Positions 1 to 64,000 of a DNA stretch of 64,000 bases are shown piece by piece. How positions within the stretch are numbered: the stretch's first letter is position 1; every line of letters starts with the position of its first letter. The translations under genes and the position numbers were made by a program. The notes under the pieces are model-generated. The model did no database searches. It had not been told where the DNA came from and saw only the letters and a program-made list of their open reading frames with translations. Origin of the DNA: Candidatus Latescibacterota bacterium (GTDB lineage Bacteria; Latescibacterota; UBA2968; UBA8231); the NCBI GenBank assembly GCA_965204725.1, contig OZ242005.1, forward strand, positions 96,001 through 160,000, read 5' to 3'.

Positions 1-56
1 AAAAATTCTGCTCCATTACAAACAACCTCCCGGTATTGCGTTGCGTTGAAAGCTCG

Positions 57-3000
57 CTAGAGCCGGTTTTCCACGATCCATGCTCGGTGCAGCTTGGCAA
101 AGCTGACCACGTCGGCGTTTTCCGGCTTGTCCCCCCCCTTTTCTTCCACTACCTGATAGTTTTCTACGGCCTGCGACCACTGGCGCGTGATTTCATAGAC
201 CAGCCCCAAGTTGCAGTACGCGGCCAACTCGGTATAGGTGCCGGGGTAATCGCGGATGATCCCCTGTAGGGCCGGCACGGCCCGGTCGTAGTCTTTGGCC
301 TCAAACAGCTTCATGGCCTCGTTGTAGCTAAAGCTCGCTTGGATCTCGCTGAGCTCTTCCACTAGGGCTGTGGCCCTCGACGCCTCCTCAGAGCTGGGAT
401 ATAGATCGGTTACTCGCTTGTACGCGGCCATGGCCTCGTCGTAAGACTGGATATTGTAGTAGTAGTCGCCAATGGTAAACTGCGCTTTGGGGGCGAACTC
501 GCTCTTGGGGTACTGGGCGACTAGGTCTTGCATCGCGCCGACGGCTTGCTCCATCTGCTCTTGTTCGACAAAGGACCACGCCAACGCGTACTGGGCCGAG
601 CCGCCGTATTGGCCTTGGGGATATTTAGCCAAGAGCGCTTGATAGGCCGGCACGGCTTCGGCAAAGGCCTGCTCGTTGTAGTGGTTTTCGCCAATGAGGA
701 AAAGTGCTTCCTCCTCGTATTGGGACTGGGGATAGCGCTCGACGAGCGCGGCAAAAGCGGCCGCGGCCTCCTCAAACTGGGTCAGGGCCTGAAGGCTGTG
801 GGCCAGATAGTACTGGCCGTGAATGCGGTTGGCATTGCGCGGGTATTTTTTGACAAAGGCCCTGAAGCTCTCGGCTGCGGTGGCGTAGTCGCCGTAGCTG
901 ATTTCGGCAAAGCCCTTGGAGAACGCCAAGTTGCCGCTCTCGCCCGAATTTGGATAGCGCTTGAGACCTTGGGCAAAGATGCGGGCGGATTCCTCGTAGC
1001 GCTGCTGCTGGAGCAGCGCGTTGCCGATGATGGAATAGGCGCGTTCTTTGCGGTAGTACCCGGCTTGGTCGTCGTCTGCAAACTCCATGTCGAGGAGCTG
1101 GCGGGCGAATTTTTCGGCTTGGACGAAGTCCTGCTGGTCGTAGTACAGCTCGGTGAGGAGCATGCGAAAGGTCGCCTGCTCTTGGGGGTCGGCCGACGCG
1201 GCGATGAGCTCTTGGTAGTAGTTGGCCGCCTCTTCTTGCCGCCCCAAGCGAATCATGCCCGCCCCCAGCGTGCGGAAGGCGCTGTCTTTGATCTGGGGCG
1301 CGGGGTCGCTTTCGAGCAGGGCCTTCATATCCTCTAGCGATGCCTCATAGCTCAGGCGCGCTTGGGCCGTGTCGCCGACCGCGTCTTGTTGTTTGGCGAC
1401 CTCGTAGTACGCACCGCCGCGCGCCAGCAGCGAATTTTGCAAGATGTGCGCGGGCGGATTGAGCGCGATGGCCTGCCCCCAAGAGCCGATTGCACCCGCG
1501 AAATTGTCCTCGGCAAAATGCACCCGGGCCAAGGTGTAGTGCATCTGGCCTCGCAGGGTGTCGTCGCCCGCTCGATCCAAGGCGCGCGACAGGGCTTGGC
1601 CAGCCTTTGCGTACGCTTGCTCGCCCATGTATAGCTCGGCCAACTCGACCTGCACGGTGGGCCACTTGTCCCAATCCTCTTCCACCAGCTCATAAGCGGC
1701 AATGGCGCGGTCTGTATCCTGTAGGCGCTTGTACGCAAGGCCCAACTCCATCCGCGCCGTATTGCACAGCTCCGAGTCTGGGAAGCGGCTGAGGAAGGAC
1801 GCATAGATCGCTTCGGCCCGGTTGAATTCGGCGGCGGAGTATGCGATGCGAGCCAACTGCAAAAGCCCGTTGGGAGCGGCCGGATGGTCCGCGTATCGAT
1901 CGACTAATCGCTGGTACAGGGGCTGCGCCGCTTGGTCTTTGGCGAGGAGCTGGTTGGCAAAGCCGGCGTTAAAAAGCACGTCTGGGATCAGGGCATTGTC
2001 CTCGCGCTGGCGCAAGAGTTGGTCGTAGCTTTTGAGCGCCTTGGCGATTTCCGCGTCCGCGCGCGCTGGGTCCTCGCTACGGAGCTGCCGCCCGTATTCT
2101 TGGTGGCACTGGGCAATGCGAAAGAGAACCTTGTAGCGGTCGAAGCCAATGCGCTGCGCCACATCGCCGTAGGCATTGAGGTATATCTCGTATTCTTGCG
2201 CCGACTTGAGGTATTCGCTTTGGTCGAAAAGCATCAGGGCGACCGTGAGCTGCGTCCGGGCTTGAAAGAGCCGGTCCTCGACCTTTTCGATGGCGTCCTT
2301 GTACGCGGCGATGGCCGCGGTCGTGCCCTGCTCCTTCTGCACCAACTCGGCGATGCGGATATAGCTGTTTTGCACCAAGACCGGCTCGGCCTCGTATTCG
2401 GCCGGGAGCACGGCATAAGCGGCGAGGGCCTTTTCGACCTCGCCGTTGCCGGCGTAGATGTCGCCCTTTTTCAGATGGGCCTTGGCCACGAGCTCGCGCG
2501 CGGTCTCCTTGACCAAGCCCTTGAGCTTGAGGGTGGTCATCTCGATGATCTCTTCCTCGGTCATCTGCGCGAAGTCGTAGCGGGCGATGAGGCGGTCGAG
2601 GTAAGCGAGCGCGTCTTCGTACTGCCCTAGCTTGTCGTAGCTCTCGGCGATCTGGAAGAGCGAGCGGTCGGCGTTGGAGCCGCGGGGGGCCAAGACCAAG
2701 ACCTGCTTGAAGCTGGCGATGGCCTCGTCGTAGCGCGCCAATTCAAAGTAGGACCACGCTCGGTCGTAGTGAACGGACGCCTCGTAGAGGCTGTGGGGGA
2801 ATCGGCGCAACAGCGCGTCCCCTTCCTCAATGACCTGCTCGTAGTCCTTGAGCTGGTAACTCGTCTGGATCATCTGGTACTGCGCCATCACCCGGGTGCG
2901 ATTATCGACGCTTTCGTCCTCAGCGAGGCTGCGAAAGAAGTCGCGGCTCTTGTTGAGATCGCGCAGTGCTTCTTCGTAGCGCGTGTCGGCCGCACCTTCC

Positions 3001-3329
3001 TTTTTTTCTGAGCGCAAAAACTGCGAGCGCTGCAACTTTTCCAGCCCGAGCTTGTTGTAGGTGTTGCCGAGCTGGTACGTAGCGCCCACGCGCACCGGCA
3101 GGATGAACTCATCGACCGCCACGGTTACATCCTCCACGTTGATCATGGCGTTGCTTTCGGTGGAGAGAATAACCTCGTAGCGCTCAATGGCTTTGTCGTA
3201 GTCGCCGAGCGCGTAGAGCTTCTGCCCTTCCTCAAAGCGGTCTTGCAATTCCACCGGCGAGAAGAAGCGCGTGCTCAGGCTGGCGGCCGCGCCGACCGCT
3301 GCGATGAGCAGCAGATTTACCAGAATCAT
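57..3329 (-). CDS. Very large tetratricopeptide-repeat protein (BamD/YbgF-like TPR units), N-terminal hydrophobic anchor or signal
   Basis: 1090-aa ORF with many TPR units of the 'A.F..G..Y......A...Y..L...YP.S' type; hydrophobic N-terminus; RBS GAGGAG upstream. Confidence 0.9.
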   Translation of the reverse strand: MILVNLLLIAAVGAAASLSTRFFSPVELQDRFEEGQKLYALGDYDKAIERYEVILSTESNAMINVEDVTVAVDEFILPVRVGATYQLGNTYNKLGLEKLQRSQFLRSEKKEGAADTRYEEALRDLNKSRDFFRSLAEDESVDNRTRVMAQYQMIQTSYQLKDYEQVIEEGDALLRRFPHSLYEASVHYDRAWSYFELARYDEAIASFKQVLVLAPRGSNADRSLFQIAESYDKLGQYEDALAYLDRLIARYDFAQMTEEEIIEMTTLKLKGLVKETARELVAKAHLKKGDIYAGNGEVEKALAAYAVLPAEYEAEPVLVQNSYIRIAELVQKEQGTTAAIAAYKDAIEKVEDRLFQARTQLTVALMLFDQSEYLKSAQEYEIYLNAYGDVAQRIGFDRYKVLFRIAQCHQEYGRQLRSEDPARADAEIAKALKSYDQLLRQREDNALIPDVLFNAGFANQLLAKDQAAQPLYQRLVDRYADHPAAPNGLLQLARIAYSAAEFNRAEAIYASFLSRFPDSELCNTARMELGLAYKRLQDTDRAIAAYELVEEDWDKWPTVQVELAELYMGEQAYAKAGQALSRALDRAGDDTLRGQMHYTLARVHFAEDNFAGAIGSWGQAIALNPPAHILQNSLLARGGAYYEVAKQQDAVGDTAQARLSYEASLEDMKALLESDPAPQIKDSAFRTLGAGMIRLGRQEEAANYYQELIAASADPQEQATFRMLLTELYYDQQDFVQAEKFARQLLDMEFADDDQAGYYRKERAYSIIGNALLQQQRYEESARIFAQGLKRYPNSGESGNLAFSKGFAEISYGDYATAAESFRAFVKKYPRNANRIHGQYYLAHSLQALTQFEEAAAAFAALVERYPQSQYEEEALFLIGENHYNEQAFAEAVPAYQALLAKYPQGQYGGSAQYALAWSFVEQEQMEQAVGAMQDLVAQYPKSEFAPKAQFTIGDYYYNIQSYDEAMAAYKRVTDLYPSSEEASRATALVEELSEIQASFSYNEAMKLFEAKDYDRAVPALQGIIRDYPGTYTELAAYCNLGLVYEITRQWSQAVENYQVVEEKGGDKPENADVVSFAKLHRAWIVENRL

Positions 3330-3346
3330 GGTGTCAATCTCCTCGG

Positions 3347-6268
3347 CTAGAACCCGGCCACAATATCGAAGAAGAGGCGCGAGTTGTCGAAGCTATCGGA
3401 AGCGCGCGTGGGATCGTCGTACTCCCGGCTGGTGCGGATAAAGCCGAACTGGGAGGCGAGGTTGTAGCCGTAGTGATCCGAGCGATTGCTCATCATCAGC
3501 ACCAGCGTCCACTCCTTAAAATCGTTGCTCTCTTCTACCCGGTCTAGGTTGGTGTGCCGCCAGAATGGGAAGCCTTGGAAGCCCAGTTGCAGATTGGACT
3601 TGGCCGTCAAGTCGAAGCGGGTCCTGACGATCGGGGCGTAAATCGAAAACGAGCGAATGCTGCCCTCGCCCGTGGCGTCTTCGAGGACGCTCGAATGCTC
3701 GCGCAACAACAGGTGCTTGAACATCGGGCGGATGTTTAGGTTGCCGGCGTTGATCGTGTAGTCAAGCCGGTTGACCATCGCAAAGGTCGAGAGCACCCCG
3801 GCTTCCTGTTGGGTGCCGTCGTCGAACTCGTCCTCGGCTTGGCTGTTGCGGATCCATTGGATGCTGTTGATGACGTTGAGGTTGGAAAACTGCCGAAAGG
3901 TCGAGCTGATGAACAAGGTATTGACCAAGCTGTTGCGCATGTTCAGGGGATCGACATCCGGCGGAAAAATCTGCGAATTGATATCCCGCGCCTCAATCAT
4001 TGGCCCCTTCAAGTGCGGAACGGGGCTGGGTATCCGCTGGGTAAAACCCACGTCTTCCCAGATGTACACGTCGTCGCGAATGCCGTCTTGGACCTGCTTG
4101 ATGTCCTCGTTGATGCGAATTTTGCCCAGATAGGGCGAGGTGAAGTTGTGCTCGTAGCGGGCGTAGAAGGCCCGCGCCTCGCCGCCGCCGGCCGGCTCCT
4201 CCATGGTGTAGTACCCGACCGAGGCCCATTTGCCCCAGCGCCCCAAGCCTTTCTTGGTGGCGACCAAGTGGACTCCGCGGCGGTCCCGGGGGTAGGGATA
4301 GTCGGGCAGGGCGTCGTTTTCGCGGTAATCGACGACGCCGTTGTTGTTGAAGTCGATGCCGTAGATGAAGTCCGGCGGGTCCGCGTCGTAAAAGAGGATC
4401 GGCTCAGTCCAATCGGGAATGCCGTTGAAGTTTTGGTCGCTGTCCGGGATGAGGTCGTTGTTCTCGTCCAAGCCGGGGAAAATGCCCGAATCCGCCTTCT
4501 CCGCACTGGGCAGCTCGTTGAGCATTTCGTCCGGCCACTGGTCGTTGTCGTCGTTGTCGGTCATAACGGACATTTCCTGCATCTGCGGACACACGAAGCA
4601 GTCGTCGCTAAAGAAGGCCACGCCGCCGCGGTCGCTGTCGTAGTTGCCGCTGTAATCCGGGTCTAGGTTGAAAATTTCACCCCCGAGCTCGATCGGGCCT
4701 ACCTCCTTTTGCGCGGTGAGGAAATAGCCGAGGGCCTGCTTGTCAAAGCGCTTGCCGGCGTTGCTGCCCACCGGGAAGAGGAAGTATTGGGGATTGGCGG
4801 CCAACTCGCCCCGTACCTTAAGCCCTTTGAAGTCTAAGTCCCAGTCCAATCCGTAGAGCGCCTGACCCGTGGGGATGCCGTAGTCAAATTCGACCACCTT
4901 GCGGCCCGAGTTGCTGCCGTCGGAGCGTGCGACCGTATAGCCTACTCGGGTGGGGTCGAGCAGATCCCACTTGTATTGCAAAAACGGCGACGCTTGGGTC
5001 GTGCCCGGGTCCGGCTGCACCGGCCACTGCTTGAAGGCTTCGGGATTTTCGGCTAGGACCTCTGCGAGCGGTTTGATGGCATCGTCGCCCTTCAGCCCGG
5101 TAAAAGGATTGACGTAGCTCCTGCCGCCCGGCGCGTACCGGTCGTCCCCATCGGCCACTTTATCTACGTTCTTTTGGTGTGCCCGCTGGTCGAAGAACAA
5201 GTGCTGTTGGCGCACCAAAATGCGATAGTCGCCCTCGACATCGGCCAAGAAGCGCACGGATTTCATCGTCAGCCCCGGAGCGAATCCGTCGGGATCGGCC
5301 GAATAGTCGGCCGCGTCCGGCAGGTTGAATTGCGGCATTTGGAAGCGGAAGACCGCTTGCTCGCTGCCGGCGATTGACAGCCCGCCGTCGGCCCCGCCGA
5401 CCGGATCGATCATCTTGAGGCTGGAGTCGTATTCGGGATCGCCTTCAATGCTGGTCAGGCGCACTCGCTGCCCCTGCGACTCGCCGATGATGACCACATC
5501 TATGTCATAGACGGTGGCCGCCCGGCCCATATCGTCGGGCGAATCGTCTTCGACAATGACTTCGATAAAAGAGGGCGGCAGCATGCTGTATGGGGTATCG
5601 CCCTTGAGAAAGGAGCCGTTTTCGTCGGCCGTGTTGGCCATGTGCTGGTTGAAGTACGTGGCCCCCATGCGCAGCACGTTGCCCAACTTGGTCTCCCAGT
5701 GGCCGCCAAAGATCAACACCGGCGAGGTCTCCCGAGTCGCTTTGAAGGTCGAAAACTTGGCGGCGTTCAACAGGTCGCCGCCTTGGCTCAGCATCAGGGT
5801 GAATTTGTTGTCCGAGGAAGCGCCGTCGAGCAGGATGCCGAAGAAGCGCGGGTCGCTAAAGGTCAGATCGGAGAACTTGGCGCGGATGTCCTCGCCCAAG
5901 GTCACTCGGTAGTTCCAGCCCTTGTACGAGTCGTTGAGCATCACCAAGTTGGCGAACCACCCCAAGTACTGGGCCGTGCGGGTGTTGATATTGCTTTCCC
6001 CGGGGCGAGAAAATTCCCAAGTAAAGACATTGAAGCCGCGCGACAGGTAATTGCCCAAGCGGTCGTAGCGATTGCGCGCATTGATCACCGAAGGATAGGG
6101 ATCGTACTCCTTGCGCCCGTAGTTCAAATACGGCTCGGGATGGCCGAGGTTGAGGAAATCCCGGTTGCGCAGAAAGGTCTGCGCTTGGGCTTCGGCGGCC
6201 AGCATACCCAACCCAACAGACGCTAGGAGCGCGGTCCTCACCAGACGTTTTCTCGCATTACTACTCAT
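3347..6268 (-). CDS. Large secreted, probably outer-membrane protein of unknown family with acidic DxD/DxN Ca-binding-like repeats; paralog of 10257-13226
   Basis: Start moved to ATG 6268 (RBS GAGGA; signal peptide ...LAAEAQA). Motifs DNDDNDQWPDE, DENNDLIPDSDQNFNGIPDW, DFNNNGVVDYREND. Amphipathic C-terminal strands end in Phe (...FFDIVAGF). Confidence 0.75.
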   Translation of the reverse strand: MSSNARKRLVRTALLASVGLGMLAAEAQAQTFLRNRDFLNLGHPEPYLNYGRKEYDPYPSVINARNRYDRLGNYLSRGFNVFTWEFSRPGESNINTRTAQYLGWFANLVMLNDSYKGWNYRVTLGEDIRAKFSDLTFSDPRFFGILLDGASSDNKFTLMLSQGGDLLNAAKFSTFKATRETSPVLIFGGHWETKLGNVLRMGATYFNQHMANTADENGSFLKGDTPYSMLPPSFIEVIVEDDSPDDMGRAATVYDIDVVIIGESQGQRVRLTSIEGDPEYDSSLKMIDPVGGADGGLSIAGSEQAVFRFQMPQFNLPDAADYSADPDGFAPGLTMKSVRFLADVEGDYRILVRQQHLFFDQRAHQKNVDKVADGDDRYAPGGRSYVNPFTGLKGDDAIKPLAEVLAENPEAFKQWPVQPDPGTTQASPFLQYKWDLLDPTRVGYTVARSDGSNSGRKVVEFDYGIPTGQALYGLDWDLDFKGLKVRGELAANPQYFLFPVGSNAGKRFDKQALGYFLTAQKEVGPIELGGEIFNLDPDYSGNYDSDRGGVAFFSDDCFVCPQMQEMSVMTDNDDNDQWPDEMLNELPSAEKADSGIFPGLDENNDLIPDSDQNFNGIPDWTEPILFYDADPPDFIYGIDFNNNGVVDYRENDALPDYPYPRDRRGVHLVATKKGLGRWGKWASVGYYTMEEPAGGGEARAFYARYEHNFTSPYLGKIRINEDIKQVQDGIRDDVYIWEDVGFTQRIPSPVPHLKGPMIEARDINSQIFPPDVDPLNMRNSLVNTLFISSTFRQFSNLNVINSIQWIRNSQAEDEFDDGTQQEAGVLSTFAMVNRLDYTINAGNLNIRPMFKHLLLREHSSVLEDATGEGSIRSFSIYAPIVRTRFDLTAKSNLQLGFQGFPFWRHTNLDRVEESNDFKEWTLVLMMSNRSDHYGYNLASQFGFIRTSREYDDPTRASDSFDNSRLFFDIVAGF

Positions 6269-6320
6269 GGCAGTTATCCTCATGCAGTGTAGAGATTCGG
6301 TCTTCTGTCGCCATTCCAAC

Positions 6321-7181
6321 TCAGCGCTGGCGATACCCAACGCTGAACCAATGCACACCGCCATAGCCGGACAGGTGCAGTGGGTAGGAATAAGCGTAAT
6401 CGAAATGCCATTGCTTATAGTTGTGGCCAAGCCCCACGTTGAGCTCCCTATCGTCAAAACCCGTGCCCACTGCGGCCCCGCCCATGCGGAACCGAGCGCC
6501 GTTGAGGCTCACCGTCCGCGTCTCGAACCCAACCCTAAACTCGGTCTGCCCATCGCGGCACTCCACGTCGAGCAGGATTTCCCGCCCCGCCCAGTTGAGC
6601 GCGGCCGCCGCGACTACGGCCGGCTGTTGCTCGCCCGCGGCTTGGCCGCCGGCGGCGATGTTCGCGCCGGTTAGGCCCTGAGCGACCAACGCCAAGCGCA
6701 GGTACGCCCGCGGGTGAACGAAACCCACTTCCCAAGTGGCCCCTACGTCGAGGTGCCAAGCCCGATGCCCCAGATCGCCCGCTTTCCAAGTGCTGGTGCG
6801 CAAGCCGCCGCCCAAGGCAAAGCGCTCGTGCAACGGCCGCCCATAGCCCAAGGCAATCACTTCTTCGCGCCAGCCATCGGCCCCTAAAAACGAAAGGCCC
6901 AGTTGGAAGCCGCCGCCCCGCAAGGGGCCGGCCACGGATAAGCCGTTTAGGGCTGGGCTTTGGTCCAGCCCGGGGTAAAGCAGCGCGTGGGTCGTGCCCG
7001 CCCGCCATTTTTGCTGCTGGGCGTTGCCGGCCGGATTGAACCAAACGGCCTCAGCCGTCTGCGTACTGGCGGCGAAAGCCCCGCCCAATGCCGTGCTCTG
7101 CGCCCCCTGCCCGGCAAATTCAAAAGCAGCACCGCACGGGGAGCCGAGAGCCAGCACTAGGGCGCTAGTACGCCACCACAA
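6321..7181 (-). CDS. PorV/PorQ-like outer-membrane beta-barrel protein
   Basis: N-terminal 'GAQSTALGGAFAA...AVWFNPAG' resembles the PorV/FadL-type motif; amphipathic strands; C-terminal 'FDYAYSY...HWFSVGY'. Confidence 0.65.
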   Translation of the reverse strand: MWWRTSALVLALGSPCGAAFEFAGQGAQSTALGGAFAASTQTAEAVWFNPAGNAQQQKWRAGTTHALLYPGLDQSPALNGLSVAGPLRGGGFQLGLSFLGADGWREEVIALGYGRPLHERFALGGGLRTSTWKAGDLGHRAWHLDVGATWEVGFVHPRAYLRLALVAQGLTGANIAAGGQAAGEQQPAVVAAAALNWAGREILLDVECRDGQTEFRVGFETRTVSLNGARFRMGGAAVGTGFDDRELNVGLGHNYKQWHFDYAYSYPLHLSGYGGVHWFSVGYRQR

Positions 7182-8823
7182 AAGTGCCTCGGCGCGCCTT
7201 GCCGCTTTCTTCTATCCCAACCTCGTACAGATAGAGCCCCGGCTCGACGACGCGACCGCTGCTATCGCGGCCGTCCCACTCAAACTGATAGGTGCGGGCG
7301 CTGCCAGTTTGCGCCAACTGGCGAATTGGCCGGCCGGTCAAATTGTAAATTTTTAGCACCACTTCCCGGCCCGCTTCGATGTTGCCGACGACCAAGGCAA
7401 AGCGCGCATACTCGTCGGCAAACGGCGAGAACGGGCGCGGCTGCACCTGCACTTGGCTCAAAAGCTGCAACGGCGTCCCCGCTGCCAGTACCGTCCACGT
7501 GGTGCCCGGCTTTTCTCGCCCCTGCTGCCAGTTCACGTACCCGTCGCGGTCGCCTTGGGCCTTGTTGCCCGCGGCAAAGCGCAGGGCGGTCTTGTCGCGC
7601 ACAAAGAGTGCCGGCCCCTCAATTTCGACCGTGGCCAGCGCGTTGATCCGCTCGTTGGGGGCCAGCTCTACCCGCATCCCCTCCCGGTCTGACGTCGGCC
7701 CCCAAGTGTAGCCGACGCCGGGCGCGAGTTCTCGGCCATCGACGCGCACGACCGTTACGCTGAGCAAGGGGCCTTGGACTCGTAAGAGATCGACCCCGTA
7801 ATCATCGACGCCCGCCGCGATTTCCACTCGGCAGCTCAGGGGCACTTCCTCGCCCTTGCGCAGGGAATCGGACGCGACCACCTCGGCCCAGATCTGTTGG
7901 GCGACCAAGACGGGGTCGTAGTCAACGGCGATGCGCTTGAGCACCGGGCTGACAAAGGGGGCCGAGTTCGTCAGGCGGGCGCGGTATGCCAGCCGCTCGA
8001 CCGGCTCGTCCCCGCTGTAGAAAAATTCTCCGACCGCGTGTGCTGCAACGCTTTCCCAAGGCTCCTCAACGCCCTCGGCCGGGACGCCGCGCACCTGCAA
8101 CTCAATACCCGTGCGCTCCGGGCGGTCCGCTTGCCAGCGAATCTGCCCTACGTTGACCGGCAGGTTCGGAGCGAAGCTATCCTCTATAAAGCCTTCGTTG
8201 CCGTAGCCCACGCCGAACACTTCGATTTCTCCGATGGCGACCCAGTTGCTGCGGTCTTGGCGGATGAGCGTCAGCCGCACGAAGCGCCCCGCGCGCGGGA
8301 TGGCCTCACCGCGCTCGTCGGTCGCGGCCCAAGTAGAATCCGCGCTCGTATCTACATTGAGGACGAAATTGTCCGGCTGTTCCGCCAAGAGCTGCCAGAC
8401 TTGCGGCGCCGCTTGGGTGGCGGTTTCGAGCCTGTACCCGCGCACGAAGTACTCGGGCTGGTTCAGCGCGGTCTCACCGGCGAGCACCCGCACCCGCTTG
8501 ATCGCCCGGTCCAGCCCGAGATCGACTGTAAACTGCTTGTCGAACACGTGGTTGGTGCCCGAGATCCACTCGCTCCGCACGAGGTCAATCGCGCCGTCCG
8601 TTAGGGGCACGGGCTTGTCAAAATCGTCTATCACCGATCGTCCTAAGGCCACGTTTACACCTTCGTCCAACTGCGCCAGTATGACGAGGCTATCGGGATG
8701 CACCTGTACGCCTTGGGTCGCTCCCAAGGCAAATGTCTCGACCGCGTCCACCACCCAAGTCTTTAATTCGGCACGACACGGAATGAATGAAAGCAACAGC
8801 AAAAGTGCGCCCAGCCTCAGCAC
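7165..8823 (-). CDS. Secreted protein with discoidin/F5-8-like domain and C-terminal FlgD Ig-like domain
   Basis: Signal peptide; 'VDLG...IKRVRV' and 'RFVRL...IGEIEVFG' discoidin-like motifs; C-terminal 'PFSP...IYNLTGRPIRQL...WDGRDSSGRVVEPGLYLY'. Confidence 0.8.
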   Translation of the reverse strand: MLRLGALLLLLSFIPCRAELKTWVVDAVETFALGATQGVQVHPDSLVILAQLDEGVNVALGRSVIDDFDKPVPLTDGAIDLVRSEWISGTNHVFDKQFTVDLGLDRAIKRVRVLAGETALNQPEYFVRGYRLETATQAAPQVWQLLAEQPDNFVLNVDTSADSTWAATDERGEAIPRAGRFVRLTLIRQDRSNWVAIGEIEVFGVGYGNEGFIEDSFAPNLPVNVGQIRWQADRPERTGIELQVRGVPAEGVEEPWESVAAHAVGEFFYSGDEPVERLAYRARLTNSAPFVSPVLKRIAVDYDPVLVAQQIWAEVVASDSLRKGEEVPLSCRVEIAAGVDDYGVDLLRVQGPLLSVTVVRVDGRELAPGVGYTWGPTSDREGMRVELAPNERINALATVEIEGPALFVRDKTALRFAAGNKAQGDRDGYVNWQQGREKPGTTWTVLAAGTPLQLLSQVQVQPRPFSPFADEYARFALVVGNIEAGREVVLKIYNLTGRPIRQLAQTGSARTYQFEWDGRDSSGRVVEPGLYLYEVGIEESGKARRGTFVVAY

Positions 8824-8824
8824 T

Positions 8825-9475
8825 TCAGAATAGCAATCGCTGGGTCAGGCTGGTCACCACCGCGATGGCGAGCGCCTCCTCCAACTCCCTCGAGTTGAAG
8901 GTCATGACAATGCCGGCATCCACCGGGCTTTTCTTGCTCACTTTGCCAGTCTTGAGATCCTTCACTGAGACCTCGACCTGCACCCGTTGCGTTTGCGGCG
9001 AGAATACTTTGCGCACCCGCTGACTGGTGATCACAGCCGTGCCGCTGATTTCCAAGTCGGCCTCGTCCGAGTCCTCGGCCACGAGCGCAAAGGGATTGCT
9101 CACTTGCCGCACGCTGTCTTCGTCGAGCACCTCAACCCGATCGGTCTGCATAAAGACCCGCACCCGCTGCTTGCGAAGTTCGCGCAACAAGGCCCCGGAC
9201 AAATCCTCAATGCGCGAGGGCCGAGTAATCTGCAACAGCCTATTTCCGTGGCTGGCGAGGGCGTTCGTGCTGTAATGAGCTCCTTGATCCGCAACCGAAT
9301 TGGCACTCCGCGGATCGATCACATTGGCTTTGCTCTCCACCGGGAATTCCTTGACGTATATTTTGACCGGCATCGCCGGCGGGTTGGTCAAACTGGTGTC
9401 CTTGAGTGCCTCGTACTTCAAGGAGCAGGCTGTCGCGCCGACGAGCAGCATCGCGCCGACATATATCTTTTTCAT
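8825..9475 (-). CDS. Hypothetical lipoprotein
   Basis: Lipobox 'VGATAC'; translationally coupled to neighbours. Confidence 0.75.
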   Translation of the reverse strand: MKKIYVGAMLLVGATACSLKYEALKDTSLTNPPAMPVKIYVKEFPVESKANVIDPRSANSVADQGAHYSTNALASHGNRLLQITRPSRIEDLSGALLRELRKQRVRVFMQTDRVEVLDEDSVRQVSNPFALVAEDSDEADLEISGTAVITSQRVRKVFSPQTQRVQVEVSVKDLKTGKVSKKSPVDAGIVMTFNSRELEEALAIAVVTSLTQRLLF

Positions 9476-10254
9476 TGGCTATTCTCCACCCAACGCACGC
9501 CGTGATCGACATTGAAGTGGAACTTCAGGTCGGTAAATTCCGTTGGATTGCCGTACCCCACTTGAAAGCGATCAAAGGCCAGAATGAAGTCGTTTACTTC
9601 GAGGGTGAACGACCCAACCTCTGCGGGCAGCGGCGGAAAGGTCAGCTTGCCGCTGTATATGGAGCCTTTGCGCACGGGCTTTTCCCGGCTGTACTCGCTT
9701 CGGCTCCAGATCGGGTCGCGGTCCAAGCTAGCGTGATACCTCACATTGCCTTCTTGCCCGCCCCACTTCAAATAGGAATAGTCGAAGAACTCGTCTTGGT
9801 CGTACCAATTGCCCGCCCCTTGGCGGCAGAGCAGGCGGCGGCCGTCGTCCAAGCGCAGAATGGCCTGCGTGGGATCGAGCTCCACCCGCTCCCGAGTGCG
9901 GTTGATCACGGTCACGTCAAAAACGGTCCACAGCGGCGGCGTATAATCCAACCCGGGGATTTCAACGCCCGTGAGCGTATAGGGCGTGAAGCGGGTGCCG
10001 TATTCGGCGTCGAGCATGGCATCGTCGTAGAACTGGACCTTGACTTGCACCCCTTGCTCGCTCCACACGACCGAGCTGTCGATGGGATCGATGTAATAGG
10101 TATCCCCAGCGGGCAGGACCGGCTCCAGCTCGATGACGTACTCGCGCTGGGCCTGCGATTCGAGGGAGCGGAGGGTCGCGCATCCCCCGGCGGCCAACGC
10201 CACGCACAGCAGGACGCGAAGGTGTTTTGCGATGGGTGTCATCTGCGTTCGCAT
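9472..10254 (-). CDS. Hypothetical lipoprotein
   Basis: Lipobox 'LAAGGC'; 4-bp overlap with the downstream gene. Confidence 0.75.
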   Translation of the reverse strand: MRTQMTPIAKHLRVLLCVALAAGGCATLRSLESQAQREYVIELEPVLPAGDTYYIDPIDSSVVWSEQGVQVKVQFYDDAMLDAEYGTRFTPYTLTGVEIPGLDYTPPLWTVFDVTVINRTRERVELDPTQAILRLDDGRRLLCRQGAGNWYDQDEFFDYSYLKWGGQEGNVRYHASLDRDPIWSRSEYSREKPVRKGSIYSGKLTFPPLPAEVGSFTLEVNDFILAFDRFQVGYGNPTEFTDLKFHFNVDHGVRWVENSQ

Positions 10255-10256
10255 CG

Positions 10257-18709: not shown

Positions 18710-18782
18710 CTTGCCGCTTGAATAGCTCGGCAACGACGCCGGGCAGCGGATCGGGTTTTAGTTCAGGAGGGGAGGTCGTCAT
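18710..18782 (-). pseudogene. 5' half of the interrupted coiled-coil/TM paralog
   Basis: MTTSPPELKPDPLPGVVAELFKRQ; 18713-18795 is nearly identical to 14792-14874, including the RBS. Confidence 0.85.
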
Positions 18783-19043
18783 GGTCTGCAACTCCCAATT
18801 TTTAACATAGCTGATAGATTAAAGATATAGACAAAATGCTTAGTACACGATAGTCACCCAAAGGACGTTACGCATATTTTCGCGCTGTGTGCTTGCCGAG
18901 CGGCGGCGAGAGGACGGACAGTTCTTGCATTGCCGTTTTCTTCCTCGTATCCTTCATGCAAAGTCGCCGGCCTTATCGCGCTTGCCCGCTGAGTTCCTCC
19001 CGCTAGTCGGCCTCGTCGCCGCGGAGATCGCACATTCAATCCC

Positions 19044-20072
19044 GTGAACCGTCTCTTCCTCATCGGATGGGCCGCCATCCTATTCGGCAACCAGCCAGCC
19101 AACGCCCAGCCGCACCTCTACACCATCGGCCTAGCCTTTACCGATCTCGTCGATCAAGAGGCCCTGCCCGTCCACCTCGCCGATCAACACCCCCTCTTAA
19201 TGCGGGAAATTGAGCGCACACTCAGCGACATCTTTGCCGACATAGGCCGCTTTCGCGCCGTGCGCTTGCGAAGCATGGGCGAGGCCCGCGATCCTAATCA
19301 AGGGGAAGAATCCGTCGATTACATCGCCCACTTCATGCTCAACAAGGCTTATAAAACATACCACAACAAGGTCATTCACTACGAGAACTTGGGCCTATTC
19401 GACGACGGAAGGCCGAGCGAAGACCGCTCTTATGAAGTGATTTCCCTGCCCGCCATCGTCGCCCAACTCGAAGTCAAGCTGGAGGACCCGCGCCGAGACA
19501 GAATTTTTTGGTCGGACTTGCGCGACTCGTCGGCCGTGATACCTTATGACAAACAACTATACCTTTATAATAGTTGGAAGTATCCGGGCGCGTCACATCC
19601 TAGTTTGACGCGCGCTTTCCTAGCCGACCTTCTCCGTTTGCAAATGGCCAATCCCTCCACAGAACGCGCCCTGAATGTCGCCGAACGCTGGTTTATCTCC
19701 AATCCCAGTAGCGACCTCGCCGTTGCCCGAGGGGTGTTAAAGGGCCTAGCGAGCAATCTAGCGCCCGACCTAGACGCGAATTTGCCGCTAGAGGGCCGCA
19801 TAGCAGCCCTATTACCCGCACGGAAAGGCAAACCCCACGTCCGGCTAAACATCGGCGCTCGGCACGGGTTGCTAAAGCGAATGCGGTTCGACGTGTGGCG
19901 GCCTAGGCCATCGCAGCAGAAAGTCGGGCAAATAGAGGTGGTCGAGATGGATTCCACTACGGCCATTGCTCGGCTGCGAAAACTCGACAAGGAACTCAAA
20001 AAACGCGGCGATAGCCTACAAATCCAAGACCGAGTCATTTCCCCCAAACGCCCTTTGAGGAGATCATTATGA
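19044..20072 (+). CDS. Secreted protein with FlgT C-terminal-like beta domain
   Basis: Signal peptide ...PANA-Q; C-terminal 'VRLNIGARHGL..RMRFDV...VGQIEVVE......A.......IQDRV'. Confidence 0.65.
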   Translation: MNRLFLIGWAAILFGNQPANAQPHLYTIGLAFTDLVDQEALPVHLADQHPLLMREIERTLSDIFADIGRFRAVRLRSMGEARDPNQGEESVDYIAHFMLNKAYKTYHNKVIHYENLGLFDDGRPSEDRSYEVISLPAIVAQLEVKLEDPRRDRIFWSDLRDSSAVIPYDKQLYLYNSWKYPGASHPSLTRAFLADLLRLQMANPSTERALNVAERWFISNPSSDLAVARGVLKGLASNLAPDLDANLPLEGRIAALLPARKGKPHVRLNIGARHGLLKRMRFDVWRPRPSQQKVGQIEVVEMDSTTAIARLRKLDKELKKRGDSLQIQDRVISPKRPLRRSL

Positions 20073-20427
20073 CCGAACTGACCGAACACCCGCATCCGCA
20101 GCTTGAACGCGATCAAGGCCGCGCAGAAGGCATCCTAGAGCAGATGATAGCCCGGCTGGATCGCTTGGAGGACGCCCACCGGCAAGAGATGACCGCTTTG
20201 CGGCAGGCGATGACTGCCTTAGATCTCGCCCACCGGCAAGAGATGACCGCCTTGCGGCAGGAGATGACTGCCTTAAGCCAACACCTCGACCGCCGCCTCG
20301 ACGCTCAATTGCGCTGGATTATTGGTATCATCATAGGCGTAGCCAGCCTACAAGTAGCTGTTGTATCCATCCTGTTGAAGGTATTGACCTAACCGCCCCC
20401 AAACGCCCTTTGAGGAGGTCACTATGA
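20041..20427. repeat. 32-bp direct repeats (20041-20072 and 20396-20427) flanking a single small gene
   Basis: CCCCCAAACGCCCTTTGAGGAG(A/G)TCA(T/C)TATGA, 2 mismatches. Confidence 0.9.
20069..20392 (+). CDS. Small coiled-coil protein with C-terminal TM helix (same family as 14499-14861)
   Basis: Internal 54-bp duplication (AHRQEMTALRQxMTAL) x2; TM segment RWIIGIIIGVASLQVAVVSILLK. Confidence 0.8.
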   Translation: MTELTEHPHPQLERDQGRAEGILEQMIARLDRLEDAHRQEMTALRQAMTALDLAHRQEMTALRQEMTALSQHLDRRLDAQLRWIIGIIIGVASLQVAVVSILLKVLT

Positions 20428-21638
20428 GTAAGAAATGGGTCTCCACGCGCTTCGACTCGCCCGCTCAGGACTTCGACCTCGACAGTCTGGTCCGCCGCCT
20501 GCGCCGGGGCTTTTTTATCGCCCTAGCCTCGGCTGCGGCCCTCCTGCTCGTCGTCGTTGCGATCAACCCCTTTAAGGAGGACGAGAAGAAGGCACCTCGC
20601 CCCCTAACGACCAAGTTTATCAAGCGCGAGCCGCGCCTGACCAAGCCGCTGGAGTTGCGCAAAATCCCCCAGCCCAAGCGTCAGCTCGCCCGCCGCGAAG
20701 TCCAGCTAGCGCAAGCGCGCATGGACCAAGTACAGGCCACGGCCTCGTTCAACACCCGCAGCCTAATCGCCGGAGTCAGCGGCTCGGGGATTCGCCTGTC
20801 TGGGCAATCCGCCTTCAGTCCGACGAGTACCATGACCATTGAGCCTAAGCTGACGGCCGCAGCCGTGACCAGCACCCGCACCTCCGAGCACAAAATCGAC
20901 ATGGGCCTGGAGATGCTCGATGTCAACGACATGGACACGGGTCGCTACCGCGCCATTATAGTCCAAGACGCCACGGACAAGCAGGCCATCAAGGGCTTTG
21001 TCAAGATGGCCCAAGTCATGTCCTCGCGGGCACTGGCTGGCGGCACCTCCGGCTACGGCACGGTTACGCTCCGCGTCAAAACTATCGATAGAATACGCGA
21101 CGTGCTTAACGAGTACACCGGCCTCAAGGCCGAATTCCTCGGCTTTATAACATTTGACGACCCGCGCTTGGCAGAAGTACCCATCATTCTGCCCCAGGGT
21201 AATCCCAACGAAACCGAAATGGCCAACCTAGCCCAGTACCTCATGTCGGGTGGTTTTACCTTCAACGGAATCTATGAAGAAGCCCTAGAAAAGTACGGCG
21301 GCCTAATCCGCGGCAAGGACTTCTGGTCCGAGCGTCTGCCGGAAGATCACCCCGTCTATACCGCCTTCTTTGACCTGAGTGGAGGCATGCCTTTTGGCTA
21401 CTCTCCCTCGCTAGGGCAGGGCAAGTCGGGCGTCAAGACCTGGAACTATCTGCGCGGCCATTATATCAAAGGTAGGCTAGCAAGCGTCACGCCCGGCGAC
21501 ACCGGCGGCTGGGGCTGGGAAAACGACGAGCGCGGCGGCGACTCGACGCGCCAGCTACAACTGGCGGTCAACATCATCATCTACGCCCTGACGCAGGAAG
21601 GGTCCATTACCCAACGCCTCATGCAGATGGTCAACTAG
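20424..21638 (+). CDS. Membrane-anchored DUF4159-like protein
   Basis: N-terminal TM helix; 'E..NL.QYL.SGGF', 'LP.DHPVY..FFD', 'GRL', 'QL.VNII.YALT' motifs. Confidence 0.7.
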   Translation: MSKKWVSTRFDSPAQDFDLDSLVRRLRRGFFIALASAAALLLVVVAINPFKEDEKKAPRPLTTKFIKREPRLTKPLELRKIPQPKRQLARREVQLAQARMDQVQATASFNTRSLIAGVSGSGIRLSGQSAFSPTSTMTIEPKLTAAAVTSTRTSEHKIDMGLEMLDVNDMDTGRYRAIIVQDATDKQAIKGFVKMAQVMSSRALAGGTSGYGTVTLRVKTIDRIRDVLNEYTGLKAEFLGFITFDDPRLAEVPIILPQGNPNETEMANLAQYLMSGGFTFNGIYEEALEKYGGLIRGKDFWSERLPEDHPVYTAFFDLSGGMPFGYSPSLGQGKSGVKTWNYLRGHYIKGRLASVTPGDTGGWGWENDERGGDSTRQLQLAVNIIIYALTQEGSITQRLMQMVN

Positions 21639-21639
21639 C

Positions 21640-21751
21640 CCATCTATGGTTCGCCCTTCACCCCTTTTGTGCCTTTTGTGCCTCTTGTGGCCATCTACGG
21701 TCTCCCCTTCACCCCCTTTGTGCCTTTTGTGCCTCTTGTGGCCATCTACGC
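21640..21751. repeat. Intergenic 51-bp tandem repeat with an internal 9-bp unit (TTTTGTGCC / CTTGTGGCC)
   Basis: CCATCTAYGGT..CCCTTCACCCC.TTTGTGCCTTTTGTGCCTCTTGTGG, about 2.2 copies. Confidence 0.85.
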
Positions 21752-21782
21752 CAACTCAAAGCAGCCCTCAGCCCCTTTGCCC

Positions 21783-22601
21783 ATGTCCAAGCTCGCCCTA
21801 GCAAGCCTGTGCGTCGCCCTAGTAAGCTGCGCCGCACAACAGGCCGAGTACTACATCGACCAACTCGCCGACCCACGGCGTCAAGTCCGCCTCGACGCCA
21901 GCCACGCCTTAGTGCAACTAGGCGGCGCAGCCATCGATCCTCTGATGGACCGCGCGACCGCTGGCAGCGACACCCTGCGCTACATTGCCGCCCAAGTCCT
22001 CGGCCAAATCGGCGACCACCGCTCCACCCCCTTCCTCAAATCGCTCCTCCGCGATGAAAACCACCATGTCCGCGAACAAGCCGTCCGCGCCCTCGGCCAA
22101 CTCGACGATTCCCGTCTCCACCCAACCCTAGCCGGCGTCCTCGCCAGCGACTCAGTTCCAGAGGTGCGCGGCGCGGCTGCGTGGAGCTTGGGCAACCTCC
22201 GCGACACCACGGCCGTGCCCTCTCTGGTGCGCGCCTTGGCCGATACCGTGCCCTCGGTGCGCCGCCAAGCCCTCGCCGCGCTTCAGTTTCTGTGGACATC
22301 CGAGGCCGAAGCAGCGGCCCTCGCTGCACTCGGCGACCGCGACGCCAACGTGCGCTACGTGGCCGCGCAGCTATTGGGGCATCACCAGACGCACCGCGCC
22401 CTCGACGCGCTGTGCCTCGCCTTGACCGACGACAACATCTGGGTCCGCGTGGAGAGCGCCCGTACCCTCGGCCGCATCGGCGACACCACGGCCGTGGCCC
22501 CGCTAGAGCGCGTATTCGCCGAGCGCGAAGGCCCCGACCACGAGGCAGCAAAAGAGGCACTGCAACTACTCACGGGCCTGAACTACGCGGTCGCCCCTTA
22601 G
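21783..22601 (+). CDS. HEAT/PBS-lyase repeat lipoprotein
   Basis: Lipobox LVSC; repeated 'VR..AA.ALG.LGD..A...L...L.D'. Confidence 0.88.
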   Translation: MSKLALASLCVALVSCAAQQAEYYIDQLADPRRQVRLDASHALVQLGGAAIDPLMDRATAGSDTLRYIAAQVLGQIGDHRSTPFLKSLLRDENHHVREQAVRALGQLDDSRLHPTLAGVLASDSVPEVRGAAAWSLGNLRDTTAVPSLVRALADTVPSVRRQALAALQFLWTSEAEAAALAALGDRDANVRYVAAQLLGHHQTHRALDALCLALTDDNIWVRVESARTLGRIGDTTAVAPLERVFAEREGPDHEAAKEALQLLTGLNYAVAP

Positions 22602-22603
22602 CC

Positions 22604-24280
22604 TTGCGCCTCTCGCCCCTGTTTTGCGCCGCGCTGCTATGCGTCCCCCCCCTACACGCCCAGCCCCAATTTAGCGACCAAACCGAGGCCGCTGGCATCA
22701 CTTACCGCAATGTATTCGGCGGGCCAGAGAAACTGTACATCCTCGAGTCCCACGGCAGCGGCGCGGCCTTCTTCGACCACGACTCCGACGGCGACCTCGA
22801 CCTCTACATAGTCAACGGAGCCACCTTTGCCACGTACCGCGACCGCTCAGGGCCGGGCAACGCGCTCTACCGCAACCGCGGCGACGGCACGTTTGGGGAA
22901 ATCACCCGCGAAGCCGGAGTTGGCGACGCCGGTTGGGGCGGGGGCGTGGCCGTAGGCGACATCGACAACGACGGCCGCCCAGACCTCTATGTGACCAACT
23001 ATGGGGCCAACGTGCTCTACCGCAATCGCGGCGACCGCTTTGCCGATGCGACCCGAGCAGCCGGCGTTGCTGGCGATCAATACAGCGCCAGCGCGGCCTT
23101 CTTCGACTACGACCGCGACGGCGATATAGACCTCTATGTCGCCAACTACGTCGTCTTCGATGCCGAGCGCCGGCCGGCCACGCCTGAGCTATGCACCTTT
23201 TTCGGCGGTCTGAGCGTCTATTGCGGTCCCAAAGGCTTAGTCGGCGCACCGGATGTGCTCTACCGCAACGAGGGCGACGGCGCGTTTACCGACGTCACCC
23301 AAGCGTCCGGCGTGGCAGCCGCCAATCGCTACTACGGCTTGGGCGTGGTTCCGGCCGATTACGATTCCGATGGCGACAGCGACCTCTTTGTCGCCAACGA
23401 CGAGACCCCTAACGTGCTCTTCCAAAACCAAGGCGACGGCACCTTCCAAGACATTGCCCTCATCGCGGGTGTGGCGTACAACGGCGATGGCGACGTCGAA
23501 GCGGGTATGGGCGCGGACTTTGGCGACTACGATCAGGACGGCGACCCCGATCTGTACGTAACCCACTTTTTTACCGAGACCAACACGCTCTACCGCAACG
23601 AGGGCGGCGTGCGTTTCTCCGACGTCACGAGCACGGCCGGCCTCGCCGCGCCCACAGTCGAGTTGTTGGGCTGGGGAACGCGCTTTTTCGACTACGACAA
23701 CGACGGTCGCCTCGATATCTTCGTCGCCAACGGCCACGTATATCCGCAGGTTGACCGGGCCACAACCGGCGCCACGTACCGCCAGCCCAACCAACTCTTC
23801 CGCAACGACGGCGGCACTCGCTTCGTCCCCGTACCAGCCGGCCCCGGGCTAGCCCAAGCCAAAGTCAGCCGCGGCACTAGCGTTGGCGACTACGACGACG
23901 ACGGCGATATAGACCTCTTCGTCGTCGAGCTCAACGACGCGCCGACGCTGTTGCGCAACGATGGGGGGAATGCGGGAAATTACCTCGTGGTGCAGGTCTT
24001 GGGCCGCGCGGACAACCGCGATGGGCTCGGCACTCGCATCGGCCTGCAAGCGGCCGGCCAGCACCAGTGGCGCACGGTCAACGGCGCGGGCAGCTATCTG
24101 TCGCACAGCGACTTGCGCGCCCACTTTGGCTTGGGCGCAACGCGAGCCATTGACCGCGTGGAAATCGCCTTTCCCAACGGCAGCACCTATGCGGTCGAGA
24201 ACGTGCCCGCGAACAAGCTCTTAGTCGTCCGCCAAGGGCAGGGGCACGCCGTCCTCGAACTAGGCGCGAATCCTTTTTGA
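22604..24280 (+). CDS. CRTAC1-family FG-GAP repeat protein with ASPIC/UnbV C-terminus
   Basis: Probable TTG start with signal peptide; many DYDxDGDxDLYVxN and LYRNxGDGTF repeats; 'GSYLSHSD...HFGLG' ASPIC motif. Confidence 0.88.
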   Translation: MRLSPLFCAALLCVPPLHAQPQFSDQTEAAGITYRNVFGGPEKLYILESHGSGAAFFDHDSDGDLDLYIVNGATFATYRDRSGPGNALYRNRGDGTFGEITREAGVGDAGWGGGVAVGDIDNDGRPDLYVTNYGANVLYRNRGDRFADATRAAGVAGDQYSASAAFFDYDRDGDIDLYVANYVVFDAERRPATPELCTFFGGLSVYCGPKGLVGAPDVLYRNEGDGAFTDVTQASGVAAANRYYGLGVVPADYDSDGDSDLFVANDETPNVLFQNQGDGTFQDIALIAGVAYNGDGDVEAGMGADFGDYDQDGDPDLYVTHFFTETNTLYRNEGGVRFSDVTSTAGLAAPTVELLGWGTRFFDYDNDGRLDIFVANGHVYPQVDRATTGATYRQPNQLFRNDGGTRFVPVPAGPGLAQAKVSRGTSVGDYDDDGDIDLFVVELNDAPTLLRNDGGNAGNYLVVQVLGRADNRDGLGTRIGLQAAGQHQWRTVNGAGSYLSHSDLRAHFGLGATRAIDRVEIAFPNGSTYAVENVPANKLLVVRQGQGHAVLELGANPF

Positions 24281-24320
24281 CCCCCTCCCCCGGCCCCTCC
24301 CCCGAGGCGGGGGAGGGGAG
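24281..24320. repeat. GC-rich REP-like hairpin between convergent genes
   Basis: CCCCTCCCCC-GAGGC-GGGGGAGGGG. Confidence 0.6.
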
Positions 24321-24369
24321 TCATGCGGGCCTCTTGCTTGTAGGAAGGGGGGAGGGGTTGGGTTGGTTA

Positions 24370-25596
24370 CTAGTCTGCGCGGTGTGCGGATCGGACCCGC
24401 TCGATTTCGGCGAGTCGATCCTGTGCGGCGGAGAATTTGGGGTGGAGTTTGAGGAGTTGCTTAAAGGCCGCGGCTGCCTTGTTGACGTAACCGAACTCTA
24501 GGTGGAGTAGCCCCACGTTGTAAGCGGCCTCTGGGGAGCGCGGCGACCGGCTCGCGGCCCGTTTGAGGCTGGCGAGTCGGCCCTCGTATTCCTTGAGCTT
24601 GGTGAAGACCTGCATGAGTTCGCGGCCCTCGTCGCTGCGGCCCTGCTTGAAGTAGAGCTGGGCCAAGCTGTAGTGGGCACCCGCGTGGCCGGGGTCGCGC
24701 TTTATGGCCTCCAAGTAGTAAGTGGCGGCCTGTTCCTCGTGCCCCAGCTTGGCCGTCACCGCGCCTAAGCGGTGATAGGAACCGGCGTGGGCCGCGTCCT
24801 TGAGCAGGGCTTGGTGAAAGTAGCTCCGCGCCGCTTCGAGCTTGCCTTCCTGCTCGCTGATAACGCCGAGGTCGTAAAACGCGCCGGCCCGCTCAACGCC
24901 GAGTTCTACCGCTCGCCGATAGGCCGCCCGCGCCTCCTCGTATTGGCTCAAGGCCATGTAACTCTCGCCCAAGCGGACATGCACGAGTCCTTCGTCCGGG
25001 TGGTCGGCGAGGGCGCGCTGGTACTCGGCAATGGCTTGGCCCGGGCGGTGCTGCTGGTGATAGACCCAGCCCAAATTAGCCCGGGCTTGCAGAAAGTTCG
25101 GCACCAAGCGCACGGCTTCCTCGTACTGAGCAGCGGCCTCTGCGTACAGGCCCTGTTGCTGGTAGAGATAGCCGAGGTTGTAGTAGATCGCCCCAAACTC
25201 GGGCCGGAGCGCGAGCGCCTGCTTATAGCTGTCTTCGGCGGCTAAAAAACGGCCCAATCCATCGAGCGAAACCGCGAGACCAATCCGCGCCTCAAAGTGC
25301 GCTGGGGCCAGCGCCAGTGCCTGTTCAAAGTGGGGGATCGCAACGTCAAAGCGTTCTAGCGCCGCCTGCGTCACGCCTAGATTGCTATGCGCTTGGGCGA
25401 GGTCGGGCGACAACTCAACGGCCTGCTGGTAATAGCGGGCCGCTTCCTCCATCTGGCCTTGGGCGCGCAAGCGGTCGCCTTGCTCAACGGCTTGTTGCGC
25501 GGCGTTTGCCCGGTACTGCGAGTACCAGTACGAGCCGCCCACGCCGAGGGCTATCGCCAGCGCGGCGGCTCCTATGTAAAAGAGGCGACGCGGCAC
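24370..25596 (-). CDS. Membrane-anchored TPR protein
   Basis: N-terminal TM helix; canonical TPR repeats (AHSNLGV, IYYNLGYLY, AFYDLGV). Confidence 0.9.
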   Translation of the reverse strand: MPRRLFYIGAAALAIALGVGGSYWYSQYRANAAQQAVEQGDRLRAQGQMEEAARYYQQAVELSPDLAQAHSNLGVTQAALERFDVAIPHFEQALALAPAHFEARIGLAVSLDGLGRFLAAEDSYKQALALRPEFGAIYYNLGYLYQQQGLYAEAAAQYEEAVRLVPNFLQARANLGWVYHQQHRPGQAIAEYQRALADHPDEGLVHVRLGESYMALSQYEEARAAYRRAVELGVERAGAFYDLGVISEQEGKLEAARSYFHQALLKDAAHAGSYHRLGAVTAKLGHEEQAATYYLEAIKRDPGHAGAHYSLAQLYFKQGRSDEGRELMQVFTKLKEYEGRLASLKRAASRSPRSPEAAYNVGLLHLEFGYVNKAAAAFKQLLKLHPKFSAAQDRLAEIERVRSAHRAD

Positions 25597-25624
25597 GTGC
25601 TCGCGGTGGGGGGGGTTGTATGCA

Positions 25625-26077
25625 CTACTGCCGGACGACCTCTATCGCGGTCATGATCTGGTCTTGGCCCCAAGTTCCTCCGAGGCGGAGCGAACTCGTC
25701 GCGATGGAGCCGGTGATCGCGTCGCCTTCTTTGGTGAGGGCATAGACCGTCTTGGCATTGAGGTAGCGCGGCTCTATGGTGATTTGCTCGGGATCGTCGG
25801 GCTGGAGAATGTCGATTGCCTGAATGAAGTCGTTGCGGCCCGCGCCATAAGTCAACTTGGCAGACACAGTAACTTGCTTGGGGGAAACCCGCACAATGTT
25901 TATGGAAACCGGGCGATCTTGCCCGCTGACGCCATTGGACAGGGCGAAATCCCCGCTGCCTTCGTATTCGCCGACCCACGCATCGGCGTAATCGGGCGTC
26001 GATTGAACGGCTTCCTCCGAGCCGCAGCTCAAAATCGTCAACAGGCCCGCCAGGGCCAACCACGTCCATTGTTTCAT
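25625..26077 (-). CDS. Hypothetical lipoprotein
   Basis: ATG 26077 after GGAGG; lipobox ILSC. Confidence 0.75.
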   Translation of the reverse strand: MKQWTWLALAGLLTILSCGSEEAVQSTPDYADAWVGEYEGSGDFALSNGVSGQDRPVSINIVRVSPKQVTVSAKLTYGAGRNDFIQAIDILQPDDPEQITIEPRYLNAKTVYALTKEGDAITGSIATSSLRLGGTWGQDQIMTAIEVVRQ

Positions 26078-26201
26078 CGGGTGTACCTCCGCAGAGTTTT
26101 TATTCGGCAAAAGTATAGCGCACAACCCGCGGCGAATCAACCGCCTCGGGCCGCGGCCACTCGCCAACGCCCCCCTCAATTCGTACACTATGCGCTGCAA
26201 A

Positions 26202-28469
26202 ATGTATCCACTGCCAAAGACGCCCACGCGCCTCAGTATCGCGCTCGCCGCTTGGTTGGGCTGCGCCTCCGAGCCGCCCCTTCCCGCCCAGAGCGCCCAG
26301 CGCTACGAACAGGCTCGCCAACACTTAGCGGCCGGCCGGTTGGACTCGGCGGCCCACGTCCTCGAAGCCCTCGTCCGGCGCGATACCCTGCACTACGAGG
26401 CCGCGCTCGCGCTCGGGGAAATCTACCTGCGGCAACGGCACTACCAACGCGCCTTGCCGCCGCTCGCCCGCGCCCAAAAGCTCGCGCCCGAGCGCATTGA
26501 GGCCCGGTTGCAGTTGGCCCAAACCCTCAGCAAACTCGGGCGTCAACCCGAGGCCCGCGCCCTTTTTGACGCCCTCGTCGCGGCCTTCCCGGGCAACGCG
26601 GTCGCCTGCATGGCTTACGCCGACCTCCTGATGACGCAAGACCAACCCGACGCGGCCGGGGCCCTCGCCCAGTACGAAGCCATCCTCGCCGTCGATCCCA
26701 CGCACTACCGCGCCCGTGCGGGCAAGGCCGCCTCCCTGTTGCGCTTGGGCGATTTTGCCGGCGCGGCCGACCGCCTCAGCCGCTTGCTCGCCGAGCGGCC
26801 GACCGACGTGTATCTATCCTTCCTGTTGGGCGCGGCCCACCACCACTTGCGCCAATATCCCGAGGCCGTGGCCGCGTACAAGCGAGCCATCGACGTCCTG
26901 CCGCCGGCCTCGCCGCAGCGCACCGTGCGCCAGTGGAATCTGCGGCTGGCCTATATCGAGGGATACGGCGCGTACCCGGGCGACCTCGAACCGGCCTATC
27001 AGCTTGGATTGGCGCCGCTGGCCGAGGCGTCGCCCGTGCGCTTTACCGATGTGGCCGCAGCGACCGGCGTCGGCAAGCGCGACCGGGGGCGCGGCGTGGC
27101 GTGGCTCGACTACGACACCGACGGCGACCCGGACCTCTTTGCCGCGGGCATCCAAGCTCCGCATGCACTCTACCGCAACGACGGCGATGGAACCTTTGCC
27201 GACGTATCGGCCGCAGCCAACCTCCTAGATCCGCGCGGCGGCTGGGCGGCCATTGCCGCAGACTACGATGGCGACGGCCACCCAGACCTCTTTGCCACCC
27301 GCGAGGCTTGGGAGGGCCGCGCGCCCAACTCGCTCTACCGCAATCGGGGCGACGGCACCTTTGCCGAGGTCGCGCCCCAAGCCGGAGTCGCTGGCACGGA
27401 CGACAGCTTCATGGCCGTCTGGACCGACTACGACAACGACGGCCTGCCCGATCTGTACGTGGCCTCGGGCATCACCGGCAGCGGGCGGCCCAATCGCCTG
27501 TACCACAACCAAGGGGACGGCACCTTTGCCGATCGCGGCGTCCGAGCCGGCGTGGCCTATCGCGGCAAAACCCTCGGCGTGACGTGTGGCGACTACGACA
27601 GCGACGGCGACAGCGACCTCTACGCCATTGACGTGGCCGCCCCCAACCACCTCTACCGCAACGATGGGGCCACCTTCCGCGACGTCACCGCCGAGGCCGG
27701 CGTGGCCAAACCGGGCGAGGGCAGCTACGTGGGGTTTTTTATTGACAGCGATGGCGACGGCGACCGCGACCTCTTTGTCTCGGCCATGAACTTCTACGAA
27801 GACATCGTGCAGTCGCAGGTCACCGGGCTGGCCTTGCGCCCGACCCGCGCCTATTTGTACCGCAACGACGGGGCCACCTTCCGCGACATCGCCCGTCCGC
27901 AGGGGCTGGCCCGCTCCTTTGGTTCGATGGGCGCGGGCTACGGCGACGTGGATTACGACGGTCTGATCGACCTCTACCTGACCAACGGCGGCCCCTTAAT
28001 GACGCGCTTTGAGCCTAACGCGCTGTTCCACAACCGCGGCGACCGCTTTGCCGACATCACGGCCGCGGCCGGCGTCGGCAATCCGGGCAAGGGGCACGGC
28101 GTGGGGTTTGCCGACTACGACCTCGACGGCGATCTCGACCTCTACACAGCGGTCGGCGGGCACTACCCTGGCGACCTGTGGGCCAACAGCCTGTACCGCA
28201 ACGAGGGGCACCGCAACCACTTCCTCGGCGTGGATTTGGGGCCGCGAGCCATTGGCGCGCAGTTGCGTTGGCGCGCCCAAGATCTGCTCGGGGTCGCAGA
28301 AGTCAGCAGCGGCCCGGGATTCGGGTCGTCCAATAGCTTGGCTCCGGCCCTCGGCTTGGGGGCGCGCACCCGGGTTGACACCCTCGAAATCCGCTGGCCC
28401 ACCGGCGAGCAGCAAGTGCATGCCGACTTGGAAATCGACCGCTTCCACCGCTTTGTCGAGCAGCCCTGA
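26202..28469 (+). CDS. TPR + FG-GAP/ASPIC (CRTAC1-like) lipoprotein
   Basis: Lipobox WLGC; N-terminal TPRs; FG-GAP repeats; 'GFGSSNS....GLG...VD.LEIRWP.G'. Confidence 0.88.
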   Translation: MYPLPKTPTRLSIALAAWLGCASEPPLPAQSAQRYEQARQHLAAGRLDSAAHVLEALVRRDTLHYEAALALGEIYLRQRHYQRALPPLARAQKLAPERIEARLQLAQTLSKLGRQPEARALFDALVAAFPGNAVACMAYADLLMTQDQPDAAGALAQYEAILAVDPTHYRARAGKAASLLRLGDFAGAADRLSRLLAERPTDVYLSFLLGAAHHHLRQYPEAVAAYKRAIDVLPPASPQRTVRQWNLRLAYIEGYGAYPGDLEPAYQLGLAPLAEASPVRFTDVAAATGVGKRDRGRGVAWLDYDTDGDPDLFAAGIQAPHALYRNDGDGTFADVSAAANLLDPRGGWAAIAADYDGDGHPDLFATREAWEGRAPNSLYRNRGDGTFAEVAPQAGVAGTDDSFMAVWTDYDNDGLPDLYVASGITGSGRPNRLYHNQGDGTFADRGVRAGVAYRGKTLGVTCGDYDSDGDSDLYAIDVAAPNHLYRNDGATFRDVTAEAGVAKPGEGSYVGFFIDSDGDGDRDLFVSAMNFYEDIVQSQVTGLALRPTRAYLYRNDGATFRDIARPQGLARSFGSMGAGYGDVDYDGLIDLYLTNGGPLMTRFEPNALFHNRGDRFADITAAAGVGNPGKGHGVGFADYDLDGDLDLYTAVGGHYPGDLWANSLYRNEGHRNHFLGVDLGPRAIGAQLRWRAQDLLGVAEVSSGPGFGSSNSLAPALGLGARTRVDTLEIRWPTGEQQVHADLEIDRFHRFVEQP

Positions 28470-28470
28470 G

Positions 28471-29664
28471 ATGATGGGGCGACTGATCGGCGCGGCCTGT
28501 GCGCTCGCCGCCTGCGCCTCCGAGCCGCCGCCAGTGCCCGTCAATCACCTCGACCGCGCCCGCGCTCACTTTGCGGCGACCCGCTTTGAACAAGCGACCG
28601 CAGCCGCCCGCGCCGGGCTAGCCCTCGATTCGACCAACGCCGACCTCCACAACGTGCTGGCCTCGTCCCACGCGGCTCAGGGCCGCTATGCCCTCGCCAT
28701 TGAATCCCTCGAAATAACCGTCCGCCTCCAGCCCGACTACGCCATGGGCTTTGTGAACCTCGGCGGGATCTACACCAAGCTGGGCCAGTACGATCGCGCC
28801 GCGACCTATCTCCAGCGCGCCGTCCAGCTCCACTCCGACAACTCGCCGGTGCGCCGGCGCTTGGGCGAGCTATACTTGGCCACCGGACGCTATGCCGAGG
28901 CCACCCGCGAGTTGCGCGAAGCCCTGCGCCTGTTTCCCAACGACGCCACTCTTTACTACTACCTCGGCCAAAGCCTCGCGGCCGAGAACCGATCGGCCGA
29001 AGCCCTAGCGGCCTTTCAGCGCGCCACTGTGCTCGACATCGGCTTTGCCGACGCCTTCTATCGCCTCGCCACCCTCGCCCGCCAAGCCGGTCGCGGCCCC
29101 TTGGCCCAGCAGGCCCTAGCGAGTTTTGAGCACCTTCAAGCACTCAGTGGCAAGGAGGTCAAGCGGCTGCGCGCAGCCATCCTCAACGCGCCCGAAGAAG
29201 CGGCCCATCACTACAACCTCGGCCTGTTCTTCGTCCGGCACGGGTACTTTGCCCAAGCCGAGAACAAATTCGACCGGGCCGTCGCCTTGCGCTCTGGGGA
29301 CCTCGCCCTGCTCAACCGCCTCGCCAGCGACCTGATAAAGCTGCAACAGCCCGAAGCTGCGCTCCGCTACTTGCAGATAGCCCTCGACCAAGACCCCACG
29401 CATTTTCCCTCCTTGCTCAGTGCCGGGCACATCGCCGGCCAGCTCGGGCGCTACGACGAGGCCGTAGCTCACTGCCGCCGAGCGACTGCGGTGCGCCCAG
29501 ACGACGCCGAGGGCTGGTATCTCCTCGGCTTGGGCCTGTTCAGCAAGGGGGAACGCGCGGACGCCGAACAAGCGTTGCGCCGCAGCCTAGCGCTCAGCGC
29601 GGACGCCGAGGAGCTGCGCCCCAAGGTCCAGCAACTGCTCAACACCCTGCAACAACACCCTTAA
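28471..29664 (+). CDS. TPR lipoprotein
   Basis: ATG 28471 follows the upstream stop; lipobox LAAC; TPR repeats. Confidence 0.88.
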   Translation: MMGRLIGAACALAACASEPPPVPVNHLDRARAHFAATRFEQATAAARAGLALDSTNADLHNVLASSHAAQGRYALAIESLEITVRLQPDYAMGFVNLGGIYTKLGQYDRAATYLQRAVQLHSDNSPVRRRLGELYLATGRYAEATRELREALRLFPNDATLYYYLGQSLAAENRSAEALAAFQRATVLDIGFADAFYRLATLARQAGRGPLAQQALASFEHLQALSGKEVKRLRAAILNAPEEAAHHYNLGLFFVRHGYFAQAENKFDRAVALRSGDLALLNRLASDLIKLQQPEAALRYLQIALDQDPTHFPSLLSAGHIAGQLGRYDEAVAHCRRATAVRPDDAEGWYLLGLGLFSKGERADAEQALRRSLALSADAEELRPKVQQLLNTLQQHP

Positions 29665-29697
29665 ACGCCGCGACTGGCCCACAAGAGGAGTCCATTT

Positions 29698-30699
29698 ATG
29701 AATCGCCCCCCCGCAGAGTTCAAACGCATTGCCGCCGCCGACCTCAGAGCCTTTGGCACGGCCTGCCTGCGCGCCGCCGGCCTGTCCGCGGCCCACGCCG
29801 CCCAGTTGGCCGACCTACTCACTAACTCAGATTTGCGCGGCGTACGCTCGCACGGCACCCGCGCCCTGTACGGGTATTGCTGTACGCTCCGCGACAAAAA
29901 GGCCAACCCCGCCCCCGACATTCGCGTCCTGCGCGAAAGCGACACCCACGTCTTTGTCGATGGCGATGGCAGCCTCGGGTACGCGCCGACCATGCTGGCT
30001 GCGGAACGGGCCATTGCCAAGGCCAAGGAAAAGGGGCTCGCCGTCGGCGCGGCCTGCCACATTGGGCACTACGGCTCGGCCGGGCACTACGTGCGCCGCG
30101 CCATGGCGGAAAATTGCGTGGGCTTTTCAGTGCAAGCGGCGTACCCTCAGTTCTACCCCAGCAACGAAGGCAAGCGCGCCGCCCACTACGGCAACCCGCC
30201 CCTGTGCTTTGGCCTGCCCGGGCAAGAAGGGCCAGCGGTGGTCCTCGACGTGGCGACCTGCATCCTCGCCGACTACCAGCGCGGCGAGCCTATCGAAGCC
30301 ATTGAAGAGCTGATCCCGGCGGCCTTCTTCAAGTCCATGGGGTACACTGCCATCGCTACCCTGCTCGGCGGGGCCTTTGTCGGCCAAGGGGACGACCGCG
30401 CCCGCGAGATCGCCGCGCAGTGGCCGGCCGCGCGCATGGGCAGCTTAATCCTCGTGCTCGACTTGGGCCTTTTCGCGCCCGCGCCGCAAGTGCGCCGTGG
30501 CGTCGATGAACTCGTGCGCCTAGCGGGTGAGCAGCTCATTCCCCTGCGCGGGTACGACGAAGTCACCCTGCCGGGCACTCCCGAACACCGCAACGAAGAA
30601 GCGTATGCACGCGACGGCGTACCCGTCGGCGTAGAGGATGTCGAGCGCCTAGCCGAATGCGGCCGGGCCTTTGGCGTCGCCCCGCCGTGGCTGGACTAA
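29698..30699 (+). CDS. Ldh_2-family (type 2 malate/L-lactate/ureidoglycolate) dehydrogenase
   Basis: 'SDLRGVRSHG', 'VDGDGSLG', 'HYGSAGHY', 'GNPPLCFG', C-terminal 'LPG..E'. Confidence 0.88.
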   Translation: MNRPPAEFKRIAAADLRAFGTACLRAAGLSAAHAAQLADLLTNSDLRGVRSHGTRALYGYCCTLRDKKANPAPDIRVLRESDTHVFVDGDGSLGYAPTMLAAERAIAKAKEKGLAVGAACHIGHYGSAGHYVRRAMAENCVGFSVQAAYPQFYPSNEGKRAAHYGNPPLCFGLPGQEGPAVVLDVATCILADYQRGEPIEAIEELIPAAFFKSMGYTAIATLLGGAFVGQGDDRAREIAAQWPAARMGSLILVLDLGLFAPAPQVRRGVDELVRLAGEQLIPLRGYDEVTLPGTPEHRNEEAYARDGVPVGVEDVERLAECGRAFGVAPPWLD

Positions 30700-30741
30700 C
30701 GCCGCGCCGGTTTCTACCTTACGGCTAAAAAGGAGAACGCT

Positions 30742-31608
30742 ATGAGCCTGACGCCGGCGCGCCACGCCGAGCTAAAACGCCATGCCATCCACCTGCGCCG
30801 CCTAGTCGTCGAGTCGGTACACCGCGCTGGGGCTGGGCACCTAGGCGGCCCCATGTCCGCGGCCGAGTTGCTCATCGCCTTGTATTTCGCCGAGCTAAAC
30901 ATCGACCCGGCCCGGCCCCGCGCTGAAGGCCGCGACCGCTTCATCCTGTCCAAGGGGCACTCGTCAATCGGCCTGTACGCGGCTTTGGCCCTGCGCGGCT
31001 TTCTGCCCATCGAAGAGCTCGCCACCTTTGACGCTATTGACTCCCGCCTCCAAGGCCACCCGGACATGAGCGTCCTCCCCGGCCTCGACATGTCCACCGG
31101 CTCGCTGGGCCAAGGTCTGTCGCCCGGCCTCGGCATGGCCCTCGCCGCCCGGCTCAAGGGGCAGAACTTTCGCACTTGGGTGATGATCGGCGACGGCGAC
31201 TCGCAGGAGGGGCAAATATGGGAGGCGGCCTTTGTCGCCGCGCGCTACGGCCTCGACCATCTCACCGCCATCCTCGACTGGAACGGCCTCCAGCAATACG
31301 GCTGGGCCACCGCAAAGGGCTACGGCGTGCTCGACCGCTTGGCCGCGCAGGAAAATCCGCTCAGCCGCTGGCGCGCCTTTGGCTGGAACGCCATCGAGAC
31401 CGACGGGCACGACTTTCCCGCCATTTTCTCGGCCTTTGCCGCGGCCAAAGCCCACCGCGGGCAACCCACCATCATCGTCGCCCGCACGGTCAAGGGCAAA
31501 GGAATATCCTACATGGAAAACGACTTCAACTGGCACTCCAAGCCCGTGACCGACCAAGACCTCACACGAGCGCAGGACGAACTCGCCGCGCAGGAGGCCG
31601 CCCTGTGA
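30742..31608 (+). CDS. Transketolase N-terminal (TPP-binding) subunit
   Basis: 'GHLGG..S', 'DRFILSKGH', 'LQGHP', 'STGSLGQG', 'GDG..QEG..WEA', 'TVKGKG'. Confidence 0.95.
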   Translation: MSLTPARHAELKRHAIHLRRLVVESVHRAGAGHLGGPMSAAELLIALYFAELNIDPARPRAEGRDRFILSKGHSSIGLYAALALRGFLPIEELATFDAIDSRLQGHPDMSVLPGLDMSTGSLGQGLSPGLGMALAARLKGQNFRTWVMIGDGDSQEGQIWEAAFVAARYGLDHLTAILDWNGLQQYGWATAKGYGVLDRLAAQENPLSRWRAFGWNAIETDGHDFPAIFSAFAAAKAHRGQPTIIVARTVKGKGISYMENDFNWHSKPVTDQDLTRAQDELAAQEAAL

Positions 31609-32552
31609 ACCTCTCCATCACCAGCGATATGCTGGCCCAGCGCGACGCTTTTGGCGACGCGCTCATCGAACTCATAGACCGCGACGCCCGCGTGTACGTG
31701 CTCGACGGCGACTTGGCCAACTCGACCAAGGCCGACAAAGTCTCCCGCGAGCGGCCCGACCGCTTCCTCGAAATGGGCATTGCCGAGCAAAACATGATGG
31801 GCGTCGCCGCTGGCATGGCCACCTGCGGCCTCGTGCCGTGGCTGAGTAGCTTCGCCTGCTTCATCGTCAACCGCGACCTCGATCAGCTCCGCGTCGTCGT
31901 CGCCCAGCCCAACTTACCGGTCAAGCTCTGCGGCGCGTACTCGGGCCTGTTGACCGGCAAAACGGGCAAAACCCATCAAGAAGTCGCCGACATCGCCGTC
32001 ATGCGGGCCATGCCGAACATGACCGTCTTGGCCCCGGCCGACGCCGTAGAAGTCCGCGCCTGTATGTTGGTGGCTAACGACCTGCCCGGCCCGGTGTACG
32101 TGCGCATGACGCGCGACCCAGAGCCGGTCATCTTTTCAGGGGACTACGAGTTTGAGCTGGGCCGCGCCTTGGTCGTGCGCGAGGGCACGGACGTCGCCCT
32201 CGTATCCACCGGGGCCCAAACCCCGCGCTGCCTCGTCGCGGCCGACGAATTGGCGCGCGAGGGGATCGCCGCGCTCGTCTTGCACGTACCGACCCTCAAG
32301 CCCCTCGACGCAGACGCCATTGTCGCCGTGGCCGAGCAGACCGGCCGCCTAGTAACGGCCGAAGATCACACGATCATCGGCGGCTTGGGCAGCGCGGTCG
32401 CCGAAGTGCTCGGGGAGCACTGCCCTACCCCCATGCGGCGCGTCGGCATCCGCGACGTATTCGGCGAATCCGCCCCCAACGAGGAGTTGCTGCAAAAATA
32501 CGGTCTGACCCCCGGGCACGTCGCACAGGCGGCGCGGGGGCTGTTCTCTTGA
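31605..32552 (+). CDS. Transketolase C-terminal subunit
   Basis: GTG start overlaps the upstream stop; 'DL..ST', 'MGIAEQNM', 'GPVY.R', 'EDH...GGLGSAV'. Confidence 0.93.
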   Translation: MNLSITSDMLAQRDAFGDALIELIDRDARVYVLDGDLANSTKADKVSRERPDRFLEMGIAEQNMMGVAAGMATCGLVPWLSSFACFIVNRDLDQLRVVVAQPNLPVKLCGAYSGLLTGKTGKTHQEVADIAVMRAMPNMTVLAPADAVEVRACMLVANDLPGPVYVRMTRDPEPVIFSGDYEFELGRALVVREGTDVALVSTGAQTPRCLVAADELAREGIAALVLHVPTLKPLDADAIVAVAEQTGRLVTAEDHTIIGGLGSAVAEVLGEHCPTPMRRVGIRDVFGESAPNEELLQKYGLTPGHVAQAARGLFS

Positions 32553-32694
32553 CTGCCGTATCCAAATGCCCGTAATTAAATGCAATCCCTACCGCAACCT
32601 ATCACCACACTACCACAAGCTGCTGATGACGCAACATACCACTATTTACTTCAGGGTGTTTGTTGACCAGCCGCCGCTCATTATGATCCATGCT

Positions 32695-32724
32695 AGAGTG
32701 CATCGCAGATGCACTCTTTTTATT
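32695..32724 (+). terminator. Possible terminator hairpin
   Basis: AGAGTGCATC-GCA-GATGCACTCT followed by a T-rich tract. Confidence 0.5.
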
Positions 32725-32754
32725 TGACCGCTGCCACAGAAAACGAGAGGCCGC

Positions 32755-33474
32755 ATGAAAGAGGGTTTGCTGCAACTATTAAAGCTCCAAGAGGTCGATA
32801 AAAAGCTCTTTGAGCTCGAAGAGGCCAAAGAAAAATATCCCGCTGAAATTGATCTGCGTCGCAGCAGGATAGCCAAGGCGCGGTCCGCCCTAGCCGATTT
32901 AGAGGCCCAGAGCGCGGAGATCGAAAAGCAACAGCGGCACTGCGAGCGCGAGATCGAAAGTGGCAAGGCCGCCCTGCGCGAGCGCGAGGAGCGCTTTTCC
33001 GCAGTGACCACCAACAAAGAATACGATTCCCTCCAGCTCGAAATCGAAATCTGCAAAAAGGACATTGCCGAGCACGAGACGCAACTGCTCAAAGCCCTTG
33101 AGGCGCTAGAGCGAATTCAGGAGCAGGTCGTCGAAGAACGAGGTGCTTTTGAGGAGGGCCGTGCGGTCGAGCAGGAGCGCATTGACGAGCTCCAAGGCCA
33201 GCTTGGCACCATGCAGGAGCAAATCGACAAAGTCGCAGCAAACCGGCAGGTAGTAGCCCAAGGGATCGAGGCCATCGACGCCCAACTGCTGCGGACGTAC
33301 AATCGCAAGAAGGGGCGGCGCGGGATTCGCGTCGCAGCCGTGCGCAAAGAGGCCTGCGGTGCTTGCTACCACCAGATGCCCGCCCAAACTCGCAACGAGG
33401 TCCGCATCGGCAACCGCGTCATCTTTTGCGAGAGTTGCGGCACCATCATGGTCTGGGACGCGCAGTCGGTTTGA
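32755..33474 (+). CDS. Coiled-coil protein with C4 zinc ribbon (CT398/DUF164-like)
   Basis: 'L..LQ.VD' N-terminus, long coiled coil, 'CGAC...CESCG'. Confidence 0.9.
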   Translation: MKEGLLQLLKLQEVDKKLFELEEAKEKYPAEIDLRRSRIAKARSALADLEAQSAEIEKQQRHCEREIESGKAALREREERFSAVTTNKEYDSLQLEIEICKKDIAEHETQLLKALEALERIQEQVVEERGAFEEGRAVEQERIDELQGQLGTMQEQIDKVAANRQVVAQGIEAIDAQLLRTYNRKKGRRGIRVAAVRKEACGACYHQMPAQTRNEVRIGNRVIFCESCGTIMVWDAQSV

Positions 33475-33478
33475 TTTT

Positions 33479-33853
33479 GGGAGGAGTAAGTCGGGCGGAC
33501 GCGCCTGCGGCCGCGAGCGGTCGCGGGTGAGGAAAGTCCGAGCTCCACAGGACAGGATGCTGGGTAACTCCCAGGGGGGGCGACCCCACAGACAGTGCCA
33601 CAGAAAACACACCGCCCAGCTTGCTGGGTAAGGTTGAAAAGGCGAGGTAAGAGCTCACCGCACCTGCGGCGACGCAGGTGGCATGGTAAACCTCATTCGG
33701 AGCAAGGCCAAGTAGGGAAGAGAGGCGGTCCGCCTCGCTCGATTCCCGGGTAGGCCGCACCGAGGCGGCTGGGTAACCACCGCCCCAGATGAATGCCCGC
33801 ACAACGCACTTCAGGTGCGTGGACAGAACTCGGCTTATAGACTCACTCCTCCC
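33479..33853 (+). ncRNA. rnpB: RNase P RNA (type A)
   Basis: GAGGAAAGTCCGAGCTC, AGTGCCACAGAAA, GGTAAGAGCTCACCG, GAGCAAGGCCAA, AGATGAATG and ACAGAACTCGGCTTA motifs; P1 pairing GGGAGGAGT/ACTCCTCCC. Confidence 0.97.
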
Positions 33854-33856
33854 ACA

Positions 33857-33893
33857 CCCGGAGCCCGGCGGCTCCGGGTGATTTTTCTTTCTT
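33857..33893 (+). terminator. Terminator after rnpB
   Basis: ACCCGGAGCC...GGCTCCGGGT stem followed by GATTTTTCTTTCTTT. Confidence 0.8.
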
Positions 33894-33904
33894 TGGAGCG
33901 CTAT

Positions 33905-35023
33905 ATGTTTTTGCCGATCGCCGTGCTCGTGTTGATTGCCGCACGGCTTCCCGCCCAACAGGCCGACCGCTACGCGATTGAGCCGCTGGTCTCGCAGCGA
34001 GCCGAAGGCTACATCGACTGGACGCAACACGCGCTCTTTGCTCAGGGCGACGGCACCGCGCCCGCGGCGGTAACCGACCCGGTGCAGCAGCGGCTCCACG
34101 GGTTGCGCAATGCCCGCGACGAGGCGTTCCGCAACCTGCGCGCACTAATCGGCCAAGTGCGCCTCAACGCCGATACCCAACTGCAAGACGCGGGCCTTGA
34201 GCGCGATTTTCAAGAGCTCGCCCGCGTGGCCATTGGCTCGCAAAGCGAGGACCAAGGGCGGTATCGGATCGCCGTGCGGCTGCTCCTGCTAGGCGATTTC
34301 GCCGCGGCGGTGTTGCCCCAAGTCGAGCCTATAGACCCAAGGGCACACGCCTTCCCCGCAGCACCGGCCACCGCCGATCCCCTCGTAACGGACGAAGCAC
34401 CAGCCACCACCGATTCCCTCGCAACAGACGAAGCAGCAGCTACCGCCGATTCCCTCGCGGCGAACGAAGCACCCGCCACCGCCGATCCCCTCGCAACGGA
34501 CGAAGCAGCAGCCCCCGCCGACTCCCTCGCAACGGACGATCTCGTGTTTTTCGTGCCCGATGCTCCCTACACGGGCTTGCTCATCGACGTCCGCGGGCTT
34601 GGGTTGCAACCGAGCATCGCGCCGAGGGTGCTCAGCGCAGACGGGCATCTCATTCACGGTGTGGCGACCGTGGACCGCCGCCTCGCCACCGACTACGGAG
34701 TCGCCGGCTACGACGACGACCTCAACCGCGCCTACACCAGTGAACGGCTCGGCGGGGAGGACGCCAAGCCTTTCGTCGTCAAGGCTACGGGCACGGCCGG
34801 CCGCTACTCAGGCGACGCCATCCTCGACGACTTCGATGCCGTGCAGGTCCTGCAAGCCGACGAGGCCGGCGACTTTTTGCGCCAAGGCCGGGTGACTTTC
34901 CTCCTCGGCCCGGCCCCAGCCGTCTTCGATTCCACCTATACCGATTCCATTTTCACATCAGAAGGCATAGAACATGAGCTCGAGTTTTACGACGAAATGG
35001 AACCAAGCCACTCGGCGGAATAA
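33905..35023 (+). CDS. Secreted LPP20-like protein with internal tandem repeat
   Basis: Signal peptide; 'G.IDWT.....A.G.G', 'A..AR.EA.RNL...I..VR' and 'YTGLLID.RGL..QP..APRV' motifs. Confidence 0.7.
   Translation: MFLPIAVLVLIAARLPAQQADRYAIEPLVSQRAEGYIDWTQHALFAQGDGTAPAAVTDPVQQRLHGLRNARDEAFRNLRALIGQVRLNADTQLQDAGLERDFQELARVAIGSQSEDQGRYRIAVRLLLLGDFAAAVLPQVEPIDPRAHAFPAAPATADPLVTDEAPATTDSLATDEAAATADSLAANEAPATADPLATDEAAAPADSLATDDLVFFVPDAPYTGLLIDVRGLGLQPSIAPRVLSADGHLIHGVATVDRRLATDYGVAGYDDDLNRAYTSERLGGEDAKPFVVKATGTAGRYSGDAILDDFDAVQVLQADEAGDFLRQGRVTFLLGPAPAVFDSTYTDSIFTSEGIEHELEFYDEMEPSHSAE
34361..34540. repeat. Coding tandem repeat, about 4.5 x 39 bp
   Basis: Encodes (APATADPL.TDE)n. Confidence 0.85.
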
Positions 35024-35789
35024 CTCGCTGGTCTGCGTCGGGCTAGATACCGACCTTGCTCAGTTGCCGGCCAGCGTCCGCACCAAAGCCGATCCCGTCC
35101 TCTACTTCAACAAACAAATCATCGACGCCACCTGCGACCTCGTCTGCTGCTACAAGCCCAACTTCGCTTTCTACAGCGCCCTCGGCGCCGACGGCTTTGC
35201 CACGCTCAAGCGCACCCTCGACCACGTCCCCGCAGACATCCCGGTGATCATCGACGCCAAGGTCGGCGACATCGGCAATGTGGCCGCGCAATACGCCCGC
35301 ACCTTTTACGAGGCCCTCGGCTGCGACGCCCTGACGGTGACTCCCTATATGGGCGCAGATTGCGTCGAGCCCTTCACCGCGTACAAAGATCGCACCACCT
35401 TTCTCGTCTGCCTGACGTCCAACCCCGGGGCCGACGACTTTGAAAAGCAACTCATGGGCGACCAGCCCCTATACGAGCGCGTCATTGCCAAGGCCCACGA
35501 GTGGAACGCCGCCCACAACATCGGCCTAGTCGCCGGCGCGACCCAACCCGAGCACTTGGCCCGCTTCCGCTCCCTAGCGCCGGACCTGCCCTTGCTGGTC
35601 CCCGGGGTCGGCGCACAAGGCGGCTCTGTAGAGCGAGCGGTCAAAAACGGCTGTGACGCCCAAGGCGCAGGCATCCTCATCAACTCCTCGCGCAGCATCC
35701 TCTACGCCTCTCAAGGCCGCGATTTCGCAGCCTCGGCCCGGCAGGCGACCCTAAGACTACGCGACGCGATCAACACCCATCGCCCCTGA
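34974..35789 (+). CDS. pyrF: Orotidine-5'-phosphate decarboxylase
   Basis: 'VCVGLD', 'YKPNFAFY', 'DAKVGDIG', 'TSNPGA', 'GAT', 'LVPGVGAQGG', 'NSSRSI'. Confidence 0.96.
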   Translation: MSSSFTTKWNQATRRNNSLVCVGLDTDLAQLPASVRTKADPVLYFNKQIIDATCDLVCCYKPNFAFYSALGADGFATLKRTLDHVPADIPVIIDAKVGDIGNVAAQYARTFYEALGCDALTVTPYMGADCVEPFTAYKDRTTFLVCLTSNPGADDFEKQLMGDQPLYERVIAKAHEWNAAHNIGLVAGATQPEHLARFRSLAPDLPLLVPGVGAQGGSVERAVKNGCDAQGAGILINSSRSILYASQGRDFAASARQATLRLRDAINTHRP

Positions 35790-35843
35790 GCCGTTAGCCG
35801 TTATTGCCATCAACCAAAGCTATCTCTATTTTTTGTAGCGAGT

Positions 35844-35921
35844 CGGGGTGTGGCGCAGTCCGGTCAGCGCACCTGCTTTGGGAGCAGGATGTCGTCGGTT
35901 CAAATCCGACCACCCCGACCA
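35844..35921 (+). tRNA. tRNA-Pro(TGG)
   Basis: Acceptor stem CGGGGTG/CACCCCG; anticodon arm CCTGC-TTTGGGA-GCAGG; T-loop GGTTCAAATCC; encoded CCA. Confidence 0.97.
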
Positions 35922-35990
35922 CTACTCGCCCTCCAGCATCTCTCCCTTCGGCACAGCGAATCCCCAATCCCTTCACGGCAAGGATGAATC

Positions 35991-37328
35991 ATGGCCCGAG
36001 AAATCAAGGCTTTGCTCGACGAGGAAATCGCTGCTTACGCAGCGCGCAACCCCCGCTCGTACGCGATGTTTGCGCGAGCCAAGCAATCCCTGCCGGGCGG
36101 CAACACTCGCACTGGCATCCATATTGACCCTTTTCCCCTCTATGCCGACCGCGGCGAGGGAGCCTATCTCTTCGACATCGACGGCCACCGCCTGACCGAC
36201 TTTGTCAACAACAACACGGCCCTGCCCTTGGGCCACGCCCATCCCGCCATCGTCGCCGCCCTACAGAAACAAATCGCCCTCGGCACTGGGTTTTCGCGGC
36301 CCCTCGCCCTTGAGGTAGAAATGGCCGAAGCGCTGCGGGCGCGCATGCCCGCGCTGGAGAAAGTGCGCTTTTGCTCCTCGGGCACCGAGGCCGTGCTCAA
36401 CGCCCTGCGCGTGGCGCGTGCGCATACCGGGCGCACCAAGATCGCCAAGTTTGAAGGGGCCTATCACGGGATAGACGACAGCGCACTGGTGAGTTATTTG
36501 CCGCCACTGGGGCCGGAGTTGGGGCCAGCGAGCAAACCGCAGGGCGTGGCCTCCTCGGCCGGGCTAATGGCCCATACCCTCGACGAGGTGGTCGTGCTGC
36601 CGTTCAACGACGCGGCCGCCTGCGCCGAGATCATCGCCAACTGCGCCCCAGAACTGGCCGCCGTGATCGTCGATCCGCTTTCCACGGCCGCCGGGCTGGC
36701 GCTGCCAGAGGCCGGTTTTTTGCCGAGCCTGCGCGACGCGGCCACCCGCGCCGGTGCCCTGCTAATTTTCGACGAAATCGTCAGCTTCCGTTGCGGCCCG
36801 GGCGGGGCGCACACCGCCTATCAGGTGCGGCCCGATCTGGTTTGTTTGGGCAAGGTAATCAGCGGTGGGACGCCCGGTGCGGCCTTCGGCGGCCGTGCCG
36901 ACGCCATGGACCTATACGACCCCGCCGACGGGCCACCCATCCAACAGTCCGGCACCTTCAACGCCAACCCCATCGCCCTAGTCGCTGGCTTGCAGACCCT
37001 CCAAGCGCTAACCCCAGCGGCTTACGAGCAGACAGAAGGACTGGCGCGGCGGGCAGCGGCGGGGTTGCAGGCCGCGTTTGGCGAGGTTGGGGTCGCCGTG
37101 CAGGTGGTCGTGGCCGGGTCCATATTCCGGCTGTATTTCCTCGACCAGCCGCCGCGCAATTTCCGCGAAGCAGCGCAGGACGACGCCCAGATGCACCGCT
37201 GGCTGTTCTTCGCTCTGCTCAATAGAGGGTTGTACACGCGAACGGGCGGCAACGTGTCGCTGGCGACCGAGCCCCACCACATCGACTCGCTAGTGCAGGG
37301 GGTGCGCGAGGCAGTGCAAGCACTGTAG
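35991..37328 (+). CDS. Class III PLP aminotransferase (GSA-aminomutase-like)
   Basis: 'GEGAYLFD.DG', 'SGTEA', 'KFEGAYHG', 'LIFDEI', 'GKVI.GG', 'SGTFNANP'. Confidence 0.92.
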   Translation: MAREIKALLDEEIAAYAARNPRSYAMFARAKQSLPGGNTRTGIHIDPFPLYADRGEGAYLFDIDGHRLTDFVNNNTALPLGHAHPAIVAALQKQIALGTGFSRPLALEVEMAEALRARMPALEKVRFCSSGTEAVLNALRVARAHTGRTKIAKFEGAYHGIDDSALVSYLPPLGPELGPASKPQGVASSAGLMAHTLDEVVVLPFNDAAACAEIIANCAPELAAVIVDPLSTAAGLALPEAGFLPSLRDAATRAGALLIFDEIVSFRCGPGGAHTAYQVRPDLVCLGKVISGGTPGAAFGGRADAMDLYDPADGPPIQQSGTFNANPIALVAGLQTLQALTPAAYEQTEGLARRAAAGLQAAFGEVGVAVQVVVAGSIFRLYFLDQPPRNFREAAQDDAQMHRWLFFALLNRGLYTRTGGNVSLATEPHHIDSLVQGVREAVQAL

Positions 37329-37461
37329 CATCCCGCATGACGGCGCACCCTCCTTTGGATATTGTCTATCGCGGCTAGTAGCGAATGCGCGACGGGCAGA
37401 CCGATCCAGACAGCGTACTACAGTCTTTTAACAGCGATGGGCAAGGGCAAAGATAGATGCG

Positions 37462-38301
37462 ATGAACCACATCCAAATTATCGAGCAAGTTTACAACGCA
37501 CTCTCTGCAAAGATCACCCAAGGCGAGATCCCTATTTCTCTTCGGGCACCTGCCGTGGTCGGCACAGTCCAAGACGACCCATTTGACTGCTGGGTTGCCG
37601 ATACAATCAGAGACGCGCTTCCAGATGTCGAAGTGTTTCATTCAGGTAAATTGACTACTCCGGATCTCGTATTGCGATATAAGGAGAGCAATTCACTGCT
37701 CGGTCTCGAAGTAAAAAAGCTCATCCAAAAGGAGGACGGCAAAGATCCACGAGGTCTTACCATCGACTACAATAGCTGTCTTCCCTGTGGGAAAGCCCTT
37801 GTGAAGGTAGGCGAGAACACGGTCGAGGTGCCTTGTTTTTATTTTTTTGCCCTTCTCAGTCCCGACAGCTCTTCCATGGTCACAACAATCCTGATGGATG
37901 GAGATTTCCTCAACTACGATTTTGAACTCCACAAGGATGCAAAATATGCAAATCAGAGCGAGTATAACCACGGCCCTTATGGAGAAGGCTCCGTCCGTCA
38001 CCGCAGGATGTACACCTATCCGAATCCACTCAACTATAAGCTGAGCTTTTTTTATTTGCGGCACATCCTTATTGTCAAACAGCACGAATTGGCATCCTTT
38101 GCTAGCGCACCCTGTACGGATTTAATTATCCGTGCCGATAAGTATCAAAACGCTTTTTACTATGTCGTGATAGACGATGTGAGCGAAAAGAATCTCCCTT
38201 TTCCACTGGAGAAGCTCCCCGTACGTCAAGATATTTTCAAAGTGTGCAAAGAACGTAAGCCAAAAGAGCGCACCGCCTCCATGCCGCAACTCCCAGAGTA
38301 G
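37462..38301 (+). CDS. Probable PD-(D/E)xK restriction endonuclease
   Basis: 'TPDLVL...GLEVKK' motif; lower GC; directly upstream of a DNA methyltransferase. Confidence 0.6.
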   Translation: MNHIQIIEQVYNALSAKITQGEIPISLRAPAVVGTVQDDPFDCWVADTIRDALPDVEVFHSGKLTTPDLVLRYKESNSLLGLEVKKLIQKEDGKDPRGLTIDYNSCLPCGKALVKVGENTVEVPCFYFFALLSPDSSSMVTTILMDGDFLNYDFELHKDAKYANQSEYNHGPYGEGSVRHRRMYTYPNPLNYKLSFFYLRHILIVKQHELASFASAPCTDLIIRADKYQNAFYYVVIDDVSEKNLPFPLEKLPVRQDIFKVCKERKPKERTASMPQLPE

Positions 38302-38305
38302 AGAG

Positions 38306-40468
38306 ATGCCCCGACTCATAGAGACCGAATTTCCCTATGCTCGTCTCTCTGCAATCGCAGAAGCTGAATCGTGGCGAAAAGAGGTACATCGCCCGGTTTA
38401 CTACATCCACAAATGGTGGGCGCGTAGGTTGGGATCTGTTTTTCGGGGTATTTTGCTCGGCGCGTGTCTCGACGAGGGAGAGGACTTCTGGAAGCGCTTT
38501 TATGGGAAGAACGATTTTGCTGAAACCGTAATTTTTGACCCTTTCATGGGGAGCGGAGTTACCATAGGAGAAGCGATTAAGCTCGGTTGTACCGCTTTGG
38601 GCCAGGATATCAATCCCGTCGCGTATCTCGCATGTCGCGCTGCCTTCACTAAGTACGATCCGTCCGCAGTCGTCGCTACATACCAACTCCTCGAGCGCAC
38701 GGTTGCTCCCAAACTATTGAGCTACTTTGAGGCGCGCACAGAAGAAGGCCACCGGGCAACCGTACTGTACTACTTTCTCGTCAAGGTTGTGTCGTGTCCA
38801 CAATGCAGTAAACAGATCGATCTCTTCAAGTCTCGCATTTTCTCAAAGAACGCCGTACCGCGCAAAGACGCCAGCGCTCGCGCACTCTGTCCTAGTTGCA
38901 ACGCGGTCAACGCGACGCTCTACAACGCCGATTCCGTGCAGTGCTCCGTCTGCGGCCTAACATACAATCCTCAGCAGGGCAACGTACAAGGAGCGAAAGT
39001 CAAATGCGATGCGTGCGGCCATACATTCCGCCTTGTCGAGCGGATGAAATCAATGCGAGGTCCTCTTGGTTATCGCCGGTACGCCAAGATGATCCTCACT
39101 ACAGATGGGCAAAAGCAATACGCTGCGATGAATGCTTTCGACGACGCCCTTGCTGAGCGCATCGCCCGAGAGTGTACTGACATCCGCTCCTCCTTCCCCC
39201 AAGTTGAAATCGCGCCGGGTTACAATACAAACCAGATTTTGAAGCACAACTACCGCTTCTGGCACGAGCTGTTTTCCGATCGGCAGCTCCTTTGCATCCA
39301 CCACCTGCAAGAGGCCATTCGTCGGATTGATCACGCCGATCATAGACTCCTCTTTGCCTGCCTGTTCTCGGGTGTGCTTGAGTTCAATAACCTGTTTGCA
39401 TCTTTCAAAGGGGAGGGAACCGGGGCCGTGCGGCACATGTTTTCACACCATGTCCTCAAGCCCGAAATGATGCCCATTGAAGCGAACGTCTGGGGGACCA
39501 ACAAGTCGTCTGGATCGTTTTCCACCTTGTTCCGCTCGCGCGTCCTAAATGCGCTTGCCTATAAGGCCGATCCAACCGAGCTCCACACGGCGCGGGGAAA
39601 AAGCACCAAAGTTGGAGGAATTAATCGGCCCCTCGCCGTTTTGGTGTCCGATGAGTTTGCCTCGTCCGCGAACGGAAACGACGCGATTTACCTCACTCAA
39701 GGCGATTCCAGTCGCACCACTATTCCAGACCGCAGTGTGGACGTCGTCGTAACCGATCCCCCATTCTTCGACAATGTTCACTACTCCCAACTCGCCGATT
39801 TTTTCTTTTACTGGCTGAACCAGCTTTTGGATTATTCCAAAGCCAAAACGACGCGACGGCAAGACGAAGTTCAAGATACGAGTCCTATTCTCTTCGCCAA
39901 CAAACTGACATCCGTGTTCGCCGAATGCCATCGCGTCCTCAAGCATACCGGGCTGCTCGTGTTCTCCTATCACCATGCTCGACACGAAGGGTGGACCTGT
40001 GTACACAGGGCGATCCGACATGCCGGGTTCGCCTGCAAACAGGCTTATCCAATCAAGGCTGAAATGTCCGTTTCCACCCCGCTGAAACAGGCCAAGACGC
40101 CGATACATTTGGACTTGATACTTATATGTGGCAAGGAAGGAACCGGCGCTGCCCACCCCGTCGCCAACGTTGATATTGCTCGCGTTCTTCGCAGTGCAGA
40201 GGACCAAATTCGCGCCCTCAAATCGGCGAATATATCCGTCTCACTCGGAGATGCGAAGGTGATTCTCATGGGACGCTTTTTATGCGCAACGCACCGCCTG
40301 TGGAATTTGGAGCAGGAAGAGACATTCCTTTCCGATACCGAAAGGCGTATTGACGACTACGTGGCCGACGTGCTCAGAGCCCAAGGAGAGGTTCTATATA
40401 CCCAAGACCCCGCTGAGCAACTCGTCCTTTTTGAAGAGATGGCCAACTATTTGACCGCTAGAGAATAA
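38306..40468 (+). CDS. Amino-DNA methyltransferase with zinc-finger insert (DUF1156-like)
   Basis: 'HKWWARR'; motif I 'DPFMGSG'; four CxxC pairs; motif IV 'TDPPF'. Confidence 0.88.
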   Translation: MPRLIETEFPYARLSAIAEAESWRKEVHRPVYYIHKWWARRLGSVFRGILLGACLDEGEDFWKRFYGKNDFAETVIFDPFMGSGVTIGEAIKLGCTALGQDINPVAYLACRAAFTKYDPSAVVATYQLLERTVAPKLLSYFEARTEEGHRATVLYYFLVKVVSCPQCSKQIDLFKSRIFSKNAVPRKDASARALCPSCNAVNATLYNADSVQCSVCGLTYNPQQGNVQGAKVKCDACGHTFRLVERMKSMRGPLGYRRYAKMILTTDGQKQYAAMNAFDDALAERIARECTDIRSSFPQVEIAPGYNTNQILKHNYRFWHELFSDRQLLCIHHLQEAIRRIDHADHRLLFACLFSGVLEFNNLFASFKGEGTGAVRHMFSHHVLKPEMMPIEANVWGTNKSSGSFSTLFRSRVLNALAYKADPTELHTARGKSTKVGGINRPLAVLVSDEFASSANGNDAIYLTQGDSSRTTIPDRSVDVVVTDPPFFDNVHYSQLADFFFYWLNQLLDYSKAKTTRRQDEVQDTSPILFANKLTSVFAECHRVLKHTGLLVFSYHHARHEGWTCVHRAIRHAGFACKQAYPIKAEMSVSTPLKQAKTPIHLDLILICGKEGTGAAHPVANVDIARVLRSAEDQIRALKSANISVSLGDAKVILMGRFLCATHRLWNLEQEETFLSDTERRIDDYVADVLRAQGEVLYTQDPAEQLVLFEEMANYLTARE

Positions 40469-40532
40469 TCTGCGGCACCCCGCGAATTTGCTCATTCGCG
40501 GTGGTAGCTGCCCAGCAGCAGGAGAGTGCCTC

Positions 40533-42422
40533 ATGGCCGACGATTGGTACGACGTGATTGTGAAAAAAGACCTAATGGTATCCATGCGCGACGGCGTCCG
40601 CTTGGCGACGGATTTGTATGTTCCCGCGTGCGATGGGCAGCCAGCACCCGGGAAGTTCCCCGCAGTCTTTCACCGTACGCCCTACGACAAAAGCGACGTA
40701 GAGCGCAACGGGCACTACGGCCGGTTTTTCGCCCAGCGCGGATACGTCTCCGTGTACCAAGACTGCCGAGGGACGTTCCAATCCGAGGGGGATGTGAACT
40801 TCCTCATTCCCGAGGCTGAGGACGGGTACGACACCTTGCTGTGGATCGACCAGCAGCCGTGGAGCAATGGCAAGGTGGGGTCGTGGGGAACCTCGTGGTC
40901 GGGCTGGACGCAAACGGCCATGGCGGCATTGGGGCCGACAAACCTAAAGGCCATGATCGTCAACATGAGCGGGGCCGACGCGCACGAGTCTTCAGTGCGG
41001 CACGGCGGCGCCCTAGAGCTGCGGTTTTTGGCGTGGGCGTTTTGGCATTCGGCAGCCAACACGCAGCGCGCCCTAAAAGCCGACCCCGCCGTGGATGCCG
41101 CCCTGAACTTGGGGGCACCGGCCTTTGCCGACTGGCTCACGCGGATGCCGCTCCGCAAGGGACAGACCCAGCTCAAATTGGTGCCGCCCTACCAAAAGTG
41201 GGCGTTGGACTTGCAGACTAAGGCCGACTACGACGAATACTGGCAGCATCCTAGTTACTCGCCGGTGCTCTTTTGGGACGACTTCCCGGACGTGCCGATT
41301 TTGCTCATTGGGGGCTGGTACGATTCGTACACGCGCTCGACGTGCAAAAACTACGCGGGGCTGGCGGCTTGCAAGCAAGGGCCGGTGCAGATGCTCATGG
41401 GGCCGTGGACCCACGGAACGCAAACCCTAGAGCAGAGCTTTGCCGGCGACGTGGAGTTTGGCGAGGACGCGGCCCTCAACGACTTCCGCGACCTGCATCT
41501 GCGCTACTTCGACTGGGCACTCAAGGGCATAGACAACAGCGCAGCGAGCGAGCCGCCGGTGCGGATCTTCGCCATGGGCGGCGGTGGAGGCCATCGCACT
41601 AGTAGCGGCCGGCTCTTTCACGGCGGGCATTGGCGCGACGAGGCCGAGTGGCCGTTGGCGAGGACGCGCTATACCAAGTACTACCTCCACGGCGACAGCA
41701 CCTTGTCGCCGGAAGAGCCGGCCGCCGAGGGCGGCGATACCGTCTATCGCTTCGACCCGGCCAATCCAGTGCCCTCCATCGGCGGCAATGTCTCGTCGCT
41801 TTCCGAGATCGGCCCGCTGCCCCCGGGCGTGGGTGCGGCGGCCAATGCGCCGTGGCGGGCGCGGGTGGAGCAGTTGATGGTGCCGGGCGGGTTCGATCAG
41901 GTGGAAAGACCGGAGTTTTACGGTTGCACCCCACCCTATCTACCGCTGGGCTCGCGGCCGGATGTGTTGGTTTTTGCCACAGAGCCGCTGGCCGAGGATG
42001 TGGAGGTGACCGGGCCGATAGAGGTGGCGTTGTGGGTGTCGTCGTCTGCGCCGGATACCGACTTTACCGCCAAGCTGATCGATTGCTATCCACCGAGCCG
42101 CTGGTATCCGCATGGCTACGCACTCAACCTGACCGACAGCATCGCGCGCCTGCGCTATCGCAACGGCCGCGAAACGGGCGAGCCGCTGCCGCCGGGCGAG
42201 GTCGCCGCGCTGGCGATTACGCTCTACCCAACGAGTAACGTGTTTGCCGCCGGGCATCAGATCCGCCTCGACATTTCCAGCTCGAACTTCCCCCGCTTCG
42301 ACGTCAATCCCAATACCGGCGACCCCATCGGCGCAGAGCGGCGACGACAGGGAGCGGACAACCGAATTCACCACAATGCGGCGCAGGCTTCGCACGTGGT
42401 GTTGCCAATTATTCCAACTTAG
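40533..42422 (+). CDS. CocE/NonD family hydrolase
   Basis: 'MRDGVRLATDLY', 'RTPY', nucleophile elbow 'GTSWSG', 'GGWYD', 'GPWTHG', 'SSSNFPRFD.NPN'. Confidence 0.95.
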   Translation: MADDWYDVIVKKDLMVSMRDGVRLATDLYVPACDGQPAPGKFPAVFHRTPYDKSDVERNGHYGRFFAQRGYVSVYQDCRGTFQSEGDVNFLIPEAEDGYDTLLWIDQQPWSNGKVGSWGTSWSGWTQTAMAALGPTNLKAMIVNMSGADAHESSVRHGGALELRFLAWAFWHSAANTQRALKADPAVDAALNLGAPAFADWLTRMPLRKGQTQLKLVPPYQKWALDLQTKADYDEYWQHPSYSPVLFWDDFPDVPILLIGGWYDSYTRSTCKNYAGLAACKQGPVQMLMGPWTHGTQTLEQSFAGDVEFGEDAALNDFRDLHLRYFDWALKGIDNSAASEPPVRIFAMGGGGGHRTSSGRLFHGGHWRDEAEWPLARTRYTKYYLHGDSTLSPEEPAAEGGDTVYRFDPANPVPSIGGNVSSLSEIGPLPPGVGAAANAPWRARVEQLMVPGGFDQVERPEFYGCTPPYLPLGSRPDVLVFATEPLAEDVEVTGPIEVALWVSSSAPDTDFTAKLIDCYPPSRWYPHGYALNLTDSIARLRYRNGRETGEPLPPGEVAALAITLYPTSNVFAAGHQIRLDISSSNFPRFDVNPNTGDPIGAERRRQGADNRIHHNAAQASHVVLPIIPT

Positions 42423-42432
42423 GAGACTCATC

Positions 42433-43596
42433 ATGGAACAGTTGCAGTTGGCCCTCGTGGGTTGTGGCGGCATGGCCGGGGCCCACGTGCGCGGCTTGGC
42501 AGAGTTAGCCGAGGCCGGGATCGACGATATTCAGGTGGTGGCCTGTTGCGACTTGGTGGCGACGCAGGCGCGACAGCGGGCCGCTGAGATCGCCGAGTTT
42601 CAGGGGCGCGAGCCGGCCGTCTATACCGACGTGGAGCGGATGCTCACCGACGAGGAGGGCCTCGACGCGGTAGATATCTGCGCCCTGCACTCGCAACACC
42701 ACGTCCTCGCCGTAGCCTGTCTAGCGGCGGGCAAGCACGTGATCATCGAAAAGCCGCTGGCGATCACCTTGCGTGCCGGTCGCCAGATAATCAATGCGGC
42801 CGTGGATAATCGCCGTCAGCTTGCCGTAGCGGAAAACTACCGCCGCTCGCCGCAGGAGCGGGCCAGAGCTTGGGCGGTGGCCAGCGGGCAGATCGGCCAG
42901 CCGCGCACCTTCTACTGGCAGGAAGCGGGCTTGCGGTTGGGCAAGTGGGGCTGGCGCAACTTCAAGCGCGACGCCGGCGCCGGCTGGATTCTCGATGGCG
43001 GCGTGCATTTTGCCGATTTGTTCCGCTACCACTTGGGCACTGAGGCGCGGCAGGTGGTGGCGCGCGTAAACCGCTTTGAGCCGTATCGCTACGACGACCC
43101 GGTCGAGCGCACAGGGGCGTGGCCCGTGGATGTGGAGGACTGCGCCATGGCACTGATCGACTTTGAGGGCGGCGCGGTGGTGCAGTGGACTTGGCAAGGG
43201 TCAGCACCGGGACAGGACTTTGGCAAGCGCGTCCTCTACGGCAGCGAGGGCTGCATTGATTGGGACAGTGGGCTGTGGACCCGCACCGGCGAGAACACGT
43301 CGACCGAGGACTTGGTCGCGGCGCATCAGCGCAGCCTCTCAGCAGACGAGCGCGAGCGGCTGTTCCCTAGGGGCGTAGAAAGCCCCATTGCTACCGAACT
43401 GAAGGATTTCGCCGACGCTGTGCGGGGGCAAGGTACGCCCGAAGTGGATGGCCTAGACGGCTATCGCTCGCAGGCGATTTGCATGGCGATTTTTGAATCG
43501 GCGTGGTTTAACAGACCAGTGAGCTTGGCCGAGATTGAGCGCGGCGACCTAGAGGGCTACCAAGCCGAAATCGACCAAGCGTTGGGGATTGCTTAG
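42433..43596 (+). CDS. Gfo/Idh/MocA family oxidoreductase
   Basis: 'LVGCGGMA', 'GKHV.IEKPLA', 'AENYR', 'DGGVH..D'. Confidence 0.93.
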   Translation: MEQLQLALVGCGGMAGAHVRGLAELAEAGIDDIQVVACCDLVATQARQRAAEIAEFQGREPAVYTDVERMLTDEEGLDAVDICALHSQHHVLAVACLAAGKHVIIEKPLAITLRAGRQIINAAVDNRRQLAVAENYRRSPQERARAWAVASGQIGQPRTFYWQEAGLRLGKWGWRNFKRDAGAGWILDGGVHFADLFRYHLGTEARQVVARVNRFEPYRYDDPVERTGAWPVDVEDCAMALIDFEGGAVVQWTWQGSAPGQDFGKRVLYGSEGCIDWDSGLWTRTGENTSTEDLVAAHQRSLSADERERLFPRGVESPIATELKDFADAVRGQGTPEVDGLDGYRSQAICMAIFESAWFNRPVSLAEIERGDLEGYQAEIDQALGIA

Positions 43597-43720
43597 AAGT
43601 GGTCTGACAATCCACCTTGGGCGTGTTGAACAAGCCTCTTTCGTCATTCCCGCGAACGCGGGAATCCAGCCGGGATCGTTTAGACGCAAGCGACGACTAC
43701 CAGAGTTTGCAGGCCGCTTC
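43596..43720. mobile_element. MITE-like element containing a REP palindrome
   Basis: Ends GAAGTGGTCTG / CAGGCCGCTTC flanked by TTA on both sides; first ~40 bp shared with 62036-62194; internal REP CGTCATTCCCGCGAACGCGGGAATCCAG (43642-43669). Confidence 0.6.
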
Positions 43721-43728
43721 TTAGGCCG

Positions 43729-44325
43729 CTAGCGCTTCCCCAAAACCTCCTCGAATAACTCGGGATACCGCCGCTGCAACGCCAGCAGCCTGCTCGCTGT
43801 CCCCACCGGCGTCACGCGAGCAAAGCGCGGAATGGGTTGCCGCTCTTGGAGAATGCCTCCTTGCTGCTCTACCTCCGCAAGGGCGAGCGGTCGGCGACCC
43901 AGCGCGTAGAACAGTGCCGGTTCGAGTTGCACAAGGGCCGGAAGATCCCTCGGCTCGGCTCGCCCCAGCGCAGTGCCGACGTACACGGCGACTTTTCCAC
44001 CGGCGACAAATCCCGGCTCGTTCCCTTCCCATAGGAACTGCACTCCGTCCGGTACGCTCTGCGGAAGGAGCGACGACACCGCATCGGTTGGGTCTAGCGA
44101 GAACGGACGAGTCGATTGAGCGAAGGCGACCTCGCAGCCGATTTCCTCAAGCACCTCTCTCGACAGGGCGTCCTCGACAGTCTCGCCTTCCTCGACCGTG
44201 CCCCCTATACAGCCCATGCCAATCTCCAAGACTCCGTTTGGCTGACGCCTCCATTTTGCCGGCTTCTGGAGTTCAAAGAGGAGTCTATCTTCAACGCTTA
44301 AAAGGATTGCAACGCCAAGGATCAT
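43729..44325 (-). CDS. NUDIX-domain protein
   Basis: Nudix box 'GGTVEEGETVEDALSREVLEEIG'. Confidence 0.88.
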   Translation of the reverse strand: MILGVAILLSVEDRLLFELQKPAKWRRQPNGVLEIGMGCIGGTVEEGETVEDALSREVLEEIGCEVAFAQSTRPFSLDPTDAVSSLLPQSVPDGVQFLWEGNEPGFVAGGKVAVYVGTALGRAEPRDLPALVQLEPALFYALGRRPLALAEVEQQGGILQERQPIPRFARVTPVGTASRLLALQRRYPELFEEVLGKR

Positions 44326-44894
44326 TCAGAGTCTCCAAGCGGATGCAGATCAATCGGCGTGAAAACACCATAAAAACCATATTTGACGCCCTGTTGATCG
44401 CCCTTGCCGGGCGGAAAGTATTCTTCTACAAGGGCCAATAATCGACGACCAAATTCGGCGGCCTGTTCTTCAGACAGTCGGGCGCGGTTGTGATTGACGG
44501 ATTGCTGGAATGTCGGACCGTATAAGCCTTCGGTCGCTTCGCGAAACGCTTGATTGAACTGGCCGACGACGTCCGCTGGGACGGCCTCGGACGCCAGCGG
44601 CGCACGGACGCGAATCGCCCCGGCCGCTGGCAAACAACGCCATGCTCGGGGGCCTCCTCCATCTTCCTCCAAATGCACGACACCCGCGGACGCCAGCCGT
44701 TGCACGTGGTACAGAACCCGGGCATCGGTAACGCCCAACGTCTGCGAAATTTCCGCCACCGACTTCCCGGTCCCAAGGATTTCGAGGATGCGCCAACGCA
44801 GTGGATCGGCGAGTACGCTCGCCCGATCATCTTCAACGACGAGTACCGAGTTCTTTGCGGAGGCCGAGAAGGTCAATTCACGCCACGTGTTCAT
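44322..44894 (-). CDS. ArsR-like winged-helix transcriptional regulator
   Basis: 'LADPLRWRILEIL...SVAEISQTLG......YHV..L..AG.V'. Confidence 0.85.
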   Translation of the reverse strand: MNTWRELTFSASAKNSVLVVEDDRASVLADPLRWRILEILGTGKSVAEISQTLGVTDARVLYHVQRLASAGVVHLEEDGGGPRAWRCLPAAGAIRVRAPLASEAVPADVVGQFNQAFREATEGLYGPTFQQSVNHNRARLSEEQAAEFGRRLLALVEEYFPPGKGDQQGVKYGFYGVFTPIDLHPLGDSE

Positions 44895-45096
44895 TCAGAC
44901 TCTCCAGTGTGTAATCGAGATGGACCGACTCGCCTAAGTACGCGACCCCTACGTTGAGTCCGCACTTTTTAGTCTTGCCGCTGCGTCCGGGATCGAGGGC
45001 GTCCCGCCCTCGACGAGGGCAAGATGCCCTCGATCCGTTGGAGACTGGTAGTAGCTGGCCCGCAACCAAACCGGAAGCATCGCTCGCCTCAGCCAC

Positions 45097-45960
45097 CTAG
45101 ATCCCAACGCCAAACCGCTCCTCAAACTCGGCCCATACTTCGACCGGCACCTTCTGAGTCGCCGCGTCGTACGCGTCCTGGAGTTGGTCGCGGTCGGCGG
45201 GACCGCTCATGACGATGCCGTCAATGGGCGCGTTGAGGCAGAACTGCATGGCTAAGTGCTTGATATCTACGTCCTGCTTTTGGCACCACTCCCACATAGC
45301 ATGCGCACGCGGCTCAACGCCGCGGTTCGGCTCGACGCCGGTCAAGCGGCCCATGCCAAAGACGCTGGCTAAGATCAGGCCAGTGCCGTGCTTTTTGGCC
45401 AAGGGCATCGTGGTGCGGGCGACGGACTGGTCGAGCAGGGTGTAGTCGAGGAACGTGAGGACGATCTCGGCGTGGCCCGCTTTGATGGCAGCGCGGTGGA
45501 AATCGTGTGCGCGAACCCCCAAACCAAGATGCCGCACCAAGCCCTCCTCTTTCATCTTTTGCAACTCGTCAAAGGCGCGACCCGGGCCTAAGGGGTCGGC
45601 AATATCGGGGGGATCGTGGACGAGCACGGCGTCGAGGTAATCGACGCGGAGCGATTGCAGGCTTTGTTCGACGCTCCAGCGCGTGGCCTCGGCCGAAAAG
45701 TCCTTGGGGCGCGCTGGGTGCGGGCCGACCTTGGCCTGCATGTAATAGCTCGACCGCTCGACGCCGGCGAGTGCCTTGCCCCAGCGGTCCTCGTGGCGGC
45801 CAGCATAGCTGTCGAAATAGTCAATGCCTAAATCGAGGGCGCGTTCAATCGTGGCGATGGTCTCGGCCTCGCCGGACGCACCGACAAAGGCTGCGCCCAT
45901 GCCGAGGGCCCGGGGCTGCATGCCCGTGCGCCCCATCTTGCGGCGCGGTAGATTGCTCAT
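45097..45960 (-). CDS. Aldo/keto reductase
   Basis: 'R..GRTG....LG.G', 'GIDYFDS', 'SL..L..DYLD..LVH', 'G.VR.LG'. Confidence 0.9.
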   Translation of the reverse strand: MSNLPRRKMGRTGMQPRALGMGAAFVGASGEAETIATIERALDLGIDYFDSYAGRHEDRWGKALAGVERSSYYMQAKVGPHPARPKDFSAEATRWSVEQSLQSLRVDYLDAVLVHDPPDIADPLGPGRAFDELQKMKEEGLVRHLGLGVRAHDFHRAAIKAGHAEIVLTFLDYTLLDQSVARTTMPLAKKHGTGLILASVFGMGRLTGVEPNRGVEPRAHAMWEWCQKQDVDIKHLAMQFCLNAPIDGIVMSGPADRDQLQDAYDAATQKVPVEVWAEFEERFGVGI

Positions 45961-46108
45961 AGCTCCAACCTCCTTATCTCGTATAACTCGCTCCATATTA
46001 GCACACGCAACGCACTCGCTCAAGGGATGGCATGGACAACGGCGAGAGCGGCGCGTTATGTTACCTCCCGTTGCACGTTGCTCGGTTCGCACTCAGCAGG
46101 ATAACGCC

Positions 46109-48121
46109 ATGTCCCAAGCCCGCGCCCTATTCGACCGCACCCTATTGCCCGAAGCCCTCGGCGAATTCGTCGTCATCGCCGATACCCACTATGCGCTAGC
46201 CGAAGGCGTCGGAATGAGCGAATTCCCCTCCCGCGCCCAACAGAGCGGGCGGGCGGGTGCGGCGTTGCGTCTGGTGGCCGCTTTGGAGCCGGATTTTGTC
46301 TTGCATCTGGGCGACGTAGTTCAAGAGTACCCCGAGAGCGCGGGCTTCGGCCCGGCCTTGGACCAAGCCCTAGCCCAGATGGCCGCCTGCGGTGTGCAGC
46401 CGCGCTGGGTAGCCGGCAACCACGACGTTGGCGACAAACCCGACCCCACCATGCCGACCCATCCGGTCACGGCCGAGGGGCTAGACGCATACCACCGGCG
46501 CTTTGGCCCGTCTTGGTACAGCTTTGACCATTGCGACCTGCACTTAGTCGTGCTCAACAGCCAAATTCTGAACACCGGCCTGCCGGCCGAGGAAGAGCAA
46601 AAAATCTGGTTGGAAGCCGACTTGGCCGCGCACACCGAGCTGCGCACCGCGGTATTTTTGCACCTGCCGCCCTATCTACACAACCCAGCCGAGCCGCATC
46701 TGGGGCACTACGACAACATCGGCGAACCGGCCCGCACTTGGCTGCTAAAGTTATTGACGGCCCACCGGGTGGCTTGGCTTTTTGCGGCCCACGTGCATTT
46801 TGTCTTTTGCGAGCGAGCGGGCGGCTTGGACTATCGCACCGTCCCCTCCCCTGCTTTTACGCGGCCCGGTTTTAGCCACTTGTTCAGCAGCGCACCGCCG
46901 CCTGAGCAGGGCCGCGACGACCGGCCCAAGCTGGGGTTTTACCTGTGTCGCCTGCGCCCCAACCGCCTCGACATCCACCTAATCCGCACCGCCTGCGCCG
47001 AAAATTGGGCACCCGAGCAACGGCGATTGCTCATCCCGGCCACGCCCGACTTGGGCGGGAGCCCATTGGGGCTGACTGCGACCCACCCACTCGGTTGGGA
47101 AGCGCAAGTCCCCACGACCTTTCCCTCCATGGTGCGGCAGCCGGTGCGCAACGACTATCCCCTGCTGGCCTGTCTCGAACTGGGCGCACAGGCCCTGCGC
47201 TGTCCCTGGACCGACCTGCACCAGTTCGGCGACCGCCTGCGCTTTTTGCGCGGCCAAGGCGTCCAAGTGCAGGCGACCCTGCTCGACGACGAGGCCACCC
47301 CGCCCGAGTCCATTATGGAAAGGCACCGCGACCAAGTGGATACTTGGGAGCTCCAGACGCCGGGCGGGCCTTGGCCATCCTCGTCGTGTCTGTATTTGCT
47401 CAGGAGCTACCACCGCAATCTGCGGCTATCCCTAGCGCCGGTGATCCCCGGCCAGCAGATAACCGGCAAACAGCACCCCCGCACCCGAGTGGGCTACCGA
47501 CCCGACGAAGTGGCCCAGCTCGATCGCCGATTGCAGGACGCAGATACTTGGATAGAAGCGGCCGTGTGCCGACTGGACGCAACGGCCCCTTGGGAAGACG
47601 CCTTGGCGTGGCGTGCGGTACATGCCCTAACCACGATGGGGCGGCTCGATTTGCTCTTTGAGTTGCCCGGGCAAAGCGACCCAGACGATGCCATCCGGGC
47701 CGCGGAAGCCCTCTTTGCAACGGCCCTGCTGCCGCGGGCACGGCTCTTTGTCGAGCCTTTTATCGATCTGGACCGCACGATGGATGTGGGCCAAGGGCTT
47801 TTGGACCCTCGGTGCAACCCCCGTCCCGCCTTTGGCGTCCTGCGCTGTCTCAATGCGCTGCTGCAACGCTTTCGCGGGCCTTTTGCCGAGGCCACTAGCC
47901 TAGAAGGCGAGGGCGCGACCGCACGGCTGCTTAGGGGGCCGACCCGCACGTTGGCCCTGCTGTTGCCAGCAGTTGCCGGGGCTACCGTGCCAGCGGCTTG
48001 GGAGGATGGGGGATGGACGCGGCTCTATCGCCTAGCCGACCAAACCGTAGAAGAGTTGGAGGACGGACGGCTAGCGGAGATAGCACTCGATCAGCCGAGC
48101 TTGGCGGTCGGCGCAAATTAG
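46109..48121 (+). CDS. Calcineurin-like metallophosphoesterase with long C-terminal extension
   Basis: 'ADTH', 'HLGD', 'GNHD', 'FLH.PP', 'AHVH' motifs. Confidence 0.85.
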   Translation: MSQARALFDRTLLPEALGEFVVIADTHYALAEGVGMSEFPSRAQQSGRAGAALRLVAALEPDFVLHLGDVVQEYPESAGFGPALDQALAQMAACGVQPRWVAGNHDVGDKPDPTMPTHPVTAEGLDAYHRRFGPSWYSFDHCDLHLVVLNSQILNTGLPAEEEQKIWLEADLAAHTELRTAVFLHLPPYLHNPAEPHLGHYDNIGEPARTWLLKLLTAHRVAWLFAAHVHFVFCERAGGLDYRTVPSPAFTRPGFSHLFSSAPPPEQGRDDRPKLGFYLCRLRPNRLDIHLIRTACAENWAPEQRRLLIPATPDLGGSPLGLTATHPLGWEAQVPTTFPSMVRQPVRNDYPLLACLELGAQALRCPWTDLHQFGDRLRFLRGQGVQVQATLLDDEATPPESIMERHRDQVDTWELQTPGGPWPSSSCLYLLRSYHRNLRLSLAPVIPGQQITGKQHPRTRVGYRPDEVAQLDRRLQDADTWIEAAVCRLDATAPWEDALAWRAVHALTTMGRLDLLFELPGQSDPDDAIRAAEALFATALLPRARLFVEPFIDLDRTMDVGQGLLDPRCNPRPAFGVLRCLNALLQRFRGPFAEATSLEGEGATARLLRGPTRTLALLLPAVAGATVPAAWEDGGWTRLYRLADQTVEELEDGRLAEIALDQPSLAVGAN

Positions 48122-48807
48122 TCGATATGTTCGGTGCGGTCCGAGTCGAGCAGGGCGCGCACTTCCTCGATATTGTCCAGCCCCAGCCGAACTCGGCGGG
48201 TGAGGTCTTCCTCGGCCTCGCGCACCTTGGGCAAGGTTGCCACAACCGAGTCGAACTGGTCGTGCGGAATGACCACCACCCCGTCGCGGTCGGCGACGAC
48301 AATTTCCCCCGCATCGACGCAGGTCCCTCCCATGACCACGGGCATCCCGGCGGTCCCTGGTCCATTGCGGGTGCAGGAATTGGGCGTAATCCCCATGCAA
48401 AAGGCGGGCAGGCCGACGGGCAGGATCCCGTCAATGTCGCGCATCAGGCCGTCGGTGACAAAGCCGGCGATGCCTCGGTTGCGCCCCATGGCCAGCATGA
48501 TGTCGCCGGCGACTGCGGTGCGGGTGAACGTATCCGTAGCGATGAAGATCGCGTCTCCTCGCTGCGCGATCTCAAGCGCGGCAAACACGGCGAGGTTGTC
48601 GCCCGGCCCCGGATGACAGGTGACGATGGGCGCGACGAACTTGCAGTTATCGGGGTCGAGCGGCTTGATGCGGTAGTCGAGCGCGCCGCGACCGTTCATG
48701 CAATCGGCGATAAAGCCGGTGGGCACATTGCGCAGGGCGCGCAGGACCGCTTCTGAGGGGCGCGGGAAGTGGCGACGGACCGTGAGCAGCGGAGGGTCTT
48801 TGATCAT
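48118..48807 (-). CDS. RraA-like / HMG aldolase family protein
   Basis: 'T..IAD', 'GDN', 'A.AGD', 'DG..RD', 'GE.VVAD.DGVVVIP'. Confidence 0.9.
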   Translation of the reverse strand: MIKDPPLLTVRRHFPRPSEAVLRALRNVPTGFIADCMNGRGALDYRIKPLDPDNCKFVAPIVTCHPGPGDNLAVFAALEIAQRGDAIFIATDTFTRTAVAGDIMLAMGRNRGIAGFVTDGLMRDIDGILPVGLPAFCMGITPNSCTRNGPGTAGMPVVMGGTCVDAGEIVVADRDGVVVIPHDQFDSVVATLPKVREAEEDLTRRVRLGLDNIEEVRALLDSDRTEHID

Positions 48808-48837
48808 GTTGGCTCCAAAGGTGAACGAGGGCGGACT

Positions 48838-48867
48838 ATTGTACAAGAGGCCGAGGGCGGTTGTCAA
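48838..48867 (-). promoter_or_regulatory. Probable sigma70 promoter for the RraA-like gene
   Basis: TTGACA-18 bp-TACAAT. Confidence 0.6.
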
Positions 48868-48955
48868 ATCCCAAGCCGGCCCGAGGGCTTGCACAAAGCA
48901 GTCCTAAACGACTCGAAAGCATGGAATGTTGCTCGGCCCGGTCTTTTTTATGAGG

Positions 48956-49010
48956 CGTCCTTCCCGCGTAAGAACGTCACCCCGTGCCCTGACACGGGGC
49001 GGGAATCCAG
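48956..49010. repeat. REP variant with nested second hairpin
   Basis: CGTCCTTCCCGCG...GTCACCCCGTGCCCTGACACGGGG-CGGGAATCCAG; a similar copy lies in reverse orientation at ~62085-62137. Confidence 0.7.
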
Positions 49011-49108
49011 TCAAATTAGATCTTCATATAATCCCGCCAAGTCGGAAAATGACCCCCTACCCGATCTTTGAGTTTTCTAAAGTGCTACTTTAGATTTCTC
49101 AAACATGA

Positions 49109-49240
49109 ATTACCGCCCAGATCATCTTGGTCCCGCCCTTCTACCACAATTTTGGCAAACGGCTCGTCAAATCGCCTAAAATCTATCTCGCCGACTCGGG
49201 CTTGGCTTGCCACCTACTCGGCATTGAGACCGCCGCCACC
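49109..49240 (+). pseudogene. Fragment of a DUF4143-containing AAA-ATPase gene
   Basis: ITAQIILVPPFYHNFGKRLVKSPKIYLADSGLACHLLGI, with no start codon or N-terminal domain. Confidence 0.75.
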
Positions 49241-49249
49241 TTATCCCTT

Positions 49250-49292
49250 TTGACAATTTTCACTGTATTGGCCATTTTCAGCAAATGCTGAA
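49250..49292 (+). promoter_or_regulatory. Possible leaderless promoter with operator palindrome for the TA operon
   Basis: TTGACA-17-CATTTT ends 6 bp before ATG 49285; palindrome TTCAGCA-AA-TGCTGAA spans the ATG. Confidence 0.45.
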
Positions 49293-50391
49293 CATACCGG
49301 AATCAGAAAAGGACCTTGTCGATAAAGCGGCGCAAGTACTAAGCAAGACGCTGGAAAAGCCGCCTTCTATCGCGGTTGAGGCCATTGAACGAGACGTGCC
49401 GCTATCGAGGCGATGGCGCGTCGATATTTTGGCCCGCATTGATATTTTGGCTCGCATTCGGTCCGCGGGGCACTCCTATACCTTGCTATGCGAGATAAAG
49501 CGCAACGGCCAGCCGCGTCATGTGCGAAGCGCGTCGCAATACCTTTGCGCTCAAGTTCTCAGTCTCAATGATCCGAACGCCGTTCCGCTCCTTATCGCAC
49601 CCTATCTATCCCCAGCATCGCGGGCGATCTGCGAGGAGTACGAGGTTGGGTTTCTCGACTTGATGGGCAATGCACGCATCGCTTTCAATGGCGTGTTCAT
49701 CGAGCGGGCTGTTGCAGCCCCTCCCCCTTCGGAACGACGCGGCCTGCGGTCAATTTTCAGTCCTAGGGCCGCACGGATTCTGCGGATCATGTTGCGCGAT
49801 CCACGGCGGCCATGGCGCGTCTCGGCCTTGGCCGCGGCTGCCGGAGTGAGCCTCGGCCACGTTAGCAACGTGCGCCGGGCGTTGCTCGACCGAGAATGGG
49901 TTGAGCAACGCCTAGGTGGTATCGTCCTTTCGGAACCCGATGTGCTCTTGGATACTTGGCGAGATAGCTATACAGAGTCAAAGGGACTGCGCTTGGGCTA
50001 TTACACTCCCCTGCACGGCAAGTTGCTAGACGCCGCCGCTCAACGTGTGTTTCGCCTTAGTCCAGATCGAGGGCGTGCGATCTTCGCCTCTTTCTCCGCC
50101 GCTCGCTGGTTGGCCCCCTACGCCCGGACAGGTACGGACTATTTTTATGCCGACAGGTCGGGGGCCGAACATCTGTGCGAGGCCCTGAATCTGGCACCCG
50201 CATCAAAGGGCGAGAATGTAGTAATCCGCATCTCCGAAGACACGGGCATTCTCGACGACAGCATAGAGCCGGTGCCGAGCATCTTGTGTACGAGCGAAGT
50301 GCAAACCTATCTCGACCTGTATGCGGCCGGTGAACGAGGACGTGAGGCGGCTGACCACCTGCGAACAGAGAAACTGCGATGGCACCAGTAA
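49285..50391 (+). CDS. AbiEi-like type IV TA antitoxin / wHTH regulator
   Basis: 'APYLSP..R..C......LD..GN', HTH 'LAAAAGVSLG.VS.V...L', C-terminal 'Q.YLDL...GERG.EAA..L'. Confidence 0.8.
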   Translation: MLNIPESEKDLVDKAAQVLSKTLEKPPSIAVEAIERDVPLSRRWRVDILARIDILARIRSAGHSYTLLCEIKRNGQPRHVRSASQYLCAQVLSLNDPNAVPLLIAPYLSPASRAICEEYEVGFLDLMGNARIAFNGVFIERAVAAPPPSERRGLRSIFSPRAARILRIMLRDPRRPWRVSALAAAAGVSLGHVSNVRRALLDREWVEQRLGGIVLSEPDVLLDTWRDSYTESKGLRLGYYTPLHGKLLDAAAQRVFRLSPDRGRAIFASFSAARWLAPYARTGTDYFYADRSGAEHLCEALNLAPASKGENVVIRISEDTGILDDSIEPVPSILCTSEVQTYLDLYAAGERGREAADHLRTEKLRWHQ

Positions 50392-51245
50392 CAAACCAAG
50401 AACCGCAGTCCGCCAATGACTATGACGACCGCATCACGGCGGCAGTGAAGTCCGTACTAATAGAAATCGCTCAGATACTTGGCAGTTTTCGCGAGAAATT
50501 CGCCGTAGTTGGTGGCATCGTCCCGACCCTTGTTTTCACGAAGACGGAGATGGCCCACATCGGGACTACCGACATCGACTTGAGCCTCGACGCGGAATCC
50601 CTAGGCGATGGCGAATACGCTGATTTGGTCCAAGCTCTGATGAGCAGCGGTTATGAGCAACGCGGTGCCCGGCGGTTTCAACTCGTGCGCGAGGTCTCTA
50701 CTGAGGATGAAGGGGATCCAATCGCCATCATCGTGGACTTTCTCATGCCACGCGACGCCAAAGTGGTACGCAACAGGCCCGCGTTGATCGATGAATTTGC
50801 GGTCCAACGGGCGGATGGCGCGGCTCTCGCCCTGCGGTTTCCCCAGTGGATTCCGCTCGAAGGGAAGATGCCGGATGGCTCTCGCAACCGCGTCGAAATC
50901 GCCGTCGCATCCATTCCTGCATTGCTGGCAATGAAGGGCTTCGCGATCAACAACCGCATGAAGCGAAAGGACGCCTACGATATTTACTATTGCGTCCGCA
51001 ATTACTCAGGCGGCGTTGAGCAGTTGGCGCAGGAGTGCCGCGCTGTGCTAGCTACTGATGAGGGCAAGAGGGGCTACGGCCATATAGCGGAGAAATTTCA
51101 CGACGTTGATGGATTTGGCCCTCAGAGCGTTCGCCACTTTGTTGAAGGAACGGACATTCTGGACGGCCGCACACCCGATCAGTGGCAGCAAGACGCCTTT
51201 GGTCAAGTCAATGCTTGGTTGGGCGCACTCGGGTTGCGGAAATGA
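50379..51245 (+). CDS. AbiEii-like nucleotidyltransferase toxin
   Basis: 'VVGG', 'H.GTTDIDL', 'K..A...R.K.KDAYDIYY'; overlaps the antitoxin gene. Confidence 0.8.
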   Translation: MAPVTNQEPQSANDYDDRITAAVKSVLIEIAQILGSFREKFAVVGGIVPTLVFTKTEMAHIGTTDIDLSLDAESLGDGEYADLVQALMSSGYEQRGARRFQLVREVSTEDEGDPIAIIVDFLMPRDAKVVRNRPALIDEFAVQRADGAALALRFPQWIPLEGKMPDGSRNRVEIAVASIPALLAMKGFAINNRMKRKDAYDIYYCVRNYSGGVEQLAQECRAVLATDEGKRGYGHIAEKFHDVDGFGPQSVRHFVEGTDILDGRTPDQWQQDAFGQVNAWLGALGLRK

Positions 51246-51320
51246 GGCATCGAACAAAGCGGAAGGTTCTAAGCGCACTCACTGAATCGCCGCCGCCCGT
51301 TAGACAGGAGAAAACGCCAA

Positions 51321-52700
51321 ATGGACCCCATAGCAGAGTTAGCCGAATTCGACCGCGAGACCGTCGCCCAAGCCAAAGCCGTTGAACAGCGCATCCAAGC
51401 CGAGGGCTTGGCGGCCGGGCACACCATCCGCGACGTGCGCGTCTTCCGGGTGCTGATGCCTTGGGTTGGGACCAAGCGCTGGGACGGCTCGGCCGAGCGT
51501 TTTACTTTCGCCGAGTTCGAGACCGATAAAGGCTTCGTCGGTATTGCCGAGGGCGTCACCGCGGACGCCGCAACATTAAAGGGCAAAGTCCTCGGCAAAA
51601 ATCCTTTTGACCCCCAAATCCGCGCCGATATGGGGCTGGCCTACTGGGATCTAATCGGCAAAATCGCCAACCGACCGTTGGGCCACTATTTGCACGAACT
51701 CTTCGCGCTGGAGACCCCCTTGGCCGAGCGCGTCCCCATGTCGGCCTATACTTGGTATCGCTTCCCCGACCTCAACGGCGAAAACGCCGTCACCTTTGAG
51801 AGTTATCCTGCCTATGTGCAGGAGATTATCCACGCCCACGGCTTCCACAACATCAAGCTCTCAATGTGCGATTTTGAGCCGCATCGCTACGTGGAATTGG
51901 TCCGCAACGTCCGGGCGGCCGTGGGACCGGACGTAGATATTCGCGTCGATCCACACGCCTCTTGGGGCGAGGCGCAGGCGCTGCGCTTTATGAGCGAGGT
52001 CGAGGACTGTCATCTGGAGTGGATTGAGGAGCCGGTGGGCGGGCGATTCGCTCACATCTTCTGCGCCGGCCATCGCCTGCGGCTGTTGAGCACCATACCG
52101 ATCTCGTCGCACGCTTGGCTACCGCCGCTGGTATCGCAGCCCAGCACCAAGGGCCGCTACGGCGATGGTGCTCTAGACGCGGCCCTCGATCTGGACGCGC
52201 TGCGCCGCTGGCAGCCAGCCGACATTTCCGCGCCCGACGCTTACGCCGGGCCGCTGGCACTCAAGCGCTACTACGACGCGGCGCGCTTTATGGGCATGGG
52301 CATCGGCATGCACAGCGCTTATGAGCTGGGACCGGCCACGGCGATCCGCCTGCACATCGCGGCTTTCGCCTTTCCCTACGAGATGCCCTATCACATCGTC
52401 TGGGGACGGGACCGCGCCTTTCCGCCCTTCTCGGCGTACGCGCTCGACTCGCATTACAACCAGTGGGCCGACGACGTGATCTGCGGCGGCAAGTTGACCT
52501 ATGATCAGGGGTTCCTCACCGTGCCCAAGCAACCGGGGCTGGGCGTCGAACTCGATCCCGAGCGCCTGCGCCACTACGCCTTTAGCGAAGAAAAGGCCGC
52601 AGCCCATACCCGCCACGTCGAACAAATCCGCGCAACCCATCTCGACGCGCTCGGCTGGCGAGTGGAGCGCAACGGCTGGCGACGCTATCGGACGGGCTAG
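51321..52700 (+). CDS. Mandelate racemase / enolase superfamily protein
   Basis: 'ETD.G..G..E', 'WDL.GK', 'IRVDP...W', 'WIEEP', 'PGLGVELD'. Confidence 0.85.
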   Translation: MDPIAELAEFDRETVAQAKAVEQRIQAEGLAAGHTIRDVRVFRVLMPWVGTKRWDGSAERFTFAEFETDKGFVGIAEGVTADAATLKGKVLGKNPFDPQIRADMGLAYWDLIGKIANRPLGHYLHELFALETPLAERVPMSAYTWYRFPDLNGENAVTFESYPAYVQEIIHAHGFHNIKLSMCDFEPHRYVELVRNVRAAVGPDVDIRVDPHASWGEAQALRFMSEVEDCHLEWIEEPVGGRFAHIFCAGHRLRLLSTIPISSHAWLPPLVSQPSTKGRYGDGALDAALDLDALRRWQPADISAPDAYAGPLALKRYYDAARFMGMGIGMHSAYELGPATAIRLHIAAFAFPYEMPYHIVWGRDRAFPPFSAYALDSHYNQWADDVICGGKLTYDQGFLTVPKQPGLGVELDPERLRHYAFSEEKAAAHTRHVEQIRATHLDALGWRVERNGWRRYRTG

Positions 52701-52762
52701 GCTATTACCAAACCAAAAAGGTGCTGACGATTTTGGATTAGTGCCCAATAATCTGCTGCGGC

Positions 52763-53668
52763 CTACCGCCCTTCCTCATCCATGAACTTCTTTATGTCCC
52801 TGCCGTAGCGCACGAAATTCTCCCGCTTTGCGCTATGCCCCTCAGAGTCAACTTTTAGACCAGCGTATTCCTCAGAATAGAAGGGCTTGCCATCAGCCTG
52901 CCCCCCCCAACCCGGAAAGCACGATCGCAGCCAATAGACCTTCCTGTTGTCTTCCTTTAGGCGCACGATATATGCGATGGAATAATCGATACCCTCTATT
53001 TTCTCAACCGTAGTCTTCTTGGCATTTTCATCAAAAACATGCCTTTCTGCTTGCCCGTGTGCATCATCGCCTTGGGTAATGACCACGTCAGGCTTGAGAA
53101 TACCCACTTCCTCGCTGAGATAGCCTCCACAATTCTTGTACAGTTGGGCAGGCTCTTGCCTTGATCCGCCCACGTTGGAGAAACACTTCGCCGTTCGCAC
53201 ATGAACGAAGAGTTTCTCTATTATCTTTAAACTATCGGAATCCTCTACTGGGTCCAAGCAGCGGTAAAAGGGATCGAGAAGGCTCCTAATGGTCGTTGTC
53301 GTCCCTCGCCAGTGCGAGTACGGGCGCAGCGAGAAAGGCTTGCTCTCCACTTGCTCTGGCTGCTTTAGCACTGGCTGCGGAGTGGACAGAGAGACCACCA
53401 CGATACGCGGGATGCGGTGGCCTTTGTACTTCTTTTTTATGTAGTATTGGCTGACTTTAACTCCCTGCGTCCGAGGGGAAAAGAGAAATCCATCTGAAGG
53501 TTTATAGGCTTTCTCACAGACCTCCCGACAGCAATCCTTCTTAGGACAACAGAAAGAGTCAAACATCTTTTCGTAATCGTAGTTGCCCTCCCTGTCTATC
53601 ACTCCTTTCACAGAAGCAATACCAACTTCCTCGTAATACTTTTTGAGTTTGTTCTCCATCTCATTCAT
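52763..53668 (-). CDS. Uracil-DNA-glycosylase-fold-like protein
   Basis: 'PRIVVVSL', 'HW.GT', 'AKC', 'NC..YL.EEV..LKPDVVITQG'; low GC. Confidence 0.55.
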   Translation of the reverse strand: MNEMENKLKKYYEEVGIASVKGVIDREGNYDYEKMFDSFCCPKKDCCREVCEKAYKPSDGFLFSPRTQGVKVSQYYIKKKYKGHRIPRIVVVSLSTPQPVLKQPEQVESKPFSLRPYSHWRGTTTTIRSLLDPFYRCLDPVEDSDSLKIIEKLFVHVRTAKCFSNVGGSRQEPAQLYKNCGGYLSEEVGILKPDVVITQGDDAHGQAERHVFDENAKKTTVEKIEGIDYSIAYIVRLKEDNRKVYWLRSCFPGWGGQADGKPFYSEEYAGLKVDSEGHSAKRENFVRYGRDIKKFMDEEGR

Positions 53669-53761
53669 GATTGGCTCCTTTTGACGTTTAATGGTTAAGA
53701 GCTTGTACTACTCGAAATCCCCCAAGGCATCACAAGTATTCTCTCGTCATTTGTATGTTGC

Positions 53762-53960
53762 GTATTCCTTTCAGCTAGGCCACTCTGAAAGGGCCGCGTG
53801 CGGGGCGCGTCGTCCGTCATTGGGTGCGCCGGCACGTCCGTGTCGGCGGCACCGTGCGGGAGTAAGACACCCCTCACGCTGAGTTGTCGCTCCGAACCGA
53901 TACAAGGGCACAAGGCCCGTATTACAAGTGGGGAGGACAGCACCAGTATCCATTATAACC
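53762..53960 (+). ncRNA. Putative IS110 bridge RNA
   Basis: 5' hairpin, then two internal-loop stems with target-matching (CGTCATT; GCGGGAG) and donor-matching (GATAC; TACAAGT) segments; ends approximate. Confidence 0.75.
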
Positions 53961-53974
53961 AGGAGGCGATTCGC

Positions 53975-54929
53975 ATGAAAGTTATGGCCGGTATAGACGT
54001 AGGAAAGAGGAGCTTGGACGTGTCGGTAGCGGCTGGTCCGGCGCGTCGATTTGACAACACGCCTGCGGGGCGTACGGCCTTGGTGGAGTGGTTGGAACGT
54101 CAGGGGGCGACCGAGGTAGTGTGTGAACCGACAGGGGGCTATGAGCGGCCTCTGGTGCGTCGGGTGCAGGCCACGGGATGGCCGATCCACCTAGTGCATC
54201 CCAATCGCGTGCGCCACTTTGCCCAGGCGGCGGGCAGCCCCGCCAAGACCGACGCGCTGGACGCACAGAGGCTGGCGCGGTATGGGATGGCCTTCGAGTT
54301 GCAGCGTCCGCTGGCCAAGGAAGCCGACCGGGAGGTGGTACAGGACCTGCTGCGGCGGCGCAAGCAGTTAGTCAACCAGCGGGTGCAAGAGCGCCACCGG
54401 CTAGACCAAGGGCAGACCGAAGGGGCGCGCATCTCTATCGAGCGGCACCTTCAATGGCTCGACGAAGAGATTAGCCAGTTGGACGAAGCCTACCAGCAGG
54501 CATTGGAAACACAGCGTCTCGCTGGCCGAAGCCGCCGCCCTCTACCGCAGTGTGCCGGGCGTGGGTGCGTTGACCGCGGCGACGCTAGTGGGGTATCTGC
54601 CGGAGTTAGGGCACTACAGCGGCAAGGAGGTGACCTCGTTGGTCGGGCTGGCTCCGTGGGCTAACGACAGCGGCCGACAGCAGGGGTATCGCTCGATCCG
54701 GGGCGGACGAGGCACCGTGCGGAAGGTGTTGTATTTGGCGGCCTTGGCCGCCATCCGCTGCAACGACGACCTCAAGCGGTTCTATCAACGACTGTGTACC
54801 CGGGGCAAGACCGGCAAGGTGGCCTTGGTCGCGGTGATGCGGAAGCTGCTGCTGGTGCTCAACGCCATTGCCCAGCGAGGCTCCCCGTGGGTCCAACACC
54901 CCACCCCAGCAGGCCACAAAAAGGCTTGA
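53975..54929 (+). pseudogene. IS110 DEDD recombinase/transposase with a +1 frameshift near 54507-54510
   Basis: 'GIDVGK', 'EPTGGY', 'KTDALDA' in one frame; 'SVPGVG..TA', 'GLAP...DSG', 'GK....ALVAVMRKL' in the next. Removing one A from GAAAC restores LEHSVSLAEAAALYRSVPG. Confidence 0.88.
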
Positions 54930-55037
54930 CCCGCAACACAGATACTCCCGCGAAAGCGGGAATCCAGTCAATGTTTGTAAGAGCGGCCGCCTTTGGAAGA
55001 CATCACTTATTGAATCCTCATATCCGCTTGATCTTCA

Positions 55038-56240
55038 TTATCCTTTGAGAATATGAGCAGGAGTACCTTTGTCGGGCATATTCTTATGCAGATAATAGGT
55101 ACCGTGAGTCTTCAAATAGTCCTGAAATGTCCCATCCTTAGCCTTGAGCTTTCTCCAGTTCTTTGTTAGGTCGAATTTGGCACGTTTAATACCATACCGA
55201 GCAAGGACGACCTCACCTGATCCTTTACCGGGAAAGTACAGTACAAAAATCACTTCATTTATTTTAGTAAATTCCTTGCGAAGATCCCTCGGAAATAAAT
55301 AGAAGCTCCTTTTCTCATTGAATAAATTTAGAATGAGACTATGCGACGCCTTCATCGTACGGACCGGGTGTGTAAGTGTTATTTTTTCATCTCCAAATAT
55401 GTCGATGTTGTAGGAATCACTACCTGCTCGGAGAGACACCGTCAGCCGACCATCAGTGAAGTCAATGTTCTTTATAAGCTTAACCCCGTCTAGTATCTTT
55501 TTCCCGTCTATAATCCTAACAGGTTCAAGTCCTGCTCGAAATATCTCTCCCTTTTCACTCGGACGAAATTTCCACAGAACAGCGAGTTCTACTAGTCGCT
55601 CAAAACTACCGCGCTTCGTAAATAAAGCACCTGAGTCTTCAAATTCAGATTCAGCTTCCCGAAATATGACAACCTGACTAAGTCGTGCAGCCTGTTGAAA
55701 TTGGATCTTGGCCTGTTCTTCCTCTGGATGAACCAAAGAATCCATAAAAACAGAATCGAAGTAGTAAACCTTATACCGACGGTAAAGGTTCACTCCTGCA
55801 GAGTCCGATAGTGATTTTGCCAGCTCATAGTCTCGTGCGTTAAGAGCAGCCTCAGCCTCACTTACTAGTCTTCTACCCTCTTCAAGGGCAGCCTTGAGAT
55901 CATCTAGGTAAGTTGGGTCCTTCGTTCGGCGGTATATCTCCTCGGCTTTTAGGGCCTCCCATCTATTGTTGGGCTCATCATCTTCCTTGTCATCAGGGAG
56001 GCTATCAACCAGTGCTTCTTTTTGTTTCTCGCCTTCCCGCGCCGTCTGTTGTTCTGGCGTCTCTGGCTCCGGAGAAAGGGCTACCGCAAGTCCGTAGGAC
56101 ACGTAGGACGGGATCAAATAGAGAGCCGCACGTTTTCTTGTTGGTATCTTGAGAAGAGGTATTGGTCGGATGAGTCCAACTAAGCATATGAGGAAACTAA
56201 TCGCTGCTATAATACGAATTGTGTCGGCTAGTTGTTCCAC
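55038..56240 (-). CDS. Hypothetical membrane protein (two N-terminal TM helices), low GC
   Basis: 400-aa ORF, GTG start with purine-rich leader; N-terminal 'LVGLIRP....IPTRKRA'. Confidence 0.7.
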   Translation of the reverse strand: MEQLADTIRIIAAISFLICLVGLIRPIPLLKIPTRKRAALYLIPSYVSYGLAVALSPEPETPEQQTAREGEKQKEALVDSLPDDKEDDEPNNRWEALKAEEIYRRTKDPTYLDDLKAALEEGRRLVSEAEAALNARDYELAKSLSDSAGVNLYRRYKVYYFDSVFMDSLVHPEEEQAKIQFQQAARLSQVVIFREAESEFEDSGALFTKRGSFERLVELAVLWKFRPSEKGEIFRAGLEPVRIIDGKKILDGVKLIKNIDFTDGRLTVSLRAGSDSYNIDIFGDEKITLTHPVRTMKASHSLILNLFNEKRSFYLFPRDLRKEFTKINEVIFVLYFPGKGSGEVVLARYGIKRAKFDLTKNWRKLKAKDGTFQDYLKTHGTYYLHKNMPDKGTPAHILKG

Positions 56241-56291
56241 AAGACACCTTCCCTTCTGTGTGGTTTAGTATCAACCCCGGCCCTCTGGGGG

Positions 56292-56689
56292 CCGGGCAGT
56301 TGCTCACGATCACGCAGATTAGTGCGGGAAGGTTCCTGCCTATTCGCCAGAATCAGGGAGCTACCCCGATTCTTTATTCAAGCTATTTTATTCAGCAGGC
56401 CACCCGACAGGCGGGATTCTGCGTTATCGTGAGCGAGGATAAAAATAAATGATTTTTAGCTGAGGGCAAGGAATTTGTTGGGTCTGGAAATTTACATAAT
56501 ATGTCGATATTGGCGGCTCAGAAGAGTCTTTGATGCCTAAATCGAAAGGCCCCTAACCATTTGTTTCAAAAAATTTATTCCTGCGACGCGAGCTGTCGCA
56601 CCCCTTAGATAAATTATCCTTCCTGCTTCTGGGACCGGGCAGTTGCTCACGATCACGCAGATTAGCGGGAAGGTCCTACCTATTCGCCA
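56292..56689. repeat. ~57-bp direct repeat (56292-56349, 56635-56689) plus a long-range inverted repeat
   Basis: CCGGGCAGTTGCTCACGATCACGCAGATTAG...CCTATTCGCCA twice; 56302-56318 is complementary (16/17) to 56418-56434. Confidence 0.8.
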
Positions 56690-56699
56690 AAATAGAACT

Positions 56700-59048
56700 T
56701 CAATAAACCACGGAGACCACGCGCCGGACGCGCTGCTGATGAGCGTCGCTGTCGAGGTGGAGTTCGAGTAGGTAGAGGCCGGGCGGCACCCGGTGCCCGG
56801 CTTGGTCGCGGCCATCCCAAGTGAAATGCCGAGTACCCGCCGTGACCGCTTGCGTCCGCTCAACGAGCACACGACCAGCCAAGTCGTAGAGCCGCAGATG
56901 CCAAGGGCGCGGCGCGAGGAGGTTGATCACGTCGGCGCGGACGGTCAGCGCGTCGTTTATGCCGTCGCCGTTGGGCGTCAGCACCTTTGCGTCGAAGGCG
57001 ACGTTGAGCAGGAGGTCGCGGGCGACCGGAAGGCCGACGACATTGGTGCTGCTGGCGACTTGGTCCGTAGCATCCCCGGGATCGACGCGCTGGCGGCTGG
57101 CGTCCTCCGCACGAGCGTCTTGGATAAAAAGGACGAAGGGCGTGGACTGCTGAAAAACCTGCGCGGCAAAGCGCAACTCCACGAGATCGTCGTCGCGCAA
57201 CGGCTGGGGGAAGGTCACCGCAAAACCCGCTTCGACCGGTTGGTCTGCGACCGCTAAGGGCGCGTCGTTGACCAAGGCGCGAATAAAGCGCGTCGGCGTC
57301 GGCGTCTCCACGACGAGGCGGTCAAACCCAGAGGCCCTCGTCTGACGCGGGCGCAAGAAGAAGCGGAACTCGGTTTCTTCGCCCGGCAACACCTCGGTCG
57401 GAAAAATTTCGCTGACCGCATGCTGCGATAACGGGTCGCTGAAGGCAATGCTCAGCGCGTTGAGTTGCAGCGCCACCGCTGGACCGGCGGTGACCATCCG
57501 CATCTGGAACTGAGCGTAGCGGCGCGGCGAGGGCGATTGGAACTCTTGGCCCGAAAAGGCGTAGAGCTTGCTCCACGCGCTCCAGTCGTCGCCGATGACC
57601 TCGGCCGTGTCAATCGGCCCTTTGAAGCTCGGAATCAGCTTGTCGTAGCGCTGCTTGCTGACTTGCTTGCCGTTCTTGTCGTAGTAGGTAAGGAGGTTTT
57701 CGACTTGGTTGCCAGAGCGGCTGCGTAGCTCCAGTCGAGTGCCCGGCGGGATGTCGGCCTCCCACGATAGGGCGTTGAGGCTTTTGGTGCGAGCGAAGTC
57801 CATGATGTGCGAGCGAAATTCCAAGTGGTGCGGAAAGCCCTCGCCAAACACCTGAAGCTCCTCGGCAAAGCCCCGAAAGGCCCAGCGATTGCTCGCGTCC
57901 CAGCTCTTCCACAACACTCGGATAAACCGGGTCGGCACCAGCCCAAACTCGTGGGTGGCGGCCCCGGTCACTTCTTTGACGTGTTGGCTGGCCGTGCCAG
58001 AATAGTACTTCTGCCAGATCAAGGTCCCATCGGGCGCGACCGAGCCATCGGAGCCGAGCACCTCGTAGAAATTGAACCCAAAGGAGCGTCGGGTGATGAA
58101 GAAGCCGATGACCCGGCCGCTGCCAGCGGTGATGCCGCCGCCGGGCCGGGCGACCACGCCGCCGACGATTTTGAGTTTGTCGATAAAGTAGGTGGCCCCC
58201 AAGTCGAGGACGATGTGCGAAAAGACGTCGCGCTCGGCTTGGATGGTGCGCCGCACAAACCAGCGCGTGGAGAGATCGCCGTCGATGAGCACTTGGGCGT
58301 TGCCCAGCGGAATGAGGTCTTGGGTGACGAACGCGTCGAGGACCACTTCGAGGTTGCCGCCGCGCTCTAGCATCTCCAAGGCCAGATTGTCGCCCAGTGC
58401 TTCGACCTCGACCTCGAGGAGACGGGTGCCGGGTTCGAGGGCGAGCAGGTCCAAGCGCACGTACTGGATCGGCGTGTGGAAGGGCTGGTCGAGTTCGTAG
58501 GTGATCTCGTGGCGGGTGTTCTCCTTGAATCGCTCGCGCAGGCGGTAGATGACGGTCCCGGCGATGGGGTTATCTACCTCGTCAACGGCGTGTTCGCCCG
58601 TGGAAAGCAGCAGGTCAAAAAGCGGCGGCGGCGGGCCTTGAGGGTCGAAGATCAGCTTGACGCGGCGAGCGGAGACGCCCCGACCCAAATCGACCTCAAT
58701 CGTCCAGCTTGCGGGCGGATCGTCCTGATGGGGACGCCAGCCGGTGGCGCGATCGCCGTCCATGACCAGCGGCGCGTCCCGCAGGTTGGAACCCGCGCGG
58801 CGGATGCCGCCGCCAAAGGCCGCCGCATTGAGCGCGGCATTGATGTTGCGGCGGACCGCAACGGGCTTGAGGCCGCCCTGTGGGGTCAGCGCGACCGTGC
58901 TGGGCAGCGGCCAAGCCTGCCAGTCGCGGCGGGAAGCAAAGCGAATCTCGTCGGCACTCGCCAGAGGAAGCCAGCCGACCAAGGCGCAGGCGACCGCCCA
59001 ATAGCGCGGTACGCACCATAAAGGAAAGCGGGGATCGCTGGAATCCAT
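56700..59048 (-). CDS. Secreted protein with discoidin-like domains and C-terminal FlgD Ig-like domain
   Basis: Signal peptide; 'DGD..T.W', 'VDLG', 'LTPNGDGIND', 'LYDLAGR...WDGRD..G..VPPGLY'. Confidence 0.82.
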   Translation of the reverse strand: MDSSDPRFPLWCVPRYWAVACALVGWLPLASADEIRFASRRDWQAWPLPSTVALTPQGGLKPVAVRRNINAALNAAAFGGGIRRAGSNLRDAPLVMDGDRATGWRPHQDDPPASWTIEVDLGRGVSARRVKLIFDPQGPPPPLFDLLLSTGEHAVDEVDNPIAGTVIYRLRERFKENTRHEITYELDQPFHTPIQYVRLDLLALEPGTRLLEVEVEALGDNLALEMLERGGNLEVVLDAFVTQDLIPLGNAQVLIDGDLSTRWFVRRTIQAERDVFSHIVLDLGATYFIDKLKIVGGVVARPGGGITAGSGRVIGFFITRRSFGFNFYEVLGSDGSVAPDGTLIWQKYYSGTASQHVKEVTGAATHEFGLVPTRFIRVLWKSWDASNRWAFRGFAEELQVFGEGFPHHLEFRSHIMDFARTKSLNALSWEADIPPGTRLELRSRSGNQVENLLTYYDKNGKQVSKQRYDKLIPSFKGPIDTAEVIGDDWSAWSKLYAFSGQEFQSPSPRRYAQFQMRMVTAGPAVALQLNALSIAFSDPLSQHAVSEIFPTEVLPGEETEFRFFLRPRQTRASGFDRLVVETPTPTRFIRALVNDAPLAVADQPVEAGFAVTFPQPLRDDDLVELRFAAQVFQQSTPFVLFIQDARAEDASRQRVDPGDATDQVASSTNVVGLPVARDLLLNVAFDAKVLTPNGDGINDALTVRADVINLLAPRPWHLRLYDLAGRVLVERTQAVTAGTRHFTWDGRDQAGHRVPPGLYLLELHLDSDAHQQRVRRVVSVVY

Positions 59049-59067
59049 GGTTTGCCCCATTCCTGCT

Positions 59068-59826
59068 TCACTTTTGCAACACTCGGCCCGCGCCGTTGCG
59101 GTCCCAAATCCCCACCGCGCCGTTGCGCTTGCCATCGGCCCCTAAGAAGACGAGGTGGGTGCCATTCGCGGCGTTCACGTGTAAGCCGCCGTTGCCGCGG
59201 GCACCTGCCCCCGCGTAGATCAGGTTGTCGCCGGTGTGGCTGTTGATCAATAGGCCGCCGTTTTGCAACGAATCGGCCCCGGCGAGGAAGATGTTGACGC
59301 CCTCGGCGTTATTGGCCATCAGCAAGCCGCTGCCCGCGTCTTCCCCCGCGACGATGAGCAAGTCGCCGGCCGCGCTCCGCAAGTCCAAGTGCCCGCTGCC
59401 GGTCTCGCCCGCGCCCAAGTACGCCAACGGCTCGCCGGCCGCGCTGTACACCTGCACCGCGCCCCCCTCGCTGCTTACAATCGAGACCAGCGGCGCACCC
59501 GTAGCCGTGTTGACCACGAGCAAGCCGTGTCCAGCCGCGTCGGTACTGAGGCTAACTCCGCCCTGTCCTTGGCCGGTCCCCACCCACAACGCGCCGTTTT
59601 GGCGTTCATCGGCCGTAGCCACGAGCACGGGTTGGCCTTCGTTGTTGAGGATTTCAAGGGCGCGGGCGCGGATCACGTCGGCCCCGGACGCCGTGATCAT
59701 CAGGGCGGTACTCAGCGACGCGCTCAGCAAGACCGCAATGTCGGTTAGGGCCAGCGCGGCCAGCAGGGCCAAGAGGCGACGGCCAATGTAGCGTTCCAAA
59801 GAAGCGTACGGTTGAAAGGGAGGCAT
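59068..59826 (-). CDS. Membrane-anchored protein with ~22-aa beta-repeat
   Basis: TM helix, then repeats of 'G.L...N..G....L.A....'. Confidence 0.7.
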   Translation of the reverse strand: MPPFQPYASLERYIGRRLLALLAALALTDIAVLLSASLSTALMITASGADVIRARALEILNNEGQPVLVATADERQNGALWVGTGQGQGGVSLSTDAAGHGLLVVNTATGAPLVSIVSSEGGAVQVYSAAGEPLAYLGAGETGSGHLDLRSAAGDLLIVAGEDAGSGLLMANNAEGVNIFLAGADSLQNGGLLINSHTGDNLIYAGAGARGNGGLHVNAANGTHLVFLGADGKRNGAVGIWDRNGAGRVLQK

Positions 59827-59854
59827 AAGGGTCCTCTCGGTAAGAGCGGTTGGG

Positions 59855-61963
59855 CTATCGTATGAGCATAATTTTGCGCGTCAGCAACTGGTCATCGGCC
59901 TGTAGTGCCAACAGGTACATGCCGCTGGTGACGAGCACTTTCGCATCCGTTTGGCCGTCCCAGCGAATGGTGTGAGAACCGGCCTCGGGTGCGCCTTGCT
60001 CCACGAGCGTCCGCACGGATTGTCCGAGCACGTTATAGACTCGCAGGGCAACCCGCATGGTGCCGACGGGAATGGTATAAGAGACACTGGTACTGGAATT
60101 AAACGGATTGGGACGATTGGCAGCGAGCGTCAGGCCGACCGCGACGGATTGTTCATCAGTATAAGTATCTAAAACCGCTGTCTCATGGGATAGCACTACG
60201 GGCGGTCCTGCCGTGTTTAGCTGCTCAATGCGGTGCGCGGCGGCGGGCGGGATTTCGGAATCTCCATAGCGAAGGGGCCAAGAGCGTCCAAATCCCCACA
60301 TCTCTACTCCATAGCGGAGTATCTCGCCACCTTCCAGACCGACGATAGCTATCAGTTCCGAAATATCGTCCCCCCCATTCTCACCTCCGCGGCACTCAAA
60401 GCCCAGACGACCCAAATTGTAGAGACTGACCGGCCCCAAATCTGGATTGAAGTTGAAAACGGGATCAATTTTTGTGTGGTCGGGAAAAACGAAAGTGGTA
60501 AGTCGCGTCAGATAGGGACGAGCCATGAACACCTGTTGCACCTTGGTCTTAGGCTCGTGGACATAAGTCACCCAGTCATCGACAAACCCCGAAAAATCGA
60601 ACCATTCGTTTTCGTAGAAGTCTTCGTACAGATTGGGAAAGCTGTAAAATTGGGATTCGGCATACGAGTGGAACACTGCGGTTTGGAGCGCTTCGGCATT
60701 CTCGTCATCTGAATACAAGCTCCAAAAGTCATAGCCTAGGGGGGTCATTGGGTCTATATCTTCTCGCTTGATCTCTTCAAGTACCGCATCCGGTATGGGT
60801 ACATGTTGCCTAAGCAACTGTAGAAGCTTCAGATCCAATTGTCCTCGATGACCGAACCAGTCCTGGGGGAGCATACCTTTAAGTGAAAGGTCGCCCATAA
60901 AAGCACCGAGGTTTTCGGGATTGCGTAGCGATTCAAGGTCAATGCTCGATTCCACTTGATCGGTACGGGCTGCTCTTTCCGCTGCGTATTCTGTGCTGAA
61001 CGCATGGTGCCCGGCCTCTGCGATCGCCTCGGAAAGAACTTCATCGTAGTTGGAGATCCCCCACTGACCTCCAAATAGTCCATAGACATCTAGCCAACTC
61101 AGTCGCGCTTGGTTCAAGTGGACATGCAGGTAGTTTTCCGGTATCGCCCGGTGTTCAGCAGCACCCCAGACGGTCAGTTTGCCACTAATGCTCCCTGCAC
61201 TCGCCGCCAATTGCAAGGGTGCGGAGATCGCATCTCCCGCATAGGTGAAGGCAACTGGTTGAAGTTGGTTTACCCATCCTAGGTATTCTAGGTCGGCAGG
61301 TAGTGTCACTTCCACAGCCAAGATGGCATGGTCCTCTTCGAGATACGATTGCAAGAGCGCCGCATTTAGCCGACCCGATTCGTAACCGCGATCCGCAACC
61401 CAAGTTACAATCTCACTCGGAGACTGGACCTTGATAATGGTAGCAGAACGCGTCTCTCTTTCTCGCACGTCTGCCAAAACTACGGTAGGGCAGCCGATAC
61501 AATCAGAGATGTGAACATGGGGAAAAAACGTCCCCTCAACCAGATTGAAACACGCTTCACTGAGCTCGTTTTCAAGAGGGAGTTCGGGCAGGTCCGGGAC
61601 GAATCCATACCATTCTTTTATTTGCTCCTTACCCCACGTCTCCACGTATTCGTCGCCCAACAACCTGTAGCGCGGTATCGTCTCTTCATCCAATCGCGTA
61701 AATATGTCGTTATGACTAAGCTCGATCCGCGATGTCGAAGGCACAGGTACGAGCCAGACGAAGTCCTCGGCTGCTCCTTCAAAATGCGTTTTCAGGTGGA
61801 CGGTTGTGCTGTCTTCACCTACCAGAAACAACGCTTTGACCTCGGTCATTTCGACCGGAGTGCCGTCGCGACTGAGCAGAATACCCCAAGCATGGGCTGG
61901 AGCGGCTGACCAGAGCACAGCGGCCAAAAGCATGAACGAGAAAGACATTGTATAGACTGACAT
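59855..61963 (-). CDS. DUF2330-like secreted protein with C-terminal FlgD/T9SS-type sorting-like domain
   Basis: 'FEG.A.DF.W.VPVP', 'PENYLHV.LN', 'AF.TEYA', 'YLTRL.T', 'DP.F.FN'; C-terminal 'NRPNPFNSST...VYNVLGQ.VRTL...WDG'. Confidence 0.8.
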   Translation of the reverse strand: MSVYTMSFSFMLLAAVLWSAAPAHAWGILLSRDGTPVEMTEVKALFLVGEDSTTVHLKTHFEGAAEDFVWLVPVPSTSRIELSHNDIFTRLDEETIPRYRLLGDEYVETWGKEQIKEWYGFVPDLPELPLENELSEACFNLVEGTFFPHVHISDCIGCPTVVLADVRERETRSATIIKVQSPSEIVTWVADRGYESGRLNAALLQSYLEEDHAILAVEVTLPADLEYLGWVNQLQPVAFTYAGDAISAPLQLAASAGSISGKLTVWGAAEHRAIPENYLHVHLNQARLSWLDVYGLFGGQWGISNYDEVLSEAIAEAGHHAFSTEYAAERAARTDQVESSIDLESLRNPENLGAFMGDLSLKGMLPQDWFGHRGQLDLKLLQLLRQHVPIPDAVLEEIKREDIDPMTPLGYDFWSLYSDDENAEALQTAVFHSYAESQFYSFPNLYEDFYENEWFDFSGFVDDWVTYVHEPKTKVQQVFMARPYLTRLTTFVFPDHTKIDPVFNFNPDLGPVSLYNLGRLGFECRGGENGGDDISELIAIVGLEGGEILRYGVEMWGFGRSWPLRYGDSEIPPAAAHRIEQLNTAGPPVVLSHETAVLDTYTDEQSVAVGLTLAANRPNPFNSSTSVSYTIPVGTMRVALRVYNVLGQSVRTLVEQGAPEAGSHTIRWDGQTDAKVLVTSGMYLLALQADDQLLTRKIMLIR

Positions 61964-62035
61964 GGCGCTTTGCCTCCATGAAGGATGCAAGGTTGTAGCG
62001 ACACCGGACGCTACACGGCCGGCGTTGCCCGTTCA

Positions 62036-62194
62036 GAAGCGGTCTGAGAACCCACATTGGGGCGTGTTGAACAAGCCGTATTTCTGGATTCCCGCCCCGT
62101 GTCGGGGCACGGGGTGACGTCCGTTCGCGGGAATGACCCCTAGAGTCGTCGTGCAAGACTAGGCCAAAAGCAACGGGAGTTTTTAGACCGCTTC
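62036..62194. mobile_element. MITE-like element containing a nested-hairpin REP
   Basis: Terminal inverted repeat GAAGCGGTCT / AGACCGCTTC, flanked by TTCA on both sides; homologous to 43596-43720. Confidence 0.62.
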
Positions 62195-62195
62195 T

Positions 62196-63893
62196 TCAGA
62201 AGTCGATTCGCCAGATCCCTGTGGCTTGTTTGGCCATCCAACCTTGGCGTGAGTGGAGCTTCTCCACGGTCCAAGTATCAAAGTCTTCGGCCAGCTTGCG
62301 CGTTATTGCGAAGTCGCTCTCTTGGTAGGCCGAGTGCTTTTCGGCATATCCTGAATTGCCCAAGTCGCGATTGGCTGCGGTCGCCAAGAGCGTCATGTTC
62401 CCTAGACGATACGTAGCAGCCTCCCGCTGTTGATCGTCGAACTGGTCCCAGCCGTCATTCGGATTTTCCGGCAACACGTGCTCAACGCCGTATTTCGCGC
62501 TCTCAAAGTCAAAGCGCTGTCCCGACAACTGCGCTTCGAGCCTGAACAGTATAAAGCGCACGACTCTATTGTTGCGGGAGCTGGTCGTTCGCAGTGCCTT
62601 TTCTACAAACGCCGCCCTGAATTCCTCGTCCTCGGGATAGACGGGCCGCAGCCTTGCAATCGCTGCTTGCACACTGCCGATTTCGCCGGCCGATAGCCCG
62701 CAGGCAATCCGGTTATACACCATCTCCTGATCGTTGCTTTGGCGGCCACCAATCACGTTGTATCGAAACGATACGACCGCAATAGCGCGCAAGAACCGTC
62801 CAAAGCCAGTGCGGTCGCTTTCCTCAAATCGCTCGAATGCCGCCAGCAATAAAGCCAACGGCTGACGCACGTTGAACATCTGCAACTGGGCCAAACTTTC
62901 GCGCTCCGCTGCTTTCCATAAGTCGTCCTCTGGCCGTCGCAACGCCGAATACACCCGCGCAGACTGGTCCATATCGCGGATCAACTGAAACACTCTAGAC
63001 CTATCGCTTACTTCGCGGCGCAGGGTCTTGAACAAATCGGTCTTACGCACCAGCCTGTTGCGGCTGTTCCAGAAGACCCGCAAAAACTCGGGAAAGCGCT
63101 CACTGCCCAGCAGCCCGACGACACTCTCCCAGCGATCTTCCAAAGCGTTGATCTCTGATTCGTGTGGATTATCACGCGAGACGACCGAGAACAAGTGATT
63201 CTTCAGCAGATCGGTGGCGGACAAACGCACGCCGCGCGCGTTCAGGGTCTCAAACACCTTGAAGGCATTCAATTCGTCGGTCACGGTGATGATCGTAAAA
63301 AACAGCTTATCTACCACACCATCGACAAAGCGCGCCACCGCCTCACCATCGTCACCGGATCGCTCCTCAATGCGATCCTTGAACCAGAGAAACGCCCGCC
63401 GCAGGAGATGTTCCGATGCGTTCAATCCTCCCTGCGGCAGGCTTTCCAAGGAGACTAGGTAATGCTGATAAAAGCGATCGTTATGCCGATTCAGCACCAG
63501 CTTGGAGCGCGACACGAGGCTCACCGGGTCCAAATAGCCGATGTAATTGCTGCGCAACTGCTCGGCGCGCCGGCGTTGTGGATCCGCCGGGTCGCCCGAC
63601 GCGGCCAAGTCCGTCAGACGCGCTACCGCGGCCAGCATCAACAGGCTCAGCGTGGTCATGCGCTGCTGGCCATCGATGATGTCGAACGCCCTGTTGTCCG
63701 CCGATTGCAGTACCAGATAGCCCATGTAATGAGCGGGGTCTGGGGCCTCGTCGAACAGCGCGACCAAGTCCTGCCACAGGTCATCCCACTCGTCGATCCC
63801 CCAAGAATAATCGCGTTGGAACTGCGGCACGCGATAACTCAGCCCATTGCCCATGAGTTGACGAAACGTGCTGTTGGTGGCATTGAAATTCAT
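62196..63893 (-). CDS. DUF262 + DUF1524 (GmrSD/SspE-like) nuclease
   Basis: 'VPQFQRDYSW', 'IIDGQQRMTT', 'FETLNARG', HNH-like 'EHVLP...LGNMTLL...N'. Confidence 0.92.
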   Translation of the reverse strand: MNFNATNSTFRQLMGNGLSYRVPQFQRDYSWGIDEWDDLWQDLVALFDEAPDPAHYMGYLVLQSADNRAFDIIDGQQRMTTLSLLMLAAVARLTDLAASGDPADPQRRRAEQLRSNYIGYLDPVSLVSRSKLVLNRHNDRFYQHYLVSLESLPQGGLNASEHLLRRAFLWFKDRIEERSGDDGEAVARFVDGVVDKLFFTIITVTDELNAFKVFETLNARGVRLSATDLLKNHLFSVVSRDNPHESEINALEDRWESVVGLLGSERFPEFLRVFWNSRNRLVRKTDLFKTLRREVSDRSRVFQLIRDMDQSARVYSALRRPEDDLWKAAERESLAQLQMFNVRQPLALLLAAFERFEESDRTGFGRFLRAIAVVSFRYNVIGGRQSNDQEMVYNRIACGLSAGEIGSVQAAIARLRPVYPEDEEFRAAFVEKALRTTSSRNNRVVRFILFRLEAQLSGQRFDFESAKYGVEHVLPENPNDGWDQFDDQQREAATYRLGNMTLLATAANRDLGNSGYAEKHSAYQESDFAITRKLAEDFDTWTVEKLHSRQGWMAKQATGIWRIDF

Positions 63894-63962
63894 CGGCGTC
63901 CTCTTTTGGGCCGATAGGGAGCTTGCTATTTTTCAGCCCAAACTTACGCAAGGAGGAGGCCA

Positions 63963-64000
63963 ATGGCCAAAATCAAGGAAGTCCGCTGCATCCGCACCCG
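63963..64000 (+). CDS. Start of a CDS truncated by the window end
   Basis: Strong RBS AAGGAGGAGG, then MAKIKEVRCIRT. Confidence 0.6.
   Translation, partial: MAKIKEVRCIRT

Follow-up and report, generated by a model that had tools for sequence, protein, structure and literature searches.

Positions 53752–54946 of the window (the whole stretch of 64,000 nucleotides that was analysed) very probably hold an insertion sequence of the IS110 group, in a copy with an inactivated recombinase gene and with a 223-nt left end that encodes a bridge RNA of the IS621 type. This reading is built on sequence comparison, namely on complementarity between RNA and DNA, covarying stems, repeated insertion in one REP word and covariation of guides with flanks. 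From these features we infer the transcription of the RNA, its binding to the recombinase, the catalysis and the role of wobble pairs in the bridge system. The element is another example of a known bridge-RNA system, and what sets it apart is a naturally unequal first core base, which makes it a modest variant. Its host is a sponge-associated bacterium of an uncultured Latescibacterota lineage, present in sponge and marine metagenomes, and the genome that carries the window comprises 5.43 Mb in 2 contigs.

The ends of the element were set by comparing four copies of this genome (A to D, A being the window copy) with each other and with an empty REP. The element lies on the forward strand and measures 1195 bp with one core; its left end begins TGTATG and its right end closes CAGATA-CT. 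At the left junction (53745–53757), CGTCA-TT is followed by TGTATG, and at the right junction (54939–54952), CAGATA-CT is followed by CCCGCG. The left half of a split REP (53745–53751, + strand), composed of the left target CGTCA and the left-junction core TT, precedes the element. The right part of the same REP (54947–54968, + strand), composed of the right target CCCGCG, a hairpin and GGGAATCCAG, follows the right-junction core CT (54945–54946, + strand). An unoccupied REP of the same family, proposed as the empty target in the sequence-only reading, was found intact at 43642–43669 (+ strand), where it reads CGTCATTCCCGCGAACGCGGGAATCCAG. Because the two junctions and this empty REP read in this way, removal of 53752–54946 restores the REP. 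Conversely, the empty REP and the element together give both junctions with no duplicated bases past the core, which is the site-specific pattern of IS110 elements, marked by a short core at each boundary and by the lack of both terminal inverted repeats and a target duplication. The only reading that would fit conservative recombination is a single junction register, with CGTCA-TT-CCCGCG as the target and CAGATA-CT-TGTATG as the donor. The REP word CGTCATTCCCGC is found in 95 copies in the genome. Neither of the two flanking ORFs matched a Pfam family at E up to 0.01. The non-coding left end is long (223 nt, 53752–53974) and the right end is short (17 nt past the stop codon, 54930–54946). Relative to the IS110 group, the end lengths are reversed in the IS1111 group. 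A long left end and a short right end are the arrangement described for the IS110 group by Durrant et al. 2024 (PMC11208160).

The recombinase gene (53975–54929, + strand) is broken. Its N-terminal frame starts at the ATG at 53975 and its C-terminal frame is open to the stop codon at 54927–54929, and a single additional base near 54507, absent from the sister copy B, puts the C-terminal domain (PF02371) out of frame. The frameshift pointed out earlier from the letters is real, and metagenome contigs hold both forms, with and without the extra base. In copy B of the same genome the frame (contig C1, 2014557–2015510) is uninterrupted and encodes a protein of 317 aa (P0001) with all catalytic motifs present. 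Residues 5–144 of P0001 match PF01548, the DEDD RuvC-like domain (E 2.2e-22, 79.9 bits vs a cut-off of 29), and residues 189–271 match PF02371, the C-terminal Tnp domain (E 5.3e-16, above the cut-off). Against PDB chains, P0001 matched ISCro4 with E 6.9e-37 and IS621 with E 3e-35. Residues D8, E51, D93, D96 and S232 fall in catalytic motifs aligned to ISCro4, S232 lying in ..NDSGRQ.., which aligns with ..YESGSS.. of ISCro4. These results support the original assignment of the element to IS110, inserted in a REP, by recombinase homology and by the REP word in which its copies sit. The window copy cannot make the recombinase. It could nevertheless be moved in trans, because its RNA region is nearly unchanged (2 differences from copy B) and both of its ends are kept. 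Repair of the frameshift had been suggested as a step before any recombination test; this step is unnecessary because the same genome has an intact copy, so that an intact recombinase gene is already on hand for testing.

Six copies were found in this genome: A in the window, B, which is full and 97% identical, C with an internal deletion, D, a 5' fragment, and the stubs E and F. CGTCATT stands in front of all six (with an additional A in D), and CCCGC comes directly after A, B, C and F. The relatives L024, L025, L031 and L038 are also inserted between CGTCATT and CCCGC. Among the left junctions of relatives, ..TCATT followed by TGTATG was read in 22 of 26, the core being CT in 1 and AT in 3 of the others. 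All 25 right-end loci (23 found by regular expression and 2 by eye) read GATA-CT and then CCCGC or a near variant, as do L024 and L025; these junction counts overstate the number of independent events, since several flanks in the relative G123 are themselves repeats, some loci are perhaps orthologous, and kin are not independent. The right end of L054 was left out, this copy being truncated by another REP. Other copies had been named earlier as the check on REP targeting, and those of this genome and of its relatives do sit in the same REP word. The closest relatives (63–77% identity) come from Candidatus Latescibacterota MAGs, and in a survey of the phylum 21 of 168 genomes (this one included) matched at E up to 1e-20.

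The state of these copies raises the question of whether the element is a dead relic, with an inert element and RNA in this genome and guide matches that are the fossil of past insertions. We regard this as rather unlikely, while taking it seriously. The window copy has a frameshift, deletion or truncation has affected C and D, only stubs are left of E and F, most copies of relatives contain stops, and only 4 larger copies exist for 95 available REP words. On the other hand, copy B keeps its intact 317-aa frame with all catalytic motifs, and, over the 1,224 bp compared, 2 differences between A and B fall in the 223-nt RNA region vs about 38 in the other ~1,000 bp. In any case, this rival bears on present activity and not on the identity of the feature. 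The 21 sequencing runs listed are all Logan contigs, include sponge and marine metagenomes and comprise no RNA run. Joints detected in Logan contigs of 4 of the runs correspond to genomic copies, the skip from 53781 to 54944 being remnant F and that from 54225 to 54544 being copy C. The contigs of these 4 runs, a type of data that cannot show rare forms, contained no go-back joint such as a circle would give. One-ended remnants were considered as proof of recombinase activity and rejected as undecidable, because microhomologies of 2–4 nt explain them equally well.

In order to evaluate the RNA encoded by the left end, the left ends of 8 clade members were aligned and an IS621-type structure (45 pairs, 356 cells) was laid on the alignment. 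Pairing was possible in 92.7% of the cells vs 45–53% when the 3' partners were slid by 1–3 columns, a control in which the structure is favoured since it was derived from one of the aligned sequences. Eleven of the 45 pairs change on both sides (compensatory changes), 5 of 500 shuffles giving at least as many, and the covariation score was 0.213 vs a shuffled mean of 0.101. RNAalifold, run independently, predicted the same five stems. The single-sequence fold was modestly better than shuffles (z -2.27), 5 of 200 shuffles folding as well.

The predicted RNA has three parts, all on the + strand. The first is a 5' stem-loop of 8 bp (53767–53792; helix 1), with 90.5% of cells paired and 2 compensatory pairs, which RNAalifold also finds. 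The second is the target-binding loop module (53796–53879), with an outer stem pairing 53796–53805 with 53870–53879 and an inner hairpin at 53823–53853; its helices 2–4 show 8 compensatory pairs, and RNAalifold predicts the stems independently. The third is the donor-binding loop module (53883–53941), with an outer stem pairing 53883–53893 with 53932–53941 and an inner hairpin at 53906–53918; its helices 5–6 have 97.5% and 100% of cells paired and are mostly invariant, with 1 compensatory pair, in agreement with RNAalifold. As had been proposed, the target words flank one covarying hairpin and the donor words a second one, in a target-loop/donor-loop layout. The accompanying claim that these words lie in internal loops holds in that covarying stems bracket them, but energy folding, both single-sequence and RNAalifold, pairs parts of the guide words with each other (the 5' part of the left target guide with the right target guide, and GAUAC with GUAU). 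These guide-to-guide pairs never vary and are uninformative either way. We place the guide words in open internal loops because of the covarying stems that bracket them and of the IS621 precedent, and not by energy minimisation.

Searches with general models added little. A scan of 53600–55100 against Rfam 15 at E up to 10 gave no relevant match, Rfam being a collection that may lack a bridge RNA family; its weak matches to H19_3, SNORA57 and DicF were far under the gathering scores and were rejected as irrelevant. When 20 distant loci were searched at E up to 1 with a covariance model of the target and donor modules (R1), 4 matched, of which 3 at full length and 1 in the donor loop only. R1 was thus of little use for a wide structural alignment, and matching of words between flanks and RNA was used instead.

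The guides were assigned with the layout rules of Durrant et al. 2024 (PMC11208160) and Hiraizumi et al. 2024 (PMC11208158), which include a handshake rule: the dinucleotide that follows the right target guide on its 3' side pairs with donor positions 6–7, and the one that follows the right donor guide with target positions 6–7 (PMC11208158). All four guides are on the + strand. The left target guide CCGUCAUU (53814–53821) is a sense copy of the left target with the core TT; it agrees at 8/8 positions with the commonest REP 8-mer, CCGTCATT (38 copies), and at 7/8 with its own site (TCGTCATT). The right target guide GCGGGAG (53856–53862) is the reverse complement of CT+CCCGC at 7/7 positions, would face the TT of the target with a G.T wobble, and is invariant in 8/8 relatives. 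The bases that follow it, UA (53863–53864), complement donor positions 6–7 (TA) as the putative target-loop handshake guide, and 53856–53864 as a whole is the exact 9-nt reverse complement of the right junction at 54943–54951.

In the donor loop, the left donor guide ACCGAUACA (53896–53904) is a sense copy of ACAGATA+CT at 7/9 positions, the mismatches being at position 3 and at the core T. In the window copy this guide forms no pair with the core T; in the relatives L024 and L031 it reads ACAGAUACA and agrees at 8/9 positions. The right donor guide and its handshake bases occupy 53923–53930: UACAAG (53923–53928) is the reverse complement of CT+TGTA at 6/6 positions, an extra A-T pair being possible if one U is skipped, and UG (53929–53930) complements target positions 6–7 (CA). 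Taken together, 53923–53930 complements the left junction at 53748–53755 with one G.T wobble. Each arrangement of words is rare by chance: CGTCATT followed after 25–45 nt by GCGGGAG occurs once in the 64-kb window vs 0.02 expected (100 shuffles), and the same holds for GATAC followed after 10–30 nt by TACAAGT (once vs 0.02 expected, 100 shuffles).

These assignments refine the sequence-only reading. Its target words CGTCATT (53815–53821) and GCGGGAG (53856–53862) are on the + strand where it had placed them, and GCGGGAG is indeed a target guide, although the handshake guide UA that follows it (53863–53864) had been missed. Its donor word GATAC (53899–53903) is correctly positioned but is part of a longer left donor guide, ACCGAUACA at 53896–53904. 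TACAAGT (53923–53929) is also correctly positioned, its last T being better read as the first base of the handshake guide UG.

An alternative partner for the UG of the donor loop could be the TA of the donor itself (U-A and G.T). Position 7 is A in both DNAs, and partial pairing of the handshake guides with cognate DNA is therefore possible. In IS621, handshake-type pairing with cognate DNA slows strand exchange (Hiraizumi et al. 2024, PMC11208158).

Whether guides follow flanks was examined in 17 elements of three clades with 28–77% identity to P0001 and differing flanks. An exact 7-nt right target guide, that is, the reverse complement of the core and 5 nt of flank, was found for the element's own flank in 10 of 17 cases vs 5 of 268 cross pairs. 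For the left target guide, represented by the final 7 nt of the left flank, a match in the element's own RNA occurred in 6 of 17 cases vs 5 of 270 cross pairs. The right ends in this comparison had been located through a match to the left donor guide, which makes the test independent for the target guides only. A best-of-9 scan allowing mismatches gave a weak separation (own mean 7.06 vs 6.03 for the left target guide and 6.88 vs 5.84 for the right target guide), whereas with exact 7-nt words the separation was clear. A sub-lineage in one relative (G118) has the left-target-guide word CGTGGAT; its members are found at GGTGGAT (twice), AGTGGATT (once) and CGTCATT (once), so that 3 flanks fit the guide and 1 (L038/L070, at CGTCATT) does not. 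Insertion at sites unrelated to the guides, named earlier as the finding that would speak against a bridge RNA, is not what was observed, since guides change with flanks in diverse relatives.

These data also bear on another explanation, in which the protein recognises the REP hairpin as DNA, the left end is simply a leader or promoter, and the matches come from imperfect inverted repeats and a palindromic target. The right target is indeed the 5' arm of a hairpin, a preprint on ISPpu10 (10.64898/2026.03.19.712850) reports that a stem-loop at the target adds specificity, and the GAUAC and GUAU words of the donor loop are mutually complementary because the ends of the element are. We nonetheless find this explanation highly improbable: guide words change with flanks across the 17 elements of differing targets, the bracketing stems covary while the words are invariant within the clade, and experiments have demonstrated RNA guidance in this family (Durrant et al. 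2024, PMC11208160). A contribution of the hairpin may add to RNA guidance without replacing it.

The core shows the one departure from the familiar scheme. In IS621-type bridge RNA systems target and donor share the core CT; here the target has TT and the donor CT, and only the second base is shared. This difference had been noted from the window, and the wider counts bear it out. The REP core in this genome is TT in 95 copies vs CT in 2. The left-junction core is TT in 27/32 cases (22/26 relatives and 5/6 own copies), and the right-junction core is CT in 27/27 (the 25 loci together with L024 and L025). The left target guide has UU in 5/8 clade members, with CU in L026 and AU in L038 and L054. 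CT stands at both junctions in every one of the 15 more distant elements that were looked at. In the RNA, the first core base is read as U in the left target guide, as C in the left donor guide and as G in both right guides.

An artefact could in principle give the same picture, if the boundaries were off by one base or if the left T had mutated after insertion into rare REPs of the CT type. Such REPs exist, 2 of them in this genome and one beside L025, and irregular left junctions occur, namely one CT (L062) and three AT in G123 and the extra A of copy D. However, a single target/donor register reproduces both junctions, the REP, left-core and right-core counts given above speak against it, and the left target guide itself carries UU in 5/8 clade members. 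We consequently give very little credence to an artefact and retain an unequal core.

Published work on IS621 gives a frame for this difference. According to Hiraizumi et al. 2024 (PMC11208158), the T at the second core position hardly varies, while its first position is less conserved; top strands are cut after T9, and once exchange has taken place the right guides pair with the core of the incoming strand. A later paper of the same authors expects products to be mismatched at two core-adjacent positions after bottom-strand exchange. Core reprogramming by Durrant et al. 2024 (PMC11208160) altered target, donor and all four guide positions together, and site selection for bridge editing filters for matching cores (10.1101/2025.05.14.653916). 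Judging from the junctions, position 8 here behaves like the core-adjacent positions, the left junction keeping the T of the target and the right junction the C of the donor. The case is evenly balanced, in our view, for a lineage in which bridge recombination may work naturally with cores that differ (T-T for the target, C-T for the donor); G in both right guides would read C or, by wobble, T, both before the strands are exchanged and afterwards, and only the second core base would have to be shared. In a limited literature search, from which absence cannot be claimed, no description of a natural unequal core was found.

A candidate promoter would be rebuilt across the junction of right end and left end. 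A -35-like hexamer, TTGACC (54926–54931, + strand), lies in the right end and overlaps the stop codon; a -10-like hexamer, TATGTT (53754–53759, + strand), lies in the left end and would meet it only in the circle. There, 15 nt of right end and 2 nt of left end form a 17-nt spacer between TTGACC and TATGTT, while in the integrated state the hexamer at the -35 distance is CACAAG. Bases 1–10 of the left end are invariant in 8/8 relatives. TTGAC is kept in 23/23 of the right ends listed and also in L087 and L093; G141 (L024, L025) has CTGGAC.

On the IS621 model, excision would join the right end to the left end, setting TTGACC 17 nt upstream of TATGTT and switching transcription on. The transcript, predicted at about 177 nt, would consist of the 5' hairpin, a loop for target binding and one for donor binding. 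The DEDD/Ser recombinase would cut both top strands after the shared T and swap the strands, and the handshake dinucleotides UA and UG would then pair with the incoming strands. The readers of the bottom strands would each match their own base, the left target guide through its U and the left donor guide through its C, and the readers of the top strands, both G, could face C or, as a wobble, T. In the predicted product T stays at the left junction and C at the right one.

The REP of this genome contains the pattern ATTCCC-N8-GGGAAT. In Neisseria, filamentous prophages have a recombinase of the IS110 type. The dRS3 repeat of Neisseria is printed with the pattern of the REP and is likewise a place where a site-specific recombinase, that of filamentous prophages, inserts DNA (PMC1797815), although the phylum is unrelated and the likeness is one of printed pattern.

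The closest comparison is with IS621 of E. coli. Both have a recombinase with PF01548 and PF02371 and an RNA in the left end with a 5' hairpin, a target loop and a donor loop in that order. Both have sense copies as left guides and reverse complements as right guides, each right guide being followed on its 3' side by two handshake bases. The REP target and a similar donor word (..ATA-CT-TGTAT..) are also common to the two, and the candidate boxes of the present element are placed as in IS621, with the -35 in the right end and the -10 in the left end. Likeness to the IS621 RNA was judged by published layout rules. Unlike IS621, the element described here lies in a different REP family and in a Latescibacterota host, has a right target guide of 7 nt vs 4 nt, combines a target core TT with a donor core CT, and has a left donor guide that misses the core T. 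Longer right target guides in other IS110 elements were noted by Durrant et al. 2024 (PMC11208160).

ISCro4 (IS622) of Citrobacter rodentium (PDB 9t56) was the best PDB match to P0001 (residues 5–305), with DEDD and Ser motifs aligned; the similarity is at the family level, and the ISCro4 system was engineered with matching cores (10.1101/2025.05.14.653916). ISPpu10 of Pseudomonas putida is likewise an IS110 element that inserts in one REP word by a GC-rich stem-loop, and for it a junction promoter and tolerance of wobble pairs at guide interfaces are reported; unlike the present element, it has a CT core on both sides (10.64898/2026.03.19.712850). Bridge RNAs were predicted in 85.7% of IS110 elements by Durrant et al. 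2024 (PMC11208160), and REP targeting is already established for IS621 and ISPpu10 (PMC11208160; 10.64898/2026.03.19.712850).

Our literature search found no paper naming both Latescibacterota and IS110, and neither the target word nor "Latescibacter" was found in the readable supplements of Durrant et al. 2024. The new natural guide/target pair announced by the first reading is therefore upheld as a further member of a known bridge-RNA system, with a REP family that differs from that of IS621. The element adds a well-resolved natural set of guides, target and donor from a phylum in which IS110 elements have been undiscussed in the literature searched and, apart from the unequal first core base and the G in both right guides, it is an ordinary REP-targeting IS110 element.

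If the unequal-core reading is true, the first core base behaves like handshake positions 6–7. The target base on the left and the donor base on the right, as found in nearly all copies, would then be a natural marker, inherited junctions following the exchanged top strands, and the rule of the matching core would relax to pyrimidine-T with G in both right guides. Should the element be active in this way, pairs of sites that differ by C or T would become candidates for bridge recombination, and the strand origin of a junction could be read from its sequence.

The palindromic repeat (REP) family into which the IS110-group element is inserted was counted genome-wide. The sequence CGTCATTCCCGC was found in 95 copies, and a looser palindrome pattern gave 424 matches on both strands. 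The family has the form ATTCCC-N8-GGGAAT, as exemplified by the unoccupied REP at window 43642-43669, and this is the same pattern as that printed for the Neisseria dRS3 repeats, which are insertion sites for a phage recombinase (PMC1797815). In some REPs, such as those that flank copy C and remnant E of the same genome on the right and that of locus L024 in a relative, a further GC-rich hairpin of about 30 nt is nested within the loop.

A decayed sub-lineage of the element was detected in the related genome G118 (L063, L067, L070 and L073), in which the left target guide is altered to CGTGGAT. Three of these four copies are inserted at (G/A)GTGGAT(T) and the remaining one at CGTCATT. The (G/A)GTGGAT(T) sites are similar to the other arm of the REP.

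Truncated copies were found for both ends. In the genome of the window, two stubs (G000:C1:1854869-1854930 and G000:C1:3366070-3366111) retain nothing of the element beyond the initial ~33 nt of its left end, are fused exactly at the boundary between the right-end core and the right target, and differ from each other by a CT. One of these fusions, that of remnant F, was also present in metagenome contigs (joint 53781>54944). These stubs could have arisen by microhomology deletion, ACTC being shared in one of them, or by recombination with an internal pseudo-site. In the relative G145, two mirror-image stubs (L087 and L093; window 54863-54869) have lost all of the element except its final ~100-130 nt, and this right end is joined exactly after CGTCATT. 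The internal breakpoint of L093 comes after CGCCATT, identical to the left-target-guide word at 6 of 7 positions.

In G123, another relative, 15 left-end and 14 right-end matches were obtained, most of them at contig ends, indicating that the element is multi-copy there and breaks the assembly.

The insertion is flanked by two minus-strand ORFs of 301 aa (window 52763-53668) and 400 aa (window 55038-56240), neither of which matched a Pfam family at E values up to 0.01. As judged by eye, both are far richer in AT than the element; genome G+C is 60%. Metagenomes of sponge and marine origin, drawn from several studies, are among the sequencing runs that contain window 53300-55400, and the host probably belongs to a lineage associated with sponges.
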